DNA from: Escherichia coli
GTDB taxonomy: Bacteria > Pseudomonadota > Gammaproteobacteria > Enterobacterales > Enterobacteriaceae
Strand: one strand, 5' to 3'
Assembly (NCBI RefSeq): GCF_024223415.1
Contig: NZ_CP100500.1
DNA: 64,000 bases
In this document: piece by piece, positions 1 through 64,000 of the stretch
How the letters are laid out: each line of letters begins with the position of its first letter
Position numbering within the stretch: position 1 is the first letter of the stretch
Program-made: the position numbers and the translations under genes
Notes under the pieces: model-generated
Seen by the model: the letters and a program-made list of their open reading frames with translations, nothing else
Database searches by the model: none
What the model was told of the DNA's origin: nothing

Positions 1-503
1 ATCCCGAAACTGTCATGCAAGGCTTTGGCCATCGGCGCAAGGCAGTTAGTGGTGCATGACGCCACGGAAACAATGGTATCGTTGCCATCCAGAGTGTCGT
101 CATTGACGTTATAAACGATAGTTTTCATTTCACCGGCAGGGGCGGAAATCAACACCTTCTTCGCGCCAGCATCGAGATGCGCCTGCGATTTCTCGGCGGA
201 GGTATAAAAGCCAGTACATTCGACAATGATTTCTGCACCTTTCGCTTTCCACGGAATATTTTTAGCCTCTTTTTCGGCGTAAACCGCGATACTTTTCCCA
301 TTAACGATAAGTGAATCTTCCGTAAAATCAACGCTCCAGGGGAACGGTCCGTAGTTTGAATCATGTTTCAGCAGGTAGGCGAGAATTTTTGGAGAAGTGA
401 GATCATTAATAGCGACAACGTCTATGTTGCTTTTGACTTCAAGTAATCGACGCAACACCAGTCGACCGATACGACCAAAACCGTTAATACCAACTTTACT
501 CAT
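1..503 (-). CDS. gapC: glyceraldehyde-3-phosphate dehydrogenase, N-terminal part (gene runs off window start)
   Basis: Reverse-complement from ATG at 503-501 translates [22 protein letters not shown]...SCTTNCLAP, the GAPDH NAD-binding and catalytic-Cys motif; no stop seen in this frame inside the window. Gene is a pseudogene in K-12; status here cannot be judged from the partial copy. Confidence 0.8.
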
Positions 504-691
504 GGTTTTCTCCTGTCAGGAACGTTCGGATGAAAATTGATCCTTTCCAGGCTTAGACCAGGATGGCGGGATGGGCAATCTCCATTCTTACAGTGAAACG
601 TAACGTACTGAAAACGGGTGAACAATATTTAATGAAATTTTGAGAAAAGCCCGTTATGTTAACGGAAAATTATGTTAAAGCAGGAAATGTT

Positions 692-1222
692 ATGGAAAAT
701 AAATACTCAAGGTTACAAATCAGCATTCACTGGCTGGTCTTTTTGCTGGTTATCGCAGCGTATTGCGCAATGGAGTTTCGGGGTTTCTTCCCACGTAGCG
801 ATCGGCCACTCATCAACATGATTCATGTTTCCTGCGGCATATCAATTCTCGTGCTGATGGTCGTTCGTCTTTTGTTAAGGCTGAAATACCCAACCCCGCC
901 GATTATACCTAAGCCAAAACCGATGATGACGGGACTGGCGCATTTGGGACATTTGGTGATTTATCTCCTGTTTATTGCGCTGCCAGTGATTGGTTTGGTG
1001 ATGATGTATAACCGAGGCAACCCGTGGTTTGCGTTTGGTTTGACGATGCCTTACGCTTCAGAGGCCAATTTCGAACGGGTAGATAGCTTAAAGTCGTGGC
1101 ATGAAACGCTGGCGAATCTGGGATATTTTGTCATCGGTTTGCACGCTGCGGCTGCACTGGCACACCACTATTTCTGGAAGGACAACACACTTCTACGCAT
1201 GATGCCGCGTAAACGTTCCTGA
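692..1222 (+). CDS. cybB: cytochrome b561
   Basis: ORF 656-1222; internal Met at 692 gives a 176-aa membrane protein MENKYSRLQISIHWLVF... matching recalled CybB. Confidence 0.9.
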   Translation: MENKYSRLQISIHWLVFLLVIAAYCAMEFRGFFPRSDRPLINMIHVSCGISILVLMVVRLLLRLKYPTPPIIPKPKPMMTGLAHLGHLVIYLLFIALPVIGLVMMYNRGNPWFAFGLTMPYASEANFERVDSLKSWHETLANLGYFVIGLHAAAALAHHYFWKDNTLLRMMPRKRS

Positions 1223-1232
1223 AGGATATTTA

Positions 1233-1296
1233 AAGAAAACGCCTGTACTAAAACCGACCCGTGGTACAGGCGAAGAATACGGGTCTACATCGGAAG
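1233..1296 (-). ncRNA. rydC: RydC small regulatory RNA
   Basis: Reverse complement of 1233-1296 reads CTTCCGATGTAGACCCGTATTCTTCGCCTGTACCACGGGTCGGTTTTAGTACAGGCGTTTTCTT, matching the 64-nt RydC sequence from memory; lies in the cybB-ydcA intergenic region as in K-12. Confidence 0.8.
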
Positions 1297-1466
1297 CGCC
1301 TATTATATTTATTTGTATGACAAATAAAACCATAATCCTTGCCCATACGTCCATCTGGCTTATTTTTAATCAATTCACCCGATCTTTGATCTCATCAACG
1401 GTATCAAAATAAACCAGCGTATAACGTTCAAATCGAACATAAGATTCGATAAACCATGGAGGTTAT

Positions 1467-1640
1467 ATGAAAAAACTGGCACTTATTTTGTTTATGGGAA
1501 CGCTTGTTTCCTTTTATGCCGATGCCGGGCGCAAACCCTGTTCTGGTTCGAAAGGGGGGATCTCACACTGTACGGCAGGCGGCAAATTTGTCTGTAATGA
1601 TGGTTCTATCAGTGCCTCGAAAAAAACATGCACTAACTGA
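1467..1640 (+). CDS. ydcA: small secreted protein YdcA (57 aa)
   Basis: ATG 1467 after a GGAGG-like RBS; MKKLALILFMGTLVSFYADA signal-peptide-like N-terminus; Cys-rich mature part; stop at 1638-1640. Confidence 0.75.
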   Translation: MKKLALILFMGTLVSFYADAGRKPCSGSKGGISHCTAGGKFVCNDGSISASKKTCTN

Positions 1641-1711
1641 AGTGTAAAAGGGGTGCCATGAGAAAATGAATCTGCTAGTCAGATGCGCGGGGAAAATCCC
1701 CGCGCTTGCCC

Positions 1712-1861
<150 letters not shown>

Positions 1862-1894
1862 AGCCTTTCTCCTTGCCGGATGGCGGGTAAGAGG

Positions 1895-1965
1895 CTAAGA
1901 TCTGAATTGCTATGTTCATTCGTTGGCCTCGGTTGATAGAAATATCGGTCGGGGCCTTCGTCTTT
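1895..1965 (+). ncRNA. sokB: probable SokB antisense RNA (approximate)
   Basis: Inferred from hok/sok architecture: antisense RNA is encoded opposite the hok/mok leader just upstream of hokB. Ends not determined from sequence. Confidence 0.35.
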
Positions 1966-2249
1966 CTGATTCCCGGTTAGCCTGAAAACAGAAAGTCTCA
2001 GGCACCCGCAGGCATCCTATGAGGTTTCCTTAGGGACAAAATAATCACTTCACGAAATTGCGTGCTGTTTTCCAGAATTTTTCGTCATTCGGTTTAGCCA
2101 TTCGTTACTCTCTTCATTCCAATGGCATTAATCTTCTCTGCAATAATTGTTGTAAAAATGTGACGCAAAGAGGCTTTTAGTCGTAAGTAATTACCGTCAA
2201 ATGCCGATGACTTTCTATCAGGAGTAAACCTGGACGAGAGACAACGGTA

Positions 2250-3890
2250 ATGAATACAACTCCCTCACAGCGATTAGGTTTTTTGCATCACATCAGGCTG
2301 GTTCCGTTATTTGCCTGCATTCTTGGCGGTATCTTAGTTCTATTCGCATTAAGTTCTGCTCTGGCTGGCTATTTCCTCTGGCAGGCCGATCGCGATCAGC
2401 GTGATGTTACTGCGGAGATTGAGATTCGGACCGGGTTAGCGAACAGTTCAGATTTTTTGCGTTCAGCCCGGATCAATATGATTCAGGCCGGGGCTGCGAG
2501 TCGTATTGCGGAAATGGAAGCAATGAAGCGAAATATTGCGCAAGCCGAATCGGAGATTAAACAGTCGCAGCAAGGTTATCGTGCTTATCAGAATCGGCCG
2601 GTGAAAACACCTGCTGATGAAGCCCTCGACACTGAATTAAATCAACGCTTCCAGGCTTATATCACGGGTATGCAACCTATGATGAAATATGCCAAAAATG
2701 GCATGTTTGAAGCGATTATCAATCATGAAAGTGAGCAGATCCGAACGCTGGATAATGCTTATACCGATATTTTGAACAAAGCCGTTAAGATACGTAGCAC
2801 CAGAGCTAACCAACTGGCGGAACTGGCCCATCAGCGCACCAGCCTGGGTGGGATGTTTATGATTGGCGCGTTTGTGCTTGCCCTGGTCATGACGCTGATA
2901 ACATTTATGGTGCTACGTCGGATCGTCATTCGTCCACTGCAACATGCCGCACAACGGATTGAAAAAATCGCCAGTGGCGATCTGACGATGAATGATGAAC
3001 CGGCGGGTCGTAATGAAATCGGTCGCTTAAGTCGTCATTTACAGCAAATGCAGCATTCACTGGGGATGACAGTAGGGACTGTTCGACAGGGCGCGGAAGA
3101 GATTTATCGTGGCACCAGCGAAATTTCCGCTGGCAATGCGGACCTTTCATCTCGCACCGAAGAACAAGCGGCGGCTATCGAACAAACTGCCGCCAGCATG
3201 GAGCAACTCACTGCGACGGTGAAACAGAATGCGGATAACGCGCATTATGCCAGCAAACTGGCGCAAGAGGCTTCTATTAAAGCCAGCGATGGCGGGCAGA
3301 CGGTTTCCGGTGTAGTAAAAACGATGGGCGCTATCTCCACGAGTTCGAAGAAGATTTCTGAGATCACCGCCGTCATCAACAGTATTGCTTTCCAGACGAA
3401 TATTCTGGCACTGAATGCTGCCGTTGAAGCCGCGCGAGCGGGTGAGCAAGGGCGTGGATTTGCCGTTGTCGCCAGCGAAGTACGGACACTCGCAAGCCGC
3501 AGCGCTCAGGCGGCGAAAGAGATTGAAGGCTTGATCAGTGAATCAGTCAGGTTAATTGATCTGGGGTCGGATGAGGTGGCAACGGCAGGGAAAACCATGA
3601 GCACTATTGTTGATGCCGTCGCGAGTGTCACACATATCATGCAGGAAATCGCCGCCGCCTCGGATGAGCAAAGTAGGGGCATAACGCAGGTTAGCCAGGC
3701 GATTTCTGAAATGGATAAGGTGACGCAACAGAATGCTTCTCTGGTAGAAGAGGCCTCAGCGGCGGCGGTGTCCCTTGAAGAACAGGCGGCACGATTAACT
3801 GAGGCGGTGGACGTATTCCGTCTGAACAAACATTCTGTGTTGGCAGAACCTCGCGGAGTTGGTAAACCAGTTAGTTTCGCTACGGTGTGA
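2250..3890 (+). CDS. trg: methyl-accepting chemotaxis protein III (ribose/galactose sensor)
   Basis: 546-aa ORF with N-terminal TM, periplasmic domain, second TM, HAMP and the highly conserved MCP signalling domain ([21 protein letters not shown]...). Confidence 0.95.
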
Positions 3891-3927
3891 AAATGTTAAA
3901 GGAGGGATCGACAGATCCCTTCACCTT

Positions 3928-4851
3928 TCAGAACGGCATTGATTTTCGAATAGCGTTAATCATCAACTGGCAACCAGAAGAGAACGTCGCATCTACGCGG
4001 GTCAGTATTCCAATCGGTTCGCCTGCACCATGTCCCGGAACAGGCAGGGCCACCAGCGTGGCATGACGCAGGTCGTCTTTTACAGCGCCAGAAGGGACAA
4101 ACCACACGTAATCGTATTCAACCGTAAGTTGACGGGATAGCGAAGCAGACAGCGTTTCGATACAACCCGAAGGAATTTTACATCCCTGGCTCTGCACTAA
4201 TGCATCTGAATGCTGGCGTGGCGCAGTGCCTTCTGGTGATACAACGACCGGCCATTCCAGCACCCGGCTTAGCGTTACGTTCTCCTGAAGTAGCGGGTGA
4301 TTAGGGCGGACAACCAGCTTCAGCGATTCAAGAAACAGCAGTTCGTAATTAAGCCCGGTCATCAGTTCAGGATCTGACATCCGACCAATGCCGATATCGA
4401 TTTCCCCGGTTTTTAAACCCGCCAGAATCATAGGGTTACTCATTGTCGCAACTTGCAAGGTCGTCTCTTTTTGTTGCTGATGAAACTGACCTATAACCGA
4501 AGGTAATATCCCCAGTGCCGCAGTAGGTAGTGCACCAACCCTGACGACATCATTATTAGGACCTTCTTTACGATTAAGCGACTGTCCGGCAGTGTTGATG
4601 GCGTCAAGAACTCTGACTGCATGCGTTAAAAATTGTTCGCCGGGTAAGGTAAGTTGCGCCCCCTGACGACCACGCTCAAACAAGCGAGCGCCCGTCAGTT
4701 GTTCCAGTTCATTCAATGTCTTAGAGAGCGCAGGTTGACTCAAATTAAGGGTTTCAGCCGCGCGCCCCAAAGTTCCTTGTTGTGCGACAGCTACGAATGT
4801 ATGAAGGTGGCGCAAACGGATGCGCTGACTAAACAGACTATTTTTTTCCAT
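3928..4851 (-). CDS. ydcI: LysR-family transcriptional regulator
   Basis: Minus ORF 3928-4992; Met at 4851 gives a 307-aa product with an N-terminal LysR HTH (LRHLHTFVAVAQQGTLGRAAETLNLSQPALSKTL). Confidence 0.85.
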   Translation of the reverse strand: MEKNSLFSQRIRLRHLHTFVAVAQQGTLGRAAETLNLSQPALSKTLNELEQLTGARLFERGRQGAQLTLPGEQFLTHAVRVLDAINTAGQSLNRKEGPNNDVVRVGALPTAALGILPSVIGQFHQQQKETTLQVATMSNPMILAGLKTGEIDIGIGRMSDPELMTGLNYELLFLESLKLVVRPNHPLLQENVTLSRVLEWPVVVSPEGTAPRQHSDALVQSQGCKIPSGCIETLSASLSRQLTVEYDYVWFVPSGAVKDDLRHATLVALPVPGHGAGEPIGILTRVDATFSSGCQLMINAIRKSMPF

Positions 4852-5067
4852 AAGCGATGTTAAAAACGAAGCGGTGTCGCTGACAAGTGAAGTTGTTTGA
4901 TTATGATAACTTGATTGCAAAATATTATTAACAATTAAAGCAATTATGTTACAGCAAAATGGATAATATTGATGTTTTCGCGGCGAGATCACAGTTTGTA
5001 AATTCTTCCCGCCAGAGTGAATGCGGTTACCTACACTCCAGATTACTGACCACTGGAGGCAGACACT

Positions 5068-6411
5068 ATGGCGAACAGCATCACGGCGGATGAGATTCGG
5101 GAACAGTTTTCGCAGGCAATGTCAGCCATGTACCAGCAAGAAGTTCCGCAATATGGCACGCTGCTGGAACTGGTAGCTGATGTGAATCTGGCTGTGCTGG
5201 AAAACAATCCTCAACTGCACGAAAAAATGGTAAATGCAGACGAGCTGGCGCGACTGAATGTTGAACGTCATGGGGCGATTCGCGTTGGGACTGCACAAGA
5301 GCTTGCTACTCTTCGGCGGATGTTTGCCATTATGGGGATGTACCCGGTGAGCTATTACGATCTCTCGCAGGCAGGGGTGCCGGTACATTCGACAGCATTT
5401 CGGCCCATTGATGATGCTTCTCTGGCGCGTAATCCCTTCCGCGTTTTTACCTCCTTACTCCGCCTTGAGCTTATCGAGAACGAAATTTTGCGCCAGAAAG
5501 CGGCGGAGATTCTGCGTCAGCGCGATATCTTCACCCCACGTTGTCGACAACTGTTAGAGGAATATGAGCAGCAGGGCGGTTTTAACGAAACACAGGCACA
5601 GGAGTTTGTGCAGGAAGCCCTGGAAACGTTTCGCTGGCACCAGTCAGCAACGGTAGATGAAGAAACCTATCGCGCCTTGCACAACGAACATCGGTTGATT
5701 GCTGATGTGGTCTGTTTTCCTGGATGCCATATCAACCATCTGACGCCACGTACGCTGGATATTGACCGGGTGCAGTCGATGATGCCTGAATGCGGAATTG
5801 AACCAAAAATTCTGATCGAAGGGCCGCCGCGCCGCGAGGTACCGATTTTACTACGCCAGACCAGCTTTAAAGCACTGGAAGAGACGGTGTTGTTTGCGGG
5901 GCAGAAACAGGGCACGCATACTGCGCGCTTTGGTGAAATTGAGCAGCGTGGCGTGGCATTAACGCCGAAAGGGCGACAACTGTATGATGATCTTCTGCGT
6001 AACGCTGGAACCGGGCAGGATAATCTCACTCACCAAATGCATTTACAGGAAACCTTCCGCACTTTTCCTGACAGTGAGTTTTTAATGCGTCAGCAAGGGC
6101 TGGCATGGTTCCGGTACCGTCTGACGCCTTCAGGTGAGGCGCATCGTCAAGCGATTCATCCCGGAGACGATCCACAGCCCTTAATTGAACGTGGTTGGGT
6201 CGCGGCGCAACCCATTACCTATGAAGATTTCTTGCCCGTTAGCGCGGCGGGGATCTTCCAGTCAAATCTGGGTAATGAAACGCAGGCACGCAGCCACGGT
6301 AATGCCAGTCGCGAAGCATTTGAGCAGGCGTTGGGTTGTCCGGTTTTGGATGAGTTCCAGCTTTATCAGGAAGCGGAAGAACGCAGTAAACGTCGCTGTG
6401 GTTTGCTTTAA
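5068..6411 (+). CDS. ydcJ: DUF1338-family putative metalloenzyme
   Basis: 447-aa ORF with good RBS context, position between ydcI and opgD as in K-12. Confidence 0.85.
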   Translation: MANSITADEIREQFSQAMSAMYQQEVPQYGTLLELVADVNLAVLENNPQLHEKMVNADELARLNVERHGAIRVGTAQELATLRRMFAIMGMYPVSYYDLSQAGVPVHSTAFRPIDDASLARNPFRVFTSLLRLELIENEILRQKAAEILRQRDIFTPRCRQLLEEYEQQGGFNETQAQEFVQEALETFRWHQSATVDEETYRALHNEHRLIADVVCFPGCHINHLTPRTLDIDRVQSMMPECGIEPKILIEGPPRREVPILLRQTSFKALEETVLFAGQKQGTHTARFGEIEQRGVALTPKGRQLYDDLLRNAGTGQDNLTHQMHLQETFRTFPDSEFLMRQQGLAWFRYRLTPSGEAHRQAIHPGDDPQPLIERGWVAAQPITYEDFLPVSAAGIFQSNLGNETQARSHGNASREAFEQALGCPVLDEFQLYQEAEERSKRRCGLL

Positions 6412-6635
6412 ATTCTGACCATCCGCCTTTGCAAAAATTTGCCTGATTTTACAAACGAATCAGGCTCATCCCATCGACATAAAAAAAATGCCGATTTATG
6501 CATATTCTCTCAGTTCAACAATTGGATTATTAATAAATATTGTCTAGAGTGAGCGGTCATAAATAAGCACTTTCTTGCCGCTGAAAACGACCAGCGCGGG
6601 ACCATTCACAACACCAGAAGGACTCACTTTCAGGT

Positions 6636-8291
6636 ATGGATCGTAGACGATTTATTAAAGGTTCAATGGCTATGGCCGCCGTGTGCGGTACCAGCGGCAT
6701 TGCTTCTCTTTTTTCTCAGGCGGCATTCGCGGCAGATTCTGATATTGCCGACGGACAAACCCAGCGTTTTGACTTCTCCATTCTACAGTCAATGGCGCAC
6801 GACTTAGCGCAAACAGCGTGGCGTGGTGCGCCTCGTCCGTTACCTGACACGCTGGCGACAATGACGCCGCAGGCTTATAACAGTATTCAATACGACGCCG
6901 AAAAATCGCTCTGGCATAACGTTGAGAACCGTCAACTGGACGCTCAGTTCTTCCATATGGGAATGGGATTCCGTCGCCGCGTTCGTATGTTTTCTGTAGA
7001 TCCAGCAACACATCTGGCGCGTGAAATTCACTTTCGCCCGGAGTTGTTCAAATACAACGATGCAGGTGTTGATACCAAACAATTAGAAGGGCAAAGCGAT
7101 CTCGGCTTTGCCGGTTTTCGCGTGTTTAAAGCCCCCGAACTGGCGCGACGTGATGTAGTATCATTCCTCGGAGCGAGTTATTTCCGCGCCGTTGATGACA
7201 CATATCAATACGGTTTGTCGGCCCGCGGCCTGGCGATTGACACTTACACCGACAGTAAAGAAGAGTTCCCCGACTTTACCGCCTTCTGGTTTGATACGGT
7301 AAAACCGGGGGCAACTACCTTTACCGTTTATGCGTTGCTCGATAGCGCCAGCATTACTGGTGCCTATAAGTTCACTATCCATTGTGAGAAAAGTCAGGTG
7401 ATTATGGATGTGGAAAATCACCTGTATGCGCGCAAAGACATTAAACAGCTGGGCATTGCGCCGATGACCAGTATGTTCAGCTGCGGTACTAATGAACGTC
7501 GGATGTGCGACACCATTCATCCGCAAATTCATGACTCTGATCGTCTGTCCATGTGGCGGGGCAACGGCGAGTGGATTTGCCGTCCGCTGAATAATCCGCA
7601 AAAATTGCAGTTCAATGCTTACACCGACAACAACCCGAAAGGGTTTGGTTTATTGCAACTGGATCGTGACTTCTCCCATTATCAGGACATTATGGGCTGG
7701 TATAACAAACGCCCAAGTCTGTGGGTGGAACCGCGTAACAAGTGGGGTAAGGGCACCATCGGCCTGATGGAAATCCCAACAACGGGCGAAACGCTGGATA
7801 ACATTGTCTGCTTCTGGCAGCCAGAAAAAGCTGTAAAAGCGGGTGATGAGTTTGCATTCCAGTATCGTCTGTACTGGAGTGCGCAACCGCCTGTTCATTG
7901 CCCATTAGCGCGCGTTATGGCGACGCGTACCGGCATGGGCGGTTTCCCGGAAGGTTGGGCGCCAGGTGAACACTATCCCGAAAAATGGGCGCGTCGTTTT
8001 GCCGTCGATTTCGTTGGTGGTGATCTGAAAGCTGCCGCACCAAAAGGCATTGAGCCGGTGATTACGCTTTCCAGTGGGGAAGCGAAGCAAATCGAAATTC
8101 TCTATATTGAACCCATTGATGGTTATCGTATTCAGTTTGACTGGTATCCGACATCGGACTCCACTGATCCGGTCGATATGCGGATGTATCTGCGTTGTCA
8201 GGGCGACGCTATCAGTGAAACATGGCTGTATCAGTATTTCCCGCCAGCGCCGGATAAACGTCAGTATGTTGACGACCGCGTGATGAGTTAA
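6636..8291 (+). CDS. opgD: osmoregulated periplasmic glucan biosynthesis protein D (Tat-exported)
   Basis: 551-aa ORF; twin-arginine signal [32 protein letters not shown]; OpgG/OpgD-family body. Confidence 0.95.
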
Positions 8292-8430
8292 TCGTTTTTT
8301 CTTCGGCACCTTCTTCGGGAGGTGCCGTCTGGTTAAACACGATCCCGCTCGCATTTTTCCCTAAGTTAAATGAGTAATCTGATGGTGTGTATTTCAGATA
8401 CACCTTGTCAGCCACTAACAGGGAGTGCGT

Positions 8431-8655
8431 ATGTTTCCAGAATATCGAGATTTAATATCCCGTCTGAAAAACGAAAATCCTCGCTTTATGTCCTTGTTCG
8501 ATAAACACAATAAACTTGATCATGAAATTGCCAGAAAGGAAGGTTCCGACGGTCGAGGGTACAATGCGGAAGTGGTCCGCATGAAAAAACAAAAGCTACA
8601 GTTAAAAGATGAGATGCTCAAAATCCTGCAGCAGGAGAGCGTCAAAGAGGTGTAA
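8431..8655 (+). CDS. ydcH: DUF465-family small protein
   Basis: 74-aa ORF from ATG 8431 (the track ORF begins at an upstream GTG); K-12 synteny. Confidence 0.8.
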   Translation: MFPEYRDLISRLKNENPRFMSLFDKHNKLDHEIARKEGSDGRGYNAEVVRMKKQKLQLKDEMLKILQQESVKEV

Positions 8656-8665
8656 ACTTTCCTAA

Positions 8666-8688
8666 GCCGCCAGCCAGGCGGCTTTTTT
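8666..8688 (+). terminator. rho-independent terminator after ydcH
   Basis: GCCGCC-AGCCAG-GCGGC stem-loop followed by TTTTTT. Confidence 0.7.
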
Positions 8689-8717
8689 AACAACTGCATG
8701 GATTGACTGGAGATAAG

Positions 8718-9257
8718 ATGACTGAAACGATAAAAGTAAGCGAATCACTTGAATTACATGCTGTTGCAGAAAATCACGTCACTCCTCTTTATCAGTTAAT
8801 CTGTAAAAATAAAACCTGGTTACAGCAGTCGCTAAACTGGCCGCAGTTCGTTCAGAGTGAAGAGGACACGCGAAAAACGGTGCAGGGTAATGTGATGTTG
8901 CATCAACGCGGCTATGCCAAAATGTTCATGATTTTCAAAGAAGATGAACTTATCGGCGTTATCTCGTTTAATCGTATTGAACCACTGAATAAAACCGCTG
9001 AAATAGGCTACTGGCTGGACGAATCTCATCAGGGGCAGGGGATCATTTCTCAGGCGCTGCAGGCATTGATTCATCATTACGCCCAGTCTGGTGAACTTAG
9101 ACGCTTCGTGATCAAATGTCGGGTGGACAATCCGCAAAGCAACCAGGTCGCTTTGCACAATGGTTTTATCCTTGAAGGTTGCCTGAAACAGGCTGAGTTC
9201 CTGAATGATGCCTATGATGATGTGAACTTATACGCGCGTATTATCGATTCACAATAA
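8718..9257 (+). CDS. rimL: ribosomal-protein-L7/L12 serine acetyltransferase (GNAT)
   Basis: ATG 8718 gives 179 aa; GNAT motifs ([17 protein letters not shown]). Confidence 0.9.
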
Positions 9258-10229
9258 CCCTGCCAGCGGCGTTCGCGTAATGCGCTCCTCGCCGTTAATG
9301 ACTTTTGGACCACGGACATGAACCGTGTCGCCATCAAAGGCTTCAACGACGGCGTGGTCGGTTAACTCCACATGGTTTTCAATTATCACCGCACCTGTAA
9401 TACGGCTCTTACCTTGTATTACAACGTGTTCGTCGAGCAGAATCGGTCCGCCACGTACCACGGCATTTCCGCCAATCAAGACATGATGTTTTAACACACA
9501 ATTACCTTCCACAATGGCATATTCCGCCACCTGTGAACTGTAATGAATCGTCGGAATGGCATCTTCTTCTATGCCAGCTTTCACCTGCGCGTGACCGTAG
9601 ACTTTAGCGCAATCGCATAGCCAGACGTTGTTCTCTTCATTACCTTCAATACTGGCAAAATCAAAAACTTCGGCGCGATGTTCAATAAAAGCATATCGGA
9701 TGACGGCATCGCCATAAATTTGTGCCTGGTGGACAATACGCGAGGCGCTAACCCTTGCGCGATCATAAATTTGTAGCAGGAGTTGATGGTCAGGCGTTAA
9801 GCCTTGTGCTGCGACGATCATAGAATGTTGATTAATTAAGGCGTGACCAAATATTCTACATTGCCCGCAAACCAGTGAGTCATGAATGGTGACGCTGTCA
9901 CTTATATATGCACCCTGGCTGATTTCACTATTATCGATCCAGACATTATCCGTTGCGTAAACCTCTCCCCACAGTACGCTGGTGCCGGTGATGCGCGTAT
10001 TACCGGAAATCACCGTTCCGCCGAACGCAATAGCATTCTGGTCGTAAATCCAGCAATTTCCTTCCTGTGCTAACACCGTTTCGCGATCGATCCAGCCGCC
10101 AGCGGTTCCTGCTATCACATCGTTAAAATCGCTCATGGCGATAATCTGCCGTAATAACACACTTTTTTTAGTGCCATCATCCTGATAACTAAAGGCTCGC
10201 TGTTCTTCACTTAGACGATATTTGCGCAT
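9249..10229 (-). CDS. ydcK: hexapeptide-repeat (left-handed beta-helix) protein
   Basis: 326-aa minus ORF with repeated hexapeptide pattern; 3' end overlaps rimL stop by 9 bp (convergent). Confidence 0.85.
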
Positions 10230-10352
10230 AGCGTTTTCCCACAGGTGACTTACTATAACCGTAGCAAATTCTGCGGCTCTGGCTATGCTCGAGAAAATTC
10301 CATAAAATGCATTTCAAATATACTTTATAAATTAAACAAAATGAGTAAGAAG

Positions 10353-11345
10353 ATGCAGAGCGATAAAGTGCTCAATTTGCCGGCAGGCTACTTTGGTATT
10401 GTGTTGGGGACTATAGGGATGGGATTTGCCTGGCGCTATGCCAGCCAGGTTTGGCAGGTCAGCCACTGGTTAGGGGATGGAATGGTGATTCTGGCGATGA
10501 TCATCTGGGGATTATTAGCTAGCGCATTTATTACCCGACTCATACGCTTTCCGCATAGCGTGCTGGCAGAAGTGCGCCATCCAGTGCTGAGCAGTTTTGT
10601 GAGTTTGTTTCCGGCAACGACGATGCTGGTAGCGATTGGTTTTGTTCCGTGGTTTCGCCCACTGGCGGTGTGCCTGTTCAGTTTTGGTGTCGTGGTTCAG
10701 TTGGCTTATGCCGCCTGGCAAACTGCGGGATTATGGCGCGGATCTCACCCTGAAGAAGCTACCACGCCTGGACTGTATCTGCCGACAGTTGCCAACAACT
10801 TTATCAGCGCAATGGCCTGTGGTGCGTTGGGCTACACCGACGCCGGTCTGGTGTTTTTAGGCGCAGGCGTTTTCTCATGGCTAAGCCTTGAACCGGTGAT
10901 CTTGCAGCGTCTGCGCAGTTCGGGAGAATTACCCACGGCACTGCGGACATCACTCGGCATTCAACTCGCTCCTGCGCTGGTGGCCTGTAGTGCCTGGCTG
11001 AGCGTCAACGGCGGCGAGGGTGACACGCTGGCGAAAATGCTTTTCGGTTATGGACTGCTGCAACTGCTGTTTATGCTACGTCTGATGCCATGGTATCTCT
11101 CCCAGCCATTTAATGCTTCATTCTGGAGTTTCTCGTTCGGCGTATCTGCACTGGCAACCACCGGTTTGCATCTGGGGAGTGGCAGCGATAATGGATTTTT
11201 CCATACGCTGGCGGTGCCGCTGTTTATCTTTACCAATTTTATTATTGCAATACTGCTCATCCGTACTTTTGCGCTTCTGATGCAGGGAAAATTGTTAGTC
11301 AGAACCGAGCGCGCCGTTTTAATGAAAGCAGAGGACAAAGAATGA
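10353..11345 (+). CDS. tehA: tellurite resistance / dicarboxylate exporter TehA
   Basis: Met at 10353 gives a 330-aa polytopic membrane protein; overlaps tehB start (ATGA). Confidence 0.9.
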
Positions 11346-11935
11346 TTATTCGTGACGAAAACTATTTTACTGATAAATATGAATTAACCCGCACACACTC
11401 TGAAGTACTGGAAGCGGTGAAAGTGGTTAAACCGGGTAAAACGCTGGATCTGGGCTGTGGCAATGGTCGTAACAGTCTTTACCTGGCAGCCAATGGTTAT
11501 GATGTTGACGCATGGGATAAAAATGCCATGAGTATCGCCAACGTCGAGCGCATTAAATCTATTGAAAATCTGGATAATTTACACACTCGGGTCGTTGATC
11601 TGAATAACCTCACATTTGCTGGACAGTACGATTTTATTCTTTCGACTGTGGTGCTGATGTTCCTTGAGGCTAAAACCATCCCAGGGCTGATTGCCAATAT
11701 GCAACGTTGCACGAAACCTGGCGGTTACAACCTGATTGTGGCGGCGATGGATACCGCTGATTATCCATGTACCGTCGGCTTCCCGTTTGCCTTCAAAGAG
11801 GGAGAATTACGTCGATATTACGAAGGCTGGGAGATGGTGAAATACAATGAAGACGTCGGCGAGCTGCACCGCACCGACGCCAACGGTAATCGTATTAAAC
11901 TGCGTTTCGCCACGATGCTGGCACGTAAAAAATGA
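11342..11935 (+). CDS. tehB: tellurite methyltransferase (SAM-dependent)
   Basis: 197-aa ORF with SAM-binding motif [15 protein letters not shown]. Confidence 0.95.
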
Positions 11936-12238
11936 TCCGGTAAGAACAAAGCGCGTGAAAATTCCCCACGCTGAGATGGTTTACTGTTCTTCTTTTCGGT
12001 AAGCATATTTTTTATCGAAGGGATGTGAAATTAATCACAGTAGTCGAAGTTTTTTAGCAGCTTAACTTACTGAAATTTAACTACTGATGATTGACTTAGC
12101 CCCTTTTTCGGCATTGACTATGTCGTCTGAAAAGGGGCTAAAAAAATTTATTTCCATCAACACTTTTTTTGCCACAACACGAAGCGGCGCTTTTTGCTAT
12201 AACTTAGAAAGTAATATAATCATCTCAGGAAACTATTC

Positions 12239-12907
12239 ATGCGTACCACATCATTTGCGAAAGTTGCAGCTTTATGCGGCTTGTTGGCTCTGTCTGGTTG
12301 TGCCTCTAAAATCACCCAGCCAGATAAATATTCTGGTTTTTTAAACAATTACTCTGATTTAAAAGAAACAACCTCGGCTACAGGTAAACCGGTTTTACGT
12401 TGGGTAGACCCGAGTTTTGATCAAAGCAAATATGACAGCATCGTCTGGAACCCAATCACTTATTATCCGGTACCGAAACCTTCGACCCAGGTAGGGCAGA
12501 AAGTTCTGGATAAAATTTTGAACTATACCAACACCGAAATGAAAGAAGCGATAGCGCAGCGTAAACCACTGGTTACCACCGCGGGGCCGCGTAGTCTGAT
12601 TTTCCGTGGGGCCATTACCGGTGTAGATACCAGCAAAGAAGGGCTGCAATTCTATGAAGTGGTTCCTGTTGCATTAGTGGTTGCGGGGACGCAAATGGCT
12701 ACAGGCCACCGTACCATGGATACTCGCTTGTATTTTGAAGGTGAGCTGATTGATGCAGCGACTAATAAACCGGTTATCAAAGTCGTTCGTCATGGCGAAG
12801 GTAAAGACCTGAATAACGAAAGTACGCCAATGGCTTTCGAAAATATTAAACAAGTTATTGATGACATGGCGACCGATGCCACCATGTTTGACGTTAACAA
12901 AAAGTAA
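12239..12907 (+). CDS. ydcL: lipoprotein YdcL
   Basis: 222-aa ORF; lipobox LALSGC in signal peptide. Confidence 0.9.
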   Translation: MRTTSFAKVAALCGLLALSGCASKITQPDKYSGFLNNYSDLKETTSATGKPVLRWVDPSFDQSKYDSIVWNPITYYPVPKPSTQVGQKVLDKILNYTNTEMKEAIAQRKPLVTTAGPRSLIFRGAITGVDTSKEGLQFYEVVPVALVVAGTQMATGHRTMDTRLYFEGELIDAATNKPVIKVVRHGEGKDLNNESTPMAFENIKQVIDDMATDATMFDVNKK

Positions 12908-12915
12908 TACCAGTT

Positions 12916-12940
12916 GCGCCATCGTTAGATGGCGCTTTTT
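12916..12940. terminator. bidirectional stem-loop terminator between convergent ydcL and ydcO
   Basis: GCGCCATC-GTTA-GATGGCGC followed by TTTTT. Confidence 0.7.
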
Positions 12941-12941
12941 A

Positions 12942-14114
12942 TTATCTGTTTCTGTCAGCGATTAAATTCAACACCACGTAACAAACGCCTCCGGCAATTA
13001 ATCCCCAGAACGCAGAACCAATCCCGACCAGCGTCAATCCACTTGCCGTTACCAGAAATGCCACCACCGCCGCGTCGCGCTCACGCTCATTATGCAGCGC
13101 CTGATACAAACTGCCGCCAATGGTACTCAACAGCGCCAGACCTGCCAGCATCTGGATCCAACTTACGGGCAGGGCAGCCATCATCCCGGTAATGGCACTA
13201 CCAAACAGACCTGCGAGCAAATAGAAAATGCCTGCAACGGCAGCTGCCAGCCAACGTTGGTCTTTATCCGGATGCGCTTCCGGGCTTTGGCAAATAGCCG
13301 CGGTGATTGCCGCAATACCGACGGAATAAACGCCGAAAGGGGAAAAAACCAGTGCCAGCAATCCAGTAAATACAATTAATGGCGAAACAGGAGCCGAATA
13401 TCCGGCTGCTTTCATTGCTGCGATACCCGGTGCGTTTTGCGATGCCATCGTCACCAGAAAAAGGGGGAGTGCAACGCTCAGGCTGTGAGCAAACGAAAAA
13501 TCAGGGGTAATATAAGTGGGGAGAACGGGTTTAAAGACAACATCAGTTGTGACAACGTCACCTTGCGCGATAACGATCACGATCCCAATAATCATCGCGG
13601 CAATTACCGCATAGCGCGGCGCAACGGCCTTGGTTGCCAGCCATACCAGCAACATACTTCCACACAACGTAAATTGACCGTCCAGACTGGCAAACGCCTG
13701 TAAACCAAAGCGTAATAAAATCCCGGCAAGCATTGCCGCCGCAAGCGAGTGCGGAATAATGCGCATCAGACGAGCAAAGAGTCCCGTTATGCCGCAGAGG
13801 ACTATTAACGCGTTGGTGACAATAAAAACGCCGATGGCTTCGTTAAGTGTTAGTCCCTGCAATCCGGTGACCAACAAAGCCGCGCCAGGCGTTGACCATG
13901 CGGTGAGAACAGGTACGCGATACCATAATGTCAGAGTCAGCGTACTGACGCCCATTGCCAGCCCCAGCGCCGTCATCCAGCCAGAGATTTGTGCAGTGGA
14001 GGCTCCGGCGACAATCGCTGCTTGCCAGATTATTGCCGCTGAACTGGCGTAGCCAATTAATACCGCCAGAAACCCCGCCAGTAGCGTGGGTGGAGGAATA
14101 GAAAACAGACGCAT
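12942..14114 (-). CDS. ydcO: BenE-family membrane transporter
   Basis: Minus ORF 12942-14237, highly hydrophobic; start chosen at Met 14114 (about 390 aa); exact start uncertain. Confidence 0.8.
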   Translation of the reverse strand: MRLFSIPPPTLLAGFLAVLIGYASSAAIIWQAAIVAGASTAQISGWMTALGLAMGVSTLTLTLWYRVPVLTAWSTPGAALLVTGLQGLTLNEAIGVFIVTNALIVLCGITGLFARLMRIIPHSLAAAMLAGILLRFGLQAFASLDGQFTLCGSMLLVWLATKAVAPRYAVIAAMIIGIVIVIAQGDVVTTDVVFKPVLPTYITPDFSFAHSLSVALPLFLVTMASQNAPGIAAMKAAGYSAPVSPLIVFTGLLALVFSPFGVYSVGIAAITAAICQSPEAHPDKDQRWLAAAVAGIFYLLAGLFGSAITGMMAALPVSWIQMLAGLALLSTIGGSLYQALHNERERDAAVVAFLVTASGLTLVGIGSAFWGLIAGGVCYVVLNLIADRNR

Positions 14115-14205
14115 AGTCACCTCGTGCGTTATAGCGTACAGGCACCGTAGCATTTGTCCGTTATAACGCACAAGTGATAAACTTCCGTTTTGCCGGAGGA
14201 GTCGC

Positions 14206-14742
14206 ATGGAAAATCTCGCTCGCTTTTTATCCACCACACTTAAACAATTACGTCAGCAGCGCGGCTGGAGTCTTTCGCGACTGGCAGAAGCGACGGGCGT
14301 TTCTAAAGCAATGTTAGGACAGATTGAGCGTAATGAGTCTAGCCCGACGGTCGCGACATTATGGAAAATTGCCACTGGGTTGAACGTGCCCTTTTCGACA
14401 TTTATTTCTCCGCCACAGTCCGCTACGCCTTCAGTTTATGATCCACAACAGCAGGCGATGGTGATCACTTCGCTGTTTCCTTATGATCCACAACTCTGCT
14501 TTGAACACTTCTCGATTCAGATGGCACCCGGTGCAATAAGCGAATCGACGCCCCATGAGAAGGGGGTAATCGAACATGTCGTCGTCATTGATGGACAACT
14601 TGATCTGTGCGTTGATGGGGAATGGCAGAGCCTTAATTGTGGGGAAGGCGCTCGATTTGCTGCAGACGTCACGCATGTCTATCGTAATGGAGGGGAGCAA
14701 ACCGTACATTTTCATTCCCTCATCCATTACCCGCGCAGTTAA
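14206..14742 (+). CDS. ydcN: XRE-family HTH transcriptional regulator with cupin domain
   Basis: 178-aa ORF; N-terminal HTH (LRQQRGWSLSRLAEATGVSKAMLGQIERNESSPT). Confidence 0.9.
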   Translation: MENLARFLSTTLKQLRQQRGWSLSRLAEATGVSKAMLGQIERNESSPTVATLWKIATGLNVPFSTFISPPQSATPSVYDPQQQAMVITSLFPYDPQLCFEHFSIQMAPGAISESTPHEKGVIEHVVVIDGQLDLCVDGEWQSLNCGEGARFAADVTHVYRNGGEQTVHFHSLIHYPRS

Positions 14743-14814
14743 GCGGGAAAACTATTTCGCAACGTCGCGCTTGTGGCTAAAATAGCCGCCATTTTTCAGC
14801 TACTGGATAAGAAA

Positions 14815-16776
14815 GTGACCGTATCTTCTCATCGTCTTGAACTGTTAAGTCCGGCACGCGATGCCGCCATTGCCCGCGAAGCTATTTTGCACGGTGCCGA
14901 TGCTGTTTATATCGGCGGCCCTGGTTTTGGTGCCCGTCATAATGCCAGTAATAGCCTGAAAGATATTGCCGAGCTGGTGCCGTTTGCCCATCGTTATGGT
15001 GCAAAAATTTTCGTCACGCTTAACACCATTTTGCATGATGATGAGCTTGAACCCGCGCAACGGCTGATTACCGACCTCTACCAGACCGGCGTCGATGCGC
15101 TGATTGTTCAGGATATGGGGATTCTGGAACTTGATATTCCGCCGATTGAACTGCACGCCAGTACGCAGTGCGACATTCGCACGGTAGAAAAAGCGAAATT
15201 CCTCTCTGATGTTGGCTTTACGCAGATTGTGCTGGCGCGAGAGCTGAATCTTGAGCAGATCCGCGCGATTCACCAGGCCACGGACGCGACCATTGAATTC
15301 TTTATTCATGGCGCACTGTGCGTGGCCTATTCTGGTCAGTGCTACATTTCTCATGCGCAAACTGGGCGTAGCGCCAACCGTGGCGATTGCTCGCAGGCGT
15401 GCCGTTTGCCATACACATTGAAAGACGATCAGGGGCGGGTGGTTTCCTATGAAAAACATCTGCTGTCGATGAAAGATAACGATCAGACTGCCAACCTCGG
15501 CACGCTGATTGATGCTGGCGTACGCTCCTTCAAGATTGAAGGGCGTTACAAAGATATGAGCTACGTGAAGAATATCACCGCCCATTATCGTCAGATGCTG
15601 GATGCCATTATTGAAGAACGTGGCGATCTGGCGCGCGCTTCATCAGGTCGTACTGAACATTTCTTTGTTCCATCGACGGAAAAGACTTTCCATCGTGGTA
15701 GCACAGATTATTTTGTGAATGCCCGTAAAGGCGATATTGGCGCGTTCGATTCGCCGAAATTTATCGGCCTGCCGGTGGGTGAAGTATTGAAAGTGGCGAA
15801 AGATCATCTCGATGTTGCCGTTACCGATCCACTGGCAAATGGCGATGGCCTGAACGTGATGATTAAACGTGAAGTCGTCGGTTTTCGTGCCAATACGGTC
15901 GAGAAAACCGGAGAAAATCAGTACCGCGTCTGGCCCAATGAAATGCCAGCAGATTTGCACAAAATTCGCCCGCATCACCCACTAAACCGTAATCTTGATC
16001 ATAACTGGCAGCAGGCACTGACAAAAACCTCCAGCGAACGTCGGGTGGCGGTAGACATTGAACTGGGCGGTTGGCAGGAACAATTGATTCTGACCCTCAC
16101 CAGTGAAGAGGGGGTCAGCATCACGCATACGCTGGATGGGCAGTTCGACGAAGCCAATAACGCCGAAAAAGCAATGAACAATCTGAAGGATGGTCTGGCA
16201 AAACTGGGGCAAACCATCTATTACGCCCGCGATGTGCAAATTAATTTGCCGGGGGCACTGTTTGTACCAAACAGTCTGTTAAACCAGTTCCGCCGTGAAG
16301 CTGCTGACATGCTGGATGCTGCGCGTCTTGCCAGTTACCAGCGCGGCAGCCGTAAACCGGTTGCTGATCCTGCGCCGGTTTATCCGCAAACGCATCTGAG
16401 TTTCCTCGCGAACGTTTACAACCAGAAAGCGCGTGAATTTTATCATCGCTATGGTGTGCAGCTGATTGACGCGGCGTATGAGGCACATGAAGAGAAGGGC
16501 GAAGTCCCGGTGATGATCACCAAGCATTGTCTGCGCTTTGCCTTTAATTTGTGCCCGAAACAGGCGAAAGGCAATATCAAAAGCTGGAAGGCTACGCCAA
16601 TGCAACTGGTTAACGGCGATGAAGTATTAACGCTAAAGTTTGATTGCCGCCCATGCGAGATGCACGTCATTGGCAAAATCAAAAATCACATACTGAAAAT
16701 GCCTTTACCGGGAAGCGTAGTGGCATTCGTAAGTCCGGATGAGCTGCTGAAAACATTGCCGAAGCGAAAAGGGTAA
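14815..16776 (+). CDS. rlhA: U32-family peptidase-like protein (23S rRNA hydroxycytidine synthase RlhA)
   Basis: ORF 14773-16776; GTG at 14815 gives 653 aa matching YdcP length; U32 family features. Confidence 0.85.
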   Translation: MTVSSHRLELLSPARDAAIAREAILHGADAVYIGGPGFGARHNASNSLKDIAELVPFAHRYGAKIFVTLNTILHDDELEPAQRLITDLYQTGVDALIVQDMGILELDIPPIELHASTQCDIRTVEKAKFLSDVGFTQIVLARELNLEQIRAIHQATDATIEFFIHGALCVAYSGQCYISHAQTGRSANRGDCSQACRLPYTLKDDQGRVVSYEKHLLSMKDNDQTANLGTLIDAGVRSFKIEGRYKDMSYVKNITAHYRQMLDAIIEERGDLARASSGRTEHFFVPSTEKTFHRGSTDYFVNARKGDIGAFDSPKFIGLPVGEVLKVAKDHLDVAVTDPLANGDGLNVMIKREVVGFRANTVEKTGENQYRVWPNEMPADLHKIRPHHPLNRNLDHNWQQALTKTSSERRVAVDIELGGWQEQLILTLTSEEGVSITHTLDGQFDEANNAEKAMNNLKDGLAKLGQTIYYARDVQINLPGALFVPNSLLNQFRREAADMLDAARLASYQRGSRKPVADPAPVYPQTHLSFLANVYNQKAREFYHRYGVQLIDAAYEAHEEKGEVPVMITKHCLRFAFNLCPKQAKGNIKSWKATPMQLVNGDEVLTLKFDCRPCEMHVIGKIKNHILKMPLPGSVVAFVSPDELLKTLPKRKG

Positions 16777-16824
16777 AACGCCAGTTTTCTGGTTACTCAC
16801 AACTTATTGAATCTGCATGATATT

Positions 16825-16858
16825 GCCTGCCGGGTAAGGTGTTACGCCGCATCCGGCA
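16825..16858. repeat. REP (repetitive extragenic palindrome) element
   Basis: GCCTGCCGGGTAAGGTGTTACGCCGCATCCGGCA matches the REP consensus class. Confidence 0.6.
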
Positions 16859-16867
16859 TCAAACGAC

Positions 16868-17098
16868 TCAACGTTGTCCCGCTTCTGGTTTGCGCGATTT
16901 TTGCCAGTAAAAATGCTCGCGCAAACCTTCCGCCGACTCTTCCGCCACAGCACGCAATTCATCGCTGTCCGCTTCATGACGCAGCTGATGATCCACATTC
17001 TTTACCCACACAAATTCATGTCCTTTGTGCCCTGCCATGAGTTGTCCTGAGAACAGCGCACACGTTAATAAGACAACCGATAACGCCTTCGTAAACAT
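16868..17098 (-). CDS. yncJ: small secreted protein YncJ
   Basis: 76-aa minus ORF with signal peptide MFTKALSVVLLTCALFSGQLMA. Confidence 0.8.
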   Translation of the reverse strand: MFTKALSVVLLTCALFSGQLMAGHKGHEFVWVKNVDHQLRHEADSDELRAVAEESAEGLREHFYWQKSRKPEAGQR

Positions 17099-17319
17099 CC
17101 TGCCACCTTTTTCTTACCTTTTGCCGCTATGATGCCGATAGTTTCTTTAGGTTATTATTCAGTTTTGCAAATTAGCGCAAAGAAATTCTGGAATCTTCCT
17201 TCCTGATTTTGCATTGCATTCTGCCGTTGCGGCGATTTAGTGCTATTTTCGAGCAAATTACGCACGGAGGTAAACACTAATGTTTACTTTGTTGATATAC
17301 TCAGCGGCAGGGAGGCGAT

Positions 17320-17496
17320 GTGAAACAAAGCGAGTTCAGACGTTGGCTCGAATCTCAGGGCGTCGATGTAGCGAATGGCAGCAACCATTTGAAACTCAGG
17401 TTTCATGGGATGCGCAGTGTCATGCCGCGTCACCCCTGCGATGAGATTAAAGAACCATTGCGTAAAGCAATCCTGAAACAACTCGGTTTGAGTTAA
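17320..17496 (+). CDS. hicA: HicA mRNA interferase toxin (type II TA)
   Basis: GTG 17320; VKQSEFRRWLESQGVDVANGSNHLKLRFHGMRSVMPRHPCDEIKEPLRKAILKQLGLS, 58 aa; not in the ORF track because of its GTG start and short length. Confidence 0.9.
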   Translation: MKQSEFRRWLESQGVDVANGSNHLKLRFHGMRSVMPRHPCDEIKEPLRKAILKQLGLS

Positions 17497-17520
17497 TCGC
17501 CAATTAAAAAGGTTAATGAC

Positions 17521-17958
<438 letters not shown>

Positions 17959-18036
17959 TTACAGTTAACGAAAAGTTGTCATTTTTAACAACTGATATAG
18001 ACTGCCGAATCATCTGCACATAATTACGATTCGATA

Positions 18037-19443
18037 ATGAAAAAATACCAGCAGCTTGCAGAACAATTACGCGAGCAGATTGCGTCGGGTATCTGGCAAC
18101 CCGGCGATCGTTTGCCTTCGTTGCGTGACCAGGTGGCGCTTTCTGGCATGAGCTTTATGACTGTCAGCCATGCCTATCAGTTGCTCGAAAGTCAGGGATA
18201 TATTATCGCACGACCGCAGTCGGGTTATTACGTTGCGCCACAGGCAATAAAAATGCCGAAAGTGCCAGTCATTCCAGTCACTCGAGATGAAGCAGTCGAT
18301 ATCAACACTTATATTTTTGATATGTTGCAGGCCAGTCGCGATCCGTCGGTCGTTCCGTTTGCCTCGGCCTTTCCCGACCCGCGACTTTTCCCCCTCCAAC
18401 AACTAAACCGCTCGCTGGCGCAGGTAAGCAAAACCGCCACAGCGATGAGTGTGATTGAAAACTTACCGCCAGGAAACGCAGAACTGCGTCAGGCTATTGC
18501 TCGTCGCTATGCCTTACAGGGCATCACCATTTCTCCTGATGAAATTGTCATCACTGCCGGGGCGTTAGAAGCATTAAACCTCAGTTTGCAAGCGGTAACT
18601 GAACCGGGCGATTGGGTGATAGTAGAGAATCCTTGTTTCTATGGCGCGTTGCAGGCGCTGGAACGGCTACGGCTGAAAGCGTTATCGGTAGCGACGGATG
18701 TTAAAGAAGGGATCGATCTTCAGGCGCTGGAACTGGCGTTGCAGGAGTATCCGGTGAAAGCGTGCTGGCTGATGACTAATAGCCAGAATCCACTCGGATT
18801 TACCTTAACGCCGCAAAAAAAAGCACAACTGGTGGCGTTGCTCAATCAGTACAACGTAACGCTGATTGAAGATGACGTTTACAGCGAACTTTATTTTGGA
18901 CGGGAAAAACCGCTGCCTGCGAAAGCGTGGGATCGCCACGATGGCGTTTTGCATTGCTCTTCGTTTTCGAAATGTCTGGTGCCTGGTTTTCGTATTGGTT
19001 GGGTCGCCGCCGGAAAACATGCACGTAAAATTCAACGATTGCAGTTGATGAGTACGCTTTCCACCAGCTCACCGATGCAGCTTGCGCTGGTGGATTACCT
19101 TTCCACGCGCCGATACGACGCCCATCTTCGTCGCCTGCGTCGCCAGCTTGCGGAACGTAAACAACGTGCCTGGCAGGCACTGCTGCGTTATCTGCCTGCG
19201 GAAGTGAAAATTCATCATAATGACAGCGGTTATTTTCTCTGGCTGGAGCTCCCCGAGCCGTTAGATGCCGGCGAATTGAGCCTGGCGGCACTGACGCATC
19301 ATATCAGTATTGCGCCGGGTAAAATGTTTTCTACCGGTGAAAACTGGTCACGTTTTTTTCGTTTTAATACCGCGTGGCAGTGGGGAGAACGTGAAGAACA
19401 GGCGGTAAAACAATTAGGCAAACTTATTCAAGAACGGCTGTAA
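18037..19443 (+). CDS. ydcR: MocR/GntR-family regulator with aminotransferase-like domain
   Basis: 468-aa ORF; N-terminal GntR HTH plus PLP aminotransferase fold. Confidence 0.9.
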   Translation: MKKYQQLAEQLREQIASGIWQPGDRLPSLRDQVALSGMSFMTVSHAYQLLESQGYIIARPQSGYYVAPQAIKMPKVPVIPVTRDEAVDINTYIFDMLQASRDPSVVPFASAFPDPRLFPLQQLNRSLAQVSKTATAMSVIENLPPGNAELRQAIARRYALQGITISPDEIVITAGALEALNLSLQAVTEPGDWVIVENPCFYGALQALERLRLKALSVATDVKEGIDLQALELALQEYPVKACWLMTNSQNPLGFTLTPQKKAQLVALLNQYNVTLIEDDVYSELYFGREKPLPAKAWDRHDGVLHCSSFSKCLVPGFRIGWVAAGKHARKIQRLQLMSTLSTSSPMQLALVDYLSTRRYDAHLRRLRRQLAERKQRAWQALLRYLPAEVKIHHNDSGYFLWLELPEPLDAGELSLAALTHHISIAPGKMFSTGENWSRFFRFNTAWQWGEREEQAVKQLGKLIQERL

Positions 19444-19687
19444 TAGCGTTTAATTTAATTCCTCTTAGATTGGGTAATATGAATTTCGAATAGCAGTCAT
19501 ATTTCCTAACTCCTTGTCTATACTCCAGAAGATAACCTTACAGAAGGCATAATGCGCGGTAGCTCACAACCTGATTAAATTTTCTCAGGGGCGAAGGTGT
19601 GCCTGCAAGCCGCCGTCTATGGTTAAACAAGGAGATATTTTTACGGCACGGCGGCTGAACAATTAATTACGACAGGAGTAAGACCTT

Positions 19688-20833
19688 ATGAGCAAGACAT
19701 TTGCCCGCAGCAGCCTGTGTGCGCTCAGCATGACAATAATGACCGCTCACGCCGCCGAACCGCCTACCAATTTAGATAAACCGGAAGGGCGACTGGATAT
19801 TATCGCCTGGCCGGGATATATCGAACGCGGACAAACTGATAAACAATACGACTGGGTAACGCAATTCGAAAAAGAGACAGGCTGCGCGGTGAATGTTAAA
19901 ACCGCCGCGACTTCCGATGAAATGGTCAGTCTGATGACCAAAGGGGGTTACGATCTGGTTACGGCATCCGGCGATGCCTCGCTGCGTTTGATTATGGGTA
20001 AACGCGTGCAGCCGATTAATACCGCATTGATTCCCAACTGGAAAACGCTCGATCCGCGCGTGGTTAAAGGCGACTGGTTTAACGTGGGCGGCAAAGTTTA
20101 CGGCACACCTTACCAATGGGGGCCGAACCTGCTGATGTACAACACTAAAACCTTCCCGACGCCGCCGGATAGCTGGCAAGTGGTTTTTATTGAGCAAAAT
20201 CTGCCGGACGGCAAGAGCAATAAAGGCCGCGTTCAGGCTTATGATGGCCCTATCTATATTGCGGACGCTGCGTTGTTCGTTAAAGCCACTCAGCCGCAGT
20301 TGGGCATCAGCGATCCGTATCAACTCACCGAAGAACAGTACCAGGCGGTGCTGAAAGTGCTGCGCGCTCAACACAGTTTGATCCATCGCTACTGGCATGA
20401 CACTACCGTGCAAATGAGCGATTTCAAAAACGAGGGTGTGGTCGCTTCCAGTGCCTGGCCCTATCAGGCCAACGCCTTGAAAGCCGAAGGTCAGCCTGTC
20501 GCTACCGTTTTCCCGAAGGAGGGCGTTACCGGTTGGGCTGACACCACCATGCTACATAGCGAAGCGAAACATCCAGTTTGCGCCTACAAATGGATGAACT
20601 GGTCATTAACGCCAAAAGTGCAGGGCGATGTGGCGGCCTGGTTTGGCTCGTTACCAGTCGTGCCGGAAGGGTGTAAAGCCAGTTCGTTATTAGGCGAGAA
20701 AGGTTGTGAAACAAACGGTTTTAACTATTTCGATAAAATAGCCTTCTGGAAAACGCCTATCGCAGAAGGGGGCAACTTTGTTCCCTACAGTCGCTGGACG
20801 CAGGATTACATTGCCATTATGGGCGGTCGCTAA
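19688..20833 (+). CDS. ydcS: periplasmic polyamine-type ABC substrate-binding protein
   Basis: 381-aa ORF with signal peptide; first gene of ydcSTUV-patD cluster. Confidence 0.9.
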   Translation: MSKTFARSSLCALSMTIMTAHAAEPPTNLDKPEGRLDIIAWPGYIERGQTDKQYDWVTQFEKETGCAVNVKTAATSDEMVSLMTKGGYDLVTASGDASLRLIMGKRVQPINTALIPNWKTLDPRVVKGDWFNVGGKVYGTPYQWGPNLLMYNTKTFPTPPDSWQVVFIEQNLPDGKSNKGRVQAYDGPIYIADAALFVKATQPQLGISDPYQLTEEQYQAVLKVLRAQHSLIHRYWHDTTVQMSDFKNEGVVASSAWPYQANALKAEGQPVATVFPKEGVTGWADTTMLHSEAKHPVCAYKWMNWSLTPKVQGDVAAWFGSLPVVPEGCKASSLLGEKGCETNGFNYFDKIAFWKTPIAEGGNFVPYSRWTQDYIAIMGGR

Positions 20834-20850
20834 CTTCGCTGGGGTGCTTT

Positions 20851-21864
20851 ATGACGTACGCAGTGGAGTTTGACAACGTCTCGCGGTTGTACGGTGACGT
20901 GCGCGCAGTAGATGGCGTCAGTATTGCGATAAAAGATGGTGAGTTCTTCTCTATGCTGGGGCCGTCCGGCTCCGGCAAAACCACCTGCCTGCGCCTGATT
21001 GCTGGCTTCGAACAGCTTTCCGGCGGGGCTATCTCTATCTTTGGTAAACCCGCCAGCAATCTGCCACCGTGGGAGCGGGACGTGAATACTGTCTTTCAGG
21101 ACTACGCGCTATTTCCGCATATGTCGATTCTTGACAATGTCGCCTACGGGCTGATGGTCAAAGGCGTGAATAAAAAGCAGCGGCACGCAATGGCGCAAGA
21201 GGCGCTGGAGAAAGTGGCGTTGGGGTTTGTACAGCAACGTAAACCGTCACAACTTTCTGGTGGTCAGCGCCAGCGGGTTGCTATCGCCAGAGCATTGGTG
21301 AATGAACCGCGCGTATTGCTGTTGGATGAACCGCTCGGCGCACTGGATCTCAAATTGCGTGAGCAGATGCAGCTGGAACTGAAAAAACTGCAACAGTCTC
21401 TCGGTATCACTTTTATCTTCGTTACCCACGATCAGGGCGAAGCATTATCGATGTCCGATCGTGTGGCGGTTTTCAATAATGGACGCATTGAGCAGGTCGA
21501 TTCCCCGCGCGATCTCTATATGCGCCCGCGCACGCCGTTTGTTGCCGGGTTCGTTGGTACATCGAATGTTTTTGATGGACTGATGGCAGAGAAACTTTGT
21601 GGCATGACGGGAAGCTTCGCCCTGCGACCGGAACATATCCGCCTCAACACCCCTGGTGAACTGCAGGCCAATGGCACGATCCAGGCGGTGCAATATCAGG
21701 GCGCGGCAACTCGTTTTGAACTGAAATTGAACGGCGGTGAAAAACTGCTTGTGAGTCAGGCGAATATGACAGGCGAAGAACTGCCTGCCACGCTCACGCC
21801 CGGACAACAGGTGATGGTTTCCTGGTCGCGTGATGTGATGGTGCCGCTGGTTGAGGAGAGGTGA
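20851..21864 (+). CDS. ydcT: ABC transporter ATPase
   Basis: Walker A GPSGSGKTT, ABC signature LSGGQRQRVAIARAL, Walker B LLLDEP. Confidence 0.95.
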   Translation: MTYAVEFDNVSRLYGDVRAVDGVSIAIKDGEFFSMLGPSGSGKTTCLRLIAGFEQLSGGAISIFGKPASNLPPWERDVNTVFQDYALFPHMSILDNVAYGLMVKGVNKKQRHAMAQEALEKVALGFVQQRKPSQLSGGQRQRVAIARALVNEPRVLLLDEPLGALDLKLREQMQLELKKLQQSLGITFIFVTHDQGEALSMSDRVAVFNNGRIEQVDSPRDLYMRPRTPFVAGFVGTSNVFDGLMAEKLCGMTGSFALRPEHIRLNTPGELQANGTIQAVQYQGAATRFELKLNGGEKLLVSQANMTGEELPATLTPGQQVMVSWSRDVMVPLVEER

Positions 21865-22806
21865 ATGGCGATGAACGTATTGCAATCACCTTCACGTCCA
21901 GGTCTGGGTAAGGTGTCCGGTTTCTTCTGGCGGAATCCGGGGCTGGGGCTGTTTTTGCTGCTGCTTGGCCCGCTAATGTGGTTTGGCATTGTCTATTTCG
22001 GCTCGCTGCTAACGCTGTTATGGCAGGGCTTTTATACCTTTGACGATTTCACCATGTCGGTAACGCCGGAACTGACGCTGGCGAATATCCGTGCGCTGTT
22101 TAATCCGGCAAATTACGACATCATTCTCCGCACGCTGACTATGGCTGTGGCAGTCACTATCGCCAGCGCCATTCTGGCTTTTCCAATGGCGTGGTATATG
22201 GCGCGCTATACCAGCGGGAAAATGAAAGCGTTTTTTTATATTGCGGTAATGTTGCCGATGTGGGCGAGCTACATTGTTAAAGCCTATGCCTGGACGTTAT
22301 TGCTGGCAAAAGATGGCGTGGCTCAGTGGTTTTTACAACATCTTGGGCTGGAACCACTGCTGACAGCGTTCCTTACATTACCTGCGGTGGGCGGCAATAC
22401 GCTGTCAACTTCCGGGCTGGGGCGCTTTCTGGTGTTTCTCTATATCTGGCTGCCGTTCATGATCCTGCCCGTGCAGGCGGCGCTTGAGCGTTTGCCGCCG
22501 TCATTGTTGCAGGCGTCAGCTGATCTCGGCGCACGTCCACGACAAACCTTTCGCTATGTGGTGTTGCCGCTGGCGATCCCGGGTATTGCCGCTGGCTCTA
22601 TCTTTACCTTCTCACTCACACTGGGCGATTTTATCGTCCCGCAGCTGGTTGGCCCGCCAGGATATTTTATCGGCAATATGGTTTATTCCCAGCAGGGGGC
22701 GATTGGCAATATGCCGATGGCGGCGGCATTCACCCTGGTGCCGATTGTTCTTATCGCACTGTACCTGGCGTTCGTGAAACGTCTGGGAGCGTTTGATGCA
22801 CTCTGA
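21865..22806 (+). CDS. ydcU: ABC transporter permease
   Basis: 313-aa polytopic membrane ORF, start overlaps ydcT stop. Confidence 0.9.
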
Positions 22807-23590
22807 ACGCGCATCGTTTTTCCTCAAACTGGCGGCCTGGGGCGGCGTTGTTTTCCTACATTTTCCCATCCTGATAATCGCCGCCTATGCGTTTAACACT
22901 GAAGATGCGGCGTTTAGTTTTCCACCGCAGGGCCTGACGCTGCGCTGGTTTAGCGTGGCAGCACAGCGTAGTGATATTCTTGATGCCGTGACACTGTCAC
23001 TTAAAGTGGCGGCGCTGGCGACATTAATGGCGCTGGTGTTAGGGACGCTGGCAGCTGCCGCGCTGTGGCGACGAGACTTTTTCGGCAAAAACGCCATTTC
23101 GCTGTTACTGCTGCTGCCCATTGCGCTGCCGGGCATTGTCACTGGTCTGGCGCTATTAACCGCTTTTAAAACCATCAATCTGGAGCCGGGATTTTTCACC
23201 ATCGTGGTCGGCCATGCGACTTTTTGCGTAGTGGTGGTGTTTAACAATGTCATCGCCCGTTTTCGCCGCACCTCCTGGAGTCTGGTTGAGGCGTCAATGG
23301 ATCTTGGGGCCAATGGCTGGCAAACCTTCCGCTACGTAGTGTTGCCGAATCTCAGTTCGGCGCTACTGGCAGGAGGAATGCTGGCGTTTGCCTTGTCGTT
23401 CGATGAAATCATCGTTACGACCTTTACGGCAGGTCATGAACGAACGTTACCGTTGTGGTTGCTCAATCAGCTTGGGCGACCGCGTGATGTACCGGTAACT
23501 AACGTGGTGGCACTGCTGGTTATGTTGGTAACAACCTTGCCGATCCTGGGGGCCTGGTGGCTAACCCGCGAAGGCGACAATGGTCAATAA
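22796..23590 (+). CDS. ydcV: ABC transporter permease
   Basis: 264-aa membrane ORF overlapping ydcU end. Confidence 0.9.
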
Positions 23591-23611
23591 CCACTGATAC
23601 AGGAATATGCT

Positions 23612-25036
23612 ATGCAACATAAGTTACTGATTAACGGAGAACTGGTTAGCGGCGAAGGGGAAAAACAGCCTGTCTATAATCCGGCAACGGGGGACGTTTT
23701 ACTGGAGATTGCCGAGGCATCCGCAGAGCAGGTCGATGCTGCTGTGCGCGCGGCAGATGCAGCATTTGCCGAATGGGGGCAAACCACGCCGAAAGTGCGT
23801 GCGGAATGCCTGCTGAAACTGGCGGATGTTATCGAAGAAAATGGTCAGGTTTTTGCCGAACTGGAGTCCCGTAACTGTGGCAAACCGCTGCATAGTGCGT
23901 TCAATGATGAAATTCCGGCGATTGTCGATGTTTTTCGCTTTTTCGCTGGTGCGGCGCGCTGTCTGAATGGTCTGGCGGCAGGTGAATATCTTGAAGGTCA
24001 TACTTCGATGATCCGTCGCGATCCGTTGGGGGTCGTGGCTTCTATCGCACCGTGGAATTATCCGCTGATGATGGCCGCGTGGAAACTTGCTCCGGCGCTG
24101 GCGGCAGGGAACTGCGTAGTGCTTAAACCATCAGAAATTACCCCGCTGACCGCGTTGAAGTTGGCAGAGCTGGCGAAAGATATCTTCCCGGCAGGCGTGA
24201 TTAACGTACTGTTTGGCAGAGGCAAAACGGTGGGCGATCCGCTGACCGGTCATCCCAAAGTGCGGATGGTGTCGCTGACGGGCTCTATCGCCACCGGCGA
24301 GCACATCATCAGCCATACCGCGCCCTCCATTAAGCGTACTCATATGGAACTTGGTGGCAAAGCGCCAGTGATTGTTTTTGATGATGCGAATATTGAAGCA
24401 GTGGTCGAAGGTGTACGTACATTTGGCTATTACAATGCCGGACAGGATTGTACTGCGGCTTGTCGGATCTACGCGCAAAAAGGCATTTACGATACGCTGG
24501 TGGAAAAACTCGGTGCTGCAGTGGCAACGTTAAAATCTGGTGCGCCGGATGACGAGTCTACGGAGCTTGGACCTTTAAGCTCGCTGGCGCATCTCGAACG
24601 CGTCAGCAAGGCAGTAGAAGAGGCGAAAGCGACAGGGCATATCAAAGTGATCACCGGTGGTGAAAAGCGCAAGGGTAATGGCTATTACTATGCGCCGACG
24701 CTGCTGGCTGGCGCATTACAGGACGATGCCATCGTGCAAAAAGAGGTATTTGGTCCAGTAGTGAGTGTTACGCCCTTCGACAACGAAGAACAGGTGGTGA
24801 ACTGGGCGAATGACAGCCAGTACGGACTTGCATCTTCGGTATGGACGAAAGATGTGGGCAGGGCGCATCGCGTCAGCGCACGGCTGCAATATGGTTGTAC
24901 CTGGGTCAATACCCATTTCATGCTGGTAAGTGAAATGCCGCACGGTGGGCAGAAACTTTCTGGTTACGGCAAGGATATGTCACTTTATGGGCTGGAGGAT
25001 TACACCGTCGTCCGCCACGTCATGGTTAAACATTAA
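23612..25036 (+). CDS. patD: gamma-aminobutyraldehyde dehydrogenase
   Basis: 474-aa aldehyde dehydrogenase; catalytic motifs ELGGKAP and NAGQDCTA. Confidence 0.95.
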
Positions 25037-25422
25037 GGATAATATTGCAGATCGTAAGAGTATGAGAAGATCTTGCGTACTGTCAGAGAGTTGATTTCTC
25101 TGACAGTACGTGCTGCGTGCAAAATCACTACATCAAATAAACCAGCCAAATCTCATAGAGATAAGAGTAAACAAACCAACAGCAGCAAAGACATTTATCA
25201 GTACTACAGTTCTACTGGAAACATTCATTTTTGCCACCTTTTATCATTGCCCCTATGTGTATAGTACGGGTTAAGAAAATCCGCAATAATACTCATTCTG
25301 AAGATGGATAAGGGCAAGTTGCTGTTTGATGTTTTTTTCTCAAACCGGTTAAAAAACTTGATGCACGTCAAAAAATGACGCATATTTGCGCGCGTTTTAT
25401 TCATCTGGCTGGACGCCCGTAC

Positions 25423-25596
25423 ATGTCTCTCTATCAACACATGCTTGTTTTTTATGCGGTTATGGCAGCAATCGCATTTCTTATCACTTGGTTTCTTTCT
25501 CACGATAAGAAACGCATCCGTTTCTTAAGCGCCTTTCTGGTGGGGGCAACATGGCCGATGAGTTTCCCGGTGGCGCTGTTGTTTTCACTGTTTTAA
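25423..25596 (+). CDS. ortT: small membrane toxin OrtT (orphan toxin)
   Basis: ATG 25423 gives 57-aa hydrophobic peptide MSLYQHMLVFYAVMAAIAFLITWFLSHDKKRIRFLSAFLVGATWPMSFPVALLFSLF. Confidence 0.85.
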   Translation: MSLYQHMLVFYAVMAAIAFLITWFLSHDKKRIRFLSAFLVGATWPMSFPVALLFSLF

Positions 25597-25681
25597 ATCT
25601 TACTCACTGGCTTGACGGCACCACGCAGACTTATATCATTTGGATGAATCGATAAATTTCACAAGTGGCTAAGGAGAAAGT

Positions 25682-25915
25682 ATGTCGCATCTGGATGAAG
25701 TCATCGCGCGTGTGGATGCCGCGATTGAAGAGAGCGTCATTGCCCATATGAACGAATTATTAATCGCCCTGAGCGATGACGCGGAGTTAAGTCGGGAAGA
25801 TCGCTACACCCAGCAGCAGCGTTTGCGCACCGCTATTGCTCATCACGGTCGCAAGCATAAAGAAGATATGGAAGCGCGCCACGAACAGTTAACCAAAGGC
25901 GGCACCATCCTGTGA
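25682..25915 (+). CDS. ydcY: DUF2526 small protein
   Basis: 77-aa ORF; K-12 synteny. Confidence 0.8.
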   Translation: MSHLDEVIARVDAAIEESVIAHMNELLIALSDDAELSREDRYTQQQRLRTAIAHHGRKHKEDMEARHEQLTKGGTIL

Positions 25916-26365
25916 TTAAAATGAGCGTCTGGCCACCAACCAGGCGCCAACCACAAGTAAAATTGCGCCACAAATTGGGCCGAACAATGCCCGTAGTGGT
26001 ACGCCATGACTGCGGAAGATATCCAGCACCAGACCGCCAATCAGCTGGCTGGCGACCAGTACTGCAATAGTTGTCGCCGCTCCCACATTCTGATATCCGC
26101 TGATACTGGCAAAGACAAAAAACGATCCCAGCAAGCCGGGTATAAGTGTCCACCAGCGCACGCTGGACACCAGTTCGCCAAACCCCGCCATACCTTGTTT
26201 AAACCATAAAATAGAAACAAAGAGCACAATCCCCACCAGTGAGTTCAGCAACATGGCGATGAGAATGGTAGAGGAGGTCTGGGTGATGCGCACCATCAGC
26301 GTGTTCTGGACTACCAGACCAATTCCGGCGGCAATCAAAAAAGCAAGGGTGAGCGACTGATTCAT
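25916..26365 (-). CDS. ydcZ: inner membrane protein (DMT-like, 149 aa)
   Basis: Hydrophobic 149-aa minus ORF; overlaps mnaT stop. Confidence 0.85.
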   Translation of the reverse strand: MNQSLTLAFLIAAGIGLVVQNTLMVRITQTSSTILIAMLLNSLVGIVLFVSILWFKQGMAGFGELVSSVRWWTLIPGLLGSFFVFASISGYQNVGAATTIAVLVASQLIGGLVLDIFRSHGVPLRALFGPICGAILLVVGAWLVARRSF

Positions 26366-26880
26366 CCAATCGCGTCCGGTTCAGTGCGCTCGTCGAGTTG
26401 CAACTGCATAAATGTCAGATCCAGCCAACGACCAAATTTAGTGCCTACCTGCGGCATTTGTGCAGTGATGACAAATCCCAGCGACTGGTGGAGATGCAGC
26501 GAAGCCTGGTTTTGCGATTCGATCCCGGCGACCATGACATGCTTCCCGCAATCCCGCGCTTCATCAATCAATCGGCTTAACAATTTACGCCCCAGACCTT
26601 TGCCCTGATGATCGGGATGGACATAAACCGAATGTTCCACGGTATGGCGAAAACCATCGAAACTACGCCAGTCGCCAAACGAGGCATATCCCGTCACTAC
26701 GCCATCTTCTTCACTTACCAGCACCGGATAACCTGCTATGGTCCGCGCTTCAAACCAGGCAATGCGGTTATCTGCATCCACCGTTTGGTCATTCCAGATA
26801 GCCGCCGTATACAACACGGCGTGGTTATAAATTTCCGCAATGGCAACACAGTCGGCTTTGCGGGCAAAACGGATGGACAT
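26362..26880 (-). CDS. mnaT: L-amino acid N-acyltransferase (GNAT)
   Basis: Met at 26880 gives 172 aa (MSIRFARKADCVAIAEIYNH...); GNAT motif QGKGLGRKLL. Confidence 0.9.
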   Translation of the reverse strand: MSIRFARKADCVAIAEIYNHAVLYTAAIWNDQTVDADNRIAWFEARTIAGYPVLVSEEDGVVTGYASFGDWRSFDGFRHTVEHSVYVHPDHQGKGLGRKLLSRLIDEARDCGKHVMVAGIESQNQASLHLHQSLGFVITAQMPQVGTKFGRWLDLTFMQLQLDERTEPDAIG

Positions 26881-27060
26881 GTCTGGCCTCGATAAAATAA
26901 TGATGATGATGTTATCAATACTATCGAAAACAGCCCGAAGCAACGGATTCCTCGATGAAATTATTGCGTGTTGCAGAGGGGATGTGACGGCTGCAAACAA
27001 AACCAATCCCGTGAGCCTGCTACTATTGATGGATTCATGCCAAAAGCACAGGAGAGCATT

Positions 27061-28098
27061 ATGGGGCAACAAAAGCAGCGTAATCGACGTTGGGTTCTGG
27101 CCTCGCGTCCACATGGCGCACCGGTTCCGGAGAATTTCCGTCTTGAAGAAGATGATGTCGCCACACCGGGTGAAGGACAGGTGTTACTGCGCACAGTTTA
27201 TTTGTCACTGGACCCGTATATGCGTGGACGTATGAGCGATGAGCCATCTTATTCACCGCCGGTTGATATTGGCGGCGTGATGGTCGGCGGTACGGTGAGC
27301 CGTGTCGTGAAGTCGAATCATCCTGATTATCAGCCTGGCGACTGGGTGCTGGGCTACAGTGGATGGCAGGACTATGACATATCCAGTGGTGATGATCTGG
27401 TGAAACTTGGCGATCATCCGCAAAATCCATCGTGGTCGCTGGGTGTGCTGGGGATGCCAGGCTTTACCGCTTATATGGGGCTGCTGGATATCGGTCAGCC
27501 TAAAGAGGGCGAAACGTTGGTGGTAGCTGCGGCGACAGGACCAGTGGGGGCGACGGTGGGGCAAATCGGCAAACTTAAAGGTTGCAGAGTGGTGGGGGTA
27601 GCCGGTGGCGCGGAAAAATGCCGCCATGCTACCGAGGTGTTAGGCTTCGATGTTTGCCTTGATCACCACGCGGACGATTTTGCCGAACAACTGGCGAAAG
27701 CGTGCCCAAAAGGTATTGATATCTATTATGAAAACGTGGGCGGTAAGGTATTTGATGCAGTGCTACCATTACTTAATACATCTGCGCGCATTCCCGTTTG
27801 TGGCTTAGTGAGCAGCTATAACGCTACAGAGCTACCACCCGGTCCGGATCGTTTACCCCTGTTGATGGCAACGGTGCTGAAAAAACGTATTCGCTTGCAA
27901 GGGTTTATTATCGCTCAGGATTATGGTCACCGCATCCATGAGTTTCAGAAGGAGATGGGGCAATGGGTGAAAGAGGATAAAATCCACTACCGCGAAGAAA
28001 TTACTGACGGTTTAGAGAATGCGCCACAGACGTTTATCGGCCTGCTTAAGGGTAAAAACTTCGGCAAAGTGGTGATCCGCGTGGCGGGTGATGATTAA
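27061..28098 (+). CDS. curA: NADPH-dependent curcumin/dihydrocurcumin reductase
   Basis: Met 27061 gives 345 aa; MDR/zinc-independent dehydrogenase fold with AATGPVG nucleotide motif. Confidence 0.9.
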   Translation: MGQQKQRNRRWVLASRPHGAPVPENFRLEEDDVATPGEGQVLLRTVYLSLDPYMRGRMSDEPSYSPPVDIGGVMVGGTVSRVVKSNHPDYQPGDWVLGYSGWQDYDISSGDDLVKLGDHPQNPSWSLGVLGMPGFTAYMGLLDIGQPKEGETLVVAAATGPVGATVGQIGKLKGCRVVGVAGGAEKCRHATEVLGFDVCLDHHADDFAEQLAKACPKGIDIYYENVGGKVFDAVLPLLNTSARIPVCGLVSSYNATELPPGPDRLPLLMATVLKKRIRLQGFIIAQDYGHRIHEFQKEMGQWVKEDKIHYREEITDGLENAPQTFIGLLKGKNFGKVVIRVAGDD

Positions 28099-28295
28099 AG
28101 TTTCAACGGCGGCGTAAGCCGCCATAAAAATCCAGGCAAAAAGCTCATTTTCAGCTTTAATTAACTAACCACGTCATTGTTCTGCTGCTAATAACAACAA
28201 AGGTGAGTGGTTTATGATTATTCACTTTAATACACCAGGTGAACTCCTTCTGCCATGCAGGCAGGGTTGGACAGAAAACACGCGAAGGAATTAAA

Positions 28296-28961
28296 ATGCC
28301 TGGAACGGGAAAAATGAAACATGTCAGTTTGACTCTGCAGGTTGAGAACGACCTGAAACATCAGCTTAGTATTGGCGCATTAAAACCTGGCGCACGCCTG
28401 ATTACTAAAAATCTGGCGGAGCAATTAGGTATGAGTATTACACCTGTGCGTGAAGCATTATTACGTCTGGTTTCGGTGAATGCGCTTTCTGTCGCACCAG
28501 CGCAAGCATTTACAGTTCCGGAAGTGGGGAAACGTCAATTAGACGAAATCAATCGGATCCGCTACGAACTGGAATTAATGGCAGTTGCTCTGGCTGTTGA
28601 AAACCTCACCCCGCAAGACCTGGCGGAACTCCAGGAATTGCTCGAGAAATTACAGCAGGCGCAAGAAAAGGGCGACATGGAACAAATCATTAATGTAAAC
28701 AGGCTATTTCGCTTAGCGATTTATCATCGCTCAAATATGCCCATCCTGTGTGAGATGATTGAGCAACTGTGGGTCAGGATGGGGCCTGGTTTACATTATC
28801 TCTATGAAGCGATTAATCCAGCGGAATTACGGGAGCATATAGAAAACTATCATCTGTTACTCGCTGCGTTAAAAGCAAAAGACAAAGAGGGATGCAGACA
28901 TTGTCTTGCTGAAATTATGCAACAAAATATTGCTATTTTATACCAGCAATACAATCGTTAA
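28296..28961 (+). CDS. mcbR: GntR-family regulator McbR
   Basis: Met 28296 gives 221 aa; GntR HTH and FCD domain. Confidence 0.9.
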   Translation: MPGTGKMKHVSLTLQVENDLKHQLSIGALKPGARLITKNLAEQLGMSITPVREALLRLVSVNALSVAPAQAFTVPEVGKRQLDEINRIRYELELMAVALAVENLTPQDLAELQELLEKLQQAQEKGDMEQIINVNRLFRLAIYHRSNMPILCEMIEQLWVRMGPGLHYLYEAINPAELREHIENYHLLLAALKAKDKEGCRHCLAEIMQQNIAILYQQYNR

Positions 28962-28966
28962 ATCAA

Positions 28967-28988
28967 ATGCCCGGCAAATACCGGGCAT
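28967..28988. terminator. bidirectional hairpin between convergent mcbR and yncD
   Basis: ATGCCCGG-CAAATA-CCGGGCAT perfect inverted repeat. Confidence 0.6.
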
Positions 28989-28996
28989 CAAGGTAA

Positions 28997-31099
28997 TTAC
29001 TCAAATCTCCACGCAATATTCATGCCGACACCATAATTTCGTCCGGGCGCAGGTTCGTAATATCGCCCGTTTGACTCATTGACAATGACAGAACCAACGT
29101 ATTCTTTATCGAATAAATTATCGACACGACCAAATAAATCCACAGTTAAATTGTGGTAATTGTATTTATACCCGGTGAATAAGCCGACGAGAGTATAAGA
29201 CGGCGCTTTGGCCGTATTTTCATCATCTGCCATAATATCGCCCATATAACGCGCTTCCGTGCCTGCATACCAGCCATCTTCCGGTACATAACCTATCGAC
29301 GCAAAGCCCATATTACGGGCGATCCCAGGCATCCGATTACCGTTACAATCCTGTTCATTGCAAACATTGCTGCGATAGGTCGCATCAAGCCAGGTCCAGG
29401 ACGCGTTTACGCGAAAATCTCCCGCGAAACGTTGATCCCATGCCAGTTCAGCACCTTGACGACGGGTCTTTCCAGCATTTTTGTAAGTCGTACGCCCACC
29501 GCTACTGCTATCGACAACAATTTCATCATCGGTGTCGGTCTGGAACAATGCGAGACTAAGCAGCCCATCACCAATACGCGTTTTACTGCCGATCTCAATT
29601 GTATCGTTGGTGGATGGTTTTAAACCAAAGTTCATACCGCTTTGCCCATCAGCGCGATAAGACAGCTCATTAATCGTCGGCGTTTCAAAACCACGCCCGG
29701 CTGCCAGATAGATATTCCAGGCATCGGTCATTGCATATTTTAGCGATCCGGCAGGTAGCCATTTGTGATAACTGGCATCACCGCTGTCATCGCCGTTACC
29801 CGGAGTAACGTAATGGTCGTTGGAATCAAACCACACGGAGCTGTAGCGCACGCCAGCATCCAGCGACAGTTTTTCGCTCAGCTGCCACTGCGTCTGTAAA
29901 TAGGGATCGATGTTCCACATCAGATTGCGTTCGTCGCGACGCAACTCACCTTTTTGCCCGTACTCCGGCATGCCGCTATTCAGGCGGAAGTTATTGTAGC
30001 CCTTGCGGTTTTCACTCATGTTTTCGTAGTTCAGGCCGGTAGTGAACGTGACCGGAACGCCCAGTTCACCACGGTGTGTCCAGCGGCTGTCTATTCCCTG
30101 GTAATGGCGTTGCAGGGTAATCACGCCGCCCGCATGTGACGGGTTAAGTTGTGGTGCCATGGGTATTGACTGGTACTGGGTCGTTTCTCGCTCTCCGGCA
30201 TACATCATCACACTCATATCATCCCGCGAACTCAGGCTACGTTCATAGCGCAACCCAGCCTGAGTTTGCTTGATGGTTTTTCGCGTGTCGTACTGTTCTG
30301 CACGAGGCGCTTGTTGTGGATTCGCCTTCCATTCTGCTTTGGTTAGCCCACCTGGGTCATCTGCTTTGATATCCACACTATTGAAAATCAGGCTTAATTT
30401 GCTGGCTTCATCAATGCGTACGCCCAGTTTGGCATTGGCTAAATTTTTCTGTGCGCCACTATGGTCACGATAGCCGTGGGTCGTAAAACGCGTGGTTGAG
30501 ACGGTGTAATCAACATCGCCGGGCTGTGTGCCGTCTCCCGTTGCGCCCGTTGCTTTCAGCCCATAGCGCCAGCTGCCAAAACTGCCGTAGTAACTATTGG
30601 CTTCAATGGTTGGTGGCTGTTGTCCGGTCTGGGTGGTGACATTCATTACACCGCCAGACGCGTTGCCATACAGGGCAGAGAAGGGGCCACGCAGCACTTC
30701 CACATTTTGCACACTGCTTAAATCGATGTTGGATGTTTGCCCTTGCCCGTCGGGCATGGTGGCGGGAATACCGTCCACATACAGGCGAATACCGCGAATT
30801 CCGTAAGTGGAACGGGAGCCAAATCCGCGAATCGACAGCTGTAAATCTTGCGCATAGTTCTGCCGGTTTTGTACCTGTAAACCAGGCACGCCGGTCAGTG
30901 ATTCGGACAAGTTAATGCGCGGTGTTGCCAGGCGCATCTCCTCGCCATCCACCACGCTTACTGCTGCAGGGGTATCCAGTTCTGAAACCACCTGCGGCGC
31001 GGCACTGACAATCATGGTCTGTTCATCAGCGGCAAAAACAACGGGGGAAAGGACAAGCAGTGCGGGCAAAACGGTCTGTCGGACGGAAAAAATCTTCAT
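28997..31099 (-). CDS. yncD: TonB-dependent outer membrane receptor
   Basis: 700-aa minus ORF; signal peptide, TonB box DEQTMIVSA, C-terminal aromatic residue (…AWRFE). Confidence 0.95.
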   Translation of the reverse strand: MKIFSVRQTVLPALLVLSPVVFAADEQTMIVSAAPQVVSELDTPAAVSVVDGEEMRLATPRINLSESLTGVPGLQVQNRQNYAQDLQLSIRGFGSRSTYGIRGIRLYVDGIPATMPDGQGQTSNIDLSSVQNVEVLRGPFSALYGNASGGVMNVTTQTGQQPPTIEANSYYGSFGSWRYGLKATGATGDGTQPGDVDYTVSTTRFTTHGYRDHSGAQKNLANAKLGVRIDEASKLSLIFNSVDIKADDPGGLTKAEWKANPQQAPRAEQYDTRKTIKQTQAGLRYERSLSSRDDMSVMMYAGERETTQYQSIPMAPQLNPSHAGGVITLQRHYQGIDSRWTHRGELGVPVTFTTGLNYENMSENRKGYNNFRLNSGMPEYGQKGELRRDERNLMWNIDPYLQTQWQLSEKLSLDAGVRYSSVWFDSNDHYVTPGNGDDSGDASYHKWLPAGSLKYAMTDAWNIYLAAGRGFETPTINELSYRADGQSGMNFGLKPSTNDTIEIGSKTRIGDGLLSLALFQTDTDDEIVVDSSSGGRTTYKNAGKTRRQGAELAWDQRFAGDFRVNASWTWLDATYRSNVCNEQDCNGNRMPGIARNMGFASIGYVPEDGWYAGTEARYMGDIMADDENTAKAPSYTLVGLFTGYKYNYHNLTVDLFGRVDNLFDKEYVGSVIVNESNGRYYEPAPGRNYGVGMNIAWRFE

Positions 31100-31340
31100 G
31101 AAAAAAGCCAGGTTAAGAATGGGAAAACGCCGTCATGGTAATGAAATTGTAAATTTATGGAAAATGAAACGGCACAATACGTTAAGTAATTGAGAAAATT
31201 GTAGTCGTAACGGCAAGAAATGCTCCACATTTGAGAAAATAATGATTACCATTCCCATTTATAACAAGAGCGTAACTATGATTACGCTTAGCGAAGCATT
31301 GTGAAGCAGCAAAAATATCGGTTCATCAAAGGGAGTCGTC

Positions 31341-32402
31341 ATGCATTTACGTCATCTGTTTTCATTGCGCCTGCGTGGTTCATTACTGTTAGGTTCATTG
31401 CTTGTTGCTTCATCATTCAGTACGCAGGCCGCAGAAGAAATGCTGCGTAAAGCGGTAGGTAAAGGTGCCTACGAAATGGCTTATAGCCAGCAAGAAAACG
31501 CGCTGTGGCTCGCCACTTCGCAAAGCCGCAAACTGGATAAAGGTGGCGTGGTTTATCGTCTTGATCCGGTCACTCTGGAAGTGACGCAGGCGATCCATAA
31601 CGATCTCAAGCCGTTTGGTGCCACCATCAATAACACGACTCAGACGTTGTGGTTTGGTAACACCGTAAACAGCGCGGTTACGGCGATAGATGCCAAAACG
31701 GGCGAAGTGAAAGGCCGTCTGGTGCTGGATGATCGTAAGCGCACGGAAGAGGTGCGCCCGCTGCAACCGCGTGAGCTGGTAGCTGATGATGCCACGAACA
31801 CCGTTTACATCAGTGGTATTGGTAAAGAGAGCGTGATTTGGGTCGTTGATGGCGAGAATATCAAACTGAAAACCGCCATCCAGAACACCGGTAAAATGAG
31901 TACCGGTCTGGCGCTGGATAGCAAAGGCAAACGTCTTTACACCACTAACGCTGACGGCGAATTGATTACCATCGACACCGCCGACAATAAAATCCTCAGC
32001 CGTAAAAAGCTGCTGGATGACGGCAAAGAGCACTTCTTTATCAACATTAGCCTTGATACCGCCAGGCAGCGTGCATTTATCACCGATTCTAAAGCCGCAG
32101 AAGTGTTAGTGGTCGATACCCGTAATGGCAATATTCTGGCGAAGGTTGCGGCACCGGAATCACTTGCTGTGCTGTTTAACCCCGCGCGTAATGAAGCCTA
32201 CGTGACGCATCGTCAGGCAGGTAAAGTCAGTGTGATTGACGCGAAAAGCTATAAAGTGGTGAAAACGTTCGATACGCCGACTCATCCAAACAGCCTGGCG
32301 CTGTCTGCCGATGGCAAAACGCTGTATGTCAGTGTGAAACAAAAATCCACTAAACAGCAGGAAGCTACCCAGCCAGACGATGTGATTCGTATTGCGCTGT
32401 AA
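31341..32402 (+). CDS. yncE: beta-propeller protein YncE
   Basis: 353-aa ORF with signal peptide and repeated propeller blades. Confidence 0.9.
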   Translation: MHLRHLFSLRLRGSLLLGSLLVASSFSTQAAEEMLRKAVGKGAYEMAYSQQENALWLATSQSRKLDKGGVVYRLDPVTLEVTQAIHNDLKPFGATINNTTQTLWFGNTVNSAVTAIDAKTGEVKGRLVLDDRKRTEEVRPLQPRELVADDATNTVYISGIGKESVIWVVDGENIKLKTAIQNTGKMSTGLALDSKGKRLYTTNADGELITIDTADNKILSRKKLLDDGKEHFFINISLDTARQRAFITDSKAAEVLVVDTRNGNILAKVAAPESLAVLFNPARNEAYVTHRQAGKVSVIDAKSYKVVKTFDTPTHPNSLALSADGKTLYVSVKQKSTKQQEATQPDDVIRIAL

Positions 32403-32485
32403 TAGATATGGCGAGGGTGAAAACGGAGAGACTTGCCTGACTTTTATCACGTCGCATGCGGCACACCTTCGTCAGTAATCTAAAT

Positions 32486-32514
32486 TTGCCCGGCACGTAG
32501 CCGGGCAATTTTGC
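32486..32514. terminator. bidirectional terminator between convergent yncE and ansP
   Basis: TTGCCCGGC-ACGTA-GCCGGGCAA followed by TTTTG. Confidence 0.7.
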
Positions 32515-32516
32515 AA

Positions 32517-34016
32517 TTAGCTCGCCGTTTCAGGCTTAAACACAATTTCCTGTTTTTCTTCATCTTCCTCGACGACTGGCGCAGTGCTGTGAATTTCAGC
32601 AACGCGTTTGCGCACACCAAACCAGCCTATAACCAGCAGAATACCGATAATCGGCAGCGCCGCGATAGTATAAGTCCCGTTCGGGTAATCGAACGCCATC
32701 AGCACAAGGACACTCAGTAAAAACAGTAATGTCAGCCAGGAAGTGAAGGGCGCGCCAGGCAGTTTAAAACTGACATCCGCTGCTTTGCCTTCTTTAATCG
32801 CTTTACGCAGGCGCATCTGGCACACGATGATAAACGCCCATGAAGCGATGATTCCCAGCGACGCGAAGTTCAACACAATCTCAAATACGCGCGATGGCAC
32901 CAGATAGTTGAGGAATACGCCGACGACATACACAACCAGTGTCGCCAGAATCCCGGCATACGGCACATGCTGACGACTCATTTTCGCCATAAAACTCGGT
33001 GCGGAACCGCCCATCGCCATTGAGCGCAGAATACGTCCGGTGCAGTACAGACCTGAATTCAGGCTGGAGAGGGCAGCGGTCAGCACCACAATGTTCATAA
33101 TGCTGCCGATATATGGCACACCCAGTTTAGAGAAAAACGTCACGAACGGACTTTGCCCCGCCTGATACGCGCTCCACGGCAATAACATAACCAGCAACAC
33201 CACGGAGCCGACGTAAAACAGGCCAATACGCCAAATCACACTGTTAATGGCTTTAGGCACCATGGTCTGCGGATCTTTACATTCTCCGGCAGCTGTACCC
33301 ACCATTTCAATGGAGGCAAAAGCAAACACTACGCCCTGAATCAACACCAGCGCAGGCAGCAAACCGTGGGGGAAGAAGCCGCCATTATCGGTAATTAAAT
33401 GAAAGCCAGTGGTGTTGCCATCCAGCGGCTGACCACTACCGAGGAACACTGTACCCACGACCAAAAAGGTCACAATGGCGAGCACTTTAATAAGCGCAAA
33501 CCAGAACTCCATCTCCGCAAACCATTTCACACCGATCATATTCATGGTGCCAACGATGGTAAGTGCAGCGAGCGCAAAGACCCACTGCGGCACGCCGCCA
33601 AACGCACCCCAGTAATGCATATACAGAGCGACGGCGGTAATATCAACAATCCCCGTCATCGCCCAGTTGATGAAGTACATCCAGCCAGCAACATAAGCGG
33701 CTTTCTCACCCAAAAACTCACGGGCATAAGAGACAAAACTGCCACTGGAAGGGCGGTGTAGCACCAGCTCACCCAATGCACGCAGAATAAAAAACGAAAA
33801 CAAGCCACAAATTAAATAAACCAGTGCCAGTGCTGGACCCGCCATTTGCAGTCGGGCTCCTGCACCTAAAAACAAGCCGGTGCCAATCGCGCCGCCAATG
33901 GCGATCATCTGTACCTGGCGATTGCCCATCGCTTTGTGATACCCCTCTTCGTGGGCATTAAGCCAGCGGCGTTTCGCGGCGTGTTGATCTGAAGTGTCGG
34001 TGTCGTGTTTACTCAT
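32517..34016 (-). CDS. ansP: L-asparagine permease (APC family)
   Basis: Minus ORF 32517-34067; Met at 34016 gives 499 aa; amino-acid permease signature. Confidence 0.9.
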   Translation of the reverse strand: MSKHDTDTSDQHAAKRRWLNAHEEGYHKAMGNRQVQMIAIGGAIGTGLFLGAGARLQMAGPALALVYLICGLFSFFILRALGELVLHRPSSGSFVSYAREFLGEKAAYVAGWMYFINWAMTGIVDITAVALYMHYWGAFGGVPQWVFALAALTIVGTMNMIGVKWFAEMEFWFALIKVLAIVTFLVVGTVFLGSGQPLDGNTTGFHLITDNGGFFPHGLLPALVLIQGVVFAFASIEMVGTAAGECKDPQTMVPKAINSVIWRIGLFYVGSVVLLVMLLPWSAYQAGQSPFVTFFSKLGVPYIGSIMNIVVLTAALSSLNSGLYCTGRILRSMAMGGSAPSFMAKMSRQHVPYAGILATLVVYVVGVFLNYLVPSRVFEIVLNFASLGIIASWAFIIVCQMRLRKAIKEGKAADVSFKLPGAPFTSWLTLLFLLSVLVLMAFDYPNGTYTIAALPIIGILLVIGWFGVRKRVAEIHSTAPVVEEDEEKQEIVFKPETAS

Positions 34017-34282
34017 TGCTCTCCCTGATTGCTTTAATGAAAAAGTCATATAAGTTGCCATGAACAATGTTTATTCATCCTGGCGATGATAGTTATCACC
34101 ATTATTCTTTATGGGTATAAAACTATCGGCGCAGCATCCTACCCGTTATCGATAAACGATGCAAAACATCCCCTTACAATCCTGAAGGGGATTAATACAA
34201 CTGACGAAAAAATGACAAATCCTTTTGCTGGTTAACCTGTGTACTGTCCTACACTTAATCTTTAAAAGATTGTGAGGGGCAT

Positions 34283-34879
34283 ATGATTAAGGTGTATGGC
34301 GTACCCGGATGGGGCTCTACAATCAGTGAGCTGATGCTAACACTGGCTGATATTCCTTATCAGTTCGTTGATGTCAGTGGTTTTGACCACGAGGGAGCTT
34401 CACGCGAGTTATTGAAAACCCTGAACCCGTTGTGTCAGGTTCCGACACTGGCATTGGAAAATGACGAGATTATGACGGAGACAGCGGCGATTGCATTGAT
34501 GGTTCTCGATCGTCGCCCGGACCTTGCGCCACCGGTTGGGCGCGCCGAACGTCAGCAGTTTCAACGGCTATTGGTCTGGCTGGTTGCTAATGTCTATCCA
34601 ACATTCACTTTCGCCGATTACCCTGAGCGTTGGGCTCCTGACGCACCCGAACAGTTAAAGAAGAATGTTATTGAATATCGTAAATCGCTTTATATCTGGC
34701 TGAATTCACAATTGACCCCTGAACCTTATGCGTTTGGTGAGCAACTAACGCTGGTGGACTGTTATCTTTGCACTATGCGCACATGGGGCCTGGGCATGAA
34801 TGGTTTCAGGATAATGCCACGAATATCAGTGCGATTGCTGATGCTGTATGTCAGTTACCGAAATTACAAGAAGTATTAA
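34283..34879 (+). CDS. yncG: glutathione S-transferase homolog
   Basis: 198-aa ORF with GST N-terminal thioredoxin-like fold; exact start uncertain. Confidence 0.8.
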   Translation: MIKVYGVPGWGSTISELMLTLADIPYQFVDVSGFDHEGASRELLKTLNPLCQVPTLALENDEIMTETAAIALMVLDRRPDLAPPVGRAERQQFQRLLVWLVANVYPTFTFADYPERWAPDAPEQLKKNVIEYRKSLYIWLNSQLTPEPYAFGEQLTLVDCYLCTMRTWGLGMNGFRIMPRISVRLLMLYVSYRNYKKY

Positions 34880-34974
34880 AAAGGAATGTCATTATTTGAG
34901 TGGGATACCAGAAGATTATGTTATTTATTATTCAGTAACTTTATCCACAATGATGGGCGTAATTAATTAGATTC

Positions 34975-35187
34975 ATGTTATGTTTTTTAATTTATATCAC
35001 TCTCCCTTTCATTCAGCTTGTCTATTTCATTTCCTCTGAAAAGAAACTAACTATTCACATTGTGAAGATGTTTCACTTGTTATCACAGGCATTCTATAAT
35101 CTCAAAATGTTTTTAATGATGGATATGCTCGGAGTTGGAGATACAATTAATATTAATACAAATAAAAATATCCGGCAGGTATGCTAA
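34975..35187 (+). CDS. yncH: small AT-rich ORF (70 aa)
   Basis: 70-aa ORF in very AT-rich DNA; position matches K-12 yncH next to the rhsE locus. Confidence 0.55.
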   Translation: MLCFLIYITLPFIQLVYFISSEKKLTIHIVKMFHLLSQAFYNLKMFLMMDMLGVGDTININTNKNIRQVC

Positions 35188-36006
35188 AAGGATAAATGGC
35201 GTTCTCTGTATTTATTCGCAATTATCTGTAGGACAAATATGGAGAGCTTGATGAGTCAGAGCTAAAACAGCAATTGATTAATAAACATGTTGATTTATTC
35301 AAGAAAATGGATGTATTTTAAATATTGATTCTTAATATAACCTAATCAATAGATTATCACGTGAGAGCTGCACATTATTGGAGGGGCAGGGGAAAACACC
35401 ATTTTGGGAACAATGCATCAGGTACTCTTACCACTGAAGCAAGATCATCCGGGCACCAGGTGGTGGTGCAGTGCTTTGGAAATGGTCCCCTCGGGGGAGT
35501 TGTCATTATTTTCTATGCTATTTGCTTATGATATTCATCAGGTGAATTTAATAAATTCCTAATTTGAAATATCCACTATTAAGCCAGTGTTTAACGACGT
35601 TAAGATGGCAATGTGCAGATCATGTTATCAGGGTGGGGCGGTAGCGTATATTCCTTATACAAATCATCATTCATTTCAATGATTGTTATTAAATTATTTA
35701 TTGTTGTGAATAAAAAGACATTATGAATATTGGTTTAACTTTGCATATCAGGTTTTTTATTACTCGCTGTAATGTACGAGCCTGTCGTGAATAACGTCCA
35801 GAACCCATCCGTTGCGTTTGTGATTATTTTGTTGACTAAACAGACGCCCGTTTCTCTGAAGTAAAATCCCAGACTAAATCATCACATAACCATGACATTT
35901 TCTGATATTCCCCGGTAACGCCAGTTGTCGACTCACTTATTTCATCCGCCCGACATGTTGTACATGCAATATGTGCGGATTATTATTCATTTTCACGGAG
36001 GTTGCT

Positions 36007-38115
36007 ATGTCAACCGGATTACGTTTCACGCTGGAAGTGGACGGCCTGCCACCGGACGCGTTTGCGGTGGTCTCCTTTCATCTGAACCAGTCACTCTCTT
36101 CACTTTTTTCCCTCGACCTTTCTCTGGTCAGTCAGCAGTTTCTTTCCCTTGAATTTGCGCAGGTGCTGGACAAAATGGCCTACCTGACGGTATGGCAGGG
36201 CGATGACGTACAGCGCCGGGTGAAAGGTGTGGTGACCTGGTTTGAACTGGGGGAGAACGACAAAAACCAGATGCTGTACAGCATGAAGGTGTGCCCGCCG
36301 CTGTGGCGCACAGGGCTGCGCCAGAACTTCCGTATCTTCCAGAATGAGGACATCGAAAGCATCCTCGCTACGATATTGCAGGAAAACGGGGTGACCGAGT
36401 GGAGTCCGCTGTTCAGCGAGCCGCATCCTTCCCGTGAGTTTTGTGTCCAGTACGGCGAAACCGATTACGATTTCCTGTGCCGGATGGCGGCGGAGGAAGG
36501 CATCTTCTTTTATGAGGAGCACGCGCAAAAAAGTACCGACCAAAGCCTGGTCCTGTGCGATACCGTGCGTTATCTGCCGGAGTCCTTTGAGATCCCCTGG
36601 AATCCGAACACCCGTACCGAGGTAAGCACCCTCTGCATCAGCCAGTTTCGCTACAGCGCACAAATCCGCCCTTCTTCCGTGGTGACCAAAGACTACACCT
36701 TTAAACGCCCCGGCTGGGCCGGACGTTTTGACCAGGAAGGCCAGCACCAGGATTACCAGCGCACACAGTATGAAGTGTATGACTATCCCGGACGTTTCAA
36801 GGGCGCCCACGGGCAGAACTTTGCCCGCTGGCAGATGGACGGCTGGCGAAACAACGCAGAAGTGGCGCGCGGAACAAGCCGTTCGCCGGAGATATGGCCG
36901 GGACGGCGAATTGTGCTGACGGGGCATCCGCAGGCGAACCTGAACCGGGAATGGCAGGTGGTGGCAAGTGAACTGCACGGTGAGCAGCCGCAGGCGGTGC
37001 CGGGACGCAGTGGTTCAGGTACCTCGCTGAATAACCACTTTGCGGTAATCCCGGCAGACCGGACATGGCGGCCACAGCCGTTGCTGAAACCGCTGGTGGA
37101 CGGCCCGCAGAGCGCCGTCGTGACGGGACCGGCAGGCGAGGAAATCTTCTGTGATGAACATGGCCGCGTGCGGGTGAAATTTAACTGGGACCGCTATAAC
37201 CCGTCAAACCAGGACAGTTCATGCTGGATCCGTGTGGCACAGGCGTGGGCAGGCACCGGATTCGGTAACCTTGCGATACCGCGCGTGGGTCAGGAGGTGA
37301 TTGTGGACTTCCTCAACGGCGATCCGGACCAGCCGATCATTATGGGGCGCACCTACCACCAGGAAAACCGCACACCCGGCAGCCTGCCGGGAACAAAGAC
37401 GCAGATGACCATTCGTTCGAAAACCTATAAGGGCAGCGGGTTTAATGAACTGAAGTTTGACGATGCGACAGGGAAAGAACAGGTCTACATCCACGCGCAG
37501 AAGAACATGAACACCGAGGTGCTGAATAACCGCACCACGGATGTGATAAACAACCATGCTGAGACCATTGGCAACAATCAGATGATTGCGGTTACCAACA
37601 ATCAGATACAGACGGTGGGCGTTAACCAGATAGAGACGGTGGGCAGTAACCAGATCATTAACGTGGGTTCTGTTCAGGTGGAAACGATTGGACTTGTTCG
37701 TGCGCTGACCGTGGGCGTGGCGTACCAGACGACGGTAGGTGGCATTATGAACACTTCGGTGGCTCTGATGCAGTCCTCGCAGATCGGTTTGCATAAATCT
37801 TTGAGGGTCGGGCTGGGTTATGACGTCAAAGTCGGAAATAACGTTACCTTCACCGTTGGTAAAACGAAAAAGGATGATACCGGGCAGACCGCGATTTACT
37901 CCGCCGGTGAGCATCTGGAGCTCTGCTGTGGTAAGGCAAAGCTGGTGCTGACAAAGGACGGTCAAATTTTTCTCAACGGCACAAAAATTCATTTGCAGGG
38001 TAAGGAGCAGGTTAATGGTGACTCACTGTTGATTAACTGGAACTGTGCAGCCTCGAAATCCCCACCGAAGACCCCTGATGAAAAGCAGGATACGCCGGAT
38101 ATGAGAGAGTACTGA
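36007..38115 (+). CDS. vgrG: type VI secretion spike protein VgrG
   Basis: ATG 36007 after GGAGG; 702 aa; gp27-like N-terminus (MSTGLRFTLEVDGLPPDAFAVVSFHLNQSLSSLFSLDLSLVS) and gp5-like beta-helical repeats (VINNHAETIGNNQMIAVTNNQIQTVGVNQIETVGSNQIINVGSVQVETIG). Confidence 0.9.
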   Translation: MSTGLRFTLEVDGLPPDAFAVVSFHLNQSLSSLFSLDLSLVSQQFLSLEFAQVLDKMAYLTVWQGDDVQRRVKGVVTWFELGENDKNQMLYSMKVCPPLWRTGLRQNFRIFQNEDIESILATILQENGVTEWSPLFSEPHPSREFCVQYGETDYDFLCRMAAEEGIFFYEEHAQKSTDQSLVLCDTVRYLPESFEIPWNPNTRTEVSTLCISQFRYSAQIRPSSVVTKDYTFKRPGWAGRFDQEGQHQDYQRTQYEVYDYPGRFKGAHGQNFARWQMDGWRNNAEVARGTSRSPEIWPGRRIVLTGHPQANLNREWQVVASELHGEQPQAVPGRSGSGTSLNNHFAVIPADRTWRPQPLLKPLVDGPQSAVVTGPAGEEIFCDEHGRVRVKFNWDRYNPSNQDSSCWIRVAQAWAGTGFGNLAIPRVGQEVIVDFLNGDPDQPIIMGRTYHQENRTPGSLPGTKTQMTIRSKTYKGSGFNELKFDDATGKEQVYIHAQKNMNTEVLNNRTTDVINNHAETIGNNQMIAVTNNQIQTVGVNQIETVGSNQIINVGSVQVETIGLVRALTVGVAYQTTVGGIMNTSVALMQSSQIGLHKSLRVGLGYDVKVGNNVTFTVGKTKKDDTGQTAIYSAGEHLELCCGKAKLVLTKDGQIFLNGTKIHLQGKEQVNGDSLLINWNCAASKSPPKTPDEKQDTPDMREY

Positions 38116-38181
38116 TCCCGTACCTGTTCGGTATTCAGTAACAAACAAGCATTAAAAATAAACAGAAGAAGGAATTGAATC

Positions 38182-41100
38182 ATGAGCGGAAAACCAGCGG
38201 CGCGTCAGGGAGATATGACTCAGTATGGCGGTCCCATTGTCCAGGGTTCGGCAGGTGTAAGAATTGGCGCGCCCACCGGCGTGGCGTGCTCGGTGTGTCC
38301 GGGCGGGATGACCTCGGGCAACCCGGTAAATCCGCTGCTGGGGGCGAAGGTGCTGCCCGGCGAGACGGACCTTGCGCTGCCCGGCCCGCTGCCGTTCATT
38401 CTCTCCCGCACCTACAGCAGCTACCGGACGAAGACGCCTGCGCCGGTGGGGATTTTTGGCCCCGGCTGGAAAGCGCCTTCTGATATCCGCTTACAGCTAC
38501 ATGATGACGGACTGATACTCAACGACAACGGCGGGCGGAGCATTCACTTTGAGCCGCTGCTGCCGGGGGAGGCGGTGTACAGCCGCAGCGAGTCAATGTG
38601 GCTGGTGCGCGGTGGTAAGGCAGCGCAGCCGGACGGCCACACGCTGGCGCGGCTGTGGGGGGCGCTGCCGCCGGATATCCGGTTAAGCCCGCATCTTTAC
38701 CTGGCGACCAACAGCGCACAGGGGCCGTGGTGGATACTGGGGTGGTCAGAGCGGGTGCCGGGTGCTGAGGACGTACTGCCAGCGCCGCTGCCGCCGTACC
38801 GGGTGCTTACCGGGCTGGCAGACCGTTTCGGGCGGACGCTGACGTACCGGCGTGAGGCCGCAGGCGACCTGGCCGGGGAAATCACCGGCGTGACGGACGG
38901 TGCCGGGCGTGAGTTCCGTCTGGTACTGACCACACAGGCACAGCGGGCGGAAGAGGCCCGCACCTCTTCGCTATCTTCTTCTGACAGTTCCCGCCCTCTC
39001 TCAGCCTCAGCGTTCCCCGACACACTGCCCGGTACCGAATACGGCCCCGACAGGGGTATCCGTCTTTCAGCGGTGTGGCTGATGCACGACCCGGCATACC
39101 CGGAGAATCTGCCCGGTGCGCCACTGGCGCGGTACACGTATACGGAAGCCGGTGAACTGCTGGCGGTATATGACCGCAGCAATACGCAGGTGCGCGCTTT
39201 CACGTATGACGCGCAGCACCCGGGCCGGATGGTGGCGCACCGTTACGCGGGAAGGCCGGAGATGCGCTACCGCTACGACGATACCGGGCGGGTGGTGGAG
39301 CAGCTGAACCCGGCAGGCCTGAGTTACCGCTACCAGTATGAGCAGGACCGCATCACCGTCACGGATAGCCTGAACCGGCGTGAGGTGCTGCATACAGAAG
39401 GCGGGGCCGGGCTGAAGCGGGTGGTGAAAAAAGAACTGGCGGACGGCAGCGTCACGCACAGCGGGTATGACGCGGCAGGAAGGCTCACGGCGCAGACGGA
39501 CGCGGCGGGACGGCGGACAGAGTACGGTCTGAATGTGGTGTCCGGCGATATCACGGACATCACCACACCGGACGGGCGGGAGACGAAATTTTACTATAAC
39601 GACGGGAACCAGCTGACGGCGGTGGTGTCCCCGGACGGGCTGGAGAGCCGCCGGGCATATGATGAACCGGGCAGGCTGGTATCGGAGACATCGCGCAGCG
39701 GGGAGACAGTACGCTACCGCTACGATGATGCGTACAGTGAGTTACCGGCGACGACAACAGATGCGACGGGCAGCACCCGGCAGATGACCTGGAGCCGCTA
39801 CGGTCAGTTGCTGGCGTTCACCGACTGCTCGGGCTACCAGACCCGCTATGAATACGACCGCTTCGGCCAGATGACGGCGGTCCACCGCGAGGAAGGCATC
39901 AGCCTTTACCGCCGCTATGACAACCGTGGCCGGTTAATCTCGGTGAAAGACGCACAGGGCCATGAAACGCGGTATGAGTACAACGCCGCAGGCGACCTGA
40001 CTGCCGTCATTACCCCGGACGGCAACCGGAGCGAGACACAGTACGATGCGTGGGGAAAGGCGGTCAGCACCACGCAGGGCGGGCTGACGCGCAGTATGGA
40101 GTACGATGCTGCCGGACGTGTCATCAGCCTGACCAACGAGAACGGCAGCCGGAGTGAGTTTACCTACGATGCGCTGGACCGCCTGGTACAGCAGGGCGGC
40201 TTTGACGGGCGGACGCAGCGTTACCGTTATGACCTGACCGGAAAACTCACGCAGAGTGAAGATGAGGGGCTTGTCATCCTCTGGTACTACGATGAATCGG
40301 ACCGTATCACTCACCGCACGGTGAACGGCGAACCGGCAGAGCAGTGGCAGTATGATGGCCACGGCTGGCTGAGAGAAATCAGCCACCTGAGCGAAGGCCA
40401 CCGTGTTGCCGTCCACTATGGCTATGACGATAAAGGCCGCCTGACCGGCGAACGCCAGACGGTGGAGAACCCGGAGACGGGGGAACTGCTGTGGCAGCAT
40501 GAGACGAAACACGCATACAACGAGCAGGGGCTGGCAAACCGCGTCACGCCGGACAGCCTGCCGCCGGTGGAGTGGCTGACGTATGGCAGCGGTTACCTGG
40601 CGGGAATGAAGCTGGGCGGGACGCCGCTGGTCGAGTATACGCGGGACAGGCTGCACCGGGAGACGGTGCGCAGCTTCGGCAATAATGCATATGAACTGAC
40701 CAGCACTTACACCCCCGCAGGCCAGTTACAGAGCCAGCACCTGAACAGCCTGGTGTATGACCGTGACTACGGGTGGAATGACAACGGCGACCTGGTGCGC
40801 ATCAGCGGTCCGCGACAGACGCGGGAATACGGCTACAGCGCCACGGGCAGGCTGGAGAGTGTGCGCACCCTCGCACCGGACCTGGACATCCGCATCCCGT
40901 ATGCCACGGACCCGGCGGGCAACCGGCTGCCGGACCCGGAGCTGCACCCGGACAGTACACTCACAGTGTGGCCGGATAACCGAATCACCGAAGACGCGCA
41001 CTACCTGTACCGTTACGATGAATACGGCAGGCTGACGGAGAAGACGGACCGCATCCCGACGGGTGTGATACGGACGGACGACGAGCGGACCCACCACTAC

Positions 41101-42387
41101 CACTACGACAGCCAGCACCGCCTGGTGTTCTACACGCGGATACAGCATGAGGAGCCACTGGTCGAGAGCCGCTACCTCTACGACCCGCTGGGACGGCGAA
41201 TGGCAAAACGGGTCTGGCGGCGGGAGCGTGACCTGACGGGGTGGATGTCGCTGTCGCGTAAACCGGAGGAGACATGGTACGGGTGGGACGGCGACAGGCT
41301 GACGACGGTGCAGACTGACACCACACGTATCCAGACGGTCTACCAGCCGGGGAGCTTCACGCCGCTCATCCGTATCGAGACAGAGAACGGCGAACGGGAG
41401 AAAATGCAGCGCCGCAGCCTGGCGGAGAAGCTGCAGCAGGAAGGAAGTGAGGACGGTCACGGTGTGGTGTTCCCGGCTGAGCTGGTGAGGATGCTGGACA
41501 GGCTGGAGGAAGAAATCCGGGCAAACTGCGTGAGCAGTGAAAGCCGCCAGTGGCTTGCGCAGTGCGGGCTGACGGTGGAGCGGCTGGCGGCACAGATAGA
41601 GCCGGTTTATTTGCCTGAGCGAAAAATACATCTTTATCACTGTGACCACCGGGGCCTGCCGCTGGCGCTTATCAGTGAAGACGGCAATACGGCGTGGCGC
41701 GGGGAGTATGATGAATGGGGCAACCAGCTTAATGAAGAGAACCCGTATTACCTGCACCAGCCATACCGTCTGCCGGGGCAGCAGCATGATGAGGAATCAG
41801 GGCTGTACTATAACCGGAACCGGTACTATGACCCGCTACAGGGGAGGTATATTACACAAGACCCCATTGGGCTGGAGGGGGGATGGAACCTGTACCAATA
41901 TCCGCTGAATCCAGTGCAACACGTTGATCCATTAGGGCTTAGTACTATGATAATAGGTAACGGCCCCGTTCCTGATAATCCTTTTGGGCATGCTGCGGCG
42001 GCAAATCGATATGGATTAATGAGTTCGGGAACTGGGGATGAGATGGGAGCCTCTGTCTCTGATTATTTTAAAAAGATGCAACCCCGCAGAGATACCTGGA
42101 TTTGGATAATAGATACAACAGATGAAGAAGAACAATGTATGATGAATAAGGCAATAGACCTTAATAAAAAACTAAAAACTATTAACCTCGGGCCTCTTCC
42201 TGTTTTAAATAATTGTTTTAGCCGAACGAACATGATTTTTGAGGCGTGCGGGTTTAACAACCCCTCTATGAATACAAATGCGCCTATAAGCCTACAAGTG
42301 CTCGGTGAGCTTTATGGATATCAAAGATATATTATGCCTAAAGGTCCTTTCACTGGATTCCCATTTGAATTTCAAGAGGTAAAGTAA
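38182..42387 (+). CDS. rhsE: PAAR-domain Rhs polymorphic toxin (T6SS effector), 1401 aa
   Basis: N-terminal [31 protein letters not shown] (PAAR motif); many YD repeats ([30 protein letters not shown]...); Rhs core terminating at PxxxxDPLGL (ends 41940); gene symbol assigned by synteny only. Confidence 0.9.
41941..42387 (+). other. Rhs C-terminal variable toxin domain (about 148 aa), family not recognised
   Basis: Begins immediately after DPLGL; base composition switches from GC-rich core to AT-rich; sequence [25 protein letters not shown]...[19 protein letters not shown]... has no motif I can assign. Confidence 0.75.
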
Positions 42388-42786
42388 ATGGAAATGCTTG
42401 GGAAGATATTAGTGATAATTATTTCCATGATAATTATATCTTGTGATTATTATAATGCTGGCATGGACTATCAAGATAATATAGCCCTCGAGCAAGTCGT
42501 AACATGGGATTCTGATAATATATTCACACCTAATATCTTTGAACATAATGGAAGATGTTTTATGAAGAAAAATGAAACATGGATGTTATTAAATGGAGAT
42601 GCAACACCAAACATTAGAACAATGAGCAATAAGAAAATAGAATGCCTGGAGAAGAGTGAAGTAGAATGGGCTAGTAGGGTTTGCGACAGTATCACAGACA
42701 AGGAAAGGGAAAATCTGAAGGCATTAATATGTAGCAAACCAGCTAAATCAGTTAATACAGGCAAAAGACCAGCGTTAGGATATTGA
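42388..42786 (+). CDS. probable Rhs immunity protein (132 aa, lipoprotein-like)
   Basis: ATG directly abuts rhs stop (TAA-ATG); AT-rich; N-terminal hydrophobic stretch ending in lipobox-like IISC. Confidence 0.7.
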   Translation: MEMLGKILVIIISMIIISCDYYNAGMDYQDNIALEQVVTWDSDNIFTPNIFEHNGRCFMKKNETWMLLNGDATPNIRTMSNKKIECLEKSEVEWASRVCDSITDKERENLKALICSKPAKSVNTGKRPALGY

Positions 42787-43229
42787 AACCGGCACTGCAC
42801 TCTATCACTATTACAATATTCTGAGTGACTAGAGCAACTGCTCCGCCATCCGGGCTAGCAGTATGACGACGAATCCGAACTGCACTACAACTGGCACCGG
42901 TACTACAATCCGGGACAGGGACCAGGGAAAGATCACGGTGTGCCGTAGGCACAAAGATGCAAAACGGGACGTTTTGCATGTAATAAGCATAAGCTTGTGA
43001 AGAGATGGTGGCAGGCCCACCGGGATCTGCTGTCGGAAGTCGGTCCCAAACAACCCCGGCTGCTGTGGTAAAGAGCCAAGGTAGTGAGCGCAGGGGGAAC
43101 GATCAGACGAGATCTGATCCTGTGTGAGATACAGTGAGATGAGTAAACCCGAACCTGTGTTGAAACGTCGTTAGTCCTAAGTGACATCAAAACCGGAGGT
43201 TTCGTGATACCGCCTGGATTAATTTACGG

Positions 43230-44725
43230 GTGAATTCCGAATGCTGCGTAAATGGTGTCCGGCGTATAGCAGGCATGACGCTGTATCAGGCTCTTTGCAG
43301 GAACTACGGGAACCAGTCGTCGCAATGTCAAGAGAGAAATACAAATAACCGAAATTATGAGTATGAGAGTATCGATGTGCGAAACCGGGGCAGAGCTGTT
43401 CGTAGTAGTGAGGAAGCGTTTGTAATGAATGTGGAGCGAAGGGGCAACGTCGGGCAGTCTGCATCACAGCCCAACTGTAAACAGGAGGAGGCTGCGGGTG
43501 AACAGACAAAACCGTTTCAGGTCAGTAAATTGCATGTGGTGGAAGCGTACCGTCGGGTAAAGGCGAATGCCGGAGCTGCCGGAGTGGATAACCAGACGCT
43601 GAAAGATTTTGAGCGGGATCTGAAAGGAAATCTGTACAAAATCTGGAACAGGTTATCGTCGGGAAGCTGGATGCCGCCGCCAGTGCGTGCGGTGGAAATT
43701 CCGAAGAAGGATGGCAGTAAAAGGCTTTTAGGAATACCGACAGTAAGCGATCGAATAGCGCAGATGACGGTGCTGGTAACGTTTGAACCATTAGTGGAGC
43801 GTTATTTCCTGAATGATTCATACGGATACCGGCATGGAAAATCAGCGCTGGATGCAATAGCAGTTACCAGAAAACGTTGCTGGCAATACGACTGGTGTCT
43901 TGAGTTTGATATTAAAGGGTTATTCGATAATATCCCCCACGATTTATTACTCAGGGCAGTGGATAAACATTGCGCGGATAAATGGGTAAGACTGTATATT
44001 CGCAGGTGGCTGACAGCGCCGGTGCAGATGCCGGATGGAACACTGAAGGAAAGAAATAAAGGTACGCCACAGGGTGGAGTCATCAGTCCGGTACTGGCGA
44101 ATTTATTTCTGCACTATGTGTTTGATAAATGGCTGTCGTTACATTATCCGGAAATTCCCTGGTGTCGTTATGCAGATGATGGATTAATTCATTGTGGCAG
44201 TAAACAACAGGCAGAGGAATTACTGAATAAACTGGCAAAACGTTTTCAGGAATGTGGACTGGAATTACATCCGGAGAAAACGAAAATAGTTTACTGCAAA
44301 GACAGCTAACGACAGGCGAACCACGAAACAGTGCAGTTTGATTTTCTGGGTTATACGTTCAGGGCGAGAAGAGCACGTAATCAGCGAAGTGGAAATCTCT
44401 TTACGAGTTTCAGTCCGGCGGTGAGTAACAGTGCGCAGAAAGGCATGATCGAAAAACTCAGGAAACTGCGGCTCAGACGCAGGGTGGAGATGAGTCTCGA
44501 AGATATTGCGAAAAGGCTGAATCCGATGATATCGGGGTGGCTGAATTATTACGCGAAATACCACAAAGATATATTAATCTGACGCTGATTGCGTGGGCGA
44601 GAAAGAAATATAAAACCCTGCGGTATAGAAAGACGAAGGCGTGTCAGCTAATGGAAAGGCTGTCAAAAGAGAAGCCGGAGTTGTTTGCCCACTGGAATGC
44701 AGGACCGGAAAGCGCGTTTGCCTGA
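43230..44725 (+). pseudogene. group II intron-encoded reverse transcriptase/maturase, split over three frames
   Basis: 43230-44309 has RT motifs (RLLGIPTVSDRIAQMTVL, PQGGVISPVLANLFLHYV, CRYADDGLIHC); maturase continues in 44331-44582 (FDFLGYTFRARRARNQRSG...GWLNYYAKYH) and 44537-44725 (IAWARKKYKTL...LFAHW), so there are at least two frame disruptions. Confidence 0.75.
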
Positions 44726-44728
44726 CGG

Positions 44729-44762
44729 GAGCCGTATGAAGCGAGAGTTTCACGTACGGTTC
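44729..44762 (+). ncRNA. group II intron ribozyme domain V
   Basis: GAGCCGTATGAAGCGAGAGTTTCACGTACGGTTC fits the domain V consensus (GAGCCGUAUG...ACGUACGGUUC) with catalytic AGC triad. Confidence 0.8.
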
Positions 44763-44945
44763 TGCGAGAGGCTGTCGGGGAGGTTCCGGTGGCCTACTCA
44801 CTTAACGCTGCTTTTTTGTACTAAATAATTCGCATTTTATGTTTAAAAATTGAGATATTCCCCATTACCTAAAGCTGTTTTTTATTGCTTATACATGATC
44901 AAATACTCCTTACATAATTAAGGAGAACAAAATGGAATTAAAAAA

Positions 44946-46067
44946 TTGATGGAACATATTTCTGTTATCCCCGATTACAGACAAGCCTGGAAAGTGGAAC
45001 ATAAATTATCGGATATTCTACTGTTGACTATTTGTGCCGTTATTTCTGGTGCAGAAGGTTGGGAAGATATAGAGGATTTTGGGGAAACACATCTCGATTT
45101 TTTGAAGCAATATGGTGATTTTGAAAATGGTATTCCTGTTCACGATACCATTGCCAGAGTTGTATCCTGTATCAGTCCTGCAAAATTTCACGAGTGCTTT
45201 ATTAACTGGATGCGTGACTGCCATTCTTCAGATGATAAAGACGTCATTGCAATTGATGGAATAACGCTCCGGCACTCTTATGATAAGAGTCGTCGCAGGG
45301 GAGCGATTCATGTCATTAGTGCGTTCTCAACAATGCACAGTCTGGTCCTCGGACAGATCAGGACGGATGAGAAATCTAATGAGATTACAGCTATTCCTGA
45401 ACTTCTTAACATGATGGATATTAAAGGAAAAATCATCACAACTGATGCGATGGGTTGCCAGAAAGATATTGCAGAAAAGATACAAAAACAGGGAGGGGAT
45501 TATTTATTCGCTGTAAAGGGAAATCAGGGGCGACTAAATAAAGCCTTTGAGGAAAAATTCCCGCTGAAAGAATTAAATAATCCAGAGCATGACAGTTACG
45601 CAATCAGTGAAAAGAGTCACGGCAGAGAAGAAATCCGTCTTCATATTGTTTACGATGTCCCTGATGAACTTATTGATTTCACGTTTGAATGGAAAGGGCT
45701 GAAGAAATTATGCGTGGCAGTCTCCTTTCGGTCCATAATAGCAGAACAAAAGAAAGAGCCAAAAATGACGGTCAGATATTATATCAGTTCTGCTGATTTA
45801 ACCGCAGAGAAGTTCGCCACAGCAATCCGAAACCACTGGCACGTGGAGAATAAGCTGCACTGGCGTCTGGACGTGGTAATGAATGAAGACGACTGCAAAA
45901 TAAGAAGAGGAAATGCAGCAGAATTATTTTCAGGGATACGGCACATTGCTATTAATATTTTGACGAATGATAAGGTATTCAAGGCAGGGTTAAGACGTAA
46001 GATGCGAAAAGCAGCCATGGACAGAAACTATCTGGCGTCAGTCCTTGCGGGGAGCGGGCTTTCGTAA
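44946..46067 (+). CDS. ydcC: H-repeat-associated ISAs1-family transposase
   Basis: 373-aa ORF ([45 protein letters not shown]...) typical of H-rpt/ISAs1 transposases found in Rhs elements; start codon (TTG 44946 or ATG 44949) uncertain. Confidence 0.85.
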
Positions 46068-46377
46068 TCTTGCCCTGGTTCGTTGAGTTTTTCTGCATTG
46101 CCGGTAATTTTTGCATCTTCTTTGTCCGTGGCTTGTTTCAGCGTCTATAATGGGCGTTAATAAATTGGCAAGTCGGGAACTTGATGTTTTCTTAATGGTA
46201 TGTAGGCAGAAGAATATGTTCTGCAAGTTGACGATTTGTTGGTGCTTTATTTAAAAGGGTGTAGTGCAAATATCTACAATTTCAAGTAGGCATTATTGTC
46301 GTAAAAACGCATCACCGGACATACGACATTCACAATGTGTGTTAATTTTACTGACATCTTTCAAAAGGAGCACAATC

Positions 46378-46605
46378 ATGCCGCACATCGACATTAAATG
46401 TTTTCCGCGTGAACTGGACGAACAACAAAAAGCAGCACTTGCTACAGATATTACCGACGTTATTATTCGCCATCTGAACAGTAAAGACAGTTCGATAAGC
46501 ATTGCTCTACAGCAGATTCAACCAGAATCTTGGCAAGCTATCTGGGATGCCGAAATCGCGCCCCAAATGGAGGCTTTGATAAAGAAACCCGGTTACAGCA
46601 TGTAA
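46378..46605 (+). CDS. pptA: 4-oxalocrotonate tautomerase-family protein
   Basis: Met 46378 then Pro-1 ([22 protein letters not shown]...), 75 aa. Confidence 0.85.
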
Positions 46606-46608
46606 TGC

Positions 46609-47178
46609 TTAACCCGCCGTAACTCGCTTGCCGCTGGTAACAAACGTGCCAGCACCTAAATGATGCAACGTATTGAGCTTATCATCATCAAACTGCCAGC
46701 GGCCTTCGACAAATACCCGTGCGTCTGCCGCTGCTGATACCACCTCGCCAAACAGCGTGTCGTATTTTTGTTGCGCAGAAGTCGCAGGTAGCAGGCGGCA
46801 CTCCATCCACGCCAGGCATTTCTCTTCAACAAGTGGCAAACCAAGCACCGGACCTTTCATCACCGGAATGCCGTAGCAATTAAATTTATCTTCTTCACGC
46901 CCAGATACACTTCCCACTGCCCACGTCCAGTTAGTTGCTGCAACGCCCGGGATAACGATGCCAAATTTACCGTTACGTTCAATCAACTCCCTGGTCCATG
47001 TCGATTTATCTACCACAATCGCCACGCGTGGAGGTTCAAACTCCACCGGCATTGACCAGGCTGCTGCCATAATGTTACGCCGCTGGGATTGCTCATCGAA
47101 ACTGGTGATCAAGACAGTTGGGCCATGATTTAACAGACGGCTGGCATGGTGTAATTCTATGGGGATGAATCGGCTCAT
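46609..47178 (-). CDS. yddH: flavin reductase-like domain protein
   Basis: Met 47178 gives 189 aa; convergent with pptA, 3 bp apart. Confidence 0.85.
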   Translation of the reverse strand: MSRFIPIELHHASRLLNHGPTVLITSFDEQSQRRNIMAAAWSMPVEFEPPRVAIVVDKSTWTRELIERNGKFGIVIPGVAATNWTWAVGSVSGREEDKFNCYGIPVMKGPVLGLPLVEEKCLAWMECRLLPATSAQQKYDTLFGEVVSAAADARVFVEGRWQFDDDKLNTLHHLGAGTFVTSGKRVTAG

Positions 47179-47350
47179 GGTATCGCCTCGCGAAGAAGGT
47201 TTTTTTAAGCGTAGTCCGTAACGCAATAAGTAACGAAATTAACGGGATTGGCGATTTGCGAACGTGATGCATGTCCGCGATCGCACAAAATAGCCGGTGC
47301 GGCGTCTATTCCAGGTTATAAGTTGAGAAAACCACTAAGGGAAACGCCTG

Positions 47351-48196
47351 ATGACGCCCATTCTGAATCACTATTTTGCCCGTATTAACTGGTCGGGAGC
47401 TGCTGCGGTCAATATTGATACGCTTCGTGCATTGCACCTGAAACACAATTGCACCATTCCGTTTGAAAACCTCGACGTTTTGCTGCCGAGGGAAATACAG
47501 CTTGATGATCAATCTCTGGAAGAGAAATTGGTGTTCGCCCGGCGTGGCGGTTACTGCTTTGAACAGAATGGTGTGTTTGAGCGGGTATTACGCGAGCTGG
47601 GTTTTCAAGTACGCAGTCTGTTAGGTCGCGTAGTGTTATCTAATCCGCCAGCATTACCGCCGCGTACACATCGTTTGCTGTTGGTGGAGCTGGAAGGAGA
47701 AAAATGGATTGCTGATGTCGGTTTCGGTGGAAAGACATTGACTGCGCCGATTCGTTTAGTGGCGGATATCGCACAAATAACGCCACATGGCGAATATCGG
47801 CTTTTACAGGAAGGGGATGACTGGATTTTGCAGTTTAATCATCATCAGCACTGGCAGTCGATGTACCTTTTTGATCTCTGCGAGCAACAACAAAGCGATT
47901 ATGTGATGGGTAATTTCTGGTCGGCGCACTGGCCGCAATCGCATTTTCGCCATCATTTGCTGATGTGCCGCCATTTGCCGGACGGTGGCAAGATAACGCT
48001 GACCAATTTTCATTTCACCCATTATGAAAATGGGCACGCGGTGGAGCAGCGAAATCTACCTGATGTGGCGTCGTTATATGCTGTGATGCAGGAACAGTTT
48101 GGTCTGGGCGTAGATGACGCAAAGCATGGCTTTACCGTGGATGAACTGGCGTTGGTGATAGCGGCGTTTGATACGCACCCGGAGGCGGGAAAATAA
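47351..48196 (+). CDS. nhoA: arylamine N-acetyltransferase
   Basis: 281-aa ORF; catalytic Cys in RGGYCFEQN motif. Confidence 0.95.
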   Translation: MTPILNHYFARINWSGAAAVNIDTLRALHLKHNCTIPFENLDVLLPREIQLDDQSLEEKLVFARRGGYCFEQNGVFERVLRELGFQVRSLLGRVVLSNPPALPPRTHRLLLVELEGEKWIADVGFGGKTLTAPIRLVADIAQITPHGEYRLLQEGDDWILQFNHHQHWQSMYLFDLCEQQQSDYVMGNFWSAHWPQSHFRHHLLMCRHLPDGGKITLTNFHFTHYENGHAVEQRNLPDVASLYAVMQEQFGLGVDDAKHGFTVDELALVIAAFDTHPEAGK

Positions 48197-48204
48197 TATA
48201 TGTC

Positions 48205-48288
48205 AGGTTGCCGGATGCGGCGTAAACGCCTTATCCGGCATACATTAGCTCGGTTGTAGACCTGATAAGCGAAGCGCATCAGGCAACG
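48205..48288. repeat. pair of REP elements
   Basis: GCCGGATGCGGCGTAAACGCCTTATCCGGCATACA and GTAGACCTGATAAGCGAAGCGCATCAGGCA, classic REP sequences between nhoA and yddE. Confidence 0.8.
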
Positions 48289-48291
48289 GTT

Positions 48292-49185
48292 TCAGAGTTT
48301 AATTGCCCATTCGGCATGAAACAAAATCACCGCCGCGCCAGAAATGGTGACTTTTTCCGGTTGGTTATCACGAATTGTCACCGTCACTTCAATCATACCG
48401 TCACGCCCCAATGCGCGCCCCTGATGGCCTTTAACACGCAACACGTTGCCATCGTGGGGCAATACGTTGTGATGTACCAACCATGCACCCATCGGGCCAT
48501 TGGCATTGCCAGTCACCGGATCTTCCACAATACCAATCGCAGGCGAGAACATGCGACCATCGGTTTCGTTTTTGCCTGGGCGGATCTGGAACGGGAAGAA
48601 ACCATTGCAGCCAATCTGTTTGCTGATAGCGGTCAGCGCATTAAGGTCAGGCGAAAGGGCGTCGATATCCACTTCCGGTTTCAGTGGGATCATCACTTTT
48701 GAGTGTCCTGTGGTTGCCACCTGAATTGGCAAGCCTGGCAGAATATCGTCTTCAGTGAGATGAAGCGCGTTGATGATCGCCGCACGTGTTTTACCTTCCA
48801 GCGGTGGCTCAAAGCCCGGCGTACCTTGTTCCAGCGAAATACGATAATCATCGTTGTGCTTTTCGATAGTCACGCGATGTTTTCCTGCCAGTGACGTTTG
48901 CCAGATCGTGCAATTTCCTAAACCTAACGCCTTCGCACGTACATAGTGCGCAGCTACTGTCGCGTGACCGCAAATAGGCACTTCAACTGTTGGCGTAAAG
49001 TAGCGGATGCGCACATCGCTGTCGTCGCTGTGCAGCAGAAAAGCGGTTTCCGAATGACCTAATTCGCGGGCGATAAGCTGCATTTGCGCTTCGCTAAGAT
49101 TATCGGCGGGGAAAACAACACCGGCAGAATTGCCGCGAAATGGTTGAGAGGTAAAAGCATCGACGTGGTAAACCTGCGGTTTCAT
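48292..49185 (-). CDS. yddE: PhzF-family isomerase-like protein
   Basis: 297-aa minus ORF, PhzF/DAP-epimerase-like fold. Confidence 0.9.
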   Translation of the reverse strand: MKPQVYHVDAFTSQPFRGNSAGVVFPADNLSEAQMQLIARELGHSETAFLLHSDDSDVRIRYFTPTVEVPICGHATVAAHYVRAKALGLGNCTIWQTSLAGKHRVTIEKHNDDYRISLEQGTPGFEPPLEGKTRAAIINALHLTEDDILPGLPIQVATTGHSKVMIPLKPEVDIDALSPDLNALTAISKQIGCNGFFPFQIRPGKNETDGRMFSPAIGIVEDPVTGNANGPMGAWLVHHNVLPHDGNVLRVKGHQGRALGRDGMIEVTVTIRDNQPEKVTISGAAVILFHAEWAIKL

Positions 49186-49263
49186 TAACGTTCTCCTGTG
49201 ACTGGAGAACTATCATAGCCTGCAAGTGGCCGGAGAGCGAAGGGCTATCCGGCCAGGGTGAAA

Positions 49264-49944
49264 TTATCGCCGCGAGCGCACAATCTGATACCGACGAGTA
49301 AAGTACTCAAACGGGGCGCTCCACACATGCACCAGTCGGGTGAACGGGAAGAGCACGAAGATGGTCATTCCCAACACCAGATGCAGGCGGAAGACGAACG
49401 CTACACCGTTAAGCATCTCTGACGATCCACCACGGAAAGTGACAATGCTTTGCGCCCAACCCACCAGCTTCATCATTTCGCTACCATCAGGATACTGTGC
49501 TGAAAACGGTATGGTGCTTAGCCCCAACAGACACTGGACCAGCAAAATGCTCATGATGATGATATCCGGCGTAGTGGAAGTGGCACGCACGCGCTGATTT
49601 GTCAGCCTGCGCCACAGCAGTCCTGCGCCACCAATCAACGTCAACACACCGCAAATGCCTCCGAGCACCATCGCCATTAGTTGTTTCGCTGCCACCGGCA
49701 AAAACCACGCGTACATCCAGTGCGGCGTTAACATGCCGAACAGGTGCCCGAAGAAAATCCCCAAAATGCCAATATGGAACAGATTCGACCATATCACCAT
49801 CCCGCGTTTATCGAGCATTTGACTTGAGGAGGCGCGCCAGGTGTACTGCCCGTAGTCGTAGCGCAGCCAGCTGCCGAGGAAAAACACCGTCGCACAAATG
49901 TACGGGTAGATATCGTAAAAAAAGACGTTCAGATACTGAATCAT
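49264..49944 (-). CDS. narV: nitrate reductase Z gamma (cytochrome b) subunit
   Basis: 226-aa membrane ORF; NarI family. Confidence 0.95.
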
Positions 49945-50636
49945 TTCCCACCTCCCGCACTGATATCGACATATTGCGGCGCGACATCCTGGCTAAAGCG
50001 TCGCTGATATTGATTAAGCGGCGAGCTGTCACACGCCGTGGCGTTATCTTCAATAAACTTCACCTGTTCCTCTTCCCACACTGCATCCAGCGCCTGGCGG
50101 GTGTCATCGCGCTCTTCGCTGTTTACTTGTTTTGTGACACTGTCACTTGAAAGTGTACTTCCCGCCAGTTGCAGCAGAGCATCATACAACGCGTACCACG
50201 GTGCCTCGCGTTGTTTTAAGCGACCGCCAAGCAGGGCGAGGATCGGCGCAACATTGAGCAATCCTTCTTTCGCCTGATCGTCAGGCAGTACGCTTAAATA
50301 CTCCAGATACAGCGGTAGATAATCGGGCAGTTCCCGACAATCCAGCTGCAGGCCGACCTTTTCATACTCCGCCAGCAGGTCCACCATTGCCTGGCCGCGA
50401 TCGCGGGACTCGGCATGAACATGTTCGAACAGCAGCAGCGACGTAGTGCGCCCGCGGTCAAACACTTCGCACCATTCGGCCTGTTTATCCAGCAGCGGCG
50501 CGTTAAGCAGGTTGTGGGTGAAATCCGTAAGCATCGGCGCGTCGCGGCGGATCAACGCCAGCGCGTCCTCCTTGCATTCCCACAACAGCTCGTCCGGATA
50601 CTCCATCAACAGGCCGATCACTTTGAGGATCTGCAT
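49941..50636 (-). CDS. narW: nitrate reductase Z assembly chaperone (NarJ paralog)
   Basis: 231-aa ORF, overlaps narV start and narY stop. Confidence 0.95.
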
Positions 50637-52180
50637 TATTCGCCCTCCGCTTTGTCGCGCACTTCGGTGATGTTGATGGCATCGATACGGCTACTGTTGA
50701 ACAGGTTGAATTTACTGTCCGAACCGTGGCAACCGTCGCCAAAGGTAAAACCGCAGCCGTTGCGTTCTGCGAAGGCATCGCCCGCCATTTCCCGATGGCT
50801 GGTCGGGATAACAAAACGATCTTCATAGTTGGCAATGGCGAGATAGCGATACATTTCTTCGACCTGGGCGACGCTCAGGCCTACTTCGTCGATGGCACGA
50901 GTATCAGTAACGCCTTCCACGGTTTGTGAACGCATATAGTGGCGCATCGCCATCATCCGTTTCAGCGCCCGCAGTACCGGACCAGTATCACCGGCACTCA
51001 ACATATTGGCGAGATATTGCACTGGAATACGCAGGCTTTCGATGGCGGGGAGCACGCCTTCGCTTTTCGGCAAACCGCCCGCATCAGCGTAAGACTGAAT
51101 CGGTGACAGCGGAGGAACGTACCAGACCATCGGCAGGGTGCGGTATTCAGGGTGCAACGGTAGCGCCAGTTTCCAGTCCATCGCCATTTTGTAGACAGGC
51201 GAACGCTGGGCAGCGTCAATCACATTTTGTGGAATACCTTGTTTCAGGGCTTCCTCGATCACTGAGGGATCGTGCGGATCGAGGAACACTTCGCACTGGC
51301 GTTCATAGAGGTCAACCTCGCGCTCGGTGCTTGCCGCTTCCTCAATGCGGTCGGCGTCGTAAAGCAGCACGCCCAGATACCGGATGCGACCCACGCAGGT
51401 TTCTGAGCAAACGGTCGGTTGACCGGACTCAATTCGTGGGTAACAGAAGATACATTTTTCTGACTTGCCGCTTTTCCAGTTGAAGTAGATTTTTTTGTAC
51501 GGACAACCGCTAATGCACAAACGCCAGCCACGGCATTTATCCTGATCAATCAGCACAATGCCGTCTTCTTCGCGTTTGTAGATAGCGCCGCTTGGGCAGG
51601 TCGCCACGCAGCTGGGATTGAGGCAGTGTTCGCACAGGCGCGGCAGGTACATCATGAAGGTGTTTTCAAACTGCCCGTACATCTCCTTTTGCATGGCCTC
51701 GAAGTTGCGGTCGCGGGCACGTTTTTCAAACTCGCCGCCCAGCAGTTCTTCCCAGTTTGGCCCCCAGATCACTTTGTCCATCCGCTTACCGTCAATCAGC
51801 GAACGCGGGCGAGCAGTAGGGATATGTTTGCCTTCCGGTGCGCTATGCAAATGTTCGTAGTCGAAGGTGAAAGGTTCGTAGTAATCATCAATCTGCGGCA
51901 CCACCGGGTTGGCGAAGATTTTGGTTATTACGCCCATCTTACTGCCCAGACGCGGGCGTATCTTGCCATTCACATCGCGGACCCAGCCGCCTTGCCACTC
52001 TTCCTGATCTTCCCAGTTTTTCGGATAACCAATGCCCGGTTTGGTTTCGACGTTGTTAAACCATGCGTACTCCATGCCTTCGCGTCCGGTCCAGACGTTT
52101 TTACAGGTCACCGAACAGGTATGGCAGCCGATACATTTATCGAGATTAAGCACCATGCCGACTTGCGAACGGATTATCAT
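50636..52180 (-). CDS. narY: nitrate reductase Z beta (Fe-S) subunit
   Basis: 514-aa ORF with multiple Cys clusters (CIGCHTCSVTC, CEHCLNPSCVATCP). Confidence 0.95.
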   Translation of the reverse strand: MIIRSQVGMVLNLDKCIGCHTCSVTCKNVWTGREGMEYAWFNNVETKPGIGYPKNWEDQEEWQGGWVRDVNGKIRPRLGSKMGVITKIFANPVVPQIDDYYEPFTFDYEHLHSAPEGKHIPTARPRSLIDGKRMDKVIWGPNWEELLGGEFEKRARDRNFEAMQKEMYGQFENTFMMYLPRLCEHCLNPSCVATCPSGAIYKREEDGIVLIDQDKCRGWRLCISGCPYKKIYFNWKSGKSEKCIFCYPRIESGQPTVCSETCVGRIRYLGVLLYDADRIEEAASTEREVDLYERQCEVFLDPHDPSVIEEALKQGIPQNVIDAAQRSPVYKMAMDWKLALPLHPEYRTLPMVWYVPPLSPIQSYADAGGLPKSEGVLPAIESLRIPVQYLANMLSAGDTGPVLRALKRMMAMRHYMRSQTVEGVTDTRAIDEVGLSVAQVEEMYRYLAIANYEDRFVIPTSHREMAGDAFAERNGCGFTFGDGCHGSDSKFNLFNSSRIDAINITEVRDKAEGE

Positions 52181-55100
52181 TTTTTCGCCTCCTGTACCTG
52201 ATCGCGACCTTCATCATCCAGCCAGTTAACGTTCTTCATCTTGCGGATCATGATGAATTCGTCGCGGTTCGAACCGACGGTGCCGTAGTAGTTAAAGCCC
52301 CAGGCCAGCTGTGCGTAACCGCCAATCATATGCGTTGGTTTCGGACAAACGCGGGTGACCGAGTTATGAATACCGCCGCGCATGCCAGTTACTTCCGAAC
52401 CAGGAATATTCATAATGCGTTCCTGGGCGTGATACATCATGGTCATGCCCGGCGGTACACGTTGGCTGACCACCGCGCGGGCAGTCAGCGCGCCGTTGGC
52501 GTTAAATACTTCCACCCAGTCGTTATCGACAATGGTCAGTTCTCGGGCATCGGTTTCGCTGATCCAGACAATCGGTCCACCGCGAGAGAGCGTCAGCATT
52601 AGCAGGTTTTCACTGTAGGTTGAGTGAATGCCCCATTTCTGGTGCGGCGTCAGGAAGTTAAGTGCTTTTTCCGGGAAGCCGTTTGGCGGGATCTGGCGCA
52701 TCTCACTGACGCTACGGGTGTCGATAGGCGGGCGATAAGCCACCAGGCTTTCACCAAAAGCACGCATCCACGGATGATCCTGATAGAGCTGCTGGCGTCC
52801 CGACAGCGTGCGCCACGGAATTAACTCATGAACGTTGGTGTATCCCGCATTATAGGAGACGTGATCGCTTTCCAGACCAGACCATGTGGGGCTGGAGATA
52901 ATTTTACGCGGCTGCGCCTGAATATCGCGAAAGCGAATCTTCTCGTCCTCTTTGTGCAGCGCCAGATGGGTATGTTCGCGTCCGGTGATCTCGCCCAGCG
53001 CCTGCCACGCTTTAACTGCAACATGACCGTTGGTTTCTGGTGCCAGTGCCAGAATCACTTCTGAAGCGTCAATGGCGGTGTCAATCAGCGGACGTCCCTG
53101 TGCCGGGCCATCACGCTTGGTGTAATTGAGTTTACCGAGGAAATCGATTTCATCCTGCGTATTCCACGAAATCCCTTTACCGCCGTTGCCAAGTTTGTCC
53201 ATCAATGGCCCGAGCGAGGTAAAGCGTTCATACGTAGCAGGGTAGTCGCGCTCCACCGCCACAATATTCGGCGCGGTTTTACCTGGAATCAGATCGCATT
53301 CGCCTTTGCGCCAGTCGAGCACTTCACACGGCTGTGAGAGCTCTGCCGGAGAGTCGTGCAGCAGTGGTTGCAATACCACGTCGGTTTCTTTGCCAAGATG
53401 ACCCACACACACTTGCGAAAATGCTTTGGCAATACCTTTGTAGATTTCCCAGTCGCTGCGTGATTCCCAGGCCGGATCGACCGCCGCAGATAGCGGATGA
53501 ATAAACGGATGCATATCCGAGGTGTTCATATCGTCTTTTTCATACCAGGTGGCGGTGGGCAGAACGATATCGGAGAACAGGCAGGTACTGGACATGCGGA
53601 AGTCGAGCGTCACCAGCAGGTCGAGCTTGCCTTCAATCGCCGCAGTTTGCCACTCGACTTCTTCCGGTTTGATCCCGTCGCTGGCACCGAGTTCCTCGCC
53701 CTGAATCCCGCTTTCGGTCCCCAGCAGATACTTCTGCATATACTCGTGGCCTTTGCCGGAGGAACCAAGCAGGTTAGAACGCCAGACAAACAAATTACGC
53801 GGATGATTGCTGCCGCTATCTGGTTGTTCGCAGGCCATACGTAAATCGCCCGATTTCAGCGCCTGGGCGGTAAATTCTGTGGGGGATAATCCGGCCTTGT
53901 CGGCTTCAGCTTTAATCCCGAGCGGGTTACGCCCCAGCTGCGGCGCAGAAGGTAGCCAGCCCATACGTTCGGCGCGAACGTTGAAATCAATCAGATGACC
54001 GCTGTACTTACTGGCATCGGCGAGCGGTGAAAGTAACTCCTGCGCAGAGACTTTTTCATAGCGCCATTGGCTGGAATGATTGTAGAAAAACGAGGTACTG
54101 TTCATCTGGCGCGGTGGGCGGTTCCAGTCGAGCGCAAAGGCCAGCGGCAACCAGCCGGTTTGTGGGCGCAGTTTTTCCTGACCGACATAGTGCGCCCAGC
54201 CGCCGCCGCTTTGCCCGACACAACCGCAGAAGATCAGCATATTGATCATCCCACGGTAGTTCATATCCATGTGATACCAGTGGTTGACGCCAGCACCGAG
54301 GATAATCATTGAGCGCCCATGCGTTTTATGGGCGGTATCGGCAAATTCGCGGGCGATGGTTTCAATATACTGGCGCGGCACGCCGGTAATTTGCTCACCC
54401 CAGGCTGGGGTGTACGGTTTGATTTCAGCGTAATCTTTCGCGCTGTTTTCATCTTCCAGCCCGCGATCGAGGCCGTAATTCGCCAGTACCAAATCATAAA
54501 CGCTGACCACTGGACAGGTGCTGCCATCGGCTAATGTCAGGTTTTTAACGGGTAATTGGCGCACCAGCACCGGATTGTGTTTTACGCTGCGAAAATGCGG
54601 ATTTTCGATGCCGCCAAAGTAGGGGAAGGCCACGCCTGCAACAGCGTCATGTTGACCGAGCAGGGTTAACGACAATTCGGTTTCCTTACCGGCGGCAATG
54701 GATTCCAGATTCCATTTGCCTTTTTCTCCCCAGCGGAAACCAATCGAACCGTTCGGCACTACCAATTCACCTGCGGTATTAACCGCCACGGTTTTCCACT
54801 GCGGATTATTGCTTTCGCCCAGTCCATCTACCAGGTCAGACGCGCGGATCATGCGCCCGGGTACGTAGCTACCATCGTCGCGAGGTTCCAGCATTACCAG
54901 CATCGGCATGTCGCTATAGCGGCGGCAGTAGTTGATAAAGTAGTCGCTGGGATTATCGAGATGAAACTCTTTTAAAATCACATGGCCCATTGCCATCGCC
55001 AGGGCGCTATCCGTGCCTTGTTTTGGTGCCAGCCACTGGTCGCACAATTTGGCCACTTCAGAGTAGTCAGGGGTAATGGCGATGGTTTTAGTGCCTTTGT

Positions 55101-55917
55101 AGCGTACTTCGGTAAAGAAATGGGCGTCCGGCGTACGTGTCTGCGGTACGTTAGACCCCCAGGCGATGATGTAACTGGAGTTATACCAGTCGGCAGATTC
55201 CGGTACGTCGGTTTGCTCGCCCCAGGTCATCGGCGAGGCGGGCGGCAGGTCGCAATACCAGTCGTAGAAGCTTAAACAGGTGCCACCTAATAGTGACAGA
55301 TAACGTGTTCCGGCGGCGTAAGAAACCATCGACATCGCCGGGATCGGCGAGAAACCGGCAACGCGATCCGGGCCGTAGGTTTTGATGGTCCAGACGTTAG
55401 CGGCGGCAATCAGCTGGTTTAGTTCCTGCCAGTTGGAGCGGATAAACCCGCCGCGCCCACGCACTTGTTTGTAGCTCAGGCACTTTTGCGGATCGTTCAT
55501 AATCGATGCCCACGCCAGTACCGGATCGCTGTGTTGTTTGAGGGCTTCGCGCCACAGTTCAATCAGTCGTTTACGAATGAGCGGGTATTTCAGGCGGTTA
55601 GCGCTGTAAAGATACCAGGAGTAACTTGCGCCACGCGGGCAGCCGCGAGGTTCATGATTGGGCAGGTCAGGGCGAGTGCGCGGGTAGTCGGTCTGTTGGA
55701 TTTCCCAGGTCACCAGACCATTTTTAACGTAGATTTTCCAGCTACAGGAGCCTGTACAGTTAACACCGTGGGTGGAACGCACGATTTTGTCGAACTGCCA
55801 ACGCTGGCGATAGCTGTCCTCCCAGTCGCGGTTGCTATGCATCACCTGTCCGTGACCATCGGCAAAGGTATCGCCCTTTTGTTTGAAGTAGCGAAAGCGA
55901 TCCAAAAGTTTACTCAT
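52177..55917 (-). CDS. narZ: nitrate reductase Z alpha (molybdopterin) subunit
   Basis: Minus ORF 52177-55974; Met at 55917 gives 1246 aa (MSKLLDRFRYFKQKGDTFADGHGQ...). Confidence 0.95.
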   Translation of the reverse strand: MSKLLDRFRYFKQKGDTFADGHGQVMHSNRDWEDSYRQRWQFDKIVRSTHGVNCTGSCSWKIYVKNGLVTWEIQQTDYPRTRPDLPNHEPRGCPRGASYSWYLYSANRLKYPLIRKRLIELWREALKQHSDPVLAWASIMNDPQKCLSYKQVRGRGGFIRSNWQELNQLIAAANVWTIKTYGPDRVAGFSPIPAMSMVSYAAGTRYLSLLGGTCLSFYDWYCDLPPASPMTWGEQTDVPESADWYNSSYIIAWGSNVPQTRTPDAHFFTEVRYKGTKTIAITPDYSEVAKLCDQWLAPKQGTDSALAMAMGHVILKEFHLDNPSDYFINYCRRYSDMPMLVMLEPRDDGSYVPGRMIRASDLVDGLGESNNPQWKTVAVNTAGELVVPNGSIGFRWGEKGKWNLESIAAGKETELSLTLLGQHDAVAGVAFPYFGGIENPHFRSVKHNPVLVRQLPVKNLTLADGSTCPVVSVYDLVLANYGLDRGLEDENSAKDYAEIKPYTPAWGEQITGVPRQYIETIAREFADTAHKTHGRSMIILGAGVNHWYHMDMNYRGMINMLIFCGCVGQSGGGWAHYVGQEKLRPQTGWLPLAFALDWNRPPRQMNSTSFFYNHSSQWRYEKVSAQELLSPLADASKYSGHLIDFNVRAERMGWLPSAPQLGRNPLGIKAEADKAGLSPTEFTAQALKSGDLRMACEQPDSGSNHPRNLFVWRSNLLGSSGKGHEYMQKYLLGTESGIQGEELGASDGIKPEEVEWQTAAIEGKLDLLVTLDFRMSSTCLFSDIVLPTATWYEKDDMNTSDMHPFIHPLSAAVDPAWESRSDWEIYKGIAKAFSQVCVGHLGKETDVVLQPLLHDSPAELSQPCEVLDWRKGECDLIPGKTAPNIVAVERDYPATYERFTSLGPLMDKLGNGGKGISWNTQDEIDFLGKLNYTKRDGPAQGRPLIDTAIDASEVILALAPETNGHVAVKAWQALGEITGREHTHLALHKEDEKIRFRDIQAQPRKIISSPTWSGLESDHVSYNAGYTNVHELIPWRTLSGRQQLYQDHPWMRAFGESLVAYRPPIDTRSVSEMRQIPPNGFPEKALNFLTPHQKWGIHSTYSENLLMLTLSRGGPIVWISETDARELTIVDNDWVEVFNANGALTARAVVSQRVPPGMTMMYHAQERIMNIPGSEVTGMRGGIHNSVTRVCPKPTHMIGGYAQLAWGFNYYGTVGSNRDEFIMIRKMKNVNWLDDEGRDQVQEAKK

Positions 55918-55998
55918 GACATGACTCCTGCTCCAGGAATGAATTGGGATCTGATGCCTTGTCGGATGCGACACGGTTGTACATCAGGCATCGATCTC

Positions 55999-57387
55999 TT
56001 ATTTTTGGCTGAACTTCCGCCGACCATAAACCAGCCAGGTCAGTAGCACACAAACGATGTAGAAGATTAAAAACACTTTCATCGCGCCCACTGGAGAGCC
56101 GGTCATATTGAGCGACATGCCAAACGCCTGCGGAATAAAAAAGCCGCCCACTGCGCCAATGGCTGAGATAAAGCCCAGAGCCGCCGCCGTTTCGGTGACG
56201 GCTTCTCTCTGAGCTTGCTCATCACTACCGCCTTTCATCTTCACCCGATAAATGGTTATCTGGCGAAAGATGACGGCGATCATCTGGAAAGTAGAACCAC
56301 TTCCCAGACCCGCGGTCAGAAACAGCCCCATAAATACGGCGTAAAAGGCGATGAAATTACCGGAGCCTGTGCCCGGTAAGGTAAGGAACAGCAGGGCGCT
56401 GAAAATCGCCATAAAAATAAAGTTGATCAACGTCACCCGCACGCCGCCGAATTTATCGGAAATAGCACCACCAACCGACCGCGCGATGGCACCGATAAAT
56501 GGGCCAAAGAACGCCAGGCGCAGAATATTCACATCCGGGAACTGGGTTTTTGCCAGCATGGCAAAACCCGCAGAAAAACCGATAAACGAACCGAAGGTGG
56601 CAAGGTAAAGCAGGCTCAGCAGCCAGAGATGCAGGCGTTGTAAGACAGGGAGCTGGTCGGCAATTGACGCGCGTGAACTGGCGATATCATTCATCCCTGA
56701 CCAGGCGGCGATCGTGGCAATCGCCAGTAGCGGTACCCAAATCCATGCGGCATTCGCCAGCGACATCACCGAACCGTCGGCCTGCGGGACGCCATTGACG
56801 CCGAGAAAGGCAAATACGGGCACAAAAATGACCAGCGGTGCAACCAGCTGCATCACACTTACACCTAAGTTTCCTAATCCGCCATTAATCCCAAGAGCGC
56901 TCCCTTGCCTGGCTTTTGGAAAGAAGAAACTGATATTGCCCATGCTCGAAGCAAAGTTCGCACCTGCAAAACCGCATAGCAAAGCGATAACGATAAAGAT
57001 CCCAAAAGGAGTATTCGGATTCTGCACGGCAATTCCAAGCCAGACGCAAGGAATAATCAGGATTGCAGTACTAAAAACCGTCCATCGGCGTCCACCGAAT
57101 ATAGGTACCATAAAGGAGTAGGGAACACGCAATAATGCGCCAGAAACGGAGGGTAATGCGGTTAATAAAAAGAGTTGATCGGTAGTAAAATTAAAACCGG
57201 TTTTATTGAGATTAACGGTAACTGCGCTAAATAGCATCCAGACACAGAAGGCAAGAAGTAGACAACTGACTGATATCCAGAGGTTTCTTCGAGCAATATG
57301 TTTTCCTTTATTTTCCCAGAAGGCCGGATTTTCTGGTTTCCAGTCGCGTAAAAGATAACGACTATTTTTCTCATTTTGCAGTGCCAT
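55999..57387 (-). CDS. narU: nitrate/nitrite transporter (MFS)
   Basis: Met at 57387 gives 462 aa (MALQNEKNSRYLLRDW...), 12-TM MFS. Confidence 0.95.
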   Translation of the reverse strand: MALQNEKNSRYLLRDWKPENPAFWENKGKHIARRNLWISVSCLLLAFCVWMLFSAVTVNLNKTGFNFTTDQLFLLTALPSVSGALLRVPYSFMVPIFGGRRWTVFSTAILIIPCVWLGIAVQNPNTPFGIFIVIALLCGFAGANFASSMGNISFFFPKARQGSALGINGGLGNLGVSVMQLVAPLVIFVPVFAFLGVNGVPQADGSVMSLANAAWIWVPLLAIATIAAWSGMNDIASSRASIADQLPVLQRLHLWLLSLLYLATFGSFIGFSAGFAMLAKTQFPDVNILRLAFFGPFIGAIARSVGGAISDKFGGVRVTLINFIFMAIFSALLFLTLPGTGSGNFIAFYAVFMGLFLTAGLGSGSTFQMIAVIFRQITIYRVKMKGGSDEQAQREAVTETAAALGFISAIGAVGGFFIPQAFGMSLNMTGSPVGAMKVFLIFYIVCVLLTWLVYGRRKFSQK

Positions 57388-57707
57388 ATTGTTCCTCACA
57401 TGCACACATTGGTAATGAAAAAAGACAAAACAGGAGGTAAGGCGCAATAGTCAGTTATTAGAATTAAGGATGAATTGGGTGAAGTGCTGATTGAAAGAAT
57501 AGATAAGAAAGCGTAACCGCGGGGGCAGAATGGGGATTAGGTAGCCAGATATGTGTTACTAAATGTAACTGACAAGCTAACCATTAAACGGGGGGGTAAT
57601 CTTTGAACGCATGTCATGATTCACCCTTCAGATGATGAATCCAAAGGGTTGTATATTAACTATATTCTTAACAAGACCAGACACTTATAGAATTAGCAAT
57701 AATTTAT

Positions 57708-64000: not shown

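Follow-up and report, generated by a model that had tools for sequence, protein, structure and literature searches.

The DNA analysed in this work (the window) is a stretch of 64,000 nucleotides of an Escherichia coli chromosome, extending from cybB to fdnG, whose first 39 kb are the same as in E. coli SCU-316 (NZ_CP054371.1) except for three substitutions. In the part of the window that concerns us the local gene order is opgD, ydcH, rimL, ydcK, tehA, tehB and ydcL (Table 1). The region is widespread in the species, and a 3.6-kb query around the overlaps described below matched 5412 of 5426 complete E. coli genomes, with 100% identity in at least six among the matches listed. The gene models of NCBI PGAP (NZ_CP054371.1) and of the MG1655 reference annotation (NC_000913.3) were compared, and the coordinates agree for all four genes; in MG1655 these are rimL 1498938-1499477, ydcK 1499469-1500449, tehA 1500573-1501565 and tehB 1501562-1502155, with an offset of 1490220 from MG1655 to the window. 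A scan of the whole window at the Rfam gathering threshold revealed no known RNA at 8300-12400.

Table 1. Coordinates of the genes, junctions and other elements discussed in the text (window positions).
Feature	Position	Strand	Description
rimL CDS	8718..9257	+	179 aa, TAA stop 9255-9257; ribosomal protein L7/L12-serine N-acetyltransferase, GNAT family
ydcK CDS	9249..10229	-	326 aa, TGA stop 9251-9249; left-handed beta-helix / beta-solenoid protein, function unknown
rimL/ydcK tail-to-tail overlap	9249..9257	both	9 bp, from sequence
Untranslated rimL 3' extension, antisense into ydcK	9258..9367	+	reaches published Rho region (PMC7815308)
ydcK/tehA divergent intergenic region	10230..10352		123 bp, from sequence
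NsrR-like inverted repeat	10304-10326		within the ydcK/tehA intergenic region, from sequence
tehA CDS	10353..11345	+	330 aa, TGA stop 11343-11345; SLAC1-family anion channel / tellurite resistance protein
tehB Shine-Dalgarno	11331..11335	+	GAGGA, within the last tehA codons, 6 nt before ATG
tehA/tehB stop/start overlap	11342..11345	+	ATGA, from sequence; tehB ATG 11342-11344, tehA TGA 11343-11345
tehB CDS	11342..11935	+	197 aa; SAM-dependent tellurite methyltransferase
ydcT/ydcU	21864/21865	+	abut, gap 0; TGA then ATG
ydcU/ydcV co-directional overlap	22796..22806	+	11 bp
narV/narW	49941-49944	-	4-bp ATGA overlap
narW/narY	50636	-	TAATG, 1 bp shared
narY/narZ	52177-52180	-	4-bp ATGA overlap

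The products of the four genes were compared with protein families and solved structures. RimL matched Pfam Acetyltransf_3 at 2e-22, and residues 1-178 of its 179 align with the PDB RimL chains 1s7f and 1z9u. In the case of YdcK, Pfam B_solenoid_ydck and LbH matches were obtained, and residues 1-325 of 326 align with PDB entries 2f9c and 2pig. TehA presented a match to Pfam SLAC1 at 3e-43. TehB matched Pfam TehB at 1e-109 with an alignment that begins at residue 1, and its residues 1-197 align with PDB 2xva and 4dq0, the crystallised E. coli TehB being matched from residue 1 as well. The existence of solved Salmonella YdcK and RimL structures indicates that both genes are also present in that genus. 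Taken with full-length orthologues in 37 species, the Pfam and PDB evidence shows that rimL and ydcK are both genuine up to their annotated stops.

The preliminary description of this DNA had claimed that rimL and ydcK overlap by 9 bp at their 3' ends and that tehA and tehB overlap by ATGA. Both overlaps were recovered, the former in the raw sequence, in the list of open reading frames and in the two annotations, and the latter in the sequence and in the two annotations. The 9 bp shared by rimL and ydcK, TCACAATAA, translate as Ser-Gln-stop in the RimL frame, and the reverse complement, TTATTGTGA, translates as Leu-Leu-stop in the YdcK frame. The codons of the two genes are placed in antiparallel register (phase 123:321), in such a way that TAA, where rimL stops, reads TTA (Leu) in the ydcK frame on the opposite strand, and TGA, where ydcK stops, reads TCA (Ser) in the rimL frame. 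The two genes thus form a convergent pair in which the stops lie on opposite strands and each of them within the CDS of the other gene.

Overlaps of this kind could be artefacts of annotation, produced by a wrong choice of starts or stops, which would be gone once the correct gene models are used. Upstream alternative starts do exist for rimL (TTG at 8703) and for tehA (GTG at 10245), but they sit at the far ends of these genes and leave the overlaps unaffected. The convergent overlap is made of two stop codons, which are set by the reading frames and are not reassignable, and therefore it hinges only on both open reading frames being real; orthologues and the solved structures validate the rimL and ydcK frames right up to the final residue. 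As regards the other junction, the tehB ATG at 11342 aligns with the first residue of the Pfam profile as well as of the PDB TehB, and it is kept in 35 of 37 loci. Both overlaps survive when alternative starts and stops are considered, which the preliminary description had named as what would remove them. The fixed stops, the structures and the orthologues lead us to reject the artefact, which is refuted for practical purposes and to which we assign a practically negligible probability. It should be mentioned, as a separate observation, that the longer tehA open reading frame from GTG 10245 is used by neither of the annotations.

Overlapping genes are frequent in E. coli. In a count by Huvet & Stumpf (2014, PMC4161906), 663 of 4131 gene pairs overlap (~16%), of which 586 lie in the same orientation, 75 are convergent, and the other 2 divergent; an older count gave 58 convergent overlaps, and an intrinsic terminator was predicted for only about 20% of the genes in them (Lillo & Krakauer 2007, PMC2174442). 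According to the latter work, phase 123:321 accounts for 33% of the convergent overlaps of at least 5 nt. In our window there are 58 adjacent annotated pairs, of which 8 overlap and another 3 abut. The convergent pairs (n=11) include yncP/hokB, with a 23-bp overlap, rimL/ydcK, with 9 bp, ydcY/ydcZ, which abut, and pptA/yddH, separated by 3 bp. Similar overlaps had been proposed for ydcT/ydcU/ydcV and narV/narW/narY/narZ; this holds for ydcU/ydcV and for all the nar junctions, but not for ydcT/ydcU, where the gap is 0. The overlaps in the window are not above the chance or routine level.

The rimL/ydcK pair resembles the short convergent overlapping pairs already described (PMC2174442, PMC4161906) in that the last codons are common to two real genes of opposite strands, in phase 123:321, the complements of the stops being Leu and Ser codons, and in that the origin is best explained by stop loss and read-through. 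Like about 80% of the E. coli genes involved in convergent overlaps (PMC2174442), rimL and ydcK show no intrinsic terminator near the junction. Nothing substantive sets the pair apart from this class, since its 9 bp, although longer than the modal 4-bp class, are within the common range.

Another aspect to consider is how transcription ends at this junction. It had been stated that the overlap leaves no room for a terminator between the two genes, and indeed there is no intergenic space and two terminator scans were empty: a consensus scan found no hairpin-plus-U terminator near the junction on either strand, and a combined RNAfold and U-tract scan (+ strand 9101-9900, - strand 9400-8601) found no intrinsic terminator near it. 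One weak terminator candidate was observed on the - strand at ~8853, about 400 nt into rimL. Past the rimL stop, the C/G ratios in successive 100-nt bins (9258-9657) were 1.14, 1.47, 1.75 and 1.58, a moderate skew towards C over G.

Published data from MG1655 are more informative in this respect. Adams et al. (2021, PMC7815308, Supplementary file 2) placed a region of Rho termination on the + strand at 1499587, antisense to ydcK, with a Rho score of 4.31 (p 1.5e-8); the reads upstream and downstream of this position were 82 and 20 without bicyclomycin, and 137 and 144 with it (PMC7815308). It should be noted that this call comes from a single MG1655 data set, with 800-nt windows and low read counts (PMC7815308). 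Position 1499587 corresponds to 9367 in the window, 110 nt past the rimL stop and within ydcK. In the tables of the same work there are no Term-seq 3' ends for rimL, ydcK, tehA or tehB, and the sole ydcK entry is the Rho region (PMC7815308). These bicyclomycin data (PMC7815308) show that rimL transcripts enter ydcK as antisense and are stopped by Rho. In mechanistic terms, past its stop rimL is transcribed as untranslated antisense RNA for some 100 nt or more within ydcK, where Rho brings transcription to an end. The likeness to Rho-dependent termination past stop codons and antisense suppression (PMC7815308) lies in the bicyclomycin-sensitive drop of coverage about 110 nt after the rimL stop, located in a moderately C>G sequence devoid of a hairpin-U signal; the difference is that the rimL case is a regional call from one genome-wide data set. 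The mapping of transcript ends had been suggested as a check of whether the convergent transcripts overlap as antisense, and this point is largely answered by the published MG1655 data (PMC12288877, PMC7815308).

To place the junction in an evolutionary context, one genome per species was scanned with YdcK, and 37 informative Enterobacteriaceae loci (L004-L040) carrying rimL and ydcK were obtained, the survey covering species other than Salmonella. In all 37 loci rimL is convergent to ydcK, and the gene order rimL-ydcK-(tehA)-tehB is kept in the 37 species. The overlap of exactly 9 bp is present in 31 of the 37 species, including Escherichia, Citrobacter, Enterobacter-like taxa, Pluralibacter, Yokenella and Trabulsiella. 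These 31 overlaps comprise nine distinct 9-mers, and both stops are preserved in every one of them: the rimL stop varies among TAA, TAG and TGA, facing TTA, CTA and TCA in ydcK, and the ydcK stop varies between TGA and TAA, facing TCA and TTA in rimL. Elsewhere the distance between the genes is different, with a gap of 0 in two Cedecea species and in Dryocola, an overlap of 4 bp in isolate RIT693 and a gap of 22 bp in a Buttiauxella MAG. In Superficieibacter 1612 rimL presents an earlier stop (...RIFE-stop) that leaves a gap of 3 bp, and both genes are retained; its relative S. electus retains the overlap.

The ends of the proteins are informative about how the overlap may have arisen. In the taxa that do not have the 9-bp overlap, RimL ends in ...YARI(I/V)(E/D)-stop and YdcK in ...PFYGVF-stop; in Cedecea, Dryocola, Buttiauxella and RIT693, treated as outgroups, the RimL ending is ...RI(I/V)(E/D)-stop. 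In the taxa with overlap, RimL is lengthened by 1-4 poorly conserved residues and always closes with an S(Q/E/K/T)-stop module that lies within the overlap. The length of the tail past YARI(I/V) varies (2-5 residues), but the S(Q/E)-stop module is constant. As judged from these sequences, the 9-bp convergent overlap appears to be old and stable, and the pattern fits a C-terminal extension of RimL that became locked by dual coding. The most likely origin, on the same comparison, is the loss of the RimL stop followed by reading on into the antisense of ydcK; placing the extension in the ingroup takes Cedecea, Buttiauxella and Dryocola to be outgroups.

Under this proposal, RimL would have lost an ancestral stop just past the conserved ...YARI(I/V)(D/E) and would have read into the antisense of ydcK, ending at the first in-frame stop, that is, at the reverse complement of a ydcK Leu or Ser codon (TTA, CTA, TCA). 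The junction would then be locked on both sides. If that ydcK codon (TTA in the window) were replaced by a synonymous, common Leu codon, RimL would be lengthened by about 35 residues (on the + strand of the window the next in-frame stop is found ~35 codons past the rimL stop), and a change of the rimL TCA/TTA codon would abolish the ydcK stop and make YdcK 7 residues longer. Since changes in either stop would lengthen one of the proteins, the conservation of the junction is expected from selection on the protein ends alone. Purifying selection on both ends would keep the geometry, and the overlap would not require a function of its own. In addition, the overlap was lost in Superficieibacter 1612, where RimL has recovered an early stop and both genes are kept, which argues that it is dispensable.

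The exact 9-bp geometry across genera could also reflect selection for obligatory antisense transcription, as opposed to the inertia of dual coding, and the regulatory explanations have to be weighed at this point. One of them is that rimL/ydcK works as a functional convergent excludon, in which the overlap and the absence of a terminator were selected for mutual repression through antisense RNA or polymerase collisions, so that the expression of RimL (L12 acetylation) and that of YdcK would be mutually exclusive. The pair is in fact one of the 165 convergent transcript overlaps that ExcludonFinder detected in MG1655 (PMC12288877), the criterion being that the transcripts overlap in 50% or more of 58 RNA-seq samples from MG1655 (PMC12288877). 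This membership of the MG1655 'excludome' (PMC12288877), the entry of rimL transcription into ydcK before Rho halts it (PMC7815308) and the maintenance of the convergent layout with the 9-bp overlap in 31 of 37 species all agree with such a role. However, pairs with overlapping CDS receive the call almost automatically once both genes are transcribed, and the listing of rimL-ydcK says nothing on regulation; six other convergent pairs of the same region are also listed, which makes membership undistinctive. Furthermore, the antisense extension is limited by Rho, the outgroups do without the overlap, and Superficieibacter 1612 lost it and kept both genes.

As regards the convergent excludons described previously (PMC12288877), the likeness consists of the listing of the pair, the overlap of its transcripts and the short, here negative, intergenic distance. 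In contrast, rimL and ydcK overlap in coding sequence and not in UTRs, and convergent excludons are defined by mutually exclusive expression and/or RNase III processing, whereas what is known of rimL-ydcK is the overlap of its transcripts; a search of the literature turned up, for this pair in particular, no data on reciprocal expression, on RNase III products or on dsRNA. For these reasons we regard a functional excludon as improbable. A stronger proposal, according to which the exact 9-bp overlap and the lack of an intrinsic terminator make up a selected, obligatory antisense module that controls RimL and YdcK reciprocally across the Escherichia-Citrobacter-Enterobacter lineage, seems to us more improbable still. 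If it were true, such reciprocal control would hint at a functional link between two acyltransferase-like proteins.

The tehA/tehB junction is co-directional: the stop of tehA overlaps the start of tehB, and the ribosome-binding site of tehB is inside tehA. There is no other in-frame start close to the tehB ATG, and a GAGGA or AAGGA at the position of the Shine-Dalgarno is conserved in related species. Among the 26 species that have both tehA and tehB, the genes overlap by 4 bp in 12 and by 1 bp in 13; the remaining one, Pluralibacter, is ambiguous, with a ATGATGATG run permitting -4, -1 or +2. In 11 related species tehA is missing, and tehB, with its own Shine-Dalgarno, is located directly after the ydcK-divergent promoter region. 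A truncated tehA was observed in one Escherichia sp.

The junction had been described as consistent with translational coupling. Its anatomy, with the GAGGA 6 nt upstream, and the conservation of the -4/-1 arrangement agree with this description and fit a coupled tehAB, which we infer from the sequence. The genes tehA and tehB form one operon, in which ribosomes that end tehA could reinitiate on tehB; an alternative within the same coupling is that the tehB site would be kept unfolded for fresh initiation. An occluding structure at the tehB ribosome-binding site, which would favour strict coupling, was considered and rejected, because the predicted RNA folding there is weak (-3 to -4 kcal/mol).

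It is also conceivable that the ATGA represents compaction only, and that TehB is initiated independently at its own strong Shine-Dalgarno. The spacing of the GAGGA and the little predicted structure around it are in line with independent initiation, and since tehB has a good Shine-Dalgarno and functions without tehA in 11 species, translation of TehB need not depend on tehA. Nevertheless, the genes keep a -4 or -1 junction in 25 of 26 species over roughly 25% protein divergence, which is typical of coupled pairs, and we consider initiation independent of tehA a possible but rather unlikely explanation. The tehA/tehB junction resembles ATGA coupled operon junctions such as those of narZYWV in the same strand, a shared ATGA and a Shine-Dalgarno inside the upstream gene, and its distance is conserved as -4 or -1. 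The tehAB case differs from them in that tehB also stands alone in related species and in that its coupling is deduced from sequence.

In the ydcK/tehA intergenic region there is an NsrR-like inverted repeat, AAAATGCATTTCAAATATACTTT, whose half-site ATGCATTTNAAAT is conserved in position in 19 related loci and in K-12. An NsrR prediction and a weak regulation of tehA have been cited (PMC2884951). In the repeat, agreement with the consensus is limited to the left half-site and the AAAT core, and a search for the full NsrR consensus with up to 3 mismatches gave no match in the window.

Taken together, we consider it very probable that this region is a routine example of compact gene organization, with a rimL/ydcK overlap that is a locked byproduct, a rimL transcript ended by Rho, and a tehAB operon with presumed coupling. 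The analysis confirmed that the rimL/ydcK and tehA/tehB overlaps are real, ordinary and already known, being annotated in every E. coli genome. Also known already are the gene models, the convergent overlaps that arise by stop loss, the clearing of untranslated 3' and antisense RNA by Rho, the ATGA and TAATG junctions, and the transcript overlap of rimL and ydcK. The finding is in this sense of little importance, as the reference annotation already contains the overlaps, the transcript overlap is catalogued and the Rho-dependent end of rimL is in a published table. The comparative result (nine sequence variants, one secondary loss and overlap-free outgroups) adds detail and no new kind of feature. 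What it contributes is a 9-bp junction that is maintained through family-level divergence in the form of nine sequences, always with both stops, and that obliges ydcK to carry, at that place, Ser TCA or one of the rare Leu codons TTA and CTA. The rimL/ydcK pair would then be a clean textbook case of a tail-to-tail overlap that is locked in evolution without needing a function of its own.

The gene upstream of rimL, ydcH, is followed by an intrinsic terminator graded strong, whose 3' end lies only 30 nt from the rimL start codon; our consensus scan for intrinsic terminators failed to pick it up. Since no sigma-70-like promoter was found between this terminator and rimL, transcription of rimL may originate from read-through or from a promoter inside ydcH.

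Upstream of tehA, we observed an NsrR-like inverted repeat whose ATGCATTTNAAAT core is kept at the same position in 19 related loci, including those of species in which tehB directly follows the promoter region. PMC2884951 cites both an NsrR site prediction by Rodionov et al. 2005 and a weak regulation of E. coli tehA by NsrR. The repeat agrees with this predicted site and with that weak regulation.

tehA is missing from 11 of the 37 related Enterobacteriaceae species (loci L023, L025-L028, L032-L036 and L039). In these loci tehB is directly divergent from ydcK and carries a Shine-Dalgarno sequence of its own. For Escherichia sp. MOD1-EC7003 (L004), TehA is detectable at residues 42-102 only. 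Two loci are probably derived from mislabelled or contaminated public assemblies. L025 is a rimL-ydcK-tehB locus of Enterobacteriaceae type in a record titled 'Chryseobacterium sp. 18061'; its junction and its protein ends are the same as in L027 ('Citrobacter sp. 18056'). L042 is a 237-bp contig of 1.4x coverage in an Alkalicoccobacillus porphyridii assembly, with 97% protein-level identity to E. coli ydcK.

Other elements of the window, including the known RNA elements recovered by an Rfam scan, are listed in the table. The small ORF that directly abuts the RHS core gene is possibly an immunity gene. In the comparison with the near-identical strain SCU-316 (NZ_CP054371.1), substitutions cluster inside the RHS core gene (39-41 kb). 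The group II intron is located between the Rhs element, which closely precedes it, and the ISAs1 transposase gene ydcC on its downstream side. Between its two Rfam domains sits ltrA, a reverse transcriptase/maturase gene for which the SCU-316 annotation gives a frameshift and an internal stop. The SCU-316 annotation also presents several frameshifted pseudogenes in the regions corresponding to 34283-34899 and 57708-61559 of the window: yncG, espR1 and other leucine-rich-repeat fragments, and an ompC-like porin. The register between both sequences is lost beyond ~57.9 kb, and therefore an indel near this point is suggested.

Features located in the window
Feature	Position	Strand	Detail
RydC sRNA	1233-1296	-	Rfam
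sokB antitoxin RNA	1856-2007	-	Rfam; adjoins hokB
Intrinsic terminator after ydcH	8664-8688	+	8-bp GC-rich stem and U6; -15.2 kcal/mol; z = -3.1
NsrR-like inverted repeat	10304-10326	+	AAAATGCATTTCAAATATACTTT; 27 nt upstream of tehA ATG
VgrG gene (T6SS tip protein), then RHS core gene and small ORF	36007-42786	+	
RHS core protein	38182-42387	+	1401 aa
Hypothetical ORF	42388-42786	+	132 aa
Group II intron	43007-44802	+	Rfam domains on both sides of ltrA
Group II intron domain RF01999	43007-43122	+	Rfam, 93.9 bits
Group II intron domain RF00029	44727-44802	+	Rfam, 62.8 bits
fdnG selenocysteine insertion sequence	63509-63567	+	Rfam

With regard to the other convergent genes, yncP/hokB is the window's other convergent coding overlap (23 bp). 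Two further convergent pairs of the window, ydcL/ydcO and rlhA/yncJ, have minus-strand members that have each been associated with Rho: in the table that also contains the ydcK case (PMC7815308, Supplementary file 2), ydcO and yncJ each have an antisense Rho termination region (MG1655 coordinates 1505179 and 1508960, respectively, both on the + strand). As these are found besides the case of ydcK, Rho termination within the convergent partner seems to recur in this region.

Follow-up and report, generated by a model that had tools for sequence, protein, structure and literature searches.

The window analyzed here is a stretch of 64,000 nucleotides from Escherichia coli (NCBI RefSeq assembly GCF_024223415.1, contig NZ_CP100500.1). 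Within it the genes patD and yncL converge on an intergenic region of 96 nt that contains a perfect palindrome (Table 1). The open reading frame of yncL, on the minus strand, has 31 codons and carries the sequence AGGTGG ahead of its start. RefSeq annotates identical DNA as yncL, coding for the "stress response membrane protein YncL", and its orthologues have a precomputed match to the Pfam family PF28073 (YncL). The first-pass annotation of this DNA overlooked this opposite-strand gene converging on the palindrome and assigned the latter to the plus-strand ydcSTUV-patD transcript. There is prior evidence that YncL is induced by stress and in stationary phase (PMC12542507). In Salmonella, the orthologue of yncL was shown to lie in STnc1110, a sigma-S-dependent transcript annotated as a small RNA (Lago et al., 2017; PMC5437024). 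This is the same gene, with a short sigma-S-dependent transcript of the same kind. Upstream of the E. coli gene we found the sequence CGTACTATAC (25258-25269, minus strand), conserved in Escherichia, Citrobacter and Klebsiella-like loci. The CTATACA motif within it is a candidate sigma-S-dependent -10 element of yncL, in agreement with the sigma-S dependence reported in Salmonella.

Table 1. Coordinates (window numbering) of the features discussed at the patD-yncL locus.
Feature	Position	Strand	Remarks
patD (gamma-aminobutyraldehyde dehydrogenase)	23612..25036	+	Convergent neighbour of yncL
Rho termination region, peak	24787..24787	-	K-12 position 1516753; antisense inside patD, about 286 nt downstream of the hairpin
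C-over-G stretch 3' of the hairpin, candidate Rho loading region	24976..25075	-	From base composition
Predicted mature yncL mRNA 3' end	25073..25073	-	3 nt past the stem, …CAGUACG-CAA; from Term-seq
yncL 3' UTR	25073..25132	-	60 nt; the hairpin starts 22 nt past the stop codon
U-less stem-loop	25076..25110	-	Perfect 14-bp stem, 7-nt loop; in yncL sense CGUACUGUCAGAGA-AAUCAAC-UCUCUGACAGUACG
yncL coding sequence	25133..25228	-	31 aa, MNVSSRTVVLINVFAAVGLFTLISMRFGWFI; stop included; from translation, RefSeq and Pfam
Candidate sigma-S-type extended -10 (CTATACA) of the yncL promoter	25258..25264	-	Inferred from conservation

The palindrome is formed by two arms of 14 nt, CGTACTGTCAGAGA (25076-25089) and TCTCTGACAGTACG (25097-25110), which are 100% complementary and separated by a spacer of 7 nt. 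The first-pass annotation had described it correctly as a perfect 14-bp inverted repeat some 40 bp after the patD stop, the precise gap between the end of the stop codon (25036) and the stem being 39 nt. The wider limits 25074-25112 correspond to the stem plus two flanking positions, where G.U pairing takes place in the plus-strand RNA only. No other perfect hairpin in the 64-kb window is as long, and in 100 first-order Markov shuffles a perfect stem of at least 14 bp never appeared, which bears out the previous impression that it is too perfect for chance. The reported lack of a U-run was equally confirmed. In the 8 nt past the stem there are 3 T on the plus strand (TGCTGCGT) and 2 T on the minus strand (CAAGATCT), a T-run is found at the palindrome on neither strand, and the site was not called by a consensus terminator scan. 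In the minus-strand sense the stem is preceded by UUUUGCACGCAGCA and followed by CAAGAUCU, with neither a uridine-rich tract nor an A tract.

The folding energy calculation that had been proposed as a check gave a clear result, since the predicted stability of the RNA was -26.7 kcal/mol for the plus strand (16 pairs, two of them G.U) and -23.6 kcal/mol for the minus strand, with z values of about -6 against shuffles. The value of the minus strand is that of the window allele; the K-12 allele of the yncL hairpin has a stem energy of -21.6 kcal/mol. The hairpin was also kept in the fold of the entire predicted yncL mRNA, the centroid included. A scan of the region 24000-26500 against Rfam 15 (E-value up to 10) gave no match at the palindrome and a single weak, unrelated sucA match inside patD. 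When the window was searched for further copies of the palindrome arms with up to 3 mismatches, these appeared at chance level and with no excess. The second-longest perfect hairpin of the window (61783-61811) has 11 bp, TAATTGCCGGG/CCCGGCAATTA; with TTTT after it on the plus strand, it resembles a usual intrinsic terminator.

A strong RNA 3' end has already been mapped at this site. (Adams et al., 2021; PMC7815308, supplementary file 1) analyzed E. coli K-12 by Term-seq and listed a minus-strand 3' end at position 1517039, with the flanking sequence …CGTACTGTCAGAGAAATCAGTGCTCTGACAGTACGCAA|GATC…. The average number of reads at this end was 75,264.6 in the LB OD 0.4 sheet and 536,300 in the second of the three sheets, which by caption order is LB OD 2.0 (PMC7815308). 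K-12 positions were converted to the window with an offset of 1,491,966, by which the patD end at 1517002 is 25036, the yncL stop at 1517099 is 25133 and the mapped end at 1517039 is 25073. We checked in NC_000913.3 that the stem ends at 1517042 and that the mapped end is located 3 nt beyond. This 3-nt tail differs from the U tail of 7-9 nt found at sgrS in the same table. The only label given to the end by Adams et al. was "antisense patD" (PMC7815308), because their "primary" class is limited to 50 nt of an ORF and the yncL stop is 60 nt away. The end was already in public data, where it is not linked to yncL, and what we have here is a strong, mislabelled published 3' end that can now be assigned to its gene. 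Other 3' ends of small genes in the Term-seq table may be mislabelled likewise. On the plus strand (patD), the list contains no 3' end at the site in any of the three conditions, LB OD 0.4, LB OD 2.0 and M63 (PMC7815308). The palindrome does coincide with a transcript 3' end, which was the comparison that the first-pass annotation had put forward. However, this end is that of the minus-strand gene yncL, and the assignment to the ydcSTUV-patD transcript was wrong. Its suggestions of an RNA stability stem-loop, or of a Rho-dependent or processing site, were of the right kind although attached to the wrong transcript. The assignment of the strand to yncL is based on synteny and on the Term-seq data.

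The palindrome is conserved among strains. The hairpin region (63 nt) was found as a single copy in 5411 of the 5426 complete E. coli genomes, with a median of 1 place per genome, and the search for the same palindrome elsewhere in the genome gave a negative answer. Variation among the E. coli alleles was confined to the loop (AATCAAC, AAATCAGTG, AAATAAGTG and ACTACCCAC), with the stem unchanged. The loop (25090-25096) is hypervariable, also in the loci L003, L004 and L105, and the window differs there from K-12 by three adjacent substitutions. In one E. coli lineage the loop is 2 nt longer, the spacer ranging from 7 to 9 nt. Beyond the species, we aligned 11 related sequences comprising E. 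coli alleles, a divergent Escherichia lineage, E. whittamii-type genomes, E. albertii and four Citrobacter. Among these 11 related sequences compensatory changes affecting both sides were apparent in 7 of the 16 stem pairs, 86.9% of the cells were paired (27-47% in slid controls) and the covariation score was 0.256, a value matched by 1 of 500 shuffles. G.U pairing was restricted to the yncL sense in 5 cells and to the patD sense in 9; covariation as such is blind to the strand.

Compensatory change also preserves the symmetry of the DNA, and the perfect dyad could be taken for the site of a dimeric regulator, or for a cruciform, controlling patD or yncL; a protein-binding palindrome was among the first proposals for this site. 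However, the palindrome is located at the 3' ends of both genes, away from their promoters. The half-sites vary freely while the pairing is kept, with four swaps in E. albertii and stems of unrelated sequence in Superficieibacter, in a related metagenome-assembled genome (L084) and in Klebsiella-like loci. The central spacer is variable in both sequence and length, and an RNA end maps exactly to the base of the palindrome. With this pattern the protein-binding proposal finds no support, and we consider a DNA site of either type extremely improbable.

The hairpin stays linked to yncL whatever adjoins it on the other side. The next gene beyond it is patD in the K-12 type and in the window, a CatB-related acetyltransferase carried by a 1.3-kb insert in 1159 of the 5426 E. 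coli genomes, an AraC-family gene in Citrobacter youngae and an HTH gene in a C. tructae-type genome. In E. albertii (L107/L108, 1734-2431) the next element is an IS1 located about 135 nt past the yncL stop, and the hairpin is kept there with four compensatory pair swaps. Altogether, patD is not the neighbour of the hairpin in 21% of the E. coli genomes, in Citrobacter or in E. albertii. The hairpin is found 3' of yncL also in those genomes (Citrobacter, E. albertii and others) where patD is 2 kb off or missing.

This distribution bears directly on the idea that the hairpin is a 3' stabiliser or terminator of the plus-strand ydcSTUV-patD mRNA, either exclusively or in addition to a role for yncL. 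Several features would fit such a role, i.e., the short distance from the patD stop to the stem, the better fold of the plus strand and the composition of this strand downstream of the hairpin, which is also C-rich and G-poor (C/G of 1.4-2.4 over about 180 nt). Besides, ExcludonFinder (PMC12288877) places patD-yncL in the core excludome of MG1655, a set of convergent pairs with an overlap of their transcripts in no fewer than half of the 58 RNA-seq samples, and coverage in the patD sense hence reaches the hairpin. Being listed as an overlapping convergent pair, the patD transcripts probably also contain it. Against the patD role stand the absence of plus-strand ends from the Term-seq list in its three conditions, the retention of the hairpin after yncL in genomes with patD distant or missing, and the 1.3-kb insert that parts patD from the hairpin in 1159 E. 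coli genomes. In these insert-bearing genomes a separate small hairpin, with a short T-run after it, is located directly past the patD stop. We regard a function for the patD transcript as unlikely.

The insert itself deserves a description. It is an AT-rich segment of 1.3 kb, coding for a CatB-related (hexapeptide-repeat) O-acetyltransferase, that is found between the patD stop and the hairpin (L001, 4687-6005). The segment is flanked by imperfect direct repeats, TAAACATTAAG and TAAATATTAAG, and the window (at about 25026-25043) has the short form; the repeats suggest a deletion or an insertion via microhomology. The sequence ATTAAGGATAAT (25032-25043, plus strand) overlaps the patD stop, and in Citrobacter a copy is located about 45 nt past the hairpin in the yncL sense (L008, about 6641-6652). 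Since the neighbour in Citrobacter is an AraC-family regulator and not patD, ATTAAGGATAAT is part of the sequence on the yncL side. We also considered an integron-like attC site at the insert. The GTTAAAC at the patD end fits the consensus GTTRRRY, but this is a common 7-mer and the candidate was dropped.

With such a presence/absence polymorphism directly adjoining, the palindrome might be thought to derive from a repeated or mobile element (an IS end, a MITE or a REP/BIME-like repeat), either as a copy or as what remains of one, which the indel may have left behind. REP elements are moreover known as exonuclease barriers at Rho-dependent 3' ends. Nevertheless, the hairpin is present both with and without the insert, it occupies one place per genome in the 5411 genomes, the window has no excess of near-copies, Rfam gave no match and the element is kept at the orthologous site across genera. 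The chances of this origin are, in our opinion, close to nil. What the hairpin does share with REP/BIME elements is the proposed function, namely blocking 3'-to-5' decay after distal Rho termination; it differs from them in lacking the REP consensus and in being single-copy, both in the window and across E. coli genomes.

We have also examined the yncL loci of other genera. A scan of genome contigs with PatD as query gave 80 loci, mostly from Pseudomonas, and yncL was within reach in only five of them (one E. coli, three Citrobacter and one Superficieibacter). A scan of metagenomes with the conserved pattern of the yncL promoter and ribosome-binding site recovered mostly Klebsiella-like loci, and one of E. 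coli. Every yncL orthologue examined had a stable hairpin (-15 to -27 kcal/mol) located 21-41 nt past the stop, in some cases with an unrelated sequence. Superficieibacter and the related metagenome-assembled genome (L084) have, at the same place, U-less hairpins unrelated in sequence and with C-rich sequence after them. In the Klebsiella-like loci (L085-L089, L092, L095, L099-L101) a canonical bidirectional intrinsic terminator, AAAAAAGCAGCC-loop-GGCTGCTTTTTT, is located about 22 nt past the stop, with loops that covary. Since the hairpins of the relatives are unrelated in sequence and the Klebsiella-like site is a canonical terminator, what is conserved is the position and the role, the 3' end of the yncL transcript, and not the sequence. 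The locus is a clear natural example of a single 3'-end function with two solutions among related bacteria, a U-less hairpin, probably with Rho, in Escherichia, Citrobacter and Superficieibacter, and a canonical intrinsic terminator in the Klebsiella-like genomes.

The involvement of Rho is indicated by published data. DirectRNA-seq with and without bicyclomycin (PMC7815308, supplementary file 2) detected a Rho termination region with its top position at 1516753 on the minus strand, with a Rho score of 16.6 and p = 5e-21. Without the inhibitor there were 220 reads upstream and 9 downstream, and with it 106 upstream and 72 downstream (PMC7815308). Actually, the downstream reads went from 4% to 68% of the upstream ones on bicyclomycin, figures that were obtained in 800-nt windows, so that the position is approximate and the extra reads are ascribed to yncL indirectly. 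Windows of this size would be compatible also with independent antisense transcripts suppressed by Rho; we infer, however, that the RNA on which Rho acts is read-through from yncL. The composition of the minus strand past the hairpin goes in the same direction, since the first 30 nt contain 9 C and 3 G, the first 100 nt contain 25 C and 17 G, and the C/G ratio is 1.2-1.85 over 400 nt, a mild excess considering that the 90th percentile of the window is 1.6. Also after the other orthologous U-less hairpins, in Escherichia, Citrobacter and Superficieibacter, C exceeds G (marginally in L084). Past the Klebsiella-like intrinsic terminator it does not.

A strong, sharp 3' end beside a very stable stem could also be produced by a Rho-independent terminator that lacks a U tract and releases the yncL transcript at the stem, and the intrinsic terminator that the Klebsiella-like orthologues have at the same place would be in line with it. 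Like a canonical intrinsic terminator, the E. coli element is a stable hairpin that is common to a convergent gene pair and determines the 3' end of an RNA. It differs, however, in having neither a U tract nor a flanking A tract, and in the Rho-sensitive read-through. Canonical terminators have a U run of about 7-9 nt with the end in or at the run, whereas here there are 2 T in 8 nt and the end is found 3 nt past the stem, not at the end of a long U tail as in sgrS. Bicyclomycin would not be expected to raise the downstream reads as it did under this explanation. Furthermore, (Dar and Sorek, 2018; PMC6061677) found in Rho-dependent transcripts precisely this kind of end, sharp at steady state and located directly after stable U-less stem-loops. 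Release at the stem itself therefore seems to us very unlikely.

The overlap of the convergent transcripts leads to yet another explanation, in which patD and yncL would form an excludon, their transcripts pairing at the hairpin into double-stranded RNA that is cut by RNase III, with mutual exclusion of both genes. Apart from the listing of the pair in the MG1655 core excludome, one report (PMC3082872) describes an altered abundance of the yncL mRNA in tiling arrays of RNase E or RNase III mutants, confirmed by northern blot. An excludon leaves unexplained, though, the selection for intramolecular pairing together with the free variation of the loop. In addition, the hairpin persists where the convergent partner is a different gene or an IS element, an ordinary terminator replaces it in Klebsiella-like genomes, and a stem of 14 bp is short as a substrate for RNase III. 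As the explanation of the palindrome we find the excludon highly improbable. An RNase III or excludon role could nonetheless coexist with the role at the 3' end of yncL.

Taking together the position and strength of the mapped end, the bicyclomycin-sensitive read-through downstream, the compensatory conservation of the stem and its constant linkage to yncL, we think it quite probable that the palindrome is the protective 3' stem-loop, acting as an exonuclease block, of a Rho-terminated, sigma-S-dependent yncL mRNA. The palindrome would be transcribed as the last structured element of a minus-strand mRNA of about 180 nt that encodes the 31-aa membrane protein. RNA polymerase would pass the hairpin, given that it has no U tract, and continue antisense into patD. 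Directly after the hairpin the RNA is untranslated, rich in C and poor in G; Rho would load there and terminate transcription over the next few hundred nt. Finally, 3'-to-5' exonucleases, which in the model already published are PNPase and RNase II, would trim the tail until blocked by the 13-14-bp stem, leaving a sharp and stable 3' end 3 nt past it, so that the hairpin would both define and protect the end of the yncL mRNA. The trimming of the yncL tail and the stabilising effect of the hairpin are proposed by analogy with other Rho-dependent transcripts.

Such transcripts were characterized by (Dar and Sorek, 2018; PMC6061677), who described a rut-like C-over-G sequence just downstream of the stem-loops and ends made by PNPase and RNase II, which degrade the RNA from diffuse, distal termination sites as far as the protective structure. 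The average expression of Rho-dependent genes was about 6-fold lower than that of the intrinsically terminated ones (PMC6061677). The yncL hairpin fits this class in its stable U-less stem, the sharp end, the effect of bicyclomycin and the matching C-over-G composition. In common with the class, it has neither a U-rich tail nor an upstream A tract, its end is sharp after the stem, and the read-through downstream is bicyclomycin-sensitive with a mild excess of C over G (in published reads counted in 800-nt windows). On the other hand, its stem is unusually long and perfect (13-14 bp) and is not a REP element, yncL is a very short and very abundant small-protein mRNA, and the dependence on exonucleases is here assumed by analogy. 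The hairpin is an instance of an already known class and does not change the understanding of termination. Its interest lies in the transcript model that it provides for yncL, with a candidate sigma-S-type promoter, an ORF of 31 codons and a 60-nt 3' UTR that would end in a protective hairpin.

A bolder version would have the same U-less palindrome working as an exonuclease stop in both directions, on each of the two convergent mRNAs (that of yncL and that of ydcSTUV-patD), a proposal that we hold as doubtful. If it were true, the mature transcripts would end in mutually complementary hairpins with an overlap of about 40 nt, and through this overlap an operon of polyamine catabolism would be linked to a small-protein gene under sigma-S, by transcriptional interference or by duplex-dependent decay.

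In the scanning of genomes, a palindrome described as "downstream of gene X" may be part of a small gene that has escaped annotation on the opposite strand. One more structure was found on the other side of yncL, between its promoter region and ortT. This is a GC-rich hairpin, ACGCATATTTGCGCGCGT (25378-25395), with T-runs on both sides. The K-12 Term-seq data include a weak "orphan" plus-strand end (848 reads) that corresponds to window position 25391, inside this hairpin and 32 nt before the ortT start. For the toxin gene ortT, the ACGCATATTTGCGCGCGT hairpin may act as an attenuator or be a site of processing.

What the first reader, a model, noticed from the sequence alone, without database searches (positions are those of the whole stretch)
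34900..36006. Extended AT-rich, nearly ORF-free block upstream of vgrG
About 1.1 kb of strongly AT-rich DNA contains only the 70-aa yncH ORF and precedes the vgrG start. It is much more AT-rich than flanking core genes. Such tracts are typical H-NS-silenced promoters of horizontally acquired islands and may hold the regulatory region for the vgrG-rhs operon.
Basis: inference. Interest (0 to 1): 0.35.

Follow-up and report, generated by a model that had tools for sequence, protein, structure and literature searches.

The report
AT-rich H-NS-bound leader of orphan vgrG
The AT-rich gap in front of this E. coli type VI secretion gene (vgrG) is real and matches a stretch that published K-12 datasets already show bound by the silencing protein H-NS and by RNA polymerase, so it is an ordinary silenced island promoter region, with one small conserved non-coding block still unexplained.

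Summary
Window 34900-36006 has 35.2% G+C against 49.5% for the window, its longest ORF is yncH (70 aa), and it ends one base before the vgrG ATG (36007). The window is E. coli, at the ansP-yncG-yncH-vgrG-RhsE locus.

The yncH-rhsE spacer binds sigma-70 RNA polymerase in vitro, and two independent datasets list it as H-NS-bound. No transcription start site is known. Promoter-like hexamers are no more frequent than in shuffled sequence.

New detail: the block is a mosaic.
- 34900-35500 is single-copy and restricted to Escherichia. yncH shows no protein-level constraint (dN/dS 1.5-2.4).
- 35503-36006 travels with vgrG. A paralogous copy lies beside cusS.

Within that leader, a ~150-nt block (35505-35654) is 90-94% identical between the paralogues, while the rest of the leader diverges at about the neutral rate. 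Some form of it occurs in 5291 of 5426 complete E. coli genomes, upstream of different T6SS cassettes. Its function is unknown. A hairpin followed by a U-rich run lies 27 nt before the ATG.

Verdict: a known kind of feature at a known locus. Low interest.

The parts
34283..34899 (+). yncG, a glutathione S-transferase homologue, frameshifted in this strain. It is the last gene before the AT-rich block.
   Evidence: RefSeq annotation of the identical strain. The ORF list shows a 198-aa truncated frame. dN/dS is 0.13-0.23.
34900..36006 (.). The AT-rich block as reported (35.2% G+C).
34975..35187 (+). yncH ORF: 70 aa, DUF5445, 29.6% G+C. It is an Escherichia-only orphan with no detectable protein-level constraint.
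   Evidence: Pfam PF17520, E=2.8e-39. All 157 homologues are from Escherichia and at least 83% identical. dN/dS is 1.5-2.4, with 1 synonymous against 6-10 non-synonymous changes; ansP gives 0.02.
35188..35359 (.). The most AT-rich spacer (27.9% G+C), single-copy and specific to this locus.
   Evidence: A weak FlhDC genomic-SELEX peak (U00096.2 coordinate 1525236) maps to about 35248.
35360..35500 (.). G+C-richer islet (53.9%) of unknown origin. It ends in the small hairpin TCCCCTCGGGGGA (35486-35498), just left of the vgrG-linked module.
   Evidence: No Rfam, Pfam or plasmid match. Folding is not better than shuffles. It is the most divergent part of the block between Escherichia lineages, 7.1%.
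35505..35654 (.). Conserved non-coding core block at the left end of the vgrG-linked module. It contains the palindrome GAATTTA-A-TAAATTC (35543-35557) and the box CGTTAAGATGGCAATGTGCAGATCATGTTATCAGGG (35598-35633).
   Evidence: A profile built from six cassette types finds one copy per locus. It is 90-94% identical between the ansP- and cusS-linked paralogues. Some form is present in 5291 of 5426 E. coli genomes. It lies upstream of different cassettes. It has no significant RNA fold.
35625..35652 (+). Promoter-like pair TTATCA-16-TATATT inside the core block. It is the only plus-strand pair conserved in the orthologues and in the cusS paralogue.
   Evidence: score 6.6, not above shuffles; conservation. 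The -10 is not kept in the KW21-type block.
35682..35710 (-). Leftward promoter-like pair TTCACA-17-AACAAT, overlapping the second conserved island (35697-35746).
   Evidence: A minus-strand Rho-termination region in K-12 at 1526823 (about window 34858) shows that some leftward transcription exists.
35735..35763 (+). Orthologue of the promoter sequence quoted by Shimada et al. for K-12 (TTGACT-17-TATTAC). Here it reads TTAACT-17-TATTAC.
   Evidence: It is not conserved: the spacer has 3 extra bases and the -10 reads TGTTAC in Escherichia sp. E4742, and the spacer has an 8-bp deletion in the cusS paralogue.
35891..35907 (-). Counterpart of the weak PhoB ChIP-seq site of K-12 (TATCAGAAAAATGTCATG). 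The window lacks one A, so the repeat spacing is changed.
35944..35994 (+). Hairpin (35944-35980: AUCCGC..GCGGAU base plus a 9-bp upper stem) followed by the U-rich run UUAUUAUUCAUUUU. It ends 27 nt before the vgrG ATG and is a possible attenuator or mRNA element.
   Evidence: -22.6 kcal/mol, z = -1.6, not significant. In the cusS paralogue the stem base is kept and the top is deleted. There is no variation among the orthologues, so no covariation test is possible.
35997..36009 (+). Shine-Dalgarno GGAGG and the vgrG start codon. Homology to the main-cluster vgrG3 of O157 Sakai begins here, 11 nt before the ATG.
36007..38115 (+). vgrG (702 aa).
38182..42387 (+). RhsE-type Rhs core protein with a C-terminal toxin region, followed by a 132-aa probable immunity ORF (42388-42786).

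Best explanation
The block is the upstream non-coding region of the RhsE element, an orphan T6SS vgrG-rhs island at the hypervariable locus downstream of ansP in E. coli. It is AT-rich xenogeneic DNA that H-NS coats and keeps transcriptionally quiet, and it contains at least one site that sigma-70 RNA polymerase can bind unaided. It has two parts. The left ~600 bp (34900-35500: yncH, a spacer and a G+C islet) is locus-specific filler with no sign of encoding a constrained protein. It most likely contributes only H-NS-binding AT-rich surface. The right ~500 bp (35503-36006) is the island's own leader. It is inherited and duplicated together with vgrG and most likely holds the operon's promoter, in or just right of the conserved core block, which would give a 5' UTR of roughly 240-350 nt. 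Shown: composition, anatomy, duplication and conservation pattern, and (from the literature, for K-12) H-NS and RNA polymerase binding. Inferred: that H-NS silences vgrG-rhs here, where the promoter lies, and any role of the core block or the hairpin.
For: Composition. Identity of the locus and of K-12 orthology. RpoD holoenzyme binding plus the HNS mark in the yncH>rhsE spacer: PMC3946193. H-NS ChIP-seq region upstream of rhsE: PMC10294691, citing Kahramanoglou 2011. No Term-seq 3' ends in wild-type K-12, and a Rho-termination region on the minus strand as is usual for silenced AT-rich DNA: PMC7815308. H-NS represses E. coli T6SS-2 genes and an hcp2B-vgrG2 operon. The 35503-36006 module is co-duplicated with vgrG next to cusS. 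The core block is 90-94% identical between paralogues, while 4-fold sites in vgrG differ by 22% and the rest of the leader by 20-30%. Between E. coli and Escherichia sp. E4742 the whole block changed about 3 times less than 4-fold sites of ansP and yncG: 64 changes observed against 187 expected.
Against: No transcription start site has been mapped in the region. The TSS tables I could reach were truncated or not held. Promoter-like hexamers are no more frequent or stronger than in shuffles (5 found against 6.1 +/- 3.2; best score 10.85 against a shuffle 95th percentile of 11.5). The specific promoter quoted for K-12 is not conserved in sister lineages or in the paralogue. All binding data come from K-12, where vgrG and the last 67 bp of the leader are deleted. 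In EHEC, deleting hns raised T6SS mRNAs but not proteins. Swapping the promoter of the paralogous cusS-linked vgrG1 gave no VgrG1. Transcriptional silencing is therefore probably not the only control.
Confidence: 0.75

Rival explanations
1. Junction debris. The block is non-functional filler left by repeated cassette replacement at an island hot spot. It is AT-rich because of its foreign origin and mutation bias. H-NS and RNA polymerase bind it only because any AT-rich DNA attracts them, and vgrG is driven from elsewhere or not at all.
For: The structure is a mosaic with sharp homology breaks at 34213, 34897, about 35503 and about 35654. yncH evolves without protein constraint. yncG is a pseudogene here and a degraded remnant in Escherichia sp. 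E1V33. The region also picks up weak PhoB and FlhDC signals; the PhoB paper attributes the enrichment of PhoB sites in H-NS-bound regions to A/T-rich motif content and finds many PhoB sites transcriptionally inert. Promoter-like sites are at chance level.
Against: The block changes about 3 times more slowly than neighbouring 4-fold sites. The core block is as conserved as coding sequence between paralogues whose remaining leader diverges at about the neutral rate. The 500-bp leader is kept with vgrG at two loci. vgrG is preceded by 819 bp without any other plausible promoter-bearing gene.
Confidence: 0.12
2. The main control is post-transcriptional. The long leader carries an attenuator-like hairpin with a U-rich tail (35944-35994) and two GGA motifs (35977-35979 and, within the Shine-Dalgarno, 35997-35999) that could bind CsrA. 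The AT-rich DNA would then matter mainly as mRNA.
For: The hairpin folds at -22.6 kcal/mol, and the stem base and both GGA motifs are kept in the cusS paralogue. EHEC authors report that replacing the vgrG1 promoter (the cusS-linked paralogue) gave no VgrG1 or RhsF, and they suspect an unknown post-transcriptional block.
Against: The fold is not significantly better than shuffles: z = -1.6 for 101 nt and -0.5 for the 270-nt leader. No covariation is available. There is no Rfam hit. The upstream GGA sits in a stem, not a loop. CsrA binding is untested. This rival is compatible with H-NS silencing rather than exclusive of it.
Confidence: 0.2
3. The conserved core block (35505-35654) is a recombination anchor. 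It would be a shared left-end homology patch that lets different vgrG/PAAR/Rhs cassettes replace one another by homologous recombination, kept similar by repeated gene conversion rather than by a regulatory function.
For: The block sits exactly at the left homology boundary of every cassette type and of the cusS duplication. Strain Z1323 carries a KW21-type block whose central 54 nt are 100% identical to the window type, a conversion-like patch. vgrG itself is clearly homogenised between paralogues: 7.6% 4-fold divergence from the main-cluster vgrG3.
Against: 150 nt at 75% identity between cassette types is poor substrate for RecA-dependent exchange. There is no second copy at the right end of the island. 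This reading does not explain why the block is kept at a roughly constant 250-470 nt upstream of the first cassette gene.
Confidence: 0.2
4. The block hides an unannotated gene: a small protein or a small RNA.
For: A mini-ORF starting at 35605/35611 (MAMCRSCYQGGAVAY...) keeps its first ~13 codons in all cassette types. The hairpin at 35486-35498 is terminator-like.
Against: The mini-ORF has no Shine-Dalgarno. Its tail differs in sequence and length in every type, and it has about 4 non-synonymous against 3 synonymous changes in the shared part (my reading of the alignment). No small ORF in the leader is conserved in the cusS paralogue because indels shift the frames. There are no Pfam hits and no Rfam hits at E<=1. 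Folds are not better than shuffles. Term-seq found no 3' ends in K-12.
Confidence: 0.05

Closest known systems
H-NS-silenced promoters of horizontally acquired AT-rich DNA in Enterobacteriaceae, including T6SS clusters (Salmonella SPI-6, EHEC and APEC T6SS-2, APEC hcp2B-vgrG2)
   Same: G+C is about 15 points below the local average. The region lies at the edge of a variable island. H-NS and RNA polymerase binding are published for the K-12 orthologue. It is silent in laboratory K-12.
   Different: Derepression of this particular operon in an hns mutant has not been shown. Only the right half of the block is linked to the island's first gene.
RhsE element / vgrE-RhsE orphan T6SS auxiliary module of E. 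coli (Rhs elements with vgr ORFs and H-repeat ISAs1 elements; named from established knowledge of the Rhs literature)
   Same: Same chromosomal site (ansP-yncG-yncH ... ydcC-pptA) and the same parts: vgrG, Rhs core with a variable C-terminus, a small downstream ORF and ISEc1/ydcC. K-12 carries the deleted form (35939 joined to 40379).
   Different: None for the element itself. As far as I could find in the searchable papers, the upstream leader and its duplication beside cusS have not been described.
h3R, the hcp3-vgrG3 intergenic regulatory region of EHEC (PMC13141884)
   Same: It is a non-coding region immediately upstream of a 97%-identical vgrG that limits VgrG production.
   Different: It is not homologous. 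Similarity between the two starts only 11 nt before the ATG. h3R is 210 bp and not AT-rich, and it follows hcp rather than lying at an island edge.

Membership tests
H-NS-silenced xenogeneic promoter region | A+T content clearly above the surrounding genome over several hundred bp | tested here: met
   35.2% G+C against 49.5% for the window; lowest 4% of 1.1-kb windows
H-NS-silenced xenogeneic promoter region | H-NS occupancy | not testable with these tools
   Published for the 98.6%-identical K-12 DNA by genomic SELEX (PMC3946193) and by ChIP-seq as cited in PMC10294691. There are no data for this strain or for the last 67 bp, which K-12 lacks.
H-NS-silenced xenogeneic promoter region | A promoter inside the bound region | tested here: inconclusive
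   RpoD holoenzyme binds the K-12 spacer in vitro. The sequence scans here are at chance level. No TSS data were found.
H-NS-silenced xenogeneic promoter region | Derepression of the downstream operon when hns is removed | not tested
   Shown only for other E. coli T6SS genes.
Orphan vgrG-rhs T6SS auxiliary module (RhsE element) | VgrG with gp27/gp5-like domains, followed by an Rhs protein with a PAAR-like N-terminus, YD repeats and the RHS core motif | tested here: met
   Pfam Phage_GPD, Phage_base_V and Gp5_trimer_C; DUF6531, 9 RHS_repeat stretches and RHS
Orphan vgrG-rhs T6SS auxiliary module (RhsE element) | Located away from the T6SS structural cluster and variably present among strains | tested here: met
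   The site between ansP and ydcC carries at least four different contents in E. coli. The main cluster is elsewhere.
Known structured RNA (riboswitch, leader, sRNA) in Rfam 15 | Match to a covariance model | tested here: not met
   No match at E<=1 in 33900-36400, both strands
Intrinsic terminator / attenuator in the vgrG leader | Stable G+C-rich hairpin directly followed by a U run, conserved by compensatory change | tested here: inconclusive
   The hairpin at 35944-35980 plus a U-rich (not pure U) tail gives z = -1.6. The consensus scan did not call it. The stem base is kept in the paralogue, and there is no covariation.
Protein-coding gene (yncH, DUF5445) | Purifying selection on the protein and presence beyond one genus | tested here: not met
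   dN/dS is 1.5-2.4 and all three frames look alike. The 157 homologues are all Escherichia. The Pfam family match itself is met.
h3R (hcp3-vgrG3 regulatory region of EHEC) | Sequence homology to h3R | tested here: not met
   blastn with word size 7 finds only the 11 nt before the ATG plus the coding sequence
Pho box (PhoB site) | Two 7-bp direct repeats with a 4-bp spacer | tested here: not met
   K-12 has TATCAGA-AAAA-TGTCATG. The window and two other Escherichia lineages have a 3-bp spacer.

The most novel reading that the evidence does not exclude
The ~150-nt core block (35505-35654) could be a dedicated cis-element of Escherichia orphan T6SS cassettes. It would be a binding platform, built from the palindrome GAATTTA-A-TAAATTC and the GTGCAGATCATGTTATCAGGG box, for an as yet unidentified regulator or counter-silencer that switches on whichever vgrG/PAAR/Rhs cassette lies to its right. 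It would thus be conserved across cassette replacement at the ansP and cusS hot spots. EHEC workers state that the activators of the orphan effector loci are still unknown (PMC13141884).
Probability: 0.25. Interest if true: 0.45.

Novelty: already known. Interest (0 to 1): 0.2.

Why it matters
As reported, the finding adds little. This is the well-studied K-12 yncH-rhsE region, and genome-wide datasets already record H-NS and RNA polymerase binding there.

What may be useful is the dissection. It separates about 600 bp of locus-specific filler from a ~500-bp leader that moves with vgrG. Within that leader it identifies a 150-nt conserved non-coding block and a hairpin next to the ribosome-binding site.

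E. coli T6SS-2 and its orphan Rhs effectors are notoriously silent in the laboratory, and their activating signals are unknown. These two elements are concrete targets for deletion or pull-down experiments aimed at switching the orphan vgrG-rhs operons on.

Tried and rejected
- **Rfam.** A scan at E<=1 found nothing.
- **RNA folds.** Folds of the core block, the G+C islet and the leader, on the strands tested, were no better than shuffles.
- **Repeats.** There is no second copy of any part of the block in the 64-kb window, so no att-like flanking repeats. Only short chance repeats occur inside it.
- **Small ORFs.** None has a Pfam match, and none is conserved in the cusS paralogue.
- **h3R homology.** Rejected.
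- **Distribution beyond Escherichia.** An exact-pattern scan of one genome per species found 11 matches. Two are real: Escherichia sp. E1V33 and a MAG labelled Citrobacter whose yncG is 91% identical to E. coli. About nine chance matches were expected.
- **RpoN genomic-SELEX peak 'yncH > ydcD'.** The paper uses U00096.2 coordinates (checked against its pspF/pspA entry, from my knowledge of the two coordinate versions). The peak therefore lies inside rhsE, near ydcD, and not in this block.
- **PhoB site.** Weak in K-12 and mis-spaced here.
- **Published TSS tables.** The Cappable-seq GTF is truncated in the library, the SMRT-Cappable-seq supplements had no entry, the Thomason 2015 paper is not held, and the Kahramanoglou supplements are not held.
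- **Manual checks, not computed.** I compared the core block by eye with Fur, CRP, IHF, ArcA and sigma-54 consensus sequences and found no convincing match.
- **yncH function.** Mentions in overexpression screens gave no functional information.
- **Plasmid collection.** The G+C islet had no informative hit.

Full report
**What is there**

The window is Escherichia coli. Region 34880-36010 is 100% identical to strain Combat11I9, and the same DNA at 95-99% identity is found in about 3540 of 5426 complete E. coli genomes. RefSeq annotation of the identical strain gives this order: ansP (minus strand), yncG (frameshifted), yncH, an 819-bp gap, vgrG, an RHS core protein, a small ORF, a decayed group II intron maturase and ydcC/ISEc1.

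K-12 MG1655 has the same DNA up to window 35939. It then jumps to 40379 inside the Rhs gene. This is the known rhsE pseudogene.

G+C of 34900-36006 is 35.2%, against 49.5% for the window. That puts it in the lowest 4% of 1.1-kb windows. The longest ORF is yncH at 70 aa. The vgrG ATG is at 36007, preceded by GGAGG.

**The interpretation, checked against the literature**

For the orthologous K-12 spacer there are three relevant results.
- Shimada et al. 2014 list yncH>rhsE among spacers bound in vitro by RpoD holoenzyme alone. They mark it as containing H-NS sites from their genomic SELEX.
- Fitzgerald et al. 2023 mark a weak PhoB peak 28 bp upstream of rhsE as lying in an H-NS-bound region of the Kahramanoglou 2011 ChIP-seq.
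- Term-seq in wild-type K-12 shows no stable 3' ends in the region. A Rho-termination region lies on the minus strand at the 3' end of yncG. This is the usual picture for silenced AT-rich DNA with stray antisense initiation.

H-NS repression is also published for E. coli T6SS-2 genes and for an hcp2B-vgrG2 operon.

Three things are missing: a mapped start site, occupancy data in a strain that still has vgrG, and derepression of this operon. Sequence alone does not locate the promoter. Promoter-like hexamer pairs are at the level of shuffled sequence. The motif Shimada et al. quote is TTGACT-17-TATTAC in K-12 and TTAACT-17-TATTAC here, at 35735-35763. It is disrupted in Escherichia sp. E4742 and in the paralogous copy.

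**Anatomy: the block is a mosaic**

Comparison with strains that carry other contents at this site shows several break points.
- The conserved backbone ends at 34213 in yncG-less strains, or at the yncG stop codon (34897) in strains that have yncG.
- Segment 34900-35500 is single-copy and found only in Escherichia.

Within that segment, yncH matches Pfam DUF5445, but all 157 homologues are from Escherichia and at least 83% identical. Against K-12, Escherichia sp. E4742 and a third lineage it shows 1 synonymous and 6-10 non-synonymous changes, giving dN/dS of 1.5-2.4. The values for ansP and yncG are 0.02 and about 0.2, and the other two reading frames of yncH look the same as the annotated one. 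I see no evidence that it encodes a constrained protein.

A 141-bp islet at 35360-35500 has 54% G+C. It has no Rfam, Pfam or plasmid match and no unusual fold. It ends in a small hairpin at 35486-35498.

**The vgrG-linked leader**

From about 35503 to the ATG, the DNA is shared with a second vgrG island next to cusS. Identity along that alignment is uneven:

| Segment | Identity between the ansP and cusS copies |
|---|---|
| 35548-35650 | 90-94% |
| 35697-35746 | 90% |
| Most of the rest of the leader | 70-82% |
| 35921-35995 (with indels) | 52-58% |
| vgrG coding sequence | about 93% |

Four-fold degenerate sites in vgrG differ by 22% between the two copies. Most of the leader therefore diverges at about the neutral rate, while the first block is as conserved as coding sequence.

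A profile of this ~150-nt core block (35505-35654) finds exactly one copy at every version of the locus. It finds none in the main T6SS cluster of O157 Sakai and none elsewhere in the window. Some form of the block occurs in 5291 of 5426 E. coli genomes. It lies 250-470 nt upstream of whatever T6SS cassette follows:
- vgrG directly, in the window type and the cusS copy;
- an unnamed 176-aa ORF, a hypothetical ORF and then vgrG, in the KW21, Z1323 and E1V33 type;
- PAAR-vgrG-M35 peptidase after an ISAs1 scrap, in FDAARGOS_536;
- nothing: the block abuts ISEc1 directly in Ecol_867.

Outside Escherichia the pattern scan found nothing credible. The block has no significant RNA fold on either strand. 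It holds a perfect 7-1-7 palindrome (GAATTTA-A-TAAATTC), an invariant GTGCAGAT.A.G.TATCAGGG box and a GATC site. It also holds the only plus-strand promoter-like pair conserved in both orthologues and the paralogue, TTATCA-16-TATATT at 35625-35652. That -10 is not kept in the KW21 type.

**Near the start codon**

A hairpin at 35944-35980 is followed by UUAUUAUUCAUUUU and ends 27 nt before the ATG. Its stem base and two GGA motifs are kept in the cusS paralogue while the top of the stem is deleted. The fold is not statistically unusual, and no covariation is available.

The EHEC h3R region upstream of the 97%-identical main-cluster vgrG3 is unrelated. Homology starts only 11 nt before the ATG.

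EHEC authors report that replacing the promoter of the cusS-linked vgrG1 still gave no protein. This makes a post-transcriptional layer plausible but unproven.

**Rate of change**

Between E. coli and Escherichia sp. E4742 the block has 64 substitutions. If it changed like 4-fold sites of ansP and yncG with the same base classes, 187 would be expected. Within E. coli (window against K-12) the block differs by about 1.9%, against 2.5% synonymous divergence in ansP and 6% in yncG. This could reflect DNA-level constraint, a lower mutation rate in silent H-NS-bound DNA, or a separate recombination history. I cannot separate these with three lineages.

**Conclusion**

The finding is real. The locus is the classical RhsE element. 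New here are the split into filler and leader, the co-duplication of the leader with vgrG, the doubtful coding status of yncH, and a conserved ~150-nt non-coding block of unknown function. That block is the only part that could repay experiments.

Noticed in passing
window 34975-35187 (yncH): The annotated gene yncH (DUF5445) evolves like non-coding DNA. dN/dS is 1.5-2.4 with 1 synonymous change against 6-10 non-synonymous, all three frames look alike, and homologues occur only in Escherichia. Sources annotate it at lengths from 62 to 100 aa.
   Followed up: yes
window 34900-36006 compared with L022 (Escherichia sp. E4742): The non-coding block has about 3 times fewer substitutions than expected from 4-fold sites of the adjacent ansP and yncG (64 against 187). 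vgrG just downstream has 26-41% synonymous divergence. Constraint, a low mutation rate and recombination history could not be separated.
   Followed up: partly
window 34283-34899: yncG, a glutathione S-transferase homologue, is frameshifted in this strain. In yncG-less strains a degraded remnant survives (L014 5491-5613, 69% identical).
   Followed up: partly
window 35939 / 40379: These are the exact end points of the K-12 rhsE deletion. K-12 lacks the last 67 bp of the leader, all of vgrG and the first ~730 codons of Rhs.
   Followed up: yes
window 36007-37500 compared with L020 36862- (O157 Sakai main-cluster vgrG3): The orphan vgrG is 97% identical to the main-cluster vgrG (4-fold divergence 7.6%), but 22% diverged at 4-fold sites from the cusS-linked orphan copy. 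Homology to the main-cluster copy begins only 11 nt before the ATG. This suggests gene conversion of the coding region independent of the leader.
   Followed up: partly
window 35605-35682: A mini-ORF (MAMCRSCYQGGAVAY...) inside the core block keeps its first ~13 codons in every cassette type, but its tail differs in each. It has no Shine-Dalgarno and the substitutions do not look coding, so it is probably a by-product of DNA conservation.
   Followed up: partly
L007 5090-5110 and L008 5030-5060, compared with window 35626-35654 and 44798: In strains Ecol_867 and FDAARGOS_536 the left end of ISEc1/ISAs1 (CAGGGAAAGAT...) is joined at or just after the core block's ATCAGGG. In Ecol_867 the DNA corresponding to window 35634-44797 is absent from the junction. 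This looks like an IS-adjacent deletion or a slip between two ATCAGGG repeats.
   Followed up: partly
window about 43425-44725: A decayed group II intron reverse transcriptase/maturase (frameshift and internal stop) sits between the Rhs immunity ORF and ydcC/ISEc1.
   Followed up: no
window about 56800-61300: This is the second and larger AT-rich stretch of the window (minimum 32% G+C). It carries espR1 (a T3SS leucine-rich-repeat effector, about 57500-58753), an LRR gene fragment and an ompC-like porin gene. It is probably another H-NS-type island.
   Followed up: no
window 41950-42700: G+C drops to 34% over the 3' end of the Rhs gene and the following 132-aa ORF. This is the usual signature of a swapped toxin/immunity tip.
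   Followed up: no
literature (PMC8743547, PMC5493296, PMC9962212): Ishihama-group genomic-SELEX tables use U00096.2 coordinates and skip the rhsE pseudogene. Peaks labelled 'yncH > ydcD' can therefore lie up to 2.7 kb from yncH. The RpoN peak at 1527534 falls inside rhsE, not in the AT-rich block.
   Followed up: yes

Follow-up and report, generated by a model that had tools for sequence, protein, structure and literature searches.

Does the rhsE locus of this Escherichia coli chromosome, at which K-12 retains a stump, encode a complete antibacterial effector, and if so, what would its toxin attack? In the window (the whole 64,000-nt stretch of DNA that was analysed), three tightly linked, intact genes on the + strand lie between yncH and an ISAs1 element: vgrG (ORF 35971-38115, 714 aa), rhs (38182-42387, 1401 aa) and a 132-aa ORF (42388-42786). 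The spacing between vgrG and rhs is 66 bp, with no intervening ORF, and the 132-aa ORF begins one base past the rhs stop codon. An earlier note on this DNA had described a full vgrG followed 66 bp later by a 1401-aa rhs, and indeed both ORFs proved intact and full-length against curated models. The note had also called the locus degenerate in K-12, in line with our alignment: K-12 is collinear up to window position 35939 and picks up again at ~40390, a clean 4.45-kb deletion by which vgrG and the first ~730 rhs codons are gone. Weapon cassettes of this kind are well known from E. coli; the one here, at the rhsE locus, is intact, and K-12 retains the stump only. The gene arrangement is ordinary for E. 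coli, with at least 80% of the module held by about 2596 of 5426 complete genomes (∼48%), and the same kind of arrangement has already been described in EHEC, where the EDL933 vgrG2-rhsE island occupies the same chromosomal locus.

Downstream of the module, a short segment (42865..42937, + strand) has a translation (…DDESELHYNWHRYYNPGQG…) that resembles a segment of the Rhs core and, judged by this resemblance, is a vestige of a displaced rhs 3′ end. It is followed by a group II intron (42938..44810, + strand, 3′ end approximate) with Rfam matches RF01999 at 43007-43122 (93.9 bits) and RF00029 at 44727-44802 (62.8 bits). The degenerate reverse-transcriptase ORF of the intron (43230-44309 onward) matches TIGR04416 (E = 2e-105) but is truncated and carries an internal stop; in strain 2013C-4282, the reverse transcriptase at the same site is intact. 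An ISAs1-family transposase gene (H-repeat element ydcC; 44946..46067, + strand; NF033564, E = 9e-123) closes the Rhs element and shares 97% identity with the ydcC region of K-12.

The likely start of vgrG is M13 of the longest ORF (36007..38115, + strand, 702 aa), with GGAGG 6 nt upstream; PGAP chose the same start in near-identical genomes. The protein matches the TIGR03361 model end to end (positions 1-512 of 513, E = 5e-189, 629 bits against a curated cut-off of 186), and the Pfam matches Phage_GPD, Phage_base_V and Gp5_trimer_C were also obtained. The product has the gp27-like hub, gp5 OB domain and C-terminal beta-helix of a VgrG/TssI spike. The rhs gene (38182..42387, + strand) is an uninterrupted ORF for an N-terminal fragment, a YD-repeat shell, an autoprotease plug and a toxin tip. 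NF041261 (RHS_core) matched residues 1-1253 with 2744 bits (cut-off 2000), and the domains found were DUF6531, at least 15 RHS repeats and an RHS domain. The DUF6531 N-terminal plug (residues 46-123; 38317..38550, + strand; PF20148, E = 1e-17) is homologous to that of Tse5. At the opposite end, within TIGR03696 (Rhs_assc_core, residues 1176-1253), lies the C-terminal aspartyl autoprotease motif DPIGL-x18-DPLGL (residues 1227-1253; 41860..41940, + strand), with DPIGL at residue 1227 and PxxxxDPxGL at 1244-1253; this DPXGX18DPXG motif is known from Tse5 and further Rhs proteins. The protein is therefore a Rhs/YD-shell polymorphic toxin by its DUF6531 plug, continuous YD shell and RHS core with DPxG-x18-DPxG, and the previously noted uninterrupted shell and DPLGL motif were recovered. 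The core/tip boundary falls directly after L1253. There, K-12 identity to Rhs stops (at DPxGL) and GC content, 0.61-0.68 across the core, drops to 0.37 for the tip, and the next ORF abuts the stop codon. This composition break, together with a partner that co-varies with the tip, bears out the earlier description of a variable tip with an abutting gene.

The N-terminal PAAR motif of the earlier note is present too, but as a single PAAR-like repeat (residues 2-29; 38185..38268, + strand, by repeat alignment) in a 47-residue N-terminal fragment, not as a full PAAR domain. When compared with PAAR proteins of the canonical type, residues 2-29 matched repeat 3 alone (residues 67-93 of the 93 in 4jiv_D, E = 0.008), and further PAAR structures (4jiw, 8gra and 9rce) also aligned through repeat 3. 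In the Pfam PAAR_motif model, Rhs residues 3-20 fell on positions 52-69 of 70 (E = 0.28), whereas a PAAR-Tox-Act1 protein, our positive control, matched positions 1-56 of the same model (E = 4e-4). Canonical PAAR domains (PF05488) comprise three repeats over ∼90 aa that form a cone; here, only 45 residues, with a single repeat, precede the plug. The prePAAR class with Eag chaperones does not fit either: Tyr replaces the His of AARxxDxxxH, the protein is without a hydrophobic segment ahead of the plug, and no ORF (eagR/DUF1795) lies between vgrG and rhs. By sequence, the N-terminus is of the Tse5 type, with ∼47 residues before PVNP that contain no TM segment, and with the cognate vgrG alongside. 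Tse5-NT consists of residues 1-47 and is required for secretion, and Tse5 export needs this fragment and the adjacent VgrG. In the alignment, P48VNP of our Rhs corresponds to the first residue of the Tse5 shell chain (8cp6_B), and N-terminal cleavage is predicted at the N47/P48 junction (38322|38323). Docking of one PAAR repeat, a third of a cone, on the three-fold VgrG tip could be asymmetric or involve three Rhs per spike.

The resemblance to the Pseudomonas aeruginosa VgrG1c-Tse5-Tsi5 system extends over the whole module. Both have adjacent vgrG-rhs-immunity genes, an N-terminal fragment of 47 residues ahead of the PVNP plug, a DPxG-x18/19-DPxG autoprotease, an envelope-acting tip (predicted here) and an immunity protein associated with the membrane; the Tse5 shell was the best PDB sequence match of Rhs (E = 2e-15). 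They differ in that the Tse5 tip is a pore former whereas ours is a predicted enzyme, that Tse5-NT lacks the literal letters P-A-A-R found in our Rhs, and that the partner gene here encodes a predicted lipoprotein instead of a two-TM protein like Tsi5. The tight linkage to vgrG and the Tse5-type N-terminus favour loading onto a T6SS over export or action of Rhs without one, such as the intracellular toxin-antitoxin-like pairing reported for a Salmonella Rhs orphan. Toxin-antitoxin-like behaviour of Salmonella RHS elements has been described (PMC7043789), and the core/tip junction contains a promoter-like site (41924-41951). However, promoter-like sites were little above chance (10 found against 5.6 ± 2.2 expected), and a lipoprotein partner of the periplasmic type would be unable to neutralise a cytoplasmic toxin. 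We regard a T6SS-independent role as highly improbable.

Which T6SS, then, could fire the module? No tss genes were found in the 64 kb, in agreement with the earlier note, as judged by annotation transfer from a 99.9% identical, collinear genome over window positions 1-62799 and by ORF sizes and K-12 gene order over 62800-64000; a complete T6SS in cis (tssA-M and hcp near the module) is thus absent from the window. In the two closest complete genomes, a T6SS cluster is located at tRNA-aspV, 1.45 Mb from the module. The VgrG of this cluster in relatives is 90% identical to ours, with the differences mostly in the last ∼180 aa, and its Rhs has the same 47-residue N-terminus and is 76% identical over 200 aa. 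Strain 19KM1831 has an identical tip and partner on its in-cluster hcp-vgrG-rhs, and PCN033 has them in its aspV island. These homologs support the view of a VgrG-linked, T6SS-type Rhs effector placed away from its T6SS core. According to a review of Ma et al. 2017b, E. coli Rhs-CT effectors kill in a T6SS2/ClpV2-dependent manner, and their export by the aspV 'T6SS2' is experimentally established. These 'PAAR-Rhs-CT' effectors and the EDL933 vgrG2-rhsE island share the core family, N-terminus and vgrG-rhs-immunity order of our module. The described Rhs-CT1 to CT10 are metallopeptidases, DNases, RNases and similar, from which our tip differs; in the papers that we consulted, we did not identify this tip.

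Whether the module is fired in this particular lineage is a separate matter. O78 strain 3, KV7 and SCU-316, whose modules are 99.3-100% identical to ours, have all lost the last 36 tssG codons through a shared deletion of 23 bp. A frameshift in a vasL-domain gene is annotated in O78 strain 3 and KV7, O78 strain 3 has an additional stop in tssM, and the module-bearing genomes surveyed contain one tssC only. In the closest relatives, tssG of the sole T6SS is truncated and a vasL-domain gene is frameshifted, so that the module may be silent in the present lineage, as the earlier note had allowed. With such a crippled T6SS, it may not be fired at all and may persist as a silent toxin/immunity reservoir for recombination, or its partner could be retained against kin shooting the same toxin. 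In line with this, the tip and partner form a cassette that occurs on different Rhs cores and clearly moves between Rhs loci, and the stretch upstream of vgrG is AT-rich (GC 0.35-0.37). On the other hand, all three ORFs are intact and all family-invariant residues are present, tssG is full-length in about 2100 further genomes that have this T6SS, and crippling by loss of the TssG C-terminus is putative. We therefore consider an unfired module possible, though clearly less probable than an effector module of the aspV system.

The toxin tip itself (148 aa, residues 1254-1401; 41941..42384, + strand) has no Pfam family that we could find. Its structure was predicted with a pLDDT of 92.5, and the tip models confidently as a circularly permuted NlpC/P60 (papain-like) His/Cys hydrolase closest to YiiX, TseH and DUF4105/Lnb: the His is on a strand and precedes the Cys, which is at a helix N-terminus. 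The candidate catalytic residues are H1270 (41989-41991) and C1345 (42214-42216); S1281 and R1303 are also invariant in the tip family, and the tip retains every family-invariant residue. This family comprises 167 clusters at 50% identity from Proteobacteria and other phyla. In a Foldseek search of AFDB, the closest folds were DUF4105/Lnb acyltransferase-type domains (DUF4105/Lnb_N-annotated proteins, E = 4e-12 to 1e-5, TM up to 0.84), whereas nothing significant was found in the PDB. The DUF4105/Lnb_N Pfam model (PF13387) did not match the tip, and 3 of 38 family members reached E ≤ 0.1 (best 3e-3). The model of Tox-HDC (PF15656), a Rhs-associated family described by Zhang et al. 2012, gave no match to the tip or to the 38 family members; its signature (H, D, C) is compatible, so that a distant relationship is conceivable.

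What would such an enzyme cut? Both the tip and Tox-Act1, which with Imm-Act1 forms a pair of the Salmonella SPI-6 T6SS (Nicastro et al., PLoS Biol 2026), have a permuted NlpC/P60 fold with a His…Asn-Cys core, appear related to DUF4105/Lnb and TseH, lack a Pfam family, are linked to T6SS and have a membrane-located partner. Tox-Act1 and TseH are His/Cys-dependent, act in the periplasm and have phospholipase activity, and Lnb is a lipoprotein N-acyltransferase. Membership of the Tox-Act1 family itself found no support: against Tox-Act1-type genes from 5 genomes, the tip-family profile gave ∼5 bits (HMMER) and hhalign a probability of 0.2%. His-Cys spacing is 75 residues in the tip (68-91 across its family) versus 108 in Tox-Act1 (H43/C151), and the motifs are NPFGH and DNCxxR[TS] versus TDAGHA and GNNCTTH. 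The predicted lipoprotein partner of the tip also contrasts with Imm-Act1, which has two TM segments. The tip is inside a Rhs cage, whereas Tox-Act1 is standalone or PAAR-fused; one E. coli Rhs fusion, QMP79959.1, appears in its homolog table (Nicastro et al. 2026). Vibrio cholerae TseH (PDB 6v98), a standalone effector, and E. coli YiiX (2if6), a housekeeping protein, are 7-9% identical to the tip, with no HMMER or Pfam link. The modelled fold places the tip in the superfamily of the phospholipase toxin Tox-Act1, though not detectably in its family, and the substrate of the tip is extrapolated from fold, with no sequence-profile link to Tox-Act1 proper. The same module could instead carry a classical NlpC/P60 amidase or endopeptidase that cuts the peptides of the cell wall in the periplasm, the activity originally proposed for TseH. 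We think this unlikely: the catalytic order of the tip is permuted, and the permuted branch has been linked to lipid substrates; cells intoxicated by Tox-Act1 lyse with the sacculus intact; and the nearest AFDB folds are of the acyltransferase type.

The putative immunity gene (132 aa; 42388..42786, + strand) abuts the rhs stop, with GAGG upstream. Its product, for which no Pfam family was found and which one UniProt entry calls 'Lipoprotein', is a predicted lipoprotein with the lipobox MEMLGKILVIIISMIIIS|C19-D20 (IIS|C19; consensus [LVI][ASTVI][GAS]C). Asp at +2 predicts inner-membrane retention, which points to periplasmic action of the toxin. Toxins with tips 60% and 84% identical to ours, from a metagenome and from Salmonella, are each followed by a homologous partner with a lipobox-Cys-Asp sequence, reading ITG|C-D behind the 60%-identical one. 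Exported or membrane partners, homologous or analogous, were present behind all 7 tip family members examined. As a control, we inspected unrelated E. coli Rhs partners, 3 of 4 of which were also exported; the exported-partner argument is thus weak alone, since such partners are common.

Taken together, the intact VgrG-Rhs-immunity genes at this locus probably form an effector module that belongs to the aspV 'T6SS2' of E. coli and has an envelope-acting tip. A VgrG trimer would form the spike of a T6SS whose genes lie in another part of the genome, and Rhs would join it through the 47-residue fragment with its PAAR-like repeat, as Tse5 does with its adjacent VgrG. The YD-repeat shell would enclose the 148-residue tip until the DPxG-x18-DPxG aspartyl protease plug frees it after L1253. 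Once fired into a neighbouring cell, the tip would work at the periplasmic side of the envelope with its His1270/Cys1345 dyad, most probably stripping acyl chains off membrane phospholipids or lipoproteins, like its relatives Tox-Act1, TseH, YiiX and Lnb. The co-transcribed lipoprotein, with its predicted anchor on the periplasmic face of the inner membrane, would shield the producer. We infer this function from sequence and models, and the link from tip to substrate is by fold.

A further-reaching proposal, which we hold with little confidence, is that the tip would represent a family of its own, made up of permuted NlpC/P60 toxins caged by Rhs, with a substrate unlike that of Tox-Act1, for example lipoprotein acyl chains (a reverse-Lnb reaction), neutralised by an inner-membrane-retained lipoprotein acting as decoy or active-site plug. 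The new point for the biology of these effectors is the tip, which, from its modelled fold, can probably be placed in a branch of cysteine hydrolases that has no name yet and whose members attack the envelope, probably by cleaving lipids.

All three open reading frames of the vgrG/rhs/immunity module described in the earlier note were found on the + strand, at 35971-38115, 38182-42387 and 42388-42786, with 66 bp between vgrG and rhs and with the first base of the third frame directly after the rhs stop. The spike gene is complete, as had been proposed: TIGR03361 matches VgrG end to end (E 5e-189), and the protein carries Phage_GPD, gp5 OB and gp5 C-terminal trimerisation domains. Its start is likely M13 at 36007, with a GGAGG 6 nt upstream, which is also where PGAP places it in near-identical genomes. 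The 1401-aa Rhs protein (exact entry WP_254539422.1) scores 2744 bits (cut-off 2000) against the NCBIfam model 'RHS element core protein', which aligns to residues 1-1253, and contains a DUF6531 plug, many YD repeats and an RHS domain. The DPLGL motif noted previously is present as part of DPIGL-x18-DPLGL, which closes the core at residues 1227-1253 and corresponds to the aspartyl autoprotease motif of the Pseudomonas aeruginosa effector Tse5 and other Rhs proteins. GC content falls from 0.61-0.68 in the rhs core to 0.37 in the toxin tip (residues 1254-1401, 148 aa). Proteins identical to VgrG and to the 132-aa product of the third frame, the putative immunity partner, were found in hundreds of public contigs. 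This architecture of a VgrG-linked Rhs followed by a partner gene supports the reading of a T6SS-delivered Rhs effector module. The core/tip junction itself coincides with a sigma-70-like pair of hexamers (TTGATC-16-TATGAT; 41924-41951, +) that could drive an internal transcript of tip and partner; counts in our promoter and terminator scan were not clearly above shuffled expectation.

The module occupies the rhsE locus, flanked by yncD/pqqU, yncE, ansP, yncG and yncH on one side and by ydcC (ISAs1), pptA, yddH, nhoA and narZYWV on the other. The yncG gene (34283-34879, +) encodes 198 aa here versus 205 aa in K-12, and PGAP flags a frameshift in the near-identical O78 strain 3. K-12 is collinear with the window up to 35939, ∼67 bp upstream of the vgrG start, and collinearity returns only at ∼40390, within rhs near codon 730. 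The 4.45 kb missing from K-12 thus comprise vgrG and the 5′ half of rhs, which bears out the claim that its locus is degenerate. The surviving K-12 Rhs core shows 90% protein identity and diverges completely past DPxGL. Over positions 1-62799 the window aligns collinearly to E. coli O78 strain 3 with 99.9% identity, and the annotation transferred from this strain to that interval, all but the last ∼1.2 kb, contained no tss or hcp genes, in agreement with the earlier note. The same transfer placed an espR1 leucine-rich-repeat T3SS-effector gene, an LRR pseudogene and an OmpC-family porin gene (∼57708-59700 and 60455-61555, both −) between narU and yddG. Downstream of the partner gene follow, in order, a 73-bp Rhs core-end remnant (42865-42937, +), a group II intron (42938-44810, +) and the ISAs1/H-repeat transposase. 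The remnant reads …DDESELHYNWHRYYNPGQG… and resembles the last conserved stretch of an Rhs core; it seems to be what is left of a displaced rhs 3′ end and now serves as the 5′ flank of the intron. Rfam located intron domains D1-D4 at 43007-43122 and D5/D6 at 44727-44802. An internal stop interrupts the intron reverse-transcriptase frame here, whereas strain 2013C-4282 carries an intact 1323-bp frame at this site; the intron is absent from K-12.

Globally, 2596 of 5426 complete E. coli genomes covered at least 80% of the whole module, 15 of them at ≥99% identity, and the cassette of tip and partner alone was found in 566 of the 5426. The vgrG-rhsE arrangement has already been described in EHEC EDL933, and E. 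coli 'PAAR-Rhs-CT' effectors exported by the T6SS2 at tRNA-aspV are backed by experiments (Ma et al. 2017b, as summarised in a review). The module is an ordinary and widespread T6SS effector island of E. coli, of a kind described before.

The N-terminal PAAR motif reported for Rhs held up only in part: residues 5-8 do spell P-A-A-R, but the element does not qualify as a canonical PAAR domain. The DUF6531 plug has only 45 residues before it. The Pfam PAAR_motif hit (E 0.28) pairs residues 3-20 with model positions 52-69 of 70; as a positive control, a genuine PAAR fused to Tox-Act1 was detected over model positions 1-56 (E 4e-4). Residues 2-29 align to repeat 3 only of the three-repeat solved PAAR proteins (4jiv residues 67-93 of 93, E 0.008; also 4jiw, 8gra and 9rce). 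A prePAAR histidine, a TM segment and an eagR gene, sought at the Rhs N-terminus and the vgrG-rhs locus, were all absent. The best solved relative of this region is Tse5, whose shell chain starts at the equivalent PVNP. Tse5 is cleaved between residues 47 and 48, and the resulting 5-kDa N-terminal fragment, termed PAAR-like, is required for secretion via the adjacent VgrG1c. The single-repeat match, together with the likeness to Tse5, suggests by analogy that the element would work like a PAAR adaptor and not as a canonical PAAR domain. The in-cluster Rhs of the aspV T6SS in related strains shares the 47-residue N-terminus, and our N-terminal homologue search returned almost solely near-identical enterobacterial Rhs fragments, hence giving no view of N-terminal diversity.

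The tip matched nothing in Pfam, NCBIfam or the PDB sequences. An exhaustive HMMER search found it in 167 representative clusters (E ≤ 1e-3). In most of the 50 sequences that we read and trimmed it lay at the extreme C-terminus; these proteins span 150 to 2489 aa, and many are Rhs or teneurin-like shells. An alignment of 38 sequences revealed eight invariant positions, N13 (N1266 of Rhs), G16 (G1269), H17 (H1270), S28 (S1281), G30 (G1283), R50 (R1303), C92 (C1345) and P115 (P1368), held in the motifs NPFGH, S-x-G, R[DN] and DNCxxR[TS]; H1270 and C1345 are the candidate catalytic residues. AlphaFold2 modelled the tip from the family alignment with high scores (pLDDT 92.5, pTM 0.87), with the Cys at the N-terminal end of a helix and the His in a strand. 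The predicted fold is that of a circularly permuted NlpC/P60 hydrolase, in which the His precedes the Cys. In fold comparisons the model scored 10.4 against YiiX (2if6), 10.0 against the V. cholerae T6SS effector TseH (6v98), 9.0 against a C92 cysteine peptidase (3kw0) and 7.6 against the MARTX RID acyltransferase (5xn7), with PPPDE, PLAAT and other papain-like folds below these four. Foldseek found nothing in the PDB; its closest non-Rhs folds in AFDB50 were 'DUF4105 / Lnb N-terminal periplasmic domain' proteins (E 4e-12 to 1e-5, TM up to 0.84), consistent with a weak Pfam DUF4105/Lnb match in three of the 38 family members. Tox-HDC was rejected as the tip family, since none of the 38 gave a Pfam match to it.

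Tox-Act1 is a permuted NlpC/P60 T6SS toxin from Salmonella that is sister to DUF4105/Lnb and related to TseH (Nicastro et al., PLoS Biol 2026). It is toxic in the periplasm only, requires H43 and C151, cuts PG and PE to lysophospholipids and is neutralised by a two-TM protein; its table of homologues includes one E. coli Rhs fusion (QMP79959.1, from CP057959.1). We derived its motifs from the published mutagenesis primers and assembled a comparison set of five Tox-Act1-type genes with two-TM partners from enterobacterial genomes. The tip-family profile scored these five at ∼5 bits, which is not significant, and hhalign gave a probability of 0.2%, with the N-N-C motif alone aligning. His and Cys are 108 residues apart in Tox-Act1, whereas the spacing is 75 in the tip and 68-91 across its family. 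Cross-matching the accessions of tip-family members with the homologue table showed no overlap, and a search for a 1422-aa Rhs with this tip yielded lengths of 1401, 1406 and 1409 aa only. Because neither the profile nor the hhalign comparison reached significance, the tip is a superfamily relative of Tox-Act1 and not a demonstrable family member.

The partner matched no known family. It begins with MEMLGKILVIIISMIIIS directly followed by Cys-Asp, a lipobox with Asp at +2. In E. coli, Asp at +2 is the inner-membrane retention signal for lipoproteins. Homologous partners with this Cys-Asp start follow a metagenomic toxin of 60% identity and lie on one Salmonella contig together with a toxin of 84% identity, and the genes 3′ of five distant family members encode non-homologous lipoproteins, signal-anchored proteins or small two-TM proteins. 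As a control, signal-like N-termini were also found in three of four unrelated E. coli Rhs partners, which weakens an exported partner as a discriminating test for a periplasmic toxin; export supports extracytoplasmic neutralisation without being specific to this tip family. Such partners are YdcD of K-12 (region L002, 8923-9405), a TPR protein of O78 strain 3 (L003, 45976-46986) and a PCN033 protein (L005, 15691-16140), all with signal-like hydrophobic starts, a hint that immunity to many E. coli Rhs tips may be extracytoplasmic. The tip itself is probably a cysteine hydrolase that is directed at lipids and acts in the periplasm, with a lipoprotein as its antidote.

Strains O78 strain 3 and KV7 hold the module at ∼100% identity and, 1.45 Mb away between tRNA-aspV and yafV, a T6SS cluster with tssB, C, E, F, G, tagH, J, K, L, H, vasI, A, M, a vasL-domain gene and two hcp genes. 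This cluster has its own hcp-vgrG-rhs, whose VgrG is 90% identical to that of the module and differs from it in the C-terminal ∼180 residues. This tip with its partner also occurs on the in-cluster Rhs of strain 19KM1831 (L020, 3218-7846), on a second, frameshifted RHS gene of PCN033 (L005, 16217-20846) and at the rhsE locus of 2013C-4282. Since an identical cassette sits on a T6SS-cluster Rhs and on a second RHS gene, these data show exchange between the aspV and rhsE Rhs loci. In O78 strain 3 (L003, 32380-33439), KV7 (L004, 17441-18500) and SCU-316, tssG has a 23-bp deletion at codon 324 of 360, which costs TssG its final 36 residues. The deletion is lineage-specific and was seen in at least three independent assemblies. 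The deleted allele was matched at ≥99% identity by only 20 of 2123 genomes, and ∼2100 others carry the full 1083-bp tssG. The deletion is accompanied by a frameshifted vasL-domain gene in the two clusters that we read (O78 strain 3 and KV7) and, in O78 strain 3, by a stop in tssM. A sensitive tssC search, which does pick up divergent second systems in other genomes, found a single tssC copy in the module-bearing genomes listed, a set apart from KV7 and O78 strain 3. The T6SS is possibly disabled in the nearest relatives of the source strain.

VgrG-linked Rhs effectors at rhsE are common and known, so the module as such adds little. What is new here is the single-repeat 'PAAR', the assignment of tip and partner and the possibly disabled T6SS in the nearest relatives. 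A useful gain is an annotation for a cassette that ∼10% of complete E. coli genomes carry and whose label is 'hypothetical' throughout. If our assignment is right, the tip would be a relative of the Tox-Act1/TseH group caged in an Rhs shell, and an exception to the rule of thumb that toxins in Rhs cages act in the cytoplasm. Finally, we flag a lineage with an intact effector module and a damaged T6SS, which would offer a natural test of whether such modules are kept for immunity or recombination rather than for attack.

Follow-up and report, generated by a model that had tools for sequence, protein, structure and literature searches.

The window, which is the whole 64,000-nt stretch of E. coli DNA analysed here, includes the classical rhsE site of the E. 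coli chromosome, located between yncH and ydcC/pptA. The tested stretch is 100% identical to strain Combat11I9. Positions 1–36000 belong to the ordinary core genome of E. coli (trg, opgD, tehAB, ydcS-V, curA and ansP), and also hold the small toxin genes hokB, hicAB and ortT as well as a tnpA-insQ pair of the IS200/IS605 type that has decayed. The gene content of the rhsE site is as follows.

36007–38115, + strand: vgrG, T6SS spike protein gene, immediately 5′ of rhs (RefSeq annotation of the 100%-identical Combat11I9 locus)
38182–42387, + strand: Rhs effector gene, 1401 aa, with DUF6531, RHS repeats and RHS core followed by the toxin tip
41926–41940, + strand: DPLGL motif (aa 1249–1253), read from the sequence; end of the core and, by analogy, the expected autoproteolytic release site
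41941–42387, + strand: C-terminal toxin domain (aa 1254–1401 plus stop), predicted permuted NlpC/P60-type His/Cys enzyme
42388–42786, + strand: putative immunity gene for a 132-aa lipoprotein, with its ATG directly after the rhs TAA; predicted lipobox IISC, Cys19, Asp at +2
42843–42920, + strand: degenerate Rhs core-end remnant (orphan cassette stub), a 78-nt direct repeat 74% identical to 41766–41843
43007–44802, + strand: group II intron, its RT gene frameshifted (Rfam RF01999 at 43007–43122, D1–D4; RF00029 at 44727–44802, domain 5/6)
44949–46067, 3′ of the intron: ISAs1/H-repeat transposase gene (RefSeq annotation)

The 1401-aa Rhs protein is encoded by an intact ORF. The NCBIfam model RHS_core (NF041261) spans aa 1–1253 with 2744 bits (cut-off 2000) and ends exactly at DPLGL. 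NCBIfam models for YD repeats and Rhs_assc_core (aa 1176–1253) are also matched, and Pfam detects DUF6531 at aa 46–123 together with four copies of RHS_repeat. The match to a PAAR motif is weak (E 0.11). Rhs proteins form a shell that encloses the C-terminal toxin, and autocleavage follows the DPxGL motif. The locus has the makeup of a polymorphic T6SS Rhs effector, namely an RHS core that ends in DPxGL, a break in base composition followed by a small downstream gene, and linkage to vgrG. No T6SS core genes were found within the 64-kb window. In RefSeq, the products of rhs and the downstream gene are labelled 'RHS element core protein' and 'hypothetical protein', respectively.

The last 148 residues of the Rhs protein do constitute a toxin domain that has been swapped in. 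The domain starts at codon 1254 (AGT, Ser) at position 41941 and ends at the TAA stop codon at 42385–42387, and both these limits and the 148-residue peptide agree exactly with the initial annotation. The AT-rich composition that had been taken there as the sign of a swapped-in tip was confirmed, with the GC content falling from 0.631 in the core to 0.399 in the tip right after DPLGL. The next ORF is at 0.343 and the whole window at 0.495. Given the tip's own base composition, a run of 148 open codons would be expected by chance with a P of ~3e-5, and the tip is therefore considered to be coding.

Among 5426 complete E. coli genomes, 543–566 carry both the tip and the downstream ORF at 95–100% identity, placing the exact toxin/immunity pair in about one tenth of these genomes. 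The Rhs protein that carries the same tip in strain FDAARGOS_1282 is 1409 aa in length. In E. coli N3 [NZ_CP031609.1, positions 40–6846], the same vgrG-rhs-tip-immunity module is located at a second chromosomal site, beside yafV, ivy and fadE. The rhs gene at this second site is frameshifted, and the tip is annotated there as a separate 146-aa hypothetical protein.

Downstream of the pair the locus is visibly decayed. The Rhs stub just beyond the putative immunity gene represents either a decayed former cassette or an orphan cassette, and the group II intron, with its ltrA gene annotated as a pseudogene in RefSeq, is inserted right after it. These remnants, with the ISAs1 element, the frameshifted rhs genes of some strains and the absence of T6SS core genes from the window, are what would be expected if the tip were an inactive relic, i.e. 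a decayed cassette that has no present function. This reading is highly improbable, as the 1401-codon frame is intact and includes an AT-rich tip that would hardly remain open by chance, every residue that is invariant in the family described below is present, and the tip and the immunity gene have been kept together at high identity in so many genomes.

Searches with the tip itself found no match in Pfam even at E ≤10, and none in NCBIfam or PADLOC. Against PDB sequences, a single-sequence phmmer search returned chance-level matches only, and the search with the family profile was empty. When 1.84 billion cluster representatives were searched exhaustively with phmmer, 167 relatives were recovered at E ≤1e-3, and all of them align across the full 145-residue domain after one profile step. 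The domain is nearly always at the extreme C-terminus. The long relatives are Rhs/YD proteins, and in the shorter ones the N-terminal flank ends in DPxGL right before the domain. A motif scan of reference genomes added 32 further family loci (L007–L038), all with hmmsearch E ≤1e-30, and the toxin domain is C-terminal in 32 of 32.

An alignment of 57 family sequences (A1) includes eight invariant residues, Asn14, Gly17, His18, Ser29, Gly31, Arg51, Cys93 and Pro116, which correspond to N1266, G1269, H1270, S1281, G1283, R1303, C1345 and P1368 of the Rhs protein, and all are present in this tip. A larger set of 259 complete domains, 32 of them from the reference genomes, was used to follow the two residues of greatest interest.

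41989–41991, + strand: His1270 codon (CAT), predicted catalytic His; His in 258 of 259 domains, first residue of the predicted strand 18–23
42214–42216, + strand: Cys1345 codon (TGT), predicted nucleophile; Cys in 259 of 259 domains, first residue of the predicted helix 93–103

The invariant Asn1266, Ser1281 (within G-x-x-S-x-G), Arg1303 and Pro1368 span positions 41977–42285. Judged from conservation, Asn1266, Ser1281 and Arg1303 are candidates for a third, His-orienting residue, and one of the invariant residues may serve in catalysis alongside His and Cys, or in the binding of a phosphate head group.

A model of the tip generated by AlphaFold2 with A1 has a mean pLDDT of 92.5 and a pTM of 0.87. 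In this model, His1270 begins a β-strand (18–23) and Cys1345 begins a helix (93–103), as in papain-like enzymes. Because His precedes Cys in this papain-like arrangement, the fold was assigned to the permuted type, and the tip very probably adopts a circularly permuted NlpC/P60 (papain-like) fold with a His/Cys dyad, as far as can be judged from a predicted structure. The structural match to solved permuted members is significant. The values listed in the structure comparison were 10.5 for YiiX [PDB 2if6], 10.2 for the T6SS effector TseH [6v98], 9.0 for a Bacillus cereus YiiX-like cysteine hydrolase [3kw0] and 7.6 for the RID domain, a fatty-acyltransferase, of MARTX [5xn7]. The next match was at 5.6, and PPPDE and PLAAT4 were at 5.2 and 4.4. 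All of the strong matches are in the permuted, lipid-directed branch. The YiiX/YaeF-like permuted papain-like enzymes (Peptidase_C92), which include 2if6 and 3kw0, are cellular proteins rather than toxins and have no sequence similarity to the tip.

The initial annotation could place the tip in no family by eye and described its family as unrecognised. The sequence libraries reproduce the first of these statements, with no confident match to a known toxin family in Pfam, NCBIfam, PADLOC or the PDB, but the second does not survive structure prediction and comparison, which recognise the permuted NlpC/P60 fold; nor is the tip an orphan, having ~170 relatives. Of the catalytic candidates put forward there, His1270 (in GHAAAAN) and the first Cys of NNCFS (Cys1345) are the family-conserved pair, whereas Cys1356 (in EAC) is not conserved in the family alignment.

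The junction between rhs and the putative immunity gene is TAA-ATG, with AAGAGG upstream of the ATG. The N-terminus of the predicted 132-aa product has a single hydrophobic segment that appears to be a signal peptide with the lipobox I-I-S-C19. Family-model searches with this ORF found no family match, returning chance-level NanM-type and zinc-ribbon matches only. An Asp at position +2 of a lipoprotein is an inner-membrane retention signal in E. coli, and by this rule the product would be expected to stay in the inner membrane.

Downstream ORFs could be scored in 31 of the 32 reference-genome loci, and in most of them either a lipobox or TM segments, N-terminal or multiple, are predicted. About 4 have no export or TM signal and are poor candidates for immunity genes; among these, the ORF in L015 encodes the end of the toxin domain itself, separated from the rest, and two are oddly composed and overlap the toxin stop codon. 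The immunity candidates belong to at least 6 mutually unrelated families, including lipoproteins that often have Cys-Asp, ankyrin-repeat lipoproteins, three single-anchor kinds, and mini-proteins with 2–4 TM segments. Since most of the neighbouring antidote candidates are predicted to be exported or membrane-bound, the periplasm or the membrane is where the toxin would be expected to work, and an envelope site of action is considered likely for this tip.

An envelope site fits a lipid substrate and argues against a cytoplasmic protein target. One alternative is an enzyme that acts on cytoplasmic proteins, for example by lysine fatty-acylation, as for MARTX RID, or as an isopeptidase of the PPPDE/DeSI type. 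RID and PPPDE both score below YiiX and TseH, and a cytoplasmic toxin would need a cytoplasmic antidote, but export or embedding in the membrane is predicted for most immunity candidates. A cytoplasmic protein target is accordingly rated as very improbable.

A published toxin with this type of fold is Tox-Act1 (STox_15), which is delivered by the SPI-6 T6SS of Salmonella and is built on a permuted NlpC/P60 core (Nicastro et al., PLoS Biol 2026, PMC12994826; bioRxiv 2024.09.27.615498). Tox-Act1 is toxic only in the periplasm, requires H43 and C151, and cleaves PG and PE to produce lysolipids; it was placed as sister to DUF4105, and phospholipase activity was also reported for TseH (PMC12994826). 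For comparison, the Tox-Act1 gene was rebuilt from the published primers, which were matched to a Salmonella contig in PLSDB, and H43 and C151 were at the published positions. The contig [OX345044.1; 5.4 kb] is filed as a Salmonella 'plasmid', but its Tox-Act1 gene comes after a large ORF of chromosomal appearance, and it is most likely a mislabelled chromosomal contig.

The tip resembles Tox-Act1 in its predicted permuted NlpC/P60 fold, its His-then-Cys dyad and the motif around the Cys (GNNC-TTHS in Tox-Act1 and LNNC-FSRTN in the tip), and both are T6SS cargo, as predicted in the case of the tip, with a likely action on the envelope. There are also clear differences. The His and Cys are 108 residues apart in Tox-Act1 and 75 in the tip, and Tox-Act1 is a stand-alone or PAAR-fused protein of 279 aa with a C-terminal extension. 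Immunity proteins of the Imm-Act1 type have two TM helices whereas that of the tip is a predicted lipoprotein, though a few distant relatives of the tip adjoin ORFs with 2–4 TM segments. None of the Tox-Act1 members matched the Pfam Lnb_N model, in contrast to some members of the tip family. The possibility that the tip is a direct sequence relative of Tox-Act1 was rejected. The A1 profile scored only 2.3 bits on Tox-Act1 (hmmsearch), and comparison of A1 with an alignment of 19 Tox-Act1 homologues (A2) gave an hhalign probability of 2.4%, the aligned region being confined to the '[DN]NC' helix. On account of these values, the tip is considered to share the fold class, dyad and biology of Tox-Act1 while lying outside its sequence family.

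In the available parts of the Tox-Act1 homologue tables, many of the proteins are fused to Rhs, PAAR or CdiA, and the DUF4105b sheet lists an E. coli Rhs protein [QMP79959.1] with DUF6531, RHS repeats, RHS and DUF4105 (PMC12994826), sharing its core architecture with the Rhs protein described here. The contigs of the 32 family loci are absent from the two parts of table S3A consulted, and the organism names of the tip relatives are absent from the portions of the tables that were available (PMC12994826). An Rhs tip from Kluyvera that is annotated as DUF4105 had no DNA match in E. coli genomes. No earlier study of the present tip was found in the literature. The C-terminus of RhsE from EHEC EDL933 was threaded as an 'S-layer adhesin' in an in-silico study, and rhsE of that strain is followed by a 61-aa ORF with a lipoprotein signal (PMC7216683).

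Two established groups of T6SS effectors were also compared. Of the T6SS phospholipases Tle1–5, Tle1–4 are α/β-hydrolase lipases with a GxSxG motif and Tle5 is a PLD, and they are neutralised by Tli lipoproteins. The predicted biology of the tip is similar, i.e. a periplasm-acting hydrolase of membrane lipids that is neutralised by a lipoprotein, but the fold and chemistry of the Tle enzymes are unrelated to those of a Cys/His enzyme. A Tle-type lipase was rejected as an identity for the tip, as the invariant G-x-x-S-x-G at Ser1281 does not constitute a GxSxG nucleophile elbow and a papain-like fold is predicted. In the second group, the Tae and P60 enzymes, Cys comes before His. The tip could be imagined as a peptidoglycan amidase or endopeptidase that cuts cell-wall peptides in the manner of these canonical NlpC/P60 effectors, but its His-then-Cys order is of the permuted type, and a canonical NlpC/P60 amidase effector (Tae1–4) was rejected on the same grounds. 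The restriction of the strong structural matches to the lipid-directed branch also speaks against a peptidoglycan target, as does the finding that cells intoxicated with Tox-Act1 lyse with the sacculus intact (PMC12994826). A cell-wall target is thus thought improbable.

By both sequence and Foldseek, the tip is nearer to DUF4105 than to Tox-Act1. Lnb_N/DUF4105 (PF13387) is the sole Pfam family matched by any member of the tip family, with 3 of the 57 members matching at E ≤1e-3 and 8 of 57 at E ≤0.1 (best E 8.7e-5). In member P0250 the match (E 4.3e-4) covers model positions 94–157 and spans the strand-helix-Cys region. Some homologues of the tip are named DUF4105 by NCBI and UniProt. Foldseek searches of AFDB50 recovered other Rhs tips together with 'DUF4105' or 'Lnb N-terminal periplasmic domain' proteins (E 3e-12 to 1e-6, TM 0.7–0.8), and DUF4105 proteins were the closest structures from outside the Rhs tips. 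DUF4105 is the catalytic domain of Lnb, a Cys-dependent lipoprotein N-acyltransferase of Bacteroides; it has the same fold as the tip and, likewise, a His ahead of the catalytic Cys. Unlike family members with a Pfam match, the tip itself has none, and Lnb, a housekeeping enzyme to which five TM helices are fused, is neither secreted as a toxin nor paired with an immunity gene.

The proximity to Lnb raises an alternative in which the tip targets lipoproteins, adding or removing acyl chains on the N-terminal Cys (e.g. of Lpp or Lol substrates) and so poisoning lipoprotein sorting or envelope integrity. Lipoproteins were raised as possible targets by the authors of the Tox-Act1 study (PMC12994826), and many of the immunity proteins in the tip family are themselves lipoproteins. 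However, a lipoprotein is a common means of placing any periplasmic inhibitor, the similarity to Lnb_N in Pfam is weak, and both of the tested toxins of this fold class, Tox-Act1 and TseH, behaved as phospholipases (PMC12994826). A lipoprotein target is regarded as unlikely, although it is the main rival to a phospholipid target. A broader form of the idea, in which the tip family (~170 cluster representatives) forms a toxin branch of its own among the Lnb/DUF4105 acyltransferases, instead of phospholipases of the Tox-Act1 type, with the lipid anchor of lipoproteins or another acylated envelope molecule as substrate, is likewise considered unlikely. Were it true, the Cys-Asp lipoprotein immunity proteins could be inner-membrane decoys or blockers, and bacteria would have a previously undescribed way to kill one another, namely sabotage of lipoprotein acylation by Rhs-delivered toxins.

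The tip is most likely an envelope phospholipase or acyl-hydrolase delivered by VgrG and Rhs. By analogy with the characterised toxins of the fold class, phospholipids are somewhat favoured as the substrate. For the locus as a whole, the explanation that appears best, and is rather more probable than its opposite, is a T6SS Rhs cargo consisting of a lipid-attacking toxin with a permuted NlpC/P60 fold and a lipoprotein that confers immunity. The tip would be the toxic cargo of the VgrG-associated Rhs effector. As in published Rhs biochemistry, the shell would enclose the 148-residue domain, which would be cut off after DPLGL and released into the envelope of a neighbouring cell. There, Cys1345, activated by His1270, may attack a membrane lipid at an acyl ester or amide bond via a thioester, and so hydrolyse or transfer acyl chains. 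The reaction would most likely be of the phospholipase A type, removing fatty acids from PE or PG in the periplasmic leaflet, and the lysolipids produced could lead to lysis. The 132-aa lipoprotein, situated in the inner membrane and facing the periplasm, would bind or block the toxin and thereby protect the producer.

The tip, itself uncharacterised, belongs to a kind of toxin that was described recently and includes T6SS phospholipases, and does not represent a new kind of system. The family to which it belongs has no model in Pfam or NCBIfam. Assignment of the fold provides a testable mechanism in which H1270 and C1345 are the key residues, and the tip is of interest for bench work, being common in E. 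coli and belonging to a family in which Rhs shells are paired with periplasm-acting cargo. Rhs cargo is usually viewed as acting in the cytoplasm. Since export is predicted for most of the associated immunity proteins, the cargoes of many Rhs proteins appear to act in the periplasm, contrary to the rule that an Rhs shell means a cytoplasmic target.

Follow-up and report, generated by a model that had tools for sequence, protein, structure and literature searches.

The stretch of DNA analysed here, called the window, comprises 64 kb of an Escherichia coli chromosome and covers an rhsE-type island located between yncH and ydcC. In the identical stretch of strain 2013C-4282, the RefSeq annotation gives the order yncG, yncH, vgrG, 'RHS element core protein', 'hypothetical protein' (WP_000425544.1), the group II intron gene ltrA and an ISAs1 transposase gene. 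The hypothetical protein corresponds to the 132-aa ORF on which we focused. The gene upstream of it displays all the hallmarks of an Rhs effector, namely a neighbouring vgrG, an Rhs core, and a motif of the PxxxxDPxGL type ahead of the tip (Table 1). Rhs proteins are cleaved at DPxGL. VgrG, a type VI secretion system (T6SS) spike protein, would carry the Rhs effector; the T6SS core genes lie outside the 64-kb window. The Rhs core has a GC content of 63%, whereas that of the tip is 39.5% and that of the 132-aa ORF is 34%, a drop that fits an exchangeable tip/immunity cassette. A scan for promoters and terminators at the rhs/ORF junction gave nothing better than shuffled sequence, and no internal promoter or terminator was retained. 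A match to OCRE at the end of the Rhs core was discarded as noise.

Table 1 Features of the vgrG-rhs locus (positions in the window)
Feature	Position	Strand	Basis or remark
vgrG	35971..38115	+	NCBIfam TIGR03361 VI_Rhs_Vgr, E 4.7e-189; RefSeq name in the identical locus 'type VI secretion system tip protein VgrG'
rhs ORF, whole	38182..42387	+	TAA stop at 42385..42387
Rhs core (N-terminal region and YD-repeat shell)	38182..41940	+	NCBIfam NF041261 RHS_core, first 200 aa, E 1e-130; RefSeq 'RHS element core protein'
DPLGL codons, end of the Rhs core self-cleavage motif	41926..41940	+	Read from the translation
Toxin tip, 148 aa and stop codon	41941..42387	+	Predicted permuted papain-like/NlpC-P60 His/Cys enzyme
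Tip His17 codon	41989..41991	+	
Tip Cys92 codon	42214..42216	+	
Shine-Dalgarno-like AGAGG	42375..42379	+	Within the rhs 3' end, 8 nt ahead of the ATG; from sequence
Immunity candidate ORF, 132 aa	42388..42786	+	ATG directly abuts the rhs TAA; opens ATG GAA ATG
Predicted lipoprotein signal peptide, Met1 to Cys19	42388..42444	+	PS51257; lipobox kept in 10/11 homologues
Lipobox IISC	42433..42444	+	Putative lipid-modified Cys19 codon 42442..42444
Mature immunity domain, 113 aa and stop codon	42445..42786	+	Alignments; opens at Asp+2 (CDYYNAG)

The region immediately downstream of the ORF (42787..44830) contains a degenerate orphan fragment of an rhs core end (frame ...QYDDESELHYNWHRYYNPGQG, about 42851..42935), which is broken by a group II intron (Rfam RF01999 at 43007..43122 and RF00029 at 44727..44802). 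The ltrA frame of this intron exhibits an in-frame stop and a frameshift in the window; the 96%-identical copy of strain 2013C-4282 is an intact 441-aa gene. The intron is followed by an ISAs1-family (H-repeat, ydcC-like) transposase gene (44946..46067), matching the annotated reference locus.

The original prediction described an ORF that opens at the ATG straight after the rhs stop codon and encodes a short hydrophobic N-terminus ending in a lipobox-like IISC, followed by a hydrophilic body with several cysteines, and each of these features was found. The N-terminus of the product, MEMLGKILVIIISMIIISC-DYYNAG, is composed of the segment MEMLGK, with Lys6 in the n-region, the hydrophobic core ILVIIISMI, whose Kyte-Doolittle mean over 11 residues reaches 2.9, and the lipobox IISC with Cys19. 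With a GRAVY of -0.67, the mature part is hydrophilic; it contains four further cysteines, at positions 57, 86, 99, and 115 of the precursor. The lipoprotein call was made on the basis of PROSITE PS51257 (positive n-region, hydrophobic core, lipobox, and Cys at positions 15-35), of the published lipobox consensus [LVI][ASTVI][GAS]C, and of the conservation across homologues. The protein matches PS51257 whether translation starts at Met1 or at Met3. When all six frames of the window were considered, 239 ORFs reached 60 aa or more, of which only two match this pattern, and this rarity places the signal of the ORF well above chance. The other match, 12239..12907 (MRTTSFAKVAALCGLLALSGC..., LALSGC), is an obvious lipoprotein and presumably a housekeeping one.

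The residue at position +2 after Cys19 is an aspartate (CDYY). In E. coli and other Enterobacteriaceae, an Asp following the lipidated Cys is a signal for retention in the inner membrane, by avoidance of the Lol pathway. As this +2 rule is well established, the product of the ORF, which is very probably a lipid-anchored lipoprotein facing the periplasm, is probably kept at the inner membrane.

The family of the immunity candidate is narrow. A search of 5.8 billion proteins yielded 19 clusters, none of which has a Pfam domain, and scans of Pfam and NCBIfam assigned the E. coli protein to no family, the weak matches to NANM and YjhT being noise. The homologues originate from Salmonella enterica (L009), Citrobacter farmeri (L017), and metagenome contigs (L012, L013, L014, L015/16, L018, and L019), and one member of the family is named 'Lipoprotein' by the automatic annotation of UniProt. 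After correction of two miscalled starts, 10 of 11 homologues match PS51257, and the exception is truncated and lacks an intact N-terminus. The signal peptides themselves diverge (MRGIKKLILFLSAS-LVAC, MKKEVSVLITSLS-LVSC, and MKLNNFSVSMVFIIT-ITGC), with a lipobox that still fits the consensus given above. In all 11 homologues, the Cys is followed by D-Y-Y-[NY]-[AS]-[AG], and the four cysteines of the mature part are kept in every full-length homologue, down to 37% identity of the mature part. Such a variable signal sequence combined with conserved features points to a functional lipoprotein signal. The lipoprotein reading of the original prediction is thus supported at the sequence level, as a K/R in the n-region, a hydrophobic core, and a lipobox are common to 10/11 homologues even though the signal sequence drifts. 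Disulfides form in the periplasm, and the four conserved cysteines suggest that the mature domain probably contains two of them.

In all eight pairs that could be recovered, the immunity gene either touches or overlaps the stop codon of a homologous toxin gene or is only a few nucleotides away from it: the junction is abutting or overlapping in L009, L013, L017, L012, and L015, the gap is 6 nt in L019, and it is at most a few nt in L018. The identity to the E. coli pair ranges from 54 to 93% for the toxins and from 37 to 92% for the immunity proteins. The two identities are highly correlated (Pearson r = 0.97; eight pairs, 28 non-independent comparisons). The ORF therefore appears to encode the cognate immunity protein of the Rhs tip, which it would neutralise. 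A toxin-(GGGGS)6-immunity fusion was modelled with AF2 from eight paired sequences, giving a pLDDT of 61.5 and a pTM of 0.45, a quality at which the interface is not readable. When the immunity domain of this poor model was compared with the PDB using Foldseek, nothing was obtained below an E value of 0.7.

With regard to the tip, no significant match was found at the sequence level in Pfam, NCBIfam or the PDB, and the matches of the tip profile to exportin-T and protein A repeats in the PDB are spurious. When 1.84 billion cluster representatives were searched with a profile, relatives in 334 clusters at 50% identity were retrieved. Nearly all of these relatives form the C-terminal end of a protein, and the majority follow a DPxG motif, which indicates that they are Rhs/YD tips as well. 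In an alignment of 23 members (27-62% identity), ten residues are invariant, including His17 and Cys92. The His precedes the Cys, which is the permuted arrangement, with a spacing of 75 residues in the E. coli tip and of 68-91 residues across the family. The structural matches to the AF2 model of the tip are YiiX and TseH, both permuted papain-like/NlpC-P60 enzymes, and after them DUF4105/Lnb domains, with lower-scoring matches to PPPDE, CLN5, vasohibin, and PLAAT4. In a Foldseek search against AFDB50, Rhs C-termini come first, followed by many proteins annotated as DUF4105/'Lnb N-terminal periplasmic domain' and then by a YaeF/YiiX C92 enzyme. The DUF4105/Lnb domains are the nearest structural neighbours of the tip other than Rhs proteins in this database (E 2e-5 to 1e-3). 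The sole Pfam signal in the family is a weak match to Lnb_N (PF13387) in 3 of the 23 relatives (E about 0.03); the E. coli tip itself shows no match to PF13387 at E <= 10, and DUF6695, the Pfam family of TseH, matches neither the tip nor any of the 23 relatives. Judging from its predicted structure, the tip would belong to the circularly permuted NlpC/P60 (papain-like) enzymes and use His17 and Cys92 as its dyad. Two other cysteines of the tip, Cys66 and Cys103, are invariant in the E. coli-like subfamily, an invariance that does not extend to the wider family; a disulfide between them could stabilise the toxin after its arrival in the periplasm.

A close counterpart of the pair, Tox-Act1/Imm-Act1, was described in Salmonella by Nicastro et al. 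(PLoS Biol 2026). Tox-Act1, a toxin of the T6SS, has a permuted NlpC/P60 core without any Pfam hit and is linked by HHpred to DUF4105 and TseH. Its toxicity is confined to the periplasm, where it acts as a phospholipase that cleaves PG and PE; its clade, a sister group of DUF4105/Lnb, includes many Rhs C-termini (PMC12994826). The tip resembles it in its His...Cys permuted core, in the lack of a Pfam hit, in its links to DUF4105 and TseH, and in its position at the end of an Rhs protein, where Tox-Act1, too, is often found. These properties of the tip agree closely with the description of Tox-Act1. The catalytic motifs are TTGHGAAF and GNNCTTHS in Tox-Act1, as read from mutagenesis primers, versus NPFGHAAA and LNNCFSRT in the tip; at this motif level, which is the only level of the comparison, GHGA (found in some close relatives of the tip) and NNC-x-[ST] are common to Tox-Act1 and the tip family. 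The His-Cys spacing differs, being 108 residues in Tox-Act1 versus 75 in the tip. The immunity proteins also differ: Imm-Act1 possesses a pair of transmembrane helices (PMC12994826) and resides at the inner membrane, whereas the candidate described here is a lipoprotein with a soluble Cys-rich domain. No close homologue of the tip was found by accession in the published Tox-Act1 list, and no Tox-Act1 candidate was found with a chimeric peptide derived from the published primers. A 35-nt primer sequence of Tox-Act1 had no match in the E. coli genomes, and a 24-nt pattern had none in the metagenome contigs. Given that kinship with Tox-Act1 was judged by the primer-derived motifs alone, we filed the modelled tip under the permuted NlpC/P60 superfamily. 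The Rhs entries in the Salmonella 'TseH-list' (PMC12994826) belong to different cassettes, whose immunity genes are of the Imm58 or Imm-NTF2-2 type.

TseH of the TseH/TsiH pair of Vibrio cholerae (PDB 6v98), which is also a T6SS effector toxic only in the periplasm (PMC4453574), exhibits 6% identity with the tip in the structural alignment, and is a stand-alone 223-aa cargo effector with DUF6695 rather than an Rhs C-terminus. The DUF4105/Lnb domains (PF13387), known from the Bacteroides lipoprotein N-acyltransferase (cited in PMC12994826), are periplasmic permuted NlpC/P60 domains that handle acyl groups. However, Lnb is a housekeeping enzyme and not a toxin, and its match to the tip family lies below Pfam significance.

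If the toxin family acts on the envelope, its immunity genes are expected to encode exported or membrane proteins whatever their fold. We therefore considered the genes downstream of distant tip relatives, using seven genome loci (36-55% identity to the query) and three loci from representative proteins. In all ten, the downstream ORF exhibits an N-terminal signal peptide, a lipobox or a membrane segment, compared with 13 of the 48 non-overlapping ORFs of the window under the same hydropathy criterion, which is crude and was applied here to few independent immunity families. Three of the downstream proteins are ankyrin-repeat proteins with a signal peptide or a lipobox (L002, L007, with '...PISGC', and L020), five are small, with a length of about 80 aa, and contain two membrane helices (L003, L005, L006, L008, and L022), and the remaining two carry a signal or anchor at the N-terminus (L004 and L021). 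These proteins form about four unrelated families in addition to the E. coli one, and the two-helix proteins recall Imm-Act1 by their helix count. The small two-helix ORF of L022 (about 7620..7850; MNKTIVTTAVLWALG...) immediately follows the gene of an Rhs-like protein of 2374 aa that carries this toxin domain; it has no gene call in the public record and is homologous to the membrane ORFs of L003, L005, L006, and L008.

The original prediction had also suggested that the tip targets the envelope. The predicted fold class of the tip, shared with TseH and Tox-Act1, the two T6SS toxins of this group that have been tested and whose toxicity is restricted to the periplasm, and the exported or membrane nature of all ten downstream proteins argue in favour of this suggestion, and we infer from them a periplasmic site of action. 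The analysis also refines the suggestion, as an inner-membrane lipid appears a likelier target than the cell wall.

Based on these observations, the following mechanism can be proposed. VgrG and the Rhs protein would be fired by the T6SS, and the tip would be freed after DPLGL and would reach the periplasm of the target cell. Acting from the periplasm, the His17/Cys92 dyad would then cleave or transfer membrane-lipid acyl chains, which would result in failure of the envelope; an attack on lipid acyl chains is proposed because it has been shown for Tox-Act1. The immunity protein would be exported by the Sec pathway, lipidated on Cys19, and cleaved by signal peptidase II. It would be held by Asp+2 on the periplasmic face of the inner membrane, where its 113-aa domain would bind and block the toxin arriving from sister cells. 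We consider the overall picture, that of a lipoprotein immunity protein paired with a periplasm-acting permuted NlpC/P60 Rhs tip, to be likely. The narrower proposal that the substrate is specifically a membrane lipid is about evenly balanced.

The alternative that survives best concerns the substrate. The tip might be a peptidoglycan amidase or endopeptidase, in which case the export of the immunity protein and the periplasmic action of the toxin would be unchanged. Canonical NlpC/P60 effectors of the T6SS attack peptidoglycan, and TseH was first described in this way. Nevertheless, this possibility is unlikely, as the His-before-Cys order found in the tip is associated with lipid substrates and TseH itself was reported to exhibit phospholipase activity (PMC12994826). 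Furthermore, the nearest AFDB neighbours outside the tip family are DUF4105/Lnb domains, and an immunity protein retained at the inner membrane, together with integral-membrane immunity proteins in relatives, points to the membrane rather than to the sacculus. A further possibility, which appears distinctly improbable, is that the tip, as a member of a large clade of Rhs-borne permuted NlpC/P60 enzymes not yet covered by a family model, acts on the acylated N-terminus of lipoproteins at the inner membrane and that the immunity protein serves as a pseudo-substrate, its lipidated C-D-Y-Y docking in the acyl pocket. The substrate in this proposal is suggested by the fact that the nearest structural neighbours are Lnb lipoprotein N-acyltransferase domains, and the pseudo-substrate role by the residues beside the lipidated Cys, which are among the most conserved of the protein. 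Lipoproteins have also been raised as possible targets of Tox-Act1 (PMC12994826).

Returning to the membrane-lipid reading and its lipoprotein immunity, the N-terminus of the immunity protein could in principle be an uncleaved anchor or a substrate of signal peptidase I, and the protein would then face the periplasm without a lipid. The lipobox has a Ser at -1 and an Ile at -3, residues that are allowed in E. coli lipoboxes but are rarer than the canonical L-A-G-C. However, the Cys is invariant and always lies in a consensus lipobox at positions 17-19 while the residues preceding it change (LVAC, LVSC, ITGC, and IISC), every complete homologue matches PS51257, and a plain anchor would not need a conserved lipobox Cys. 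This makes a lipid-free anchor very unlikely.

The ORF could also be a passenger, or a release lipoprotein of the colicin type, with the immunity protein encoded elsewhere. Colicin operons indeed carry small lipoproteins 3' of the toxin gene. In contrast with such a role, no gene other than the ORF separates the toxin stop codon from the next module, and the ORF accompanies the toxin in 8/8 pairs from several genera and co-diverges with it. Cassettes consisting of an orphan tip and this ORF also occur in arrays (L016), which is the usual behaviour of toxin/immunity pairs. We regard a passenger role as highly improbable, and the colicin-type lysis lipoprotein is set aside in view of size, fold, and context: the mature protein has 113 residues and a conserved Cys-rich fold versus roughly 30 residues for colicin lysis proteins, and a T6SS requires no lysis. 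Finally, nucleases and other toxins of the cytoplasm are numerous among Rhs C-termini (PMC12994826), but a lipobox present by chance in a cytoplasmic immunity protein, with a tip acting in the cytoplasm like most Rhs tips, is barely credible in view of the lipobox, Asp+2, and four-Cys pattern kept at 37% identity, of the rarity of PS51257 in the window, and of the fold class of the tip and the exported immunity candidates of its family.

Lipoprotein immunity has precedents. In Tle1/Tli1 and other lipase pairs of the E. coli T6SS, a lipoprotein immunity gene is located just downstream of an effector acting on membrane lipids (bioRxiv 10.1101/2024.03.05.583533). Unlike the tip, the Tle toxins belong to the alpha/beta-hydrolases, display a GxSxG motif, and travel as VgrG cargo, and Tli1 is an outer-membrane lipoprotein with DUF2931 (same reference), so that neither sequence nor fold relates them to the present pair. 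Another case is EDL933_2188, the immunity candidate of RhsE in EHEC EDL933, which is likewise a small ORF downstream of rhs in the same rhsE locus type, and for which LipoP predicted a lipoprotein signal, leading its authors to the same inference (PMC7216683). In contrast, EDL933_2188 has 61 aa and lies beside a different tip, and there were no O157 genomes in a sample of 60 of the 562 genomes carrying the present immunity gene. Set apart by its length, tip, and genome sample, it probably does not belong to the same family.

The immunity gene is present in 562 of 5,426 complete E. coli genomes (about 10%), where it is always annotated as 'hypothetical' and lies beside a tip without family assignment. 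The predictions made here thus give a concrete, testable function to a common competition module of E. coli. Exported lipoprotein immunity to periplasm-acting T6SS toxins was already known, and the toxin superfamily was characterised between 2015 and 2026. What is new is the predicted assignment of this common E. coli tip to the permuted NlpC/P60 superfamily, the unnamed immunity family with its strikingly conserved and putatively lipidated N-terminus, and the family-wide pairing of the tip with envelope-located immunity candidates. The consistent pairing of the tip superfamily with exported or membrane immunity proteins of several unrelated kinds supports an envelope target throughout the family. 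PAAR-Rhs effectors are usually linked to cytoplasm-acting toxins (PMC12994826), and the present one is probably a further example working in the periplasm and not in the cytoplasm.

Two loci of homologues display additional modules. In Salmonella (L009, 1035..3628), a further Rhs fragment of 714 aa lies behind the immunity gene, together with a 150-aa ORF whose N-terminus contains a hydrophobic segment, and this stretch is an array of orphan modules. In a sediment contig (L016, 3..1056), the tip/immunity cassette is itself an orphan module, located behind another Rhs tip and the membrane protein of that tip. The preceding tip exhibits a different His...Cys signature, HCYVKF ... FNCCHCAEQ, with an LRAT-like NC-x-H motif. 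The protein encoded after it has 132 aa and several membrane helices, and this preceding tip may represent another permuted papain-like domain directed at membranes.
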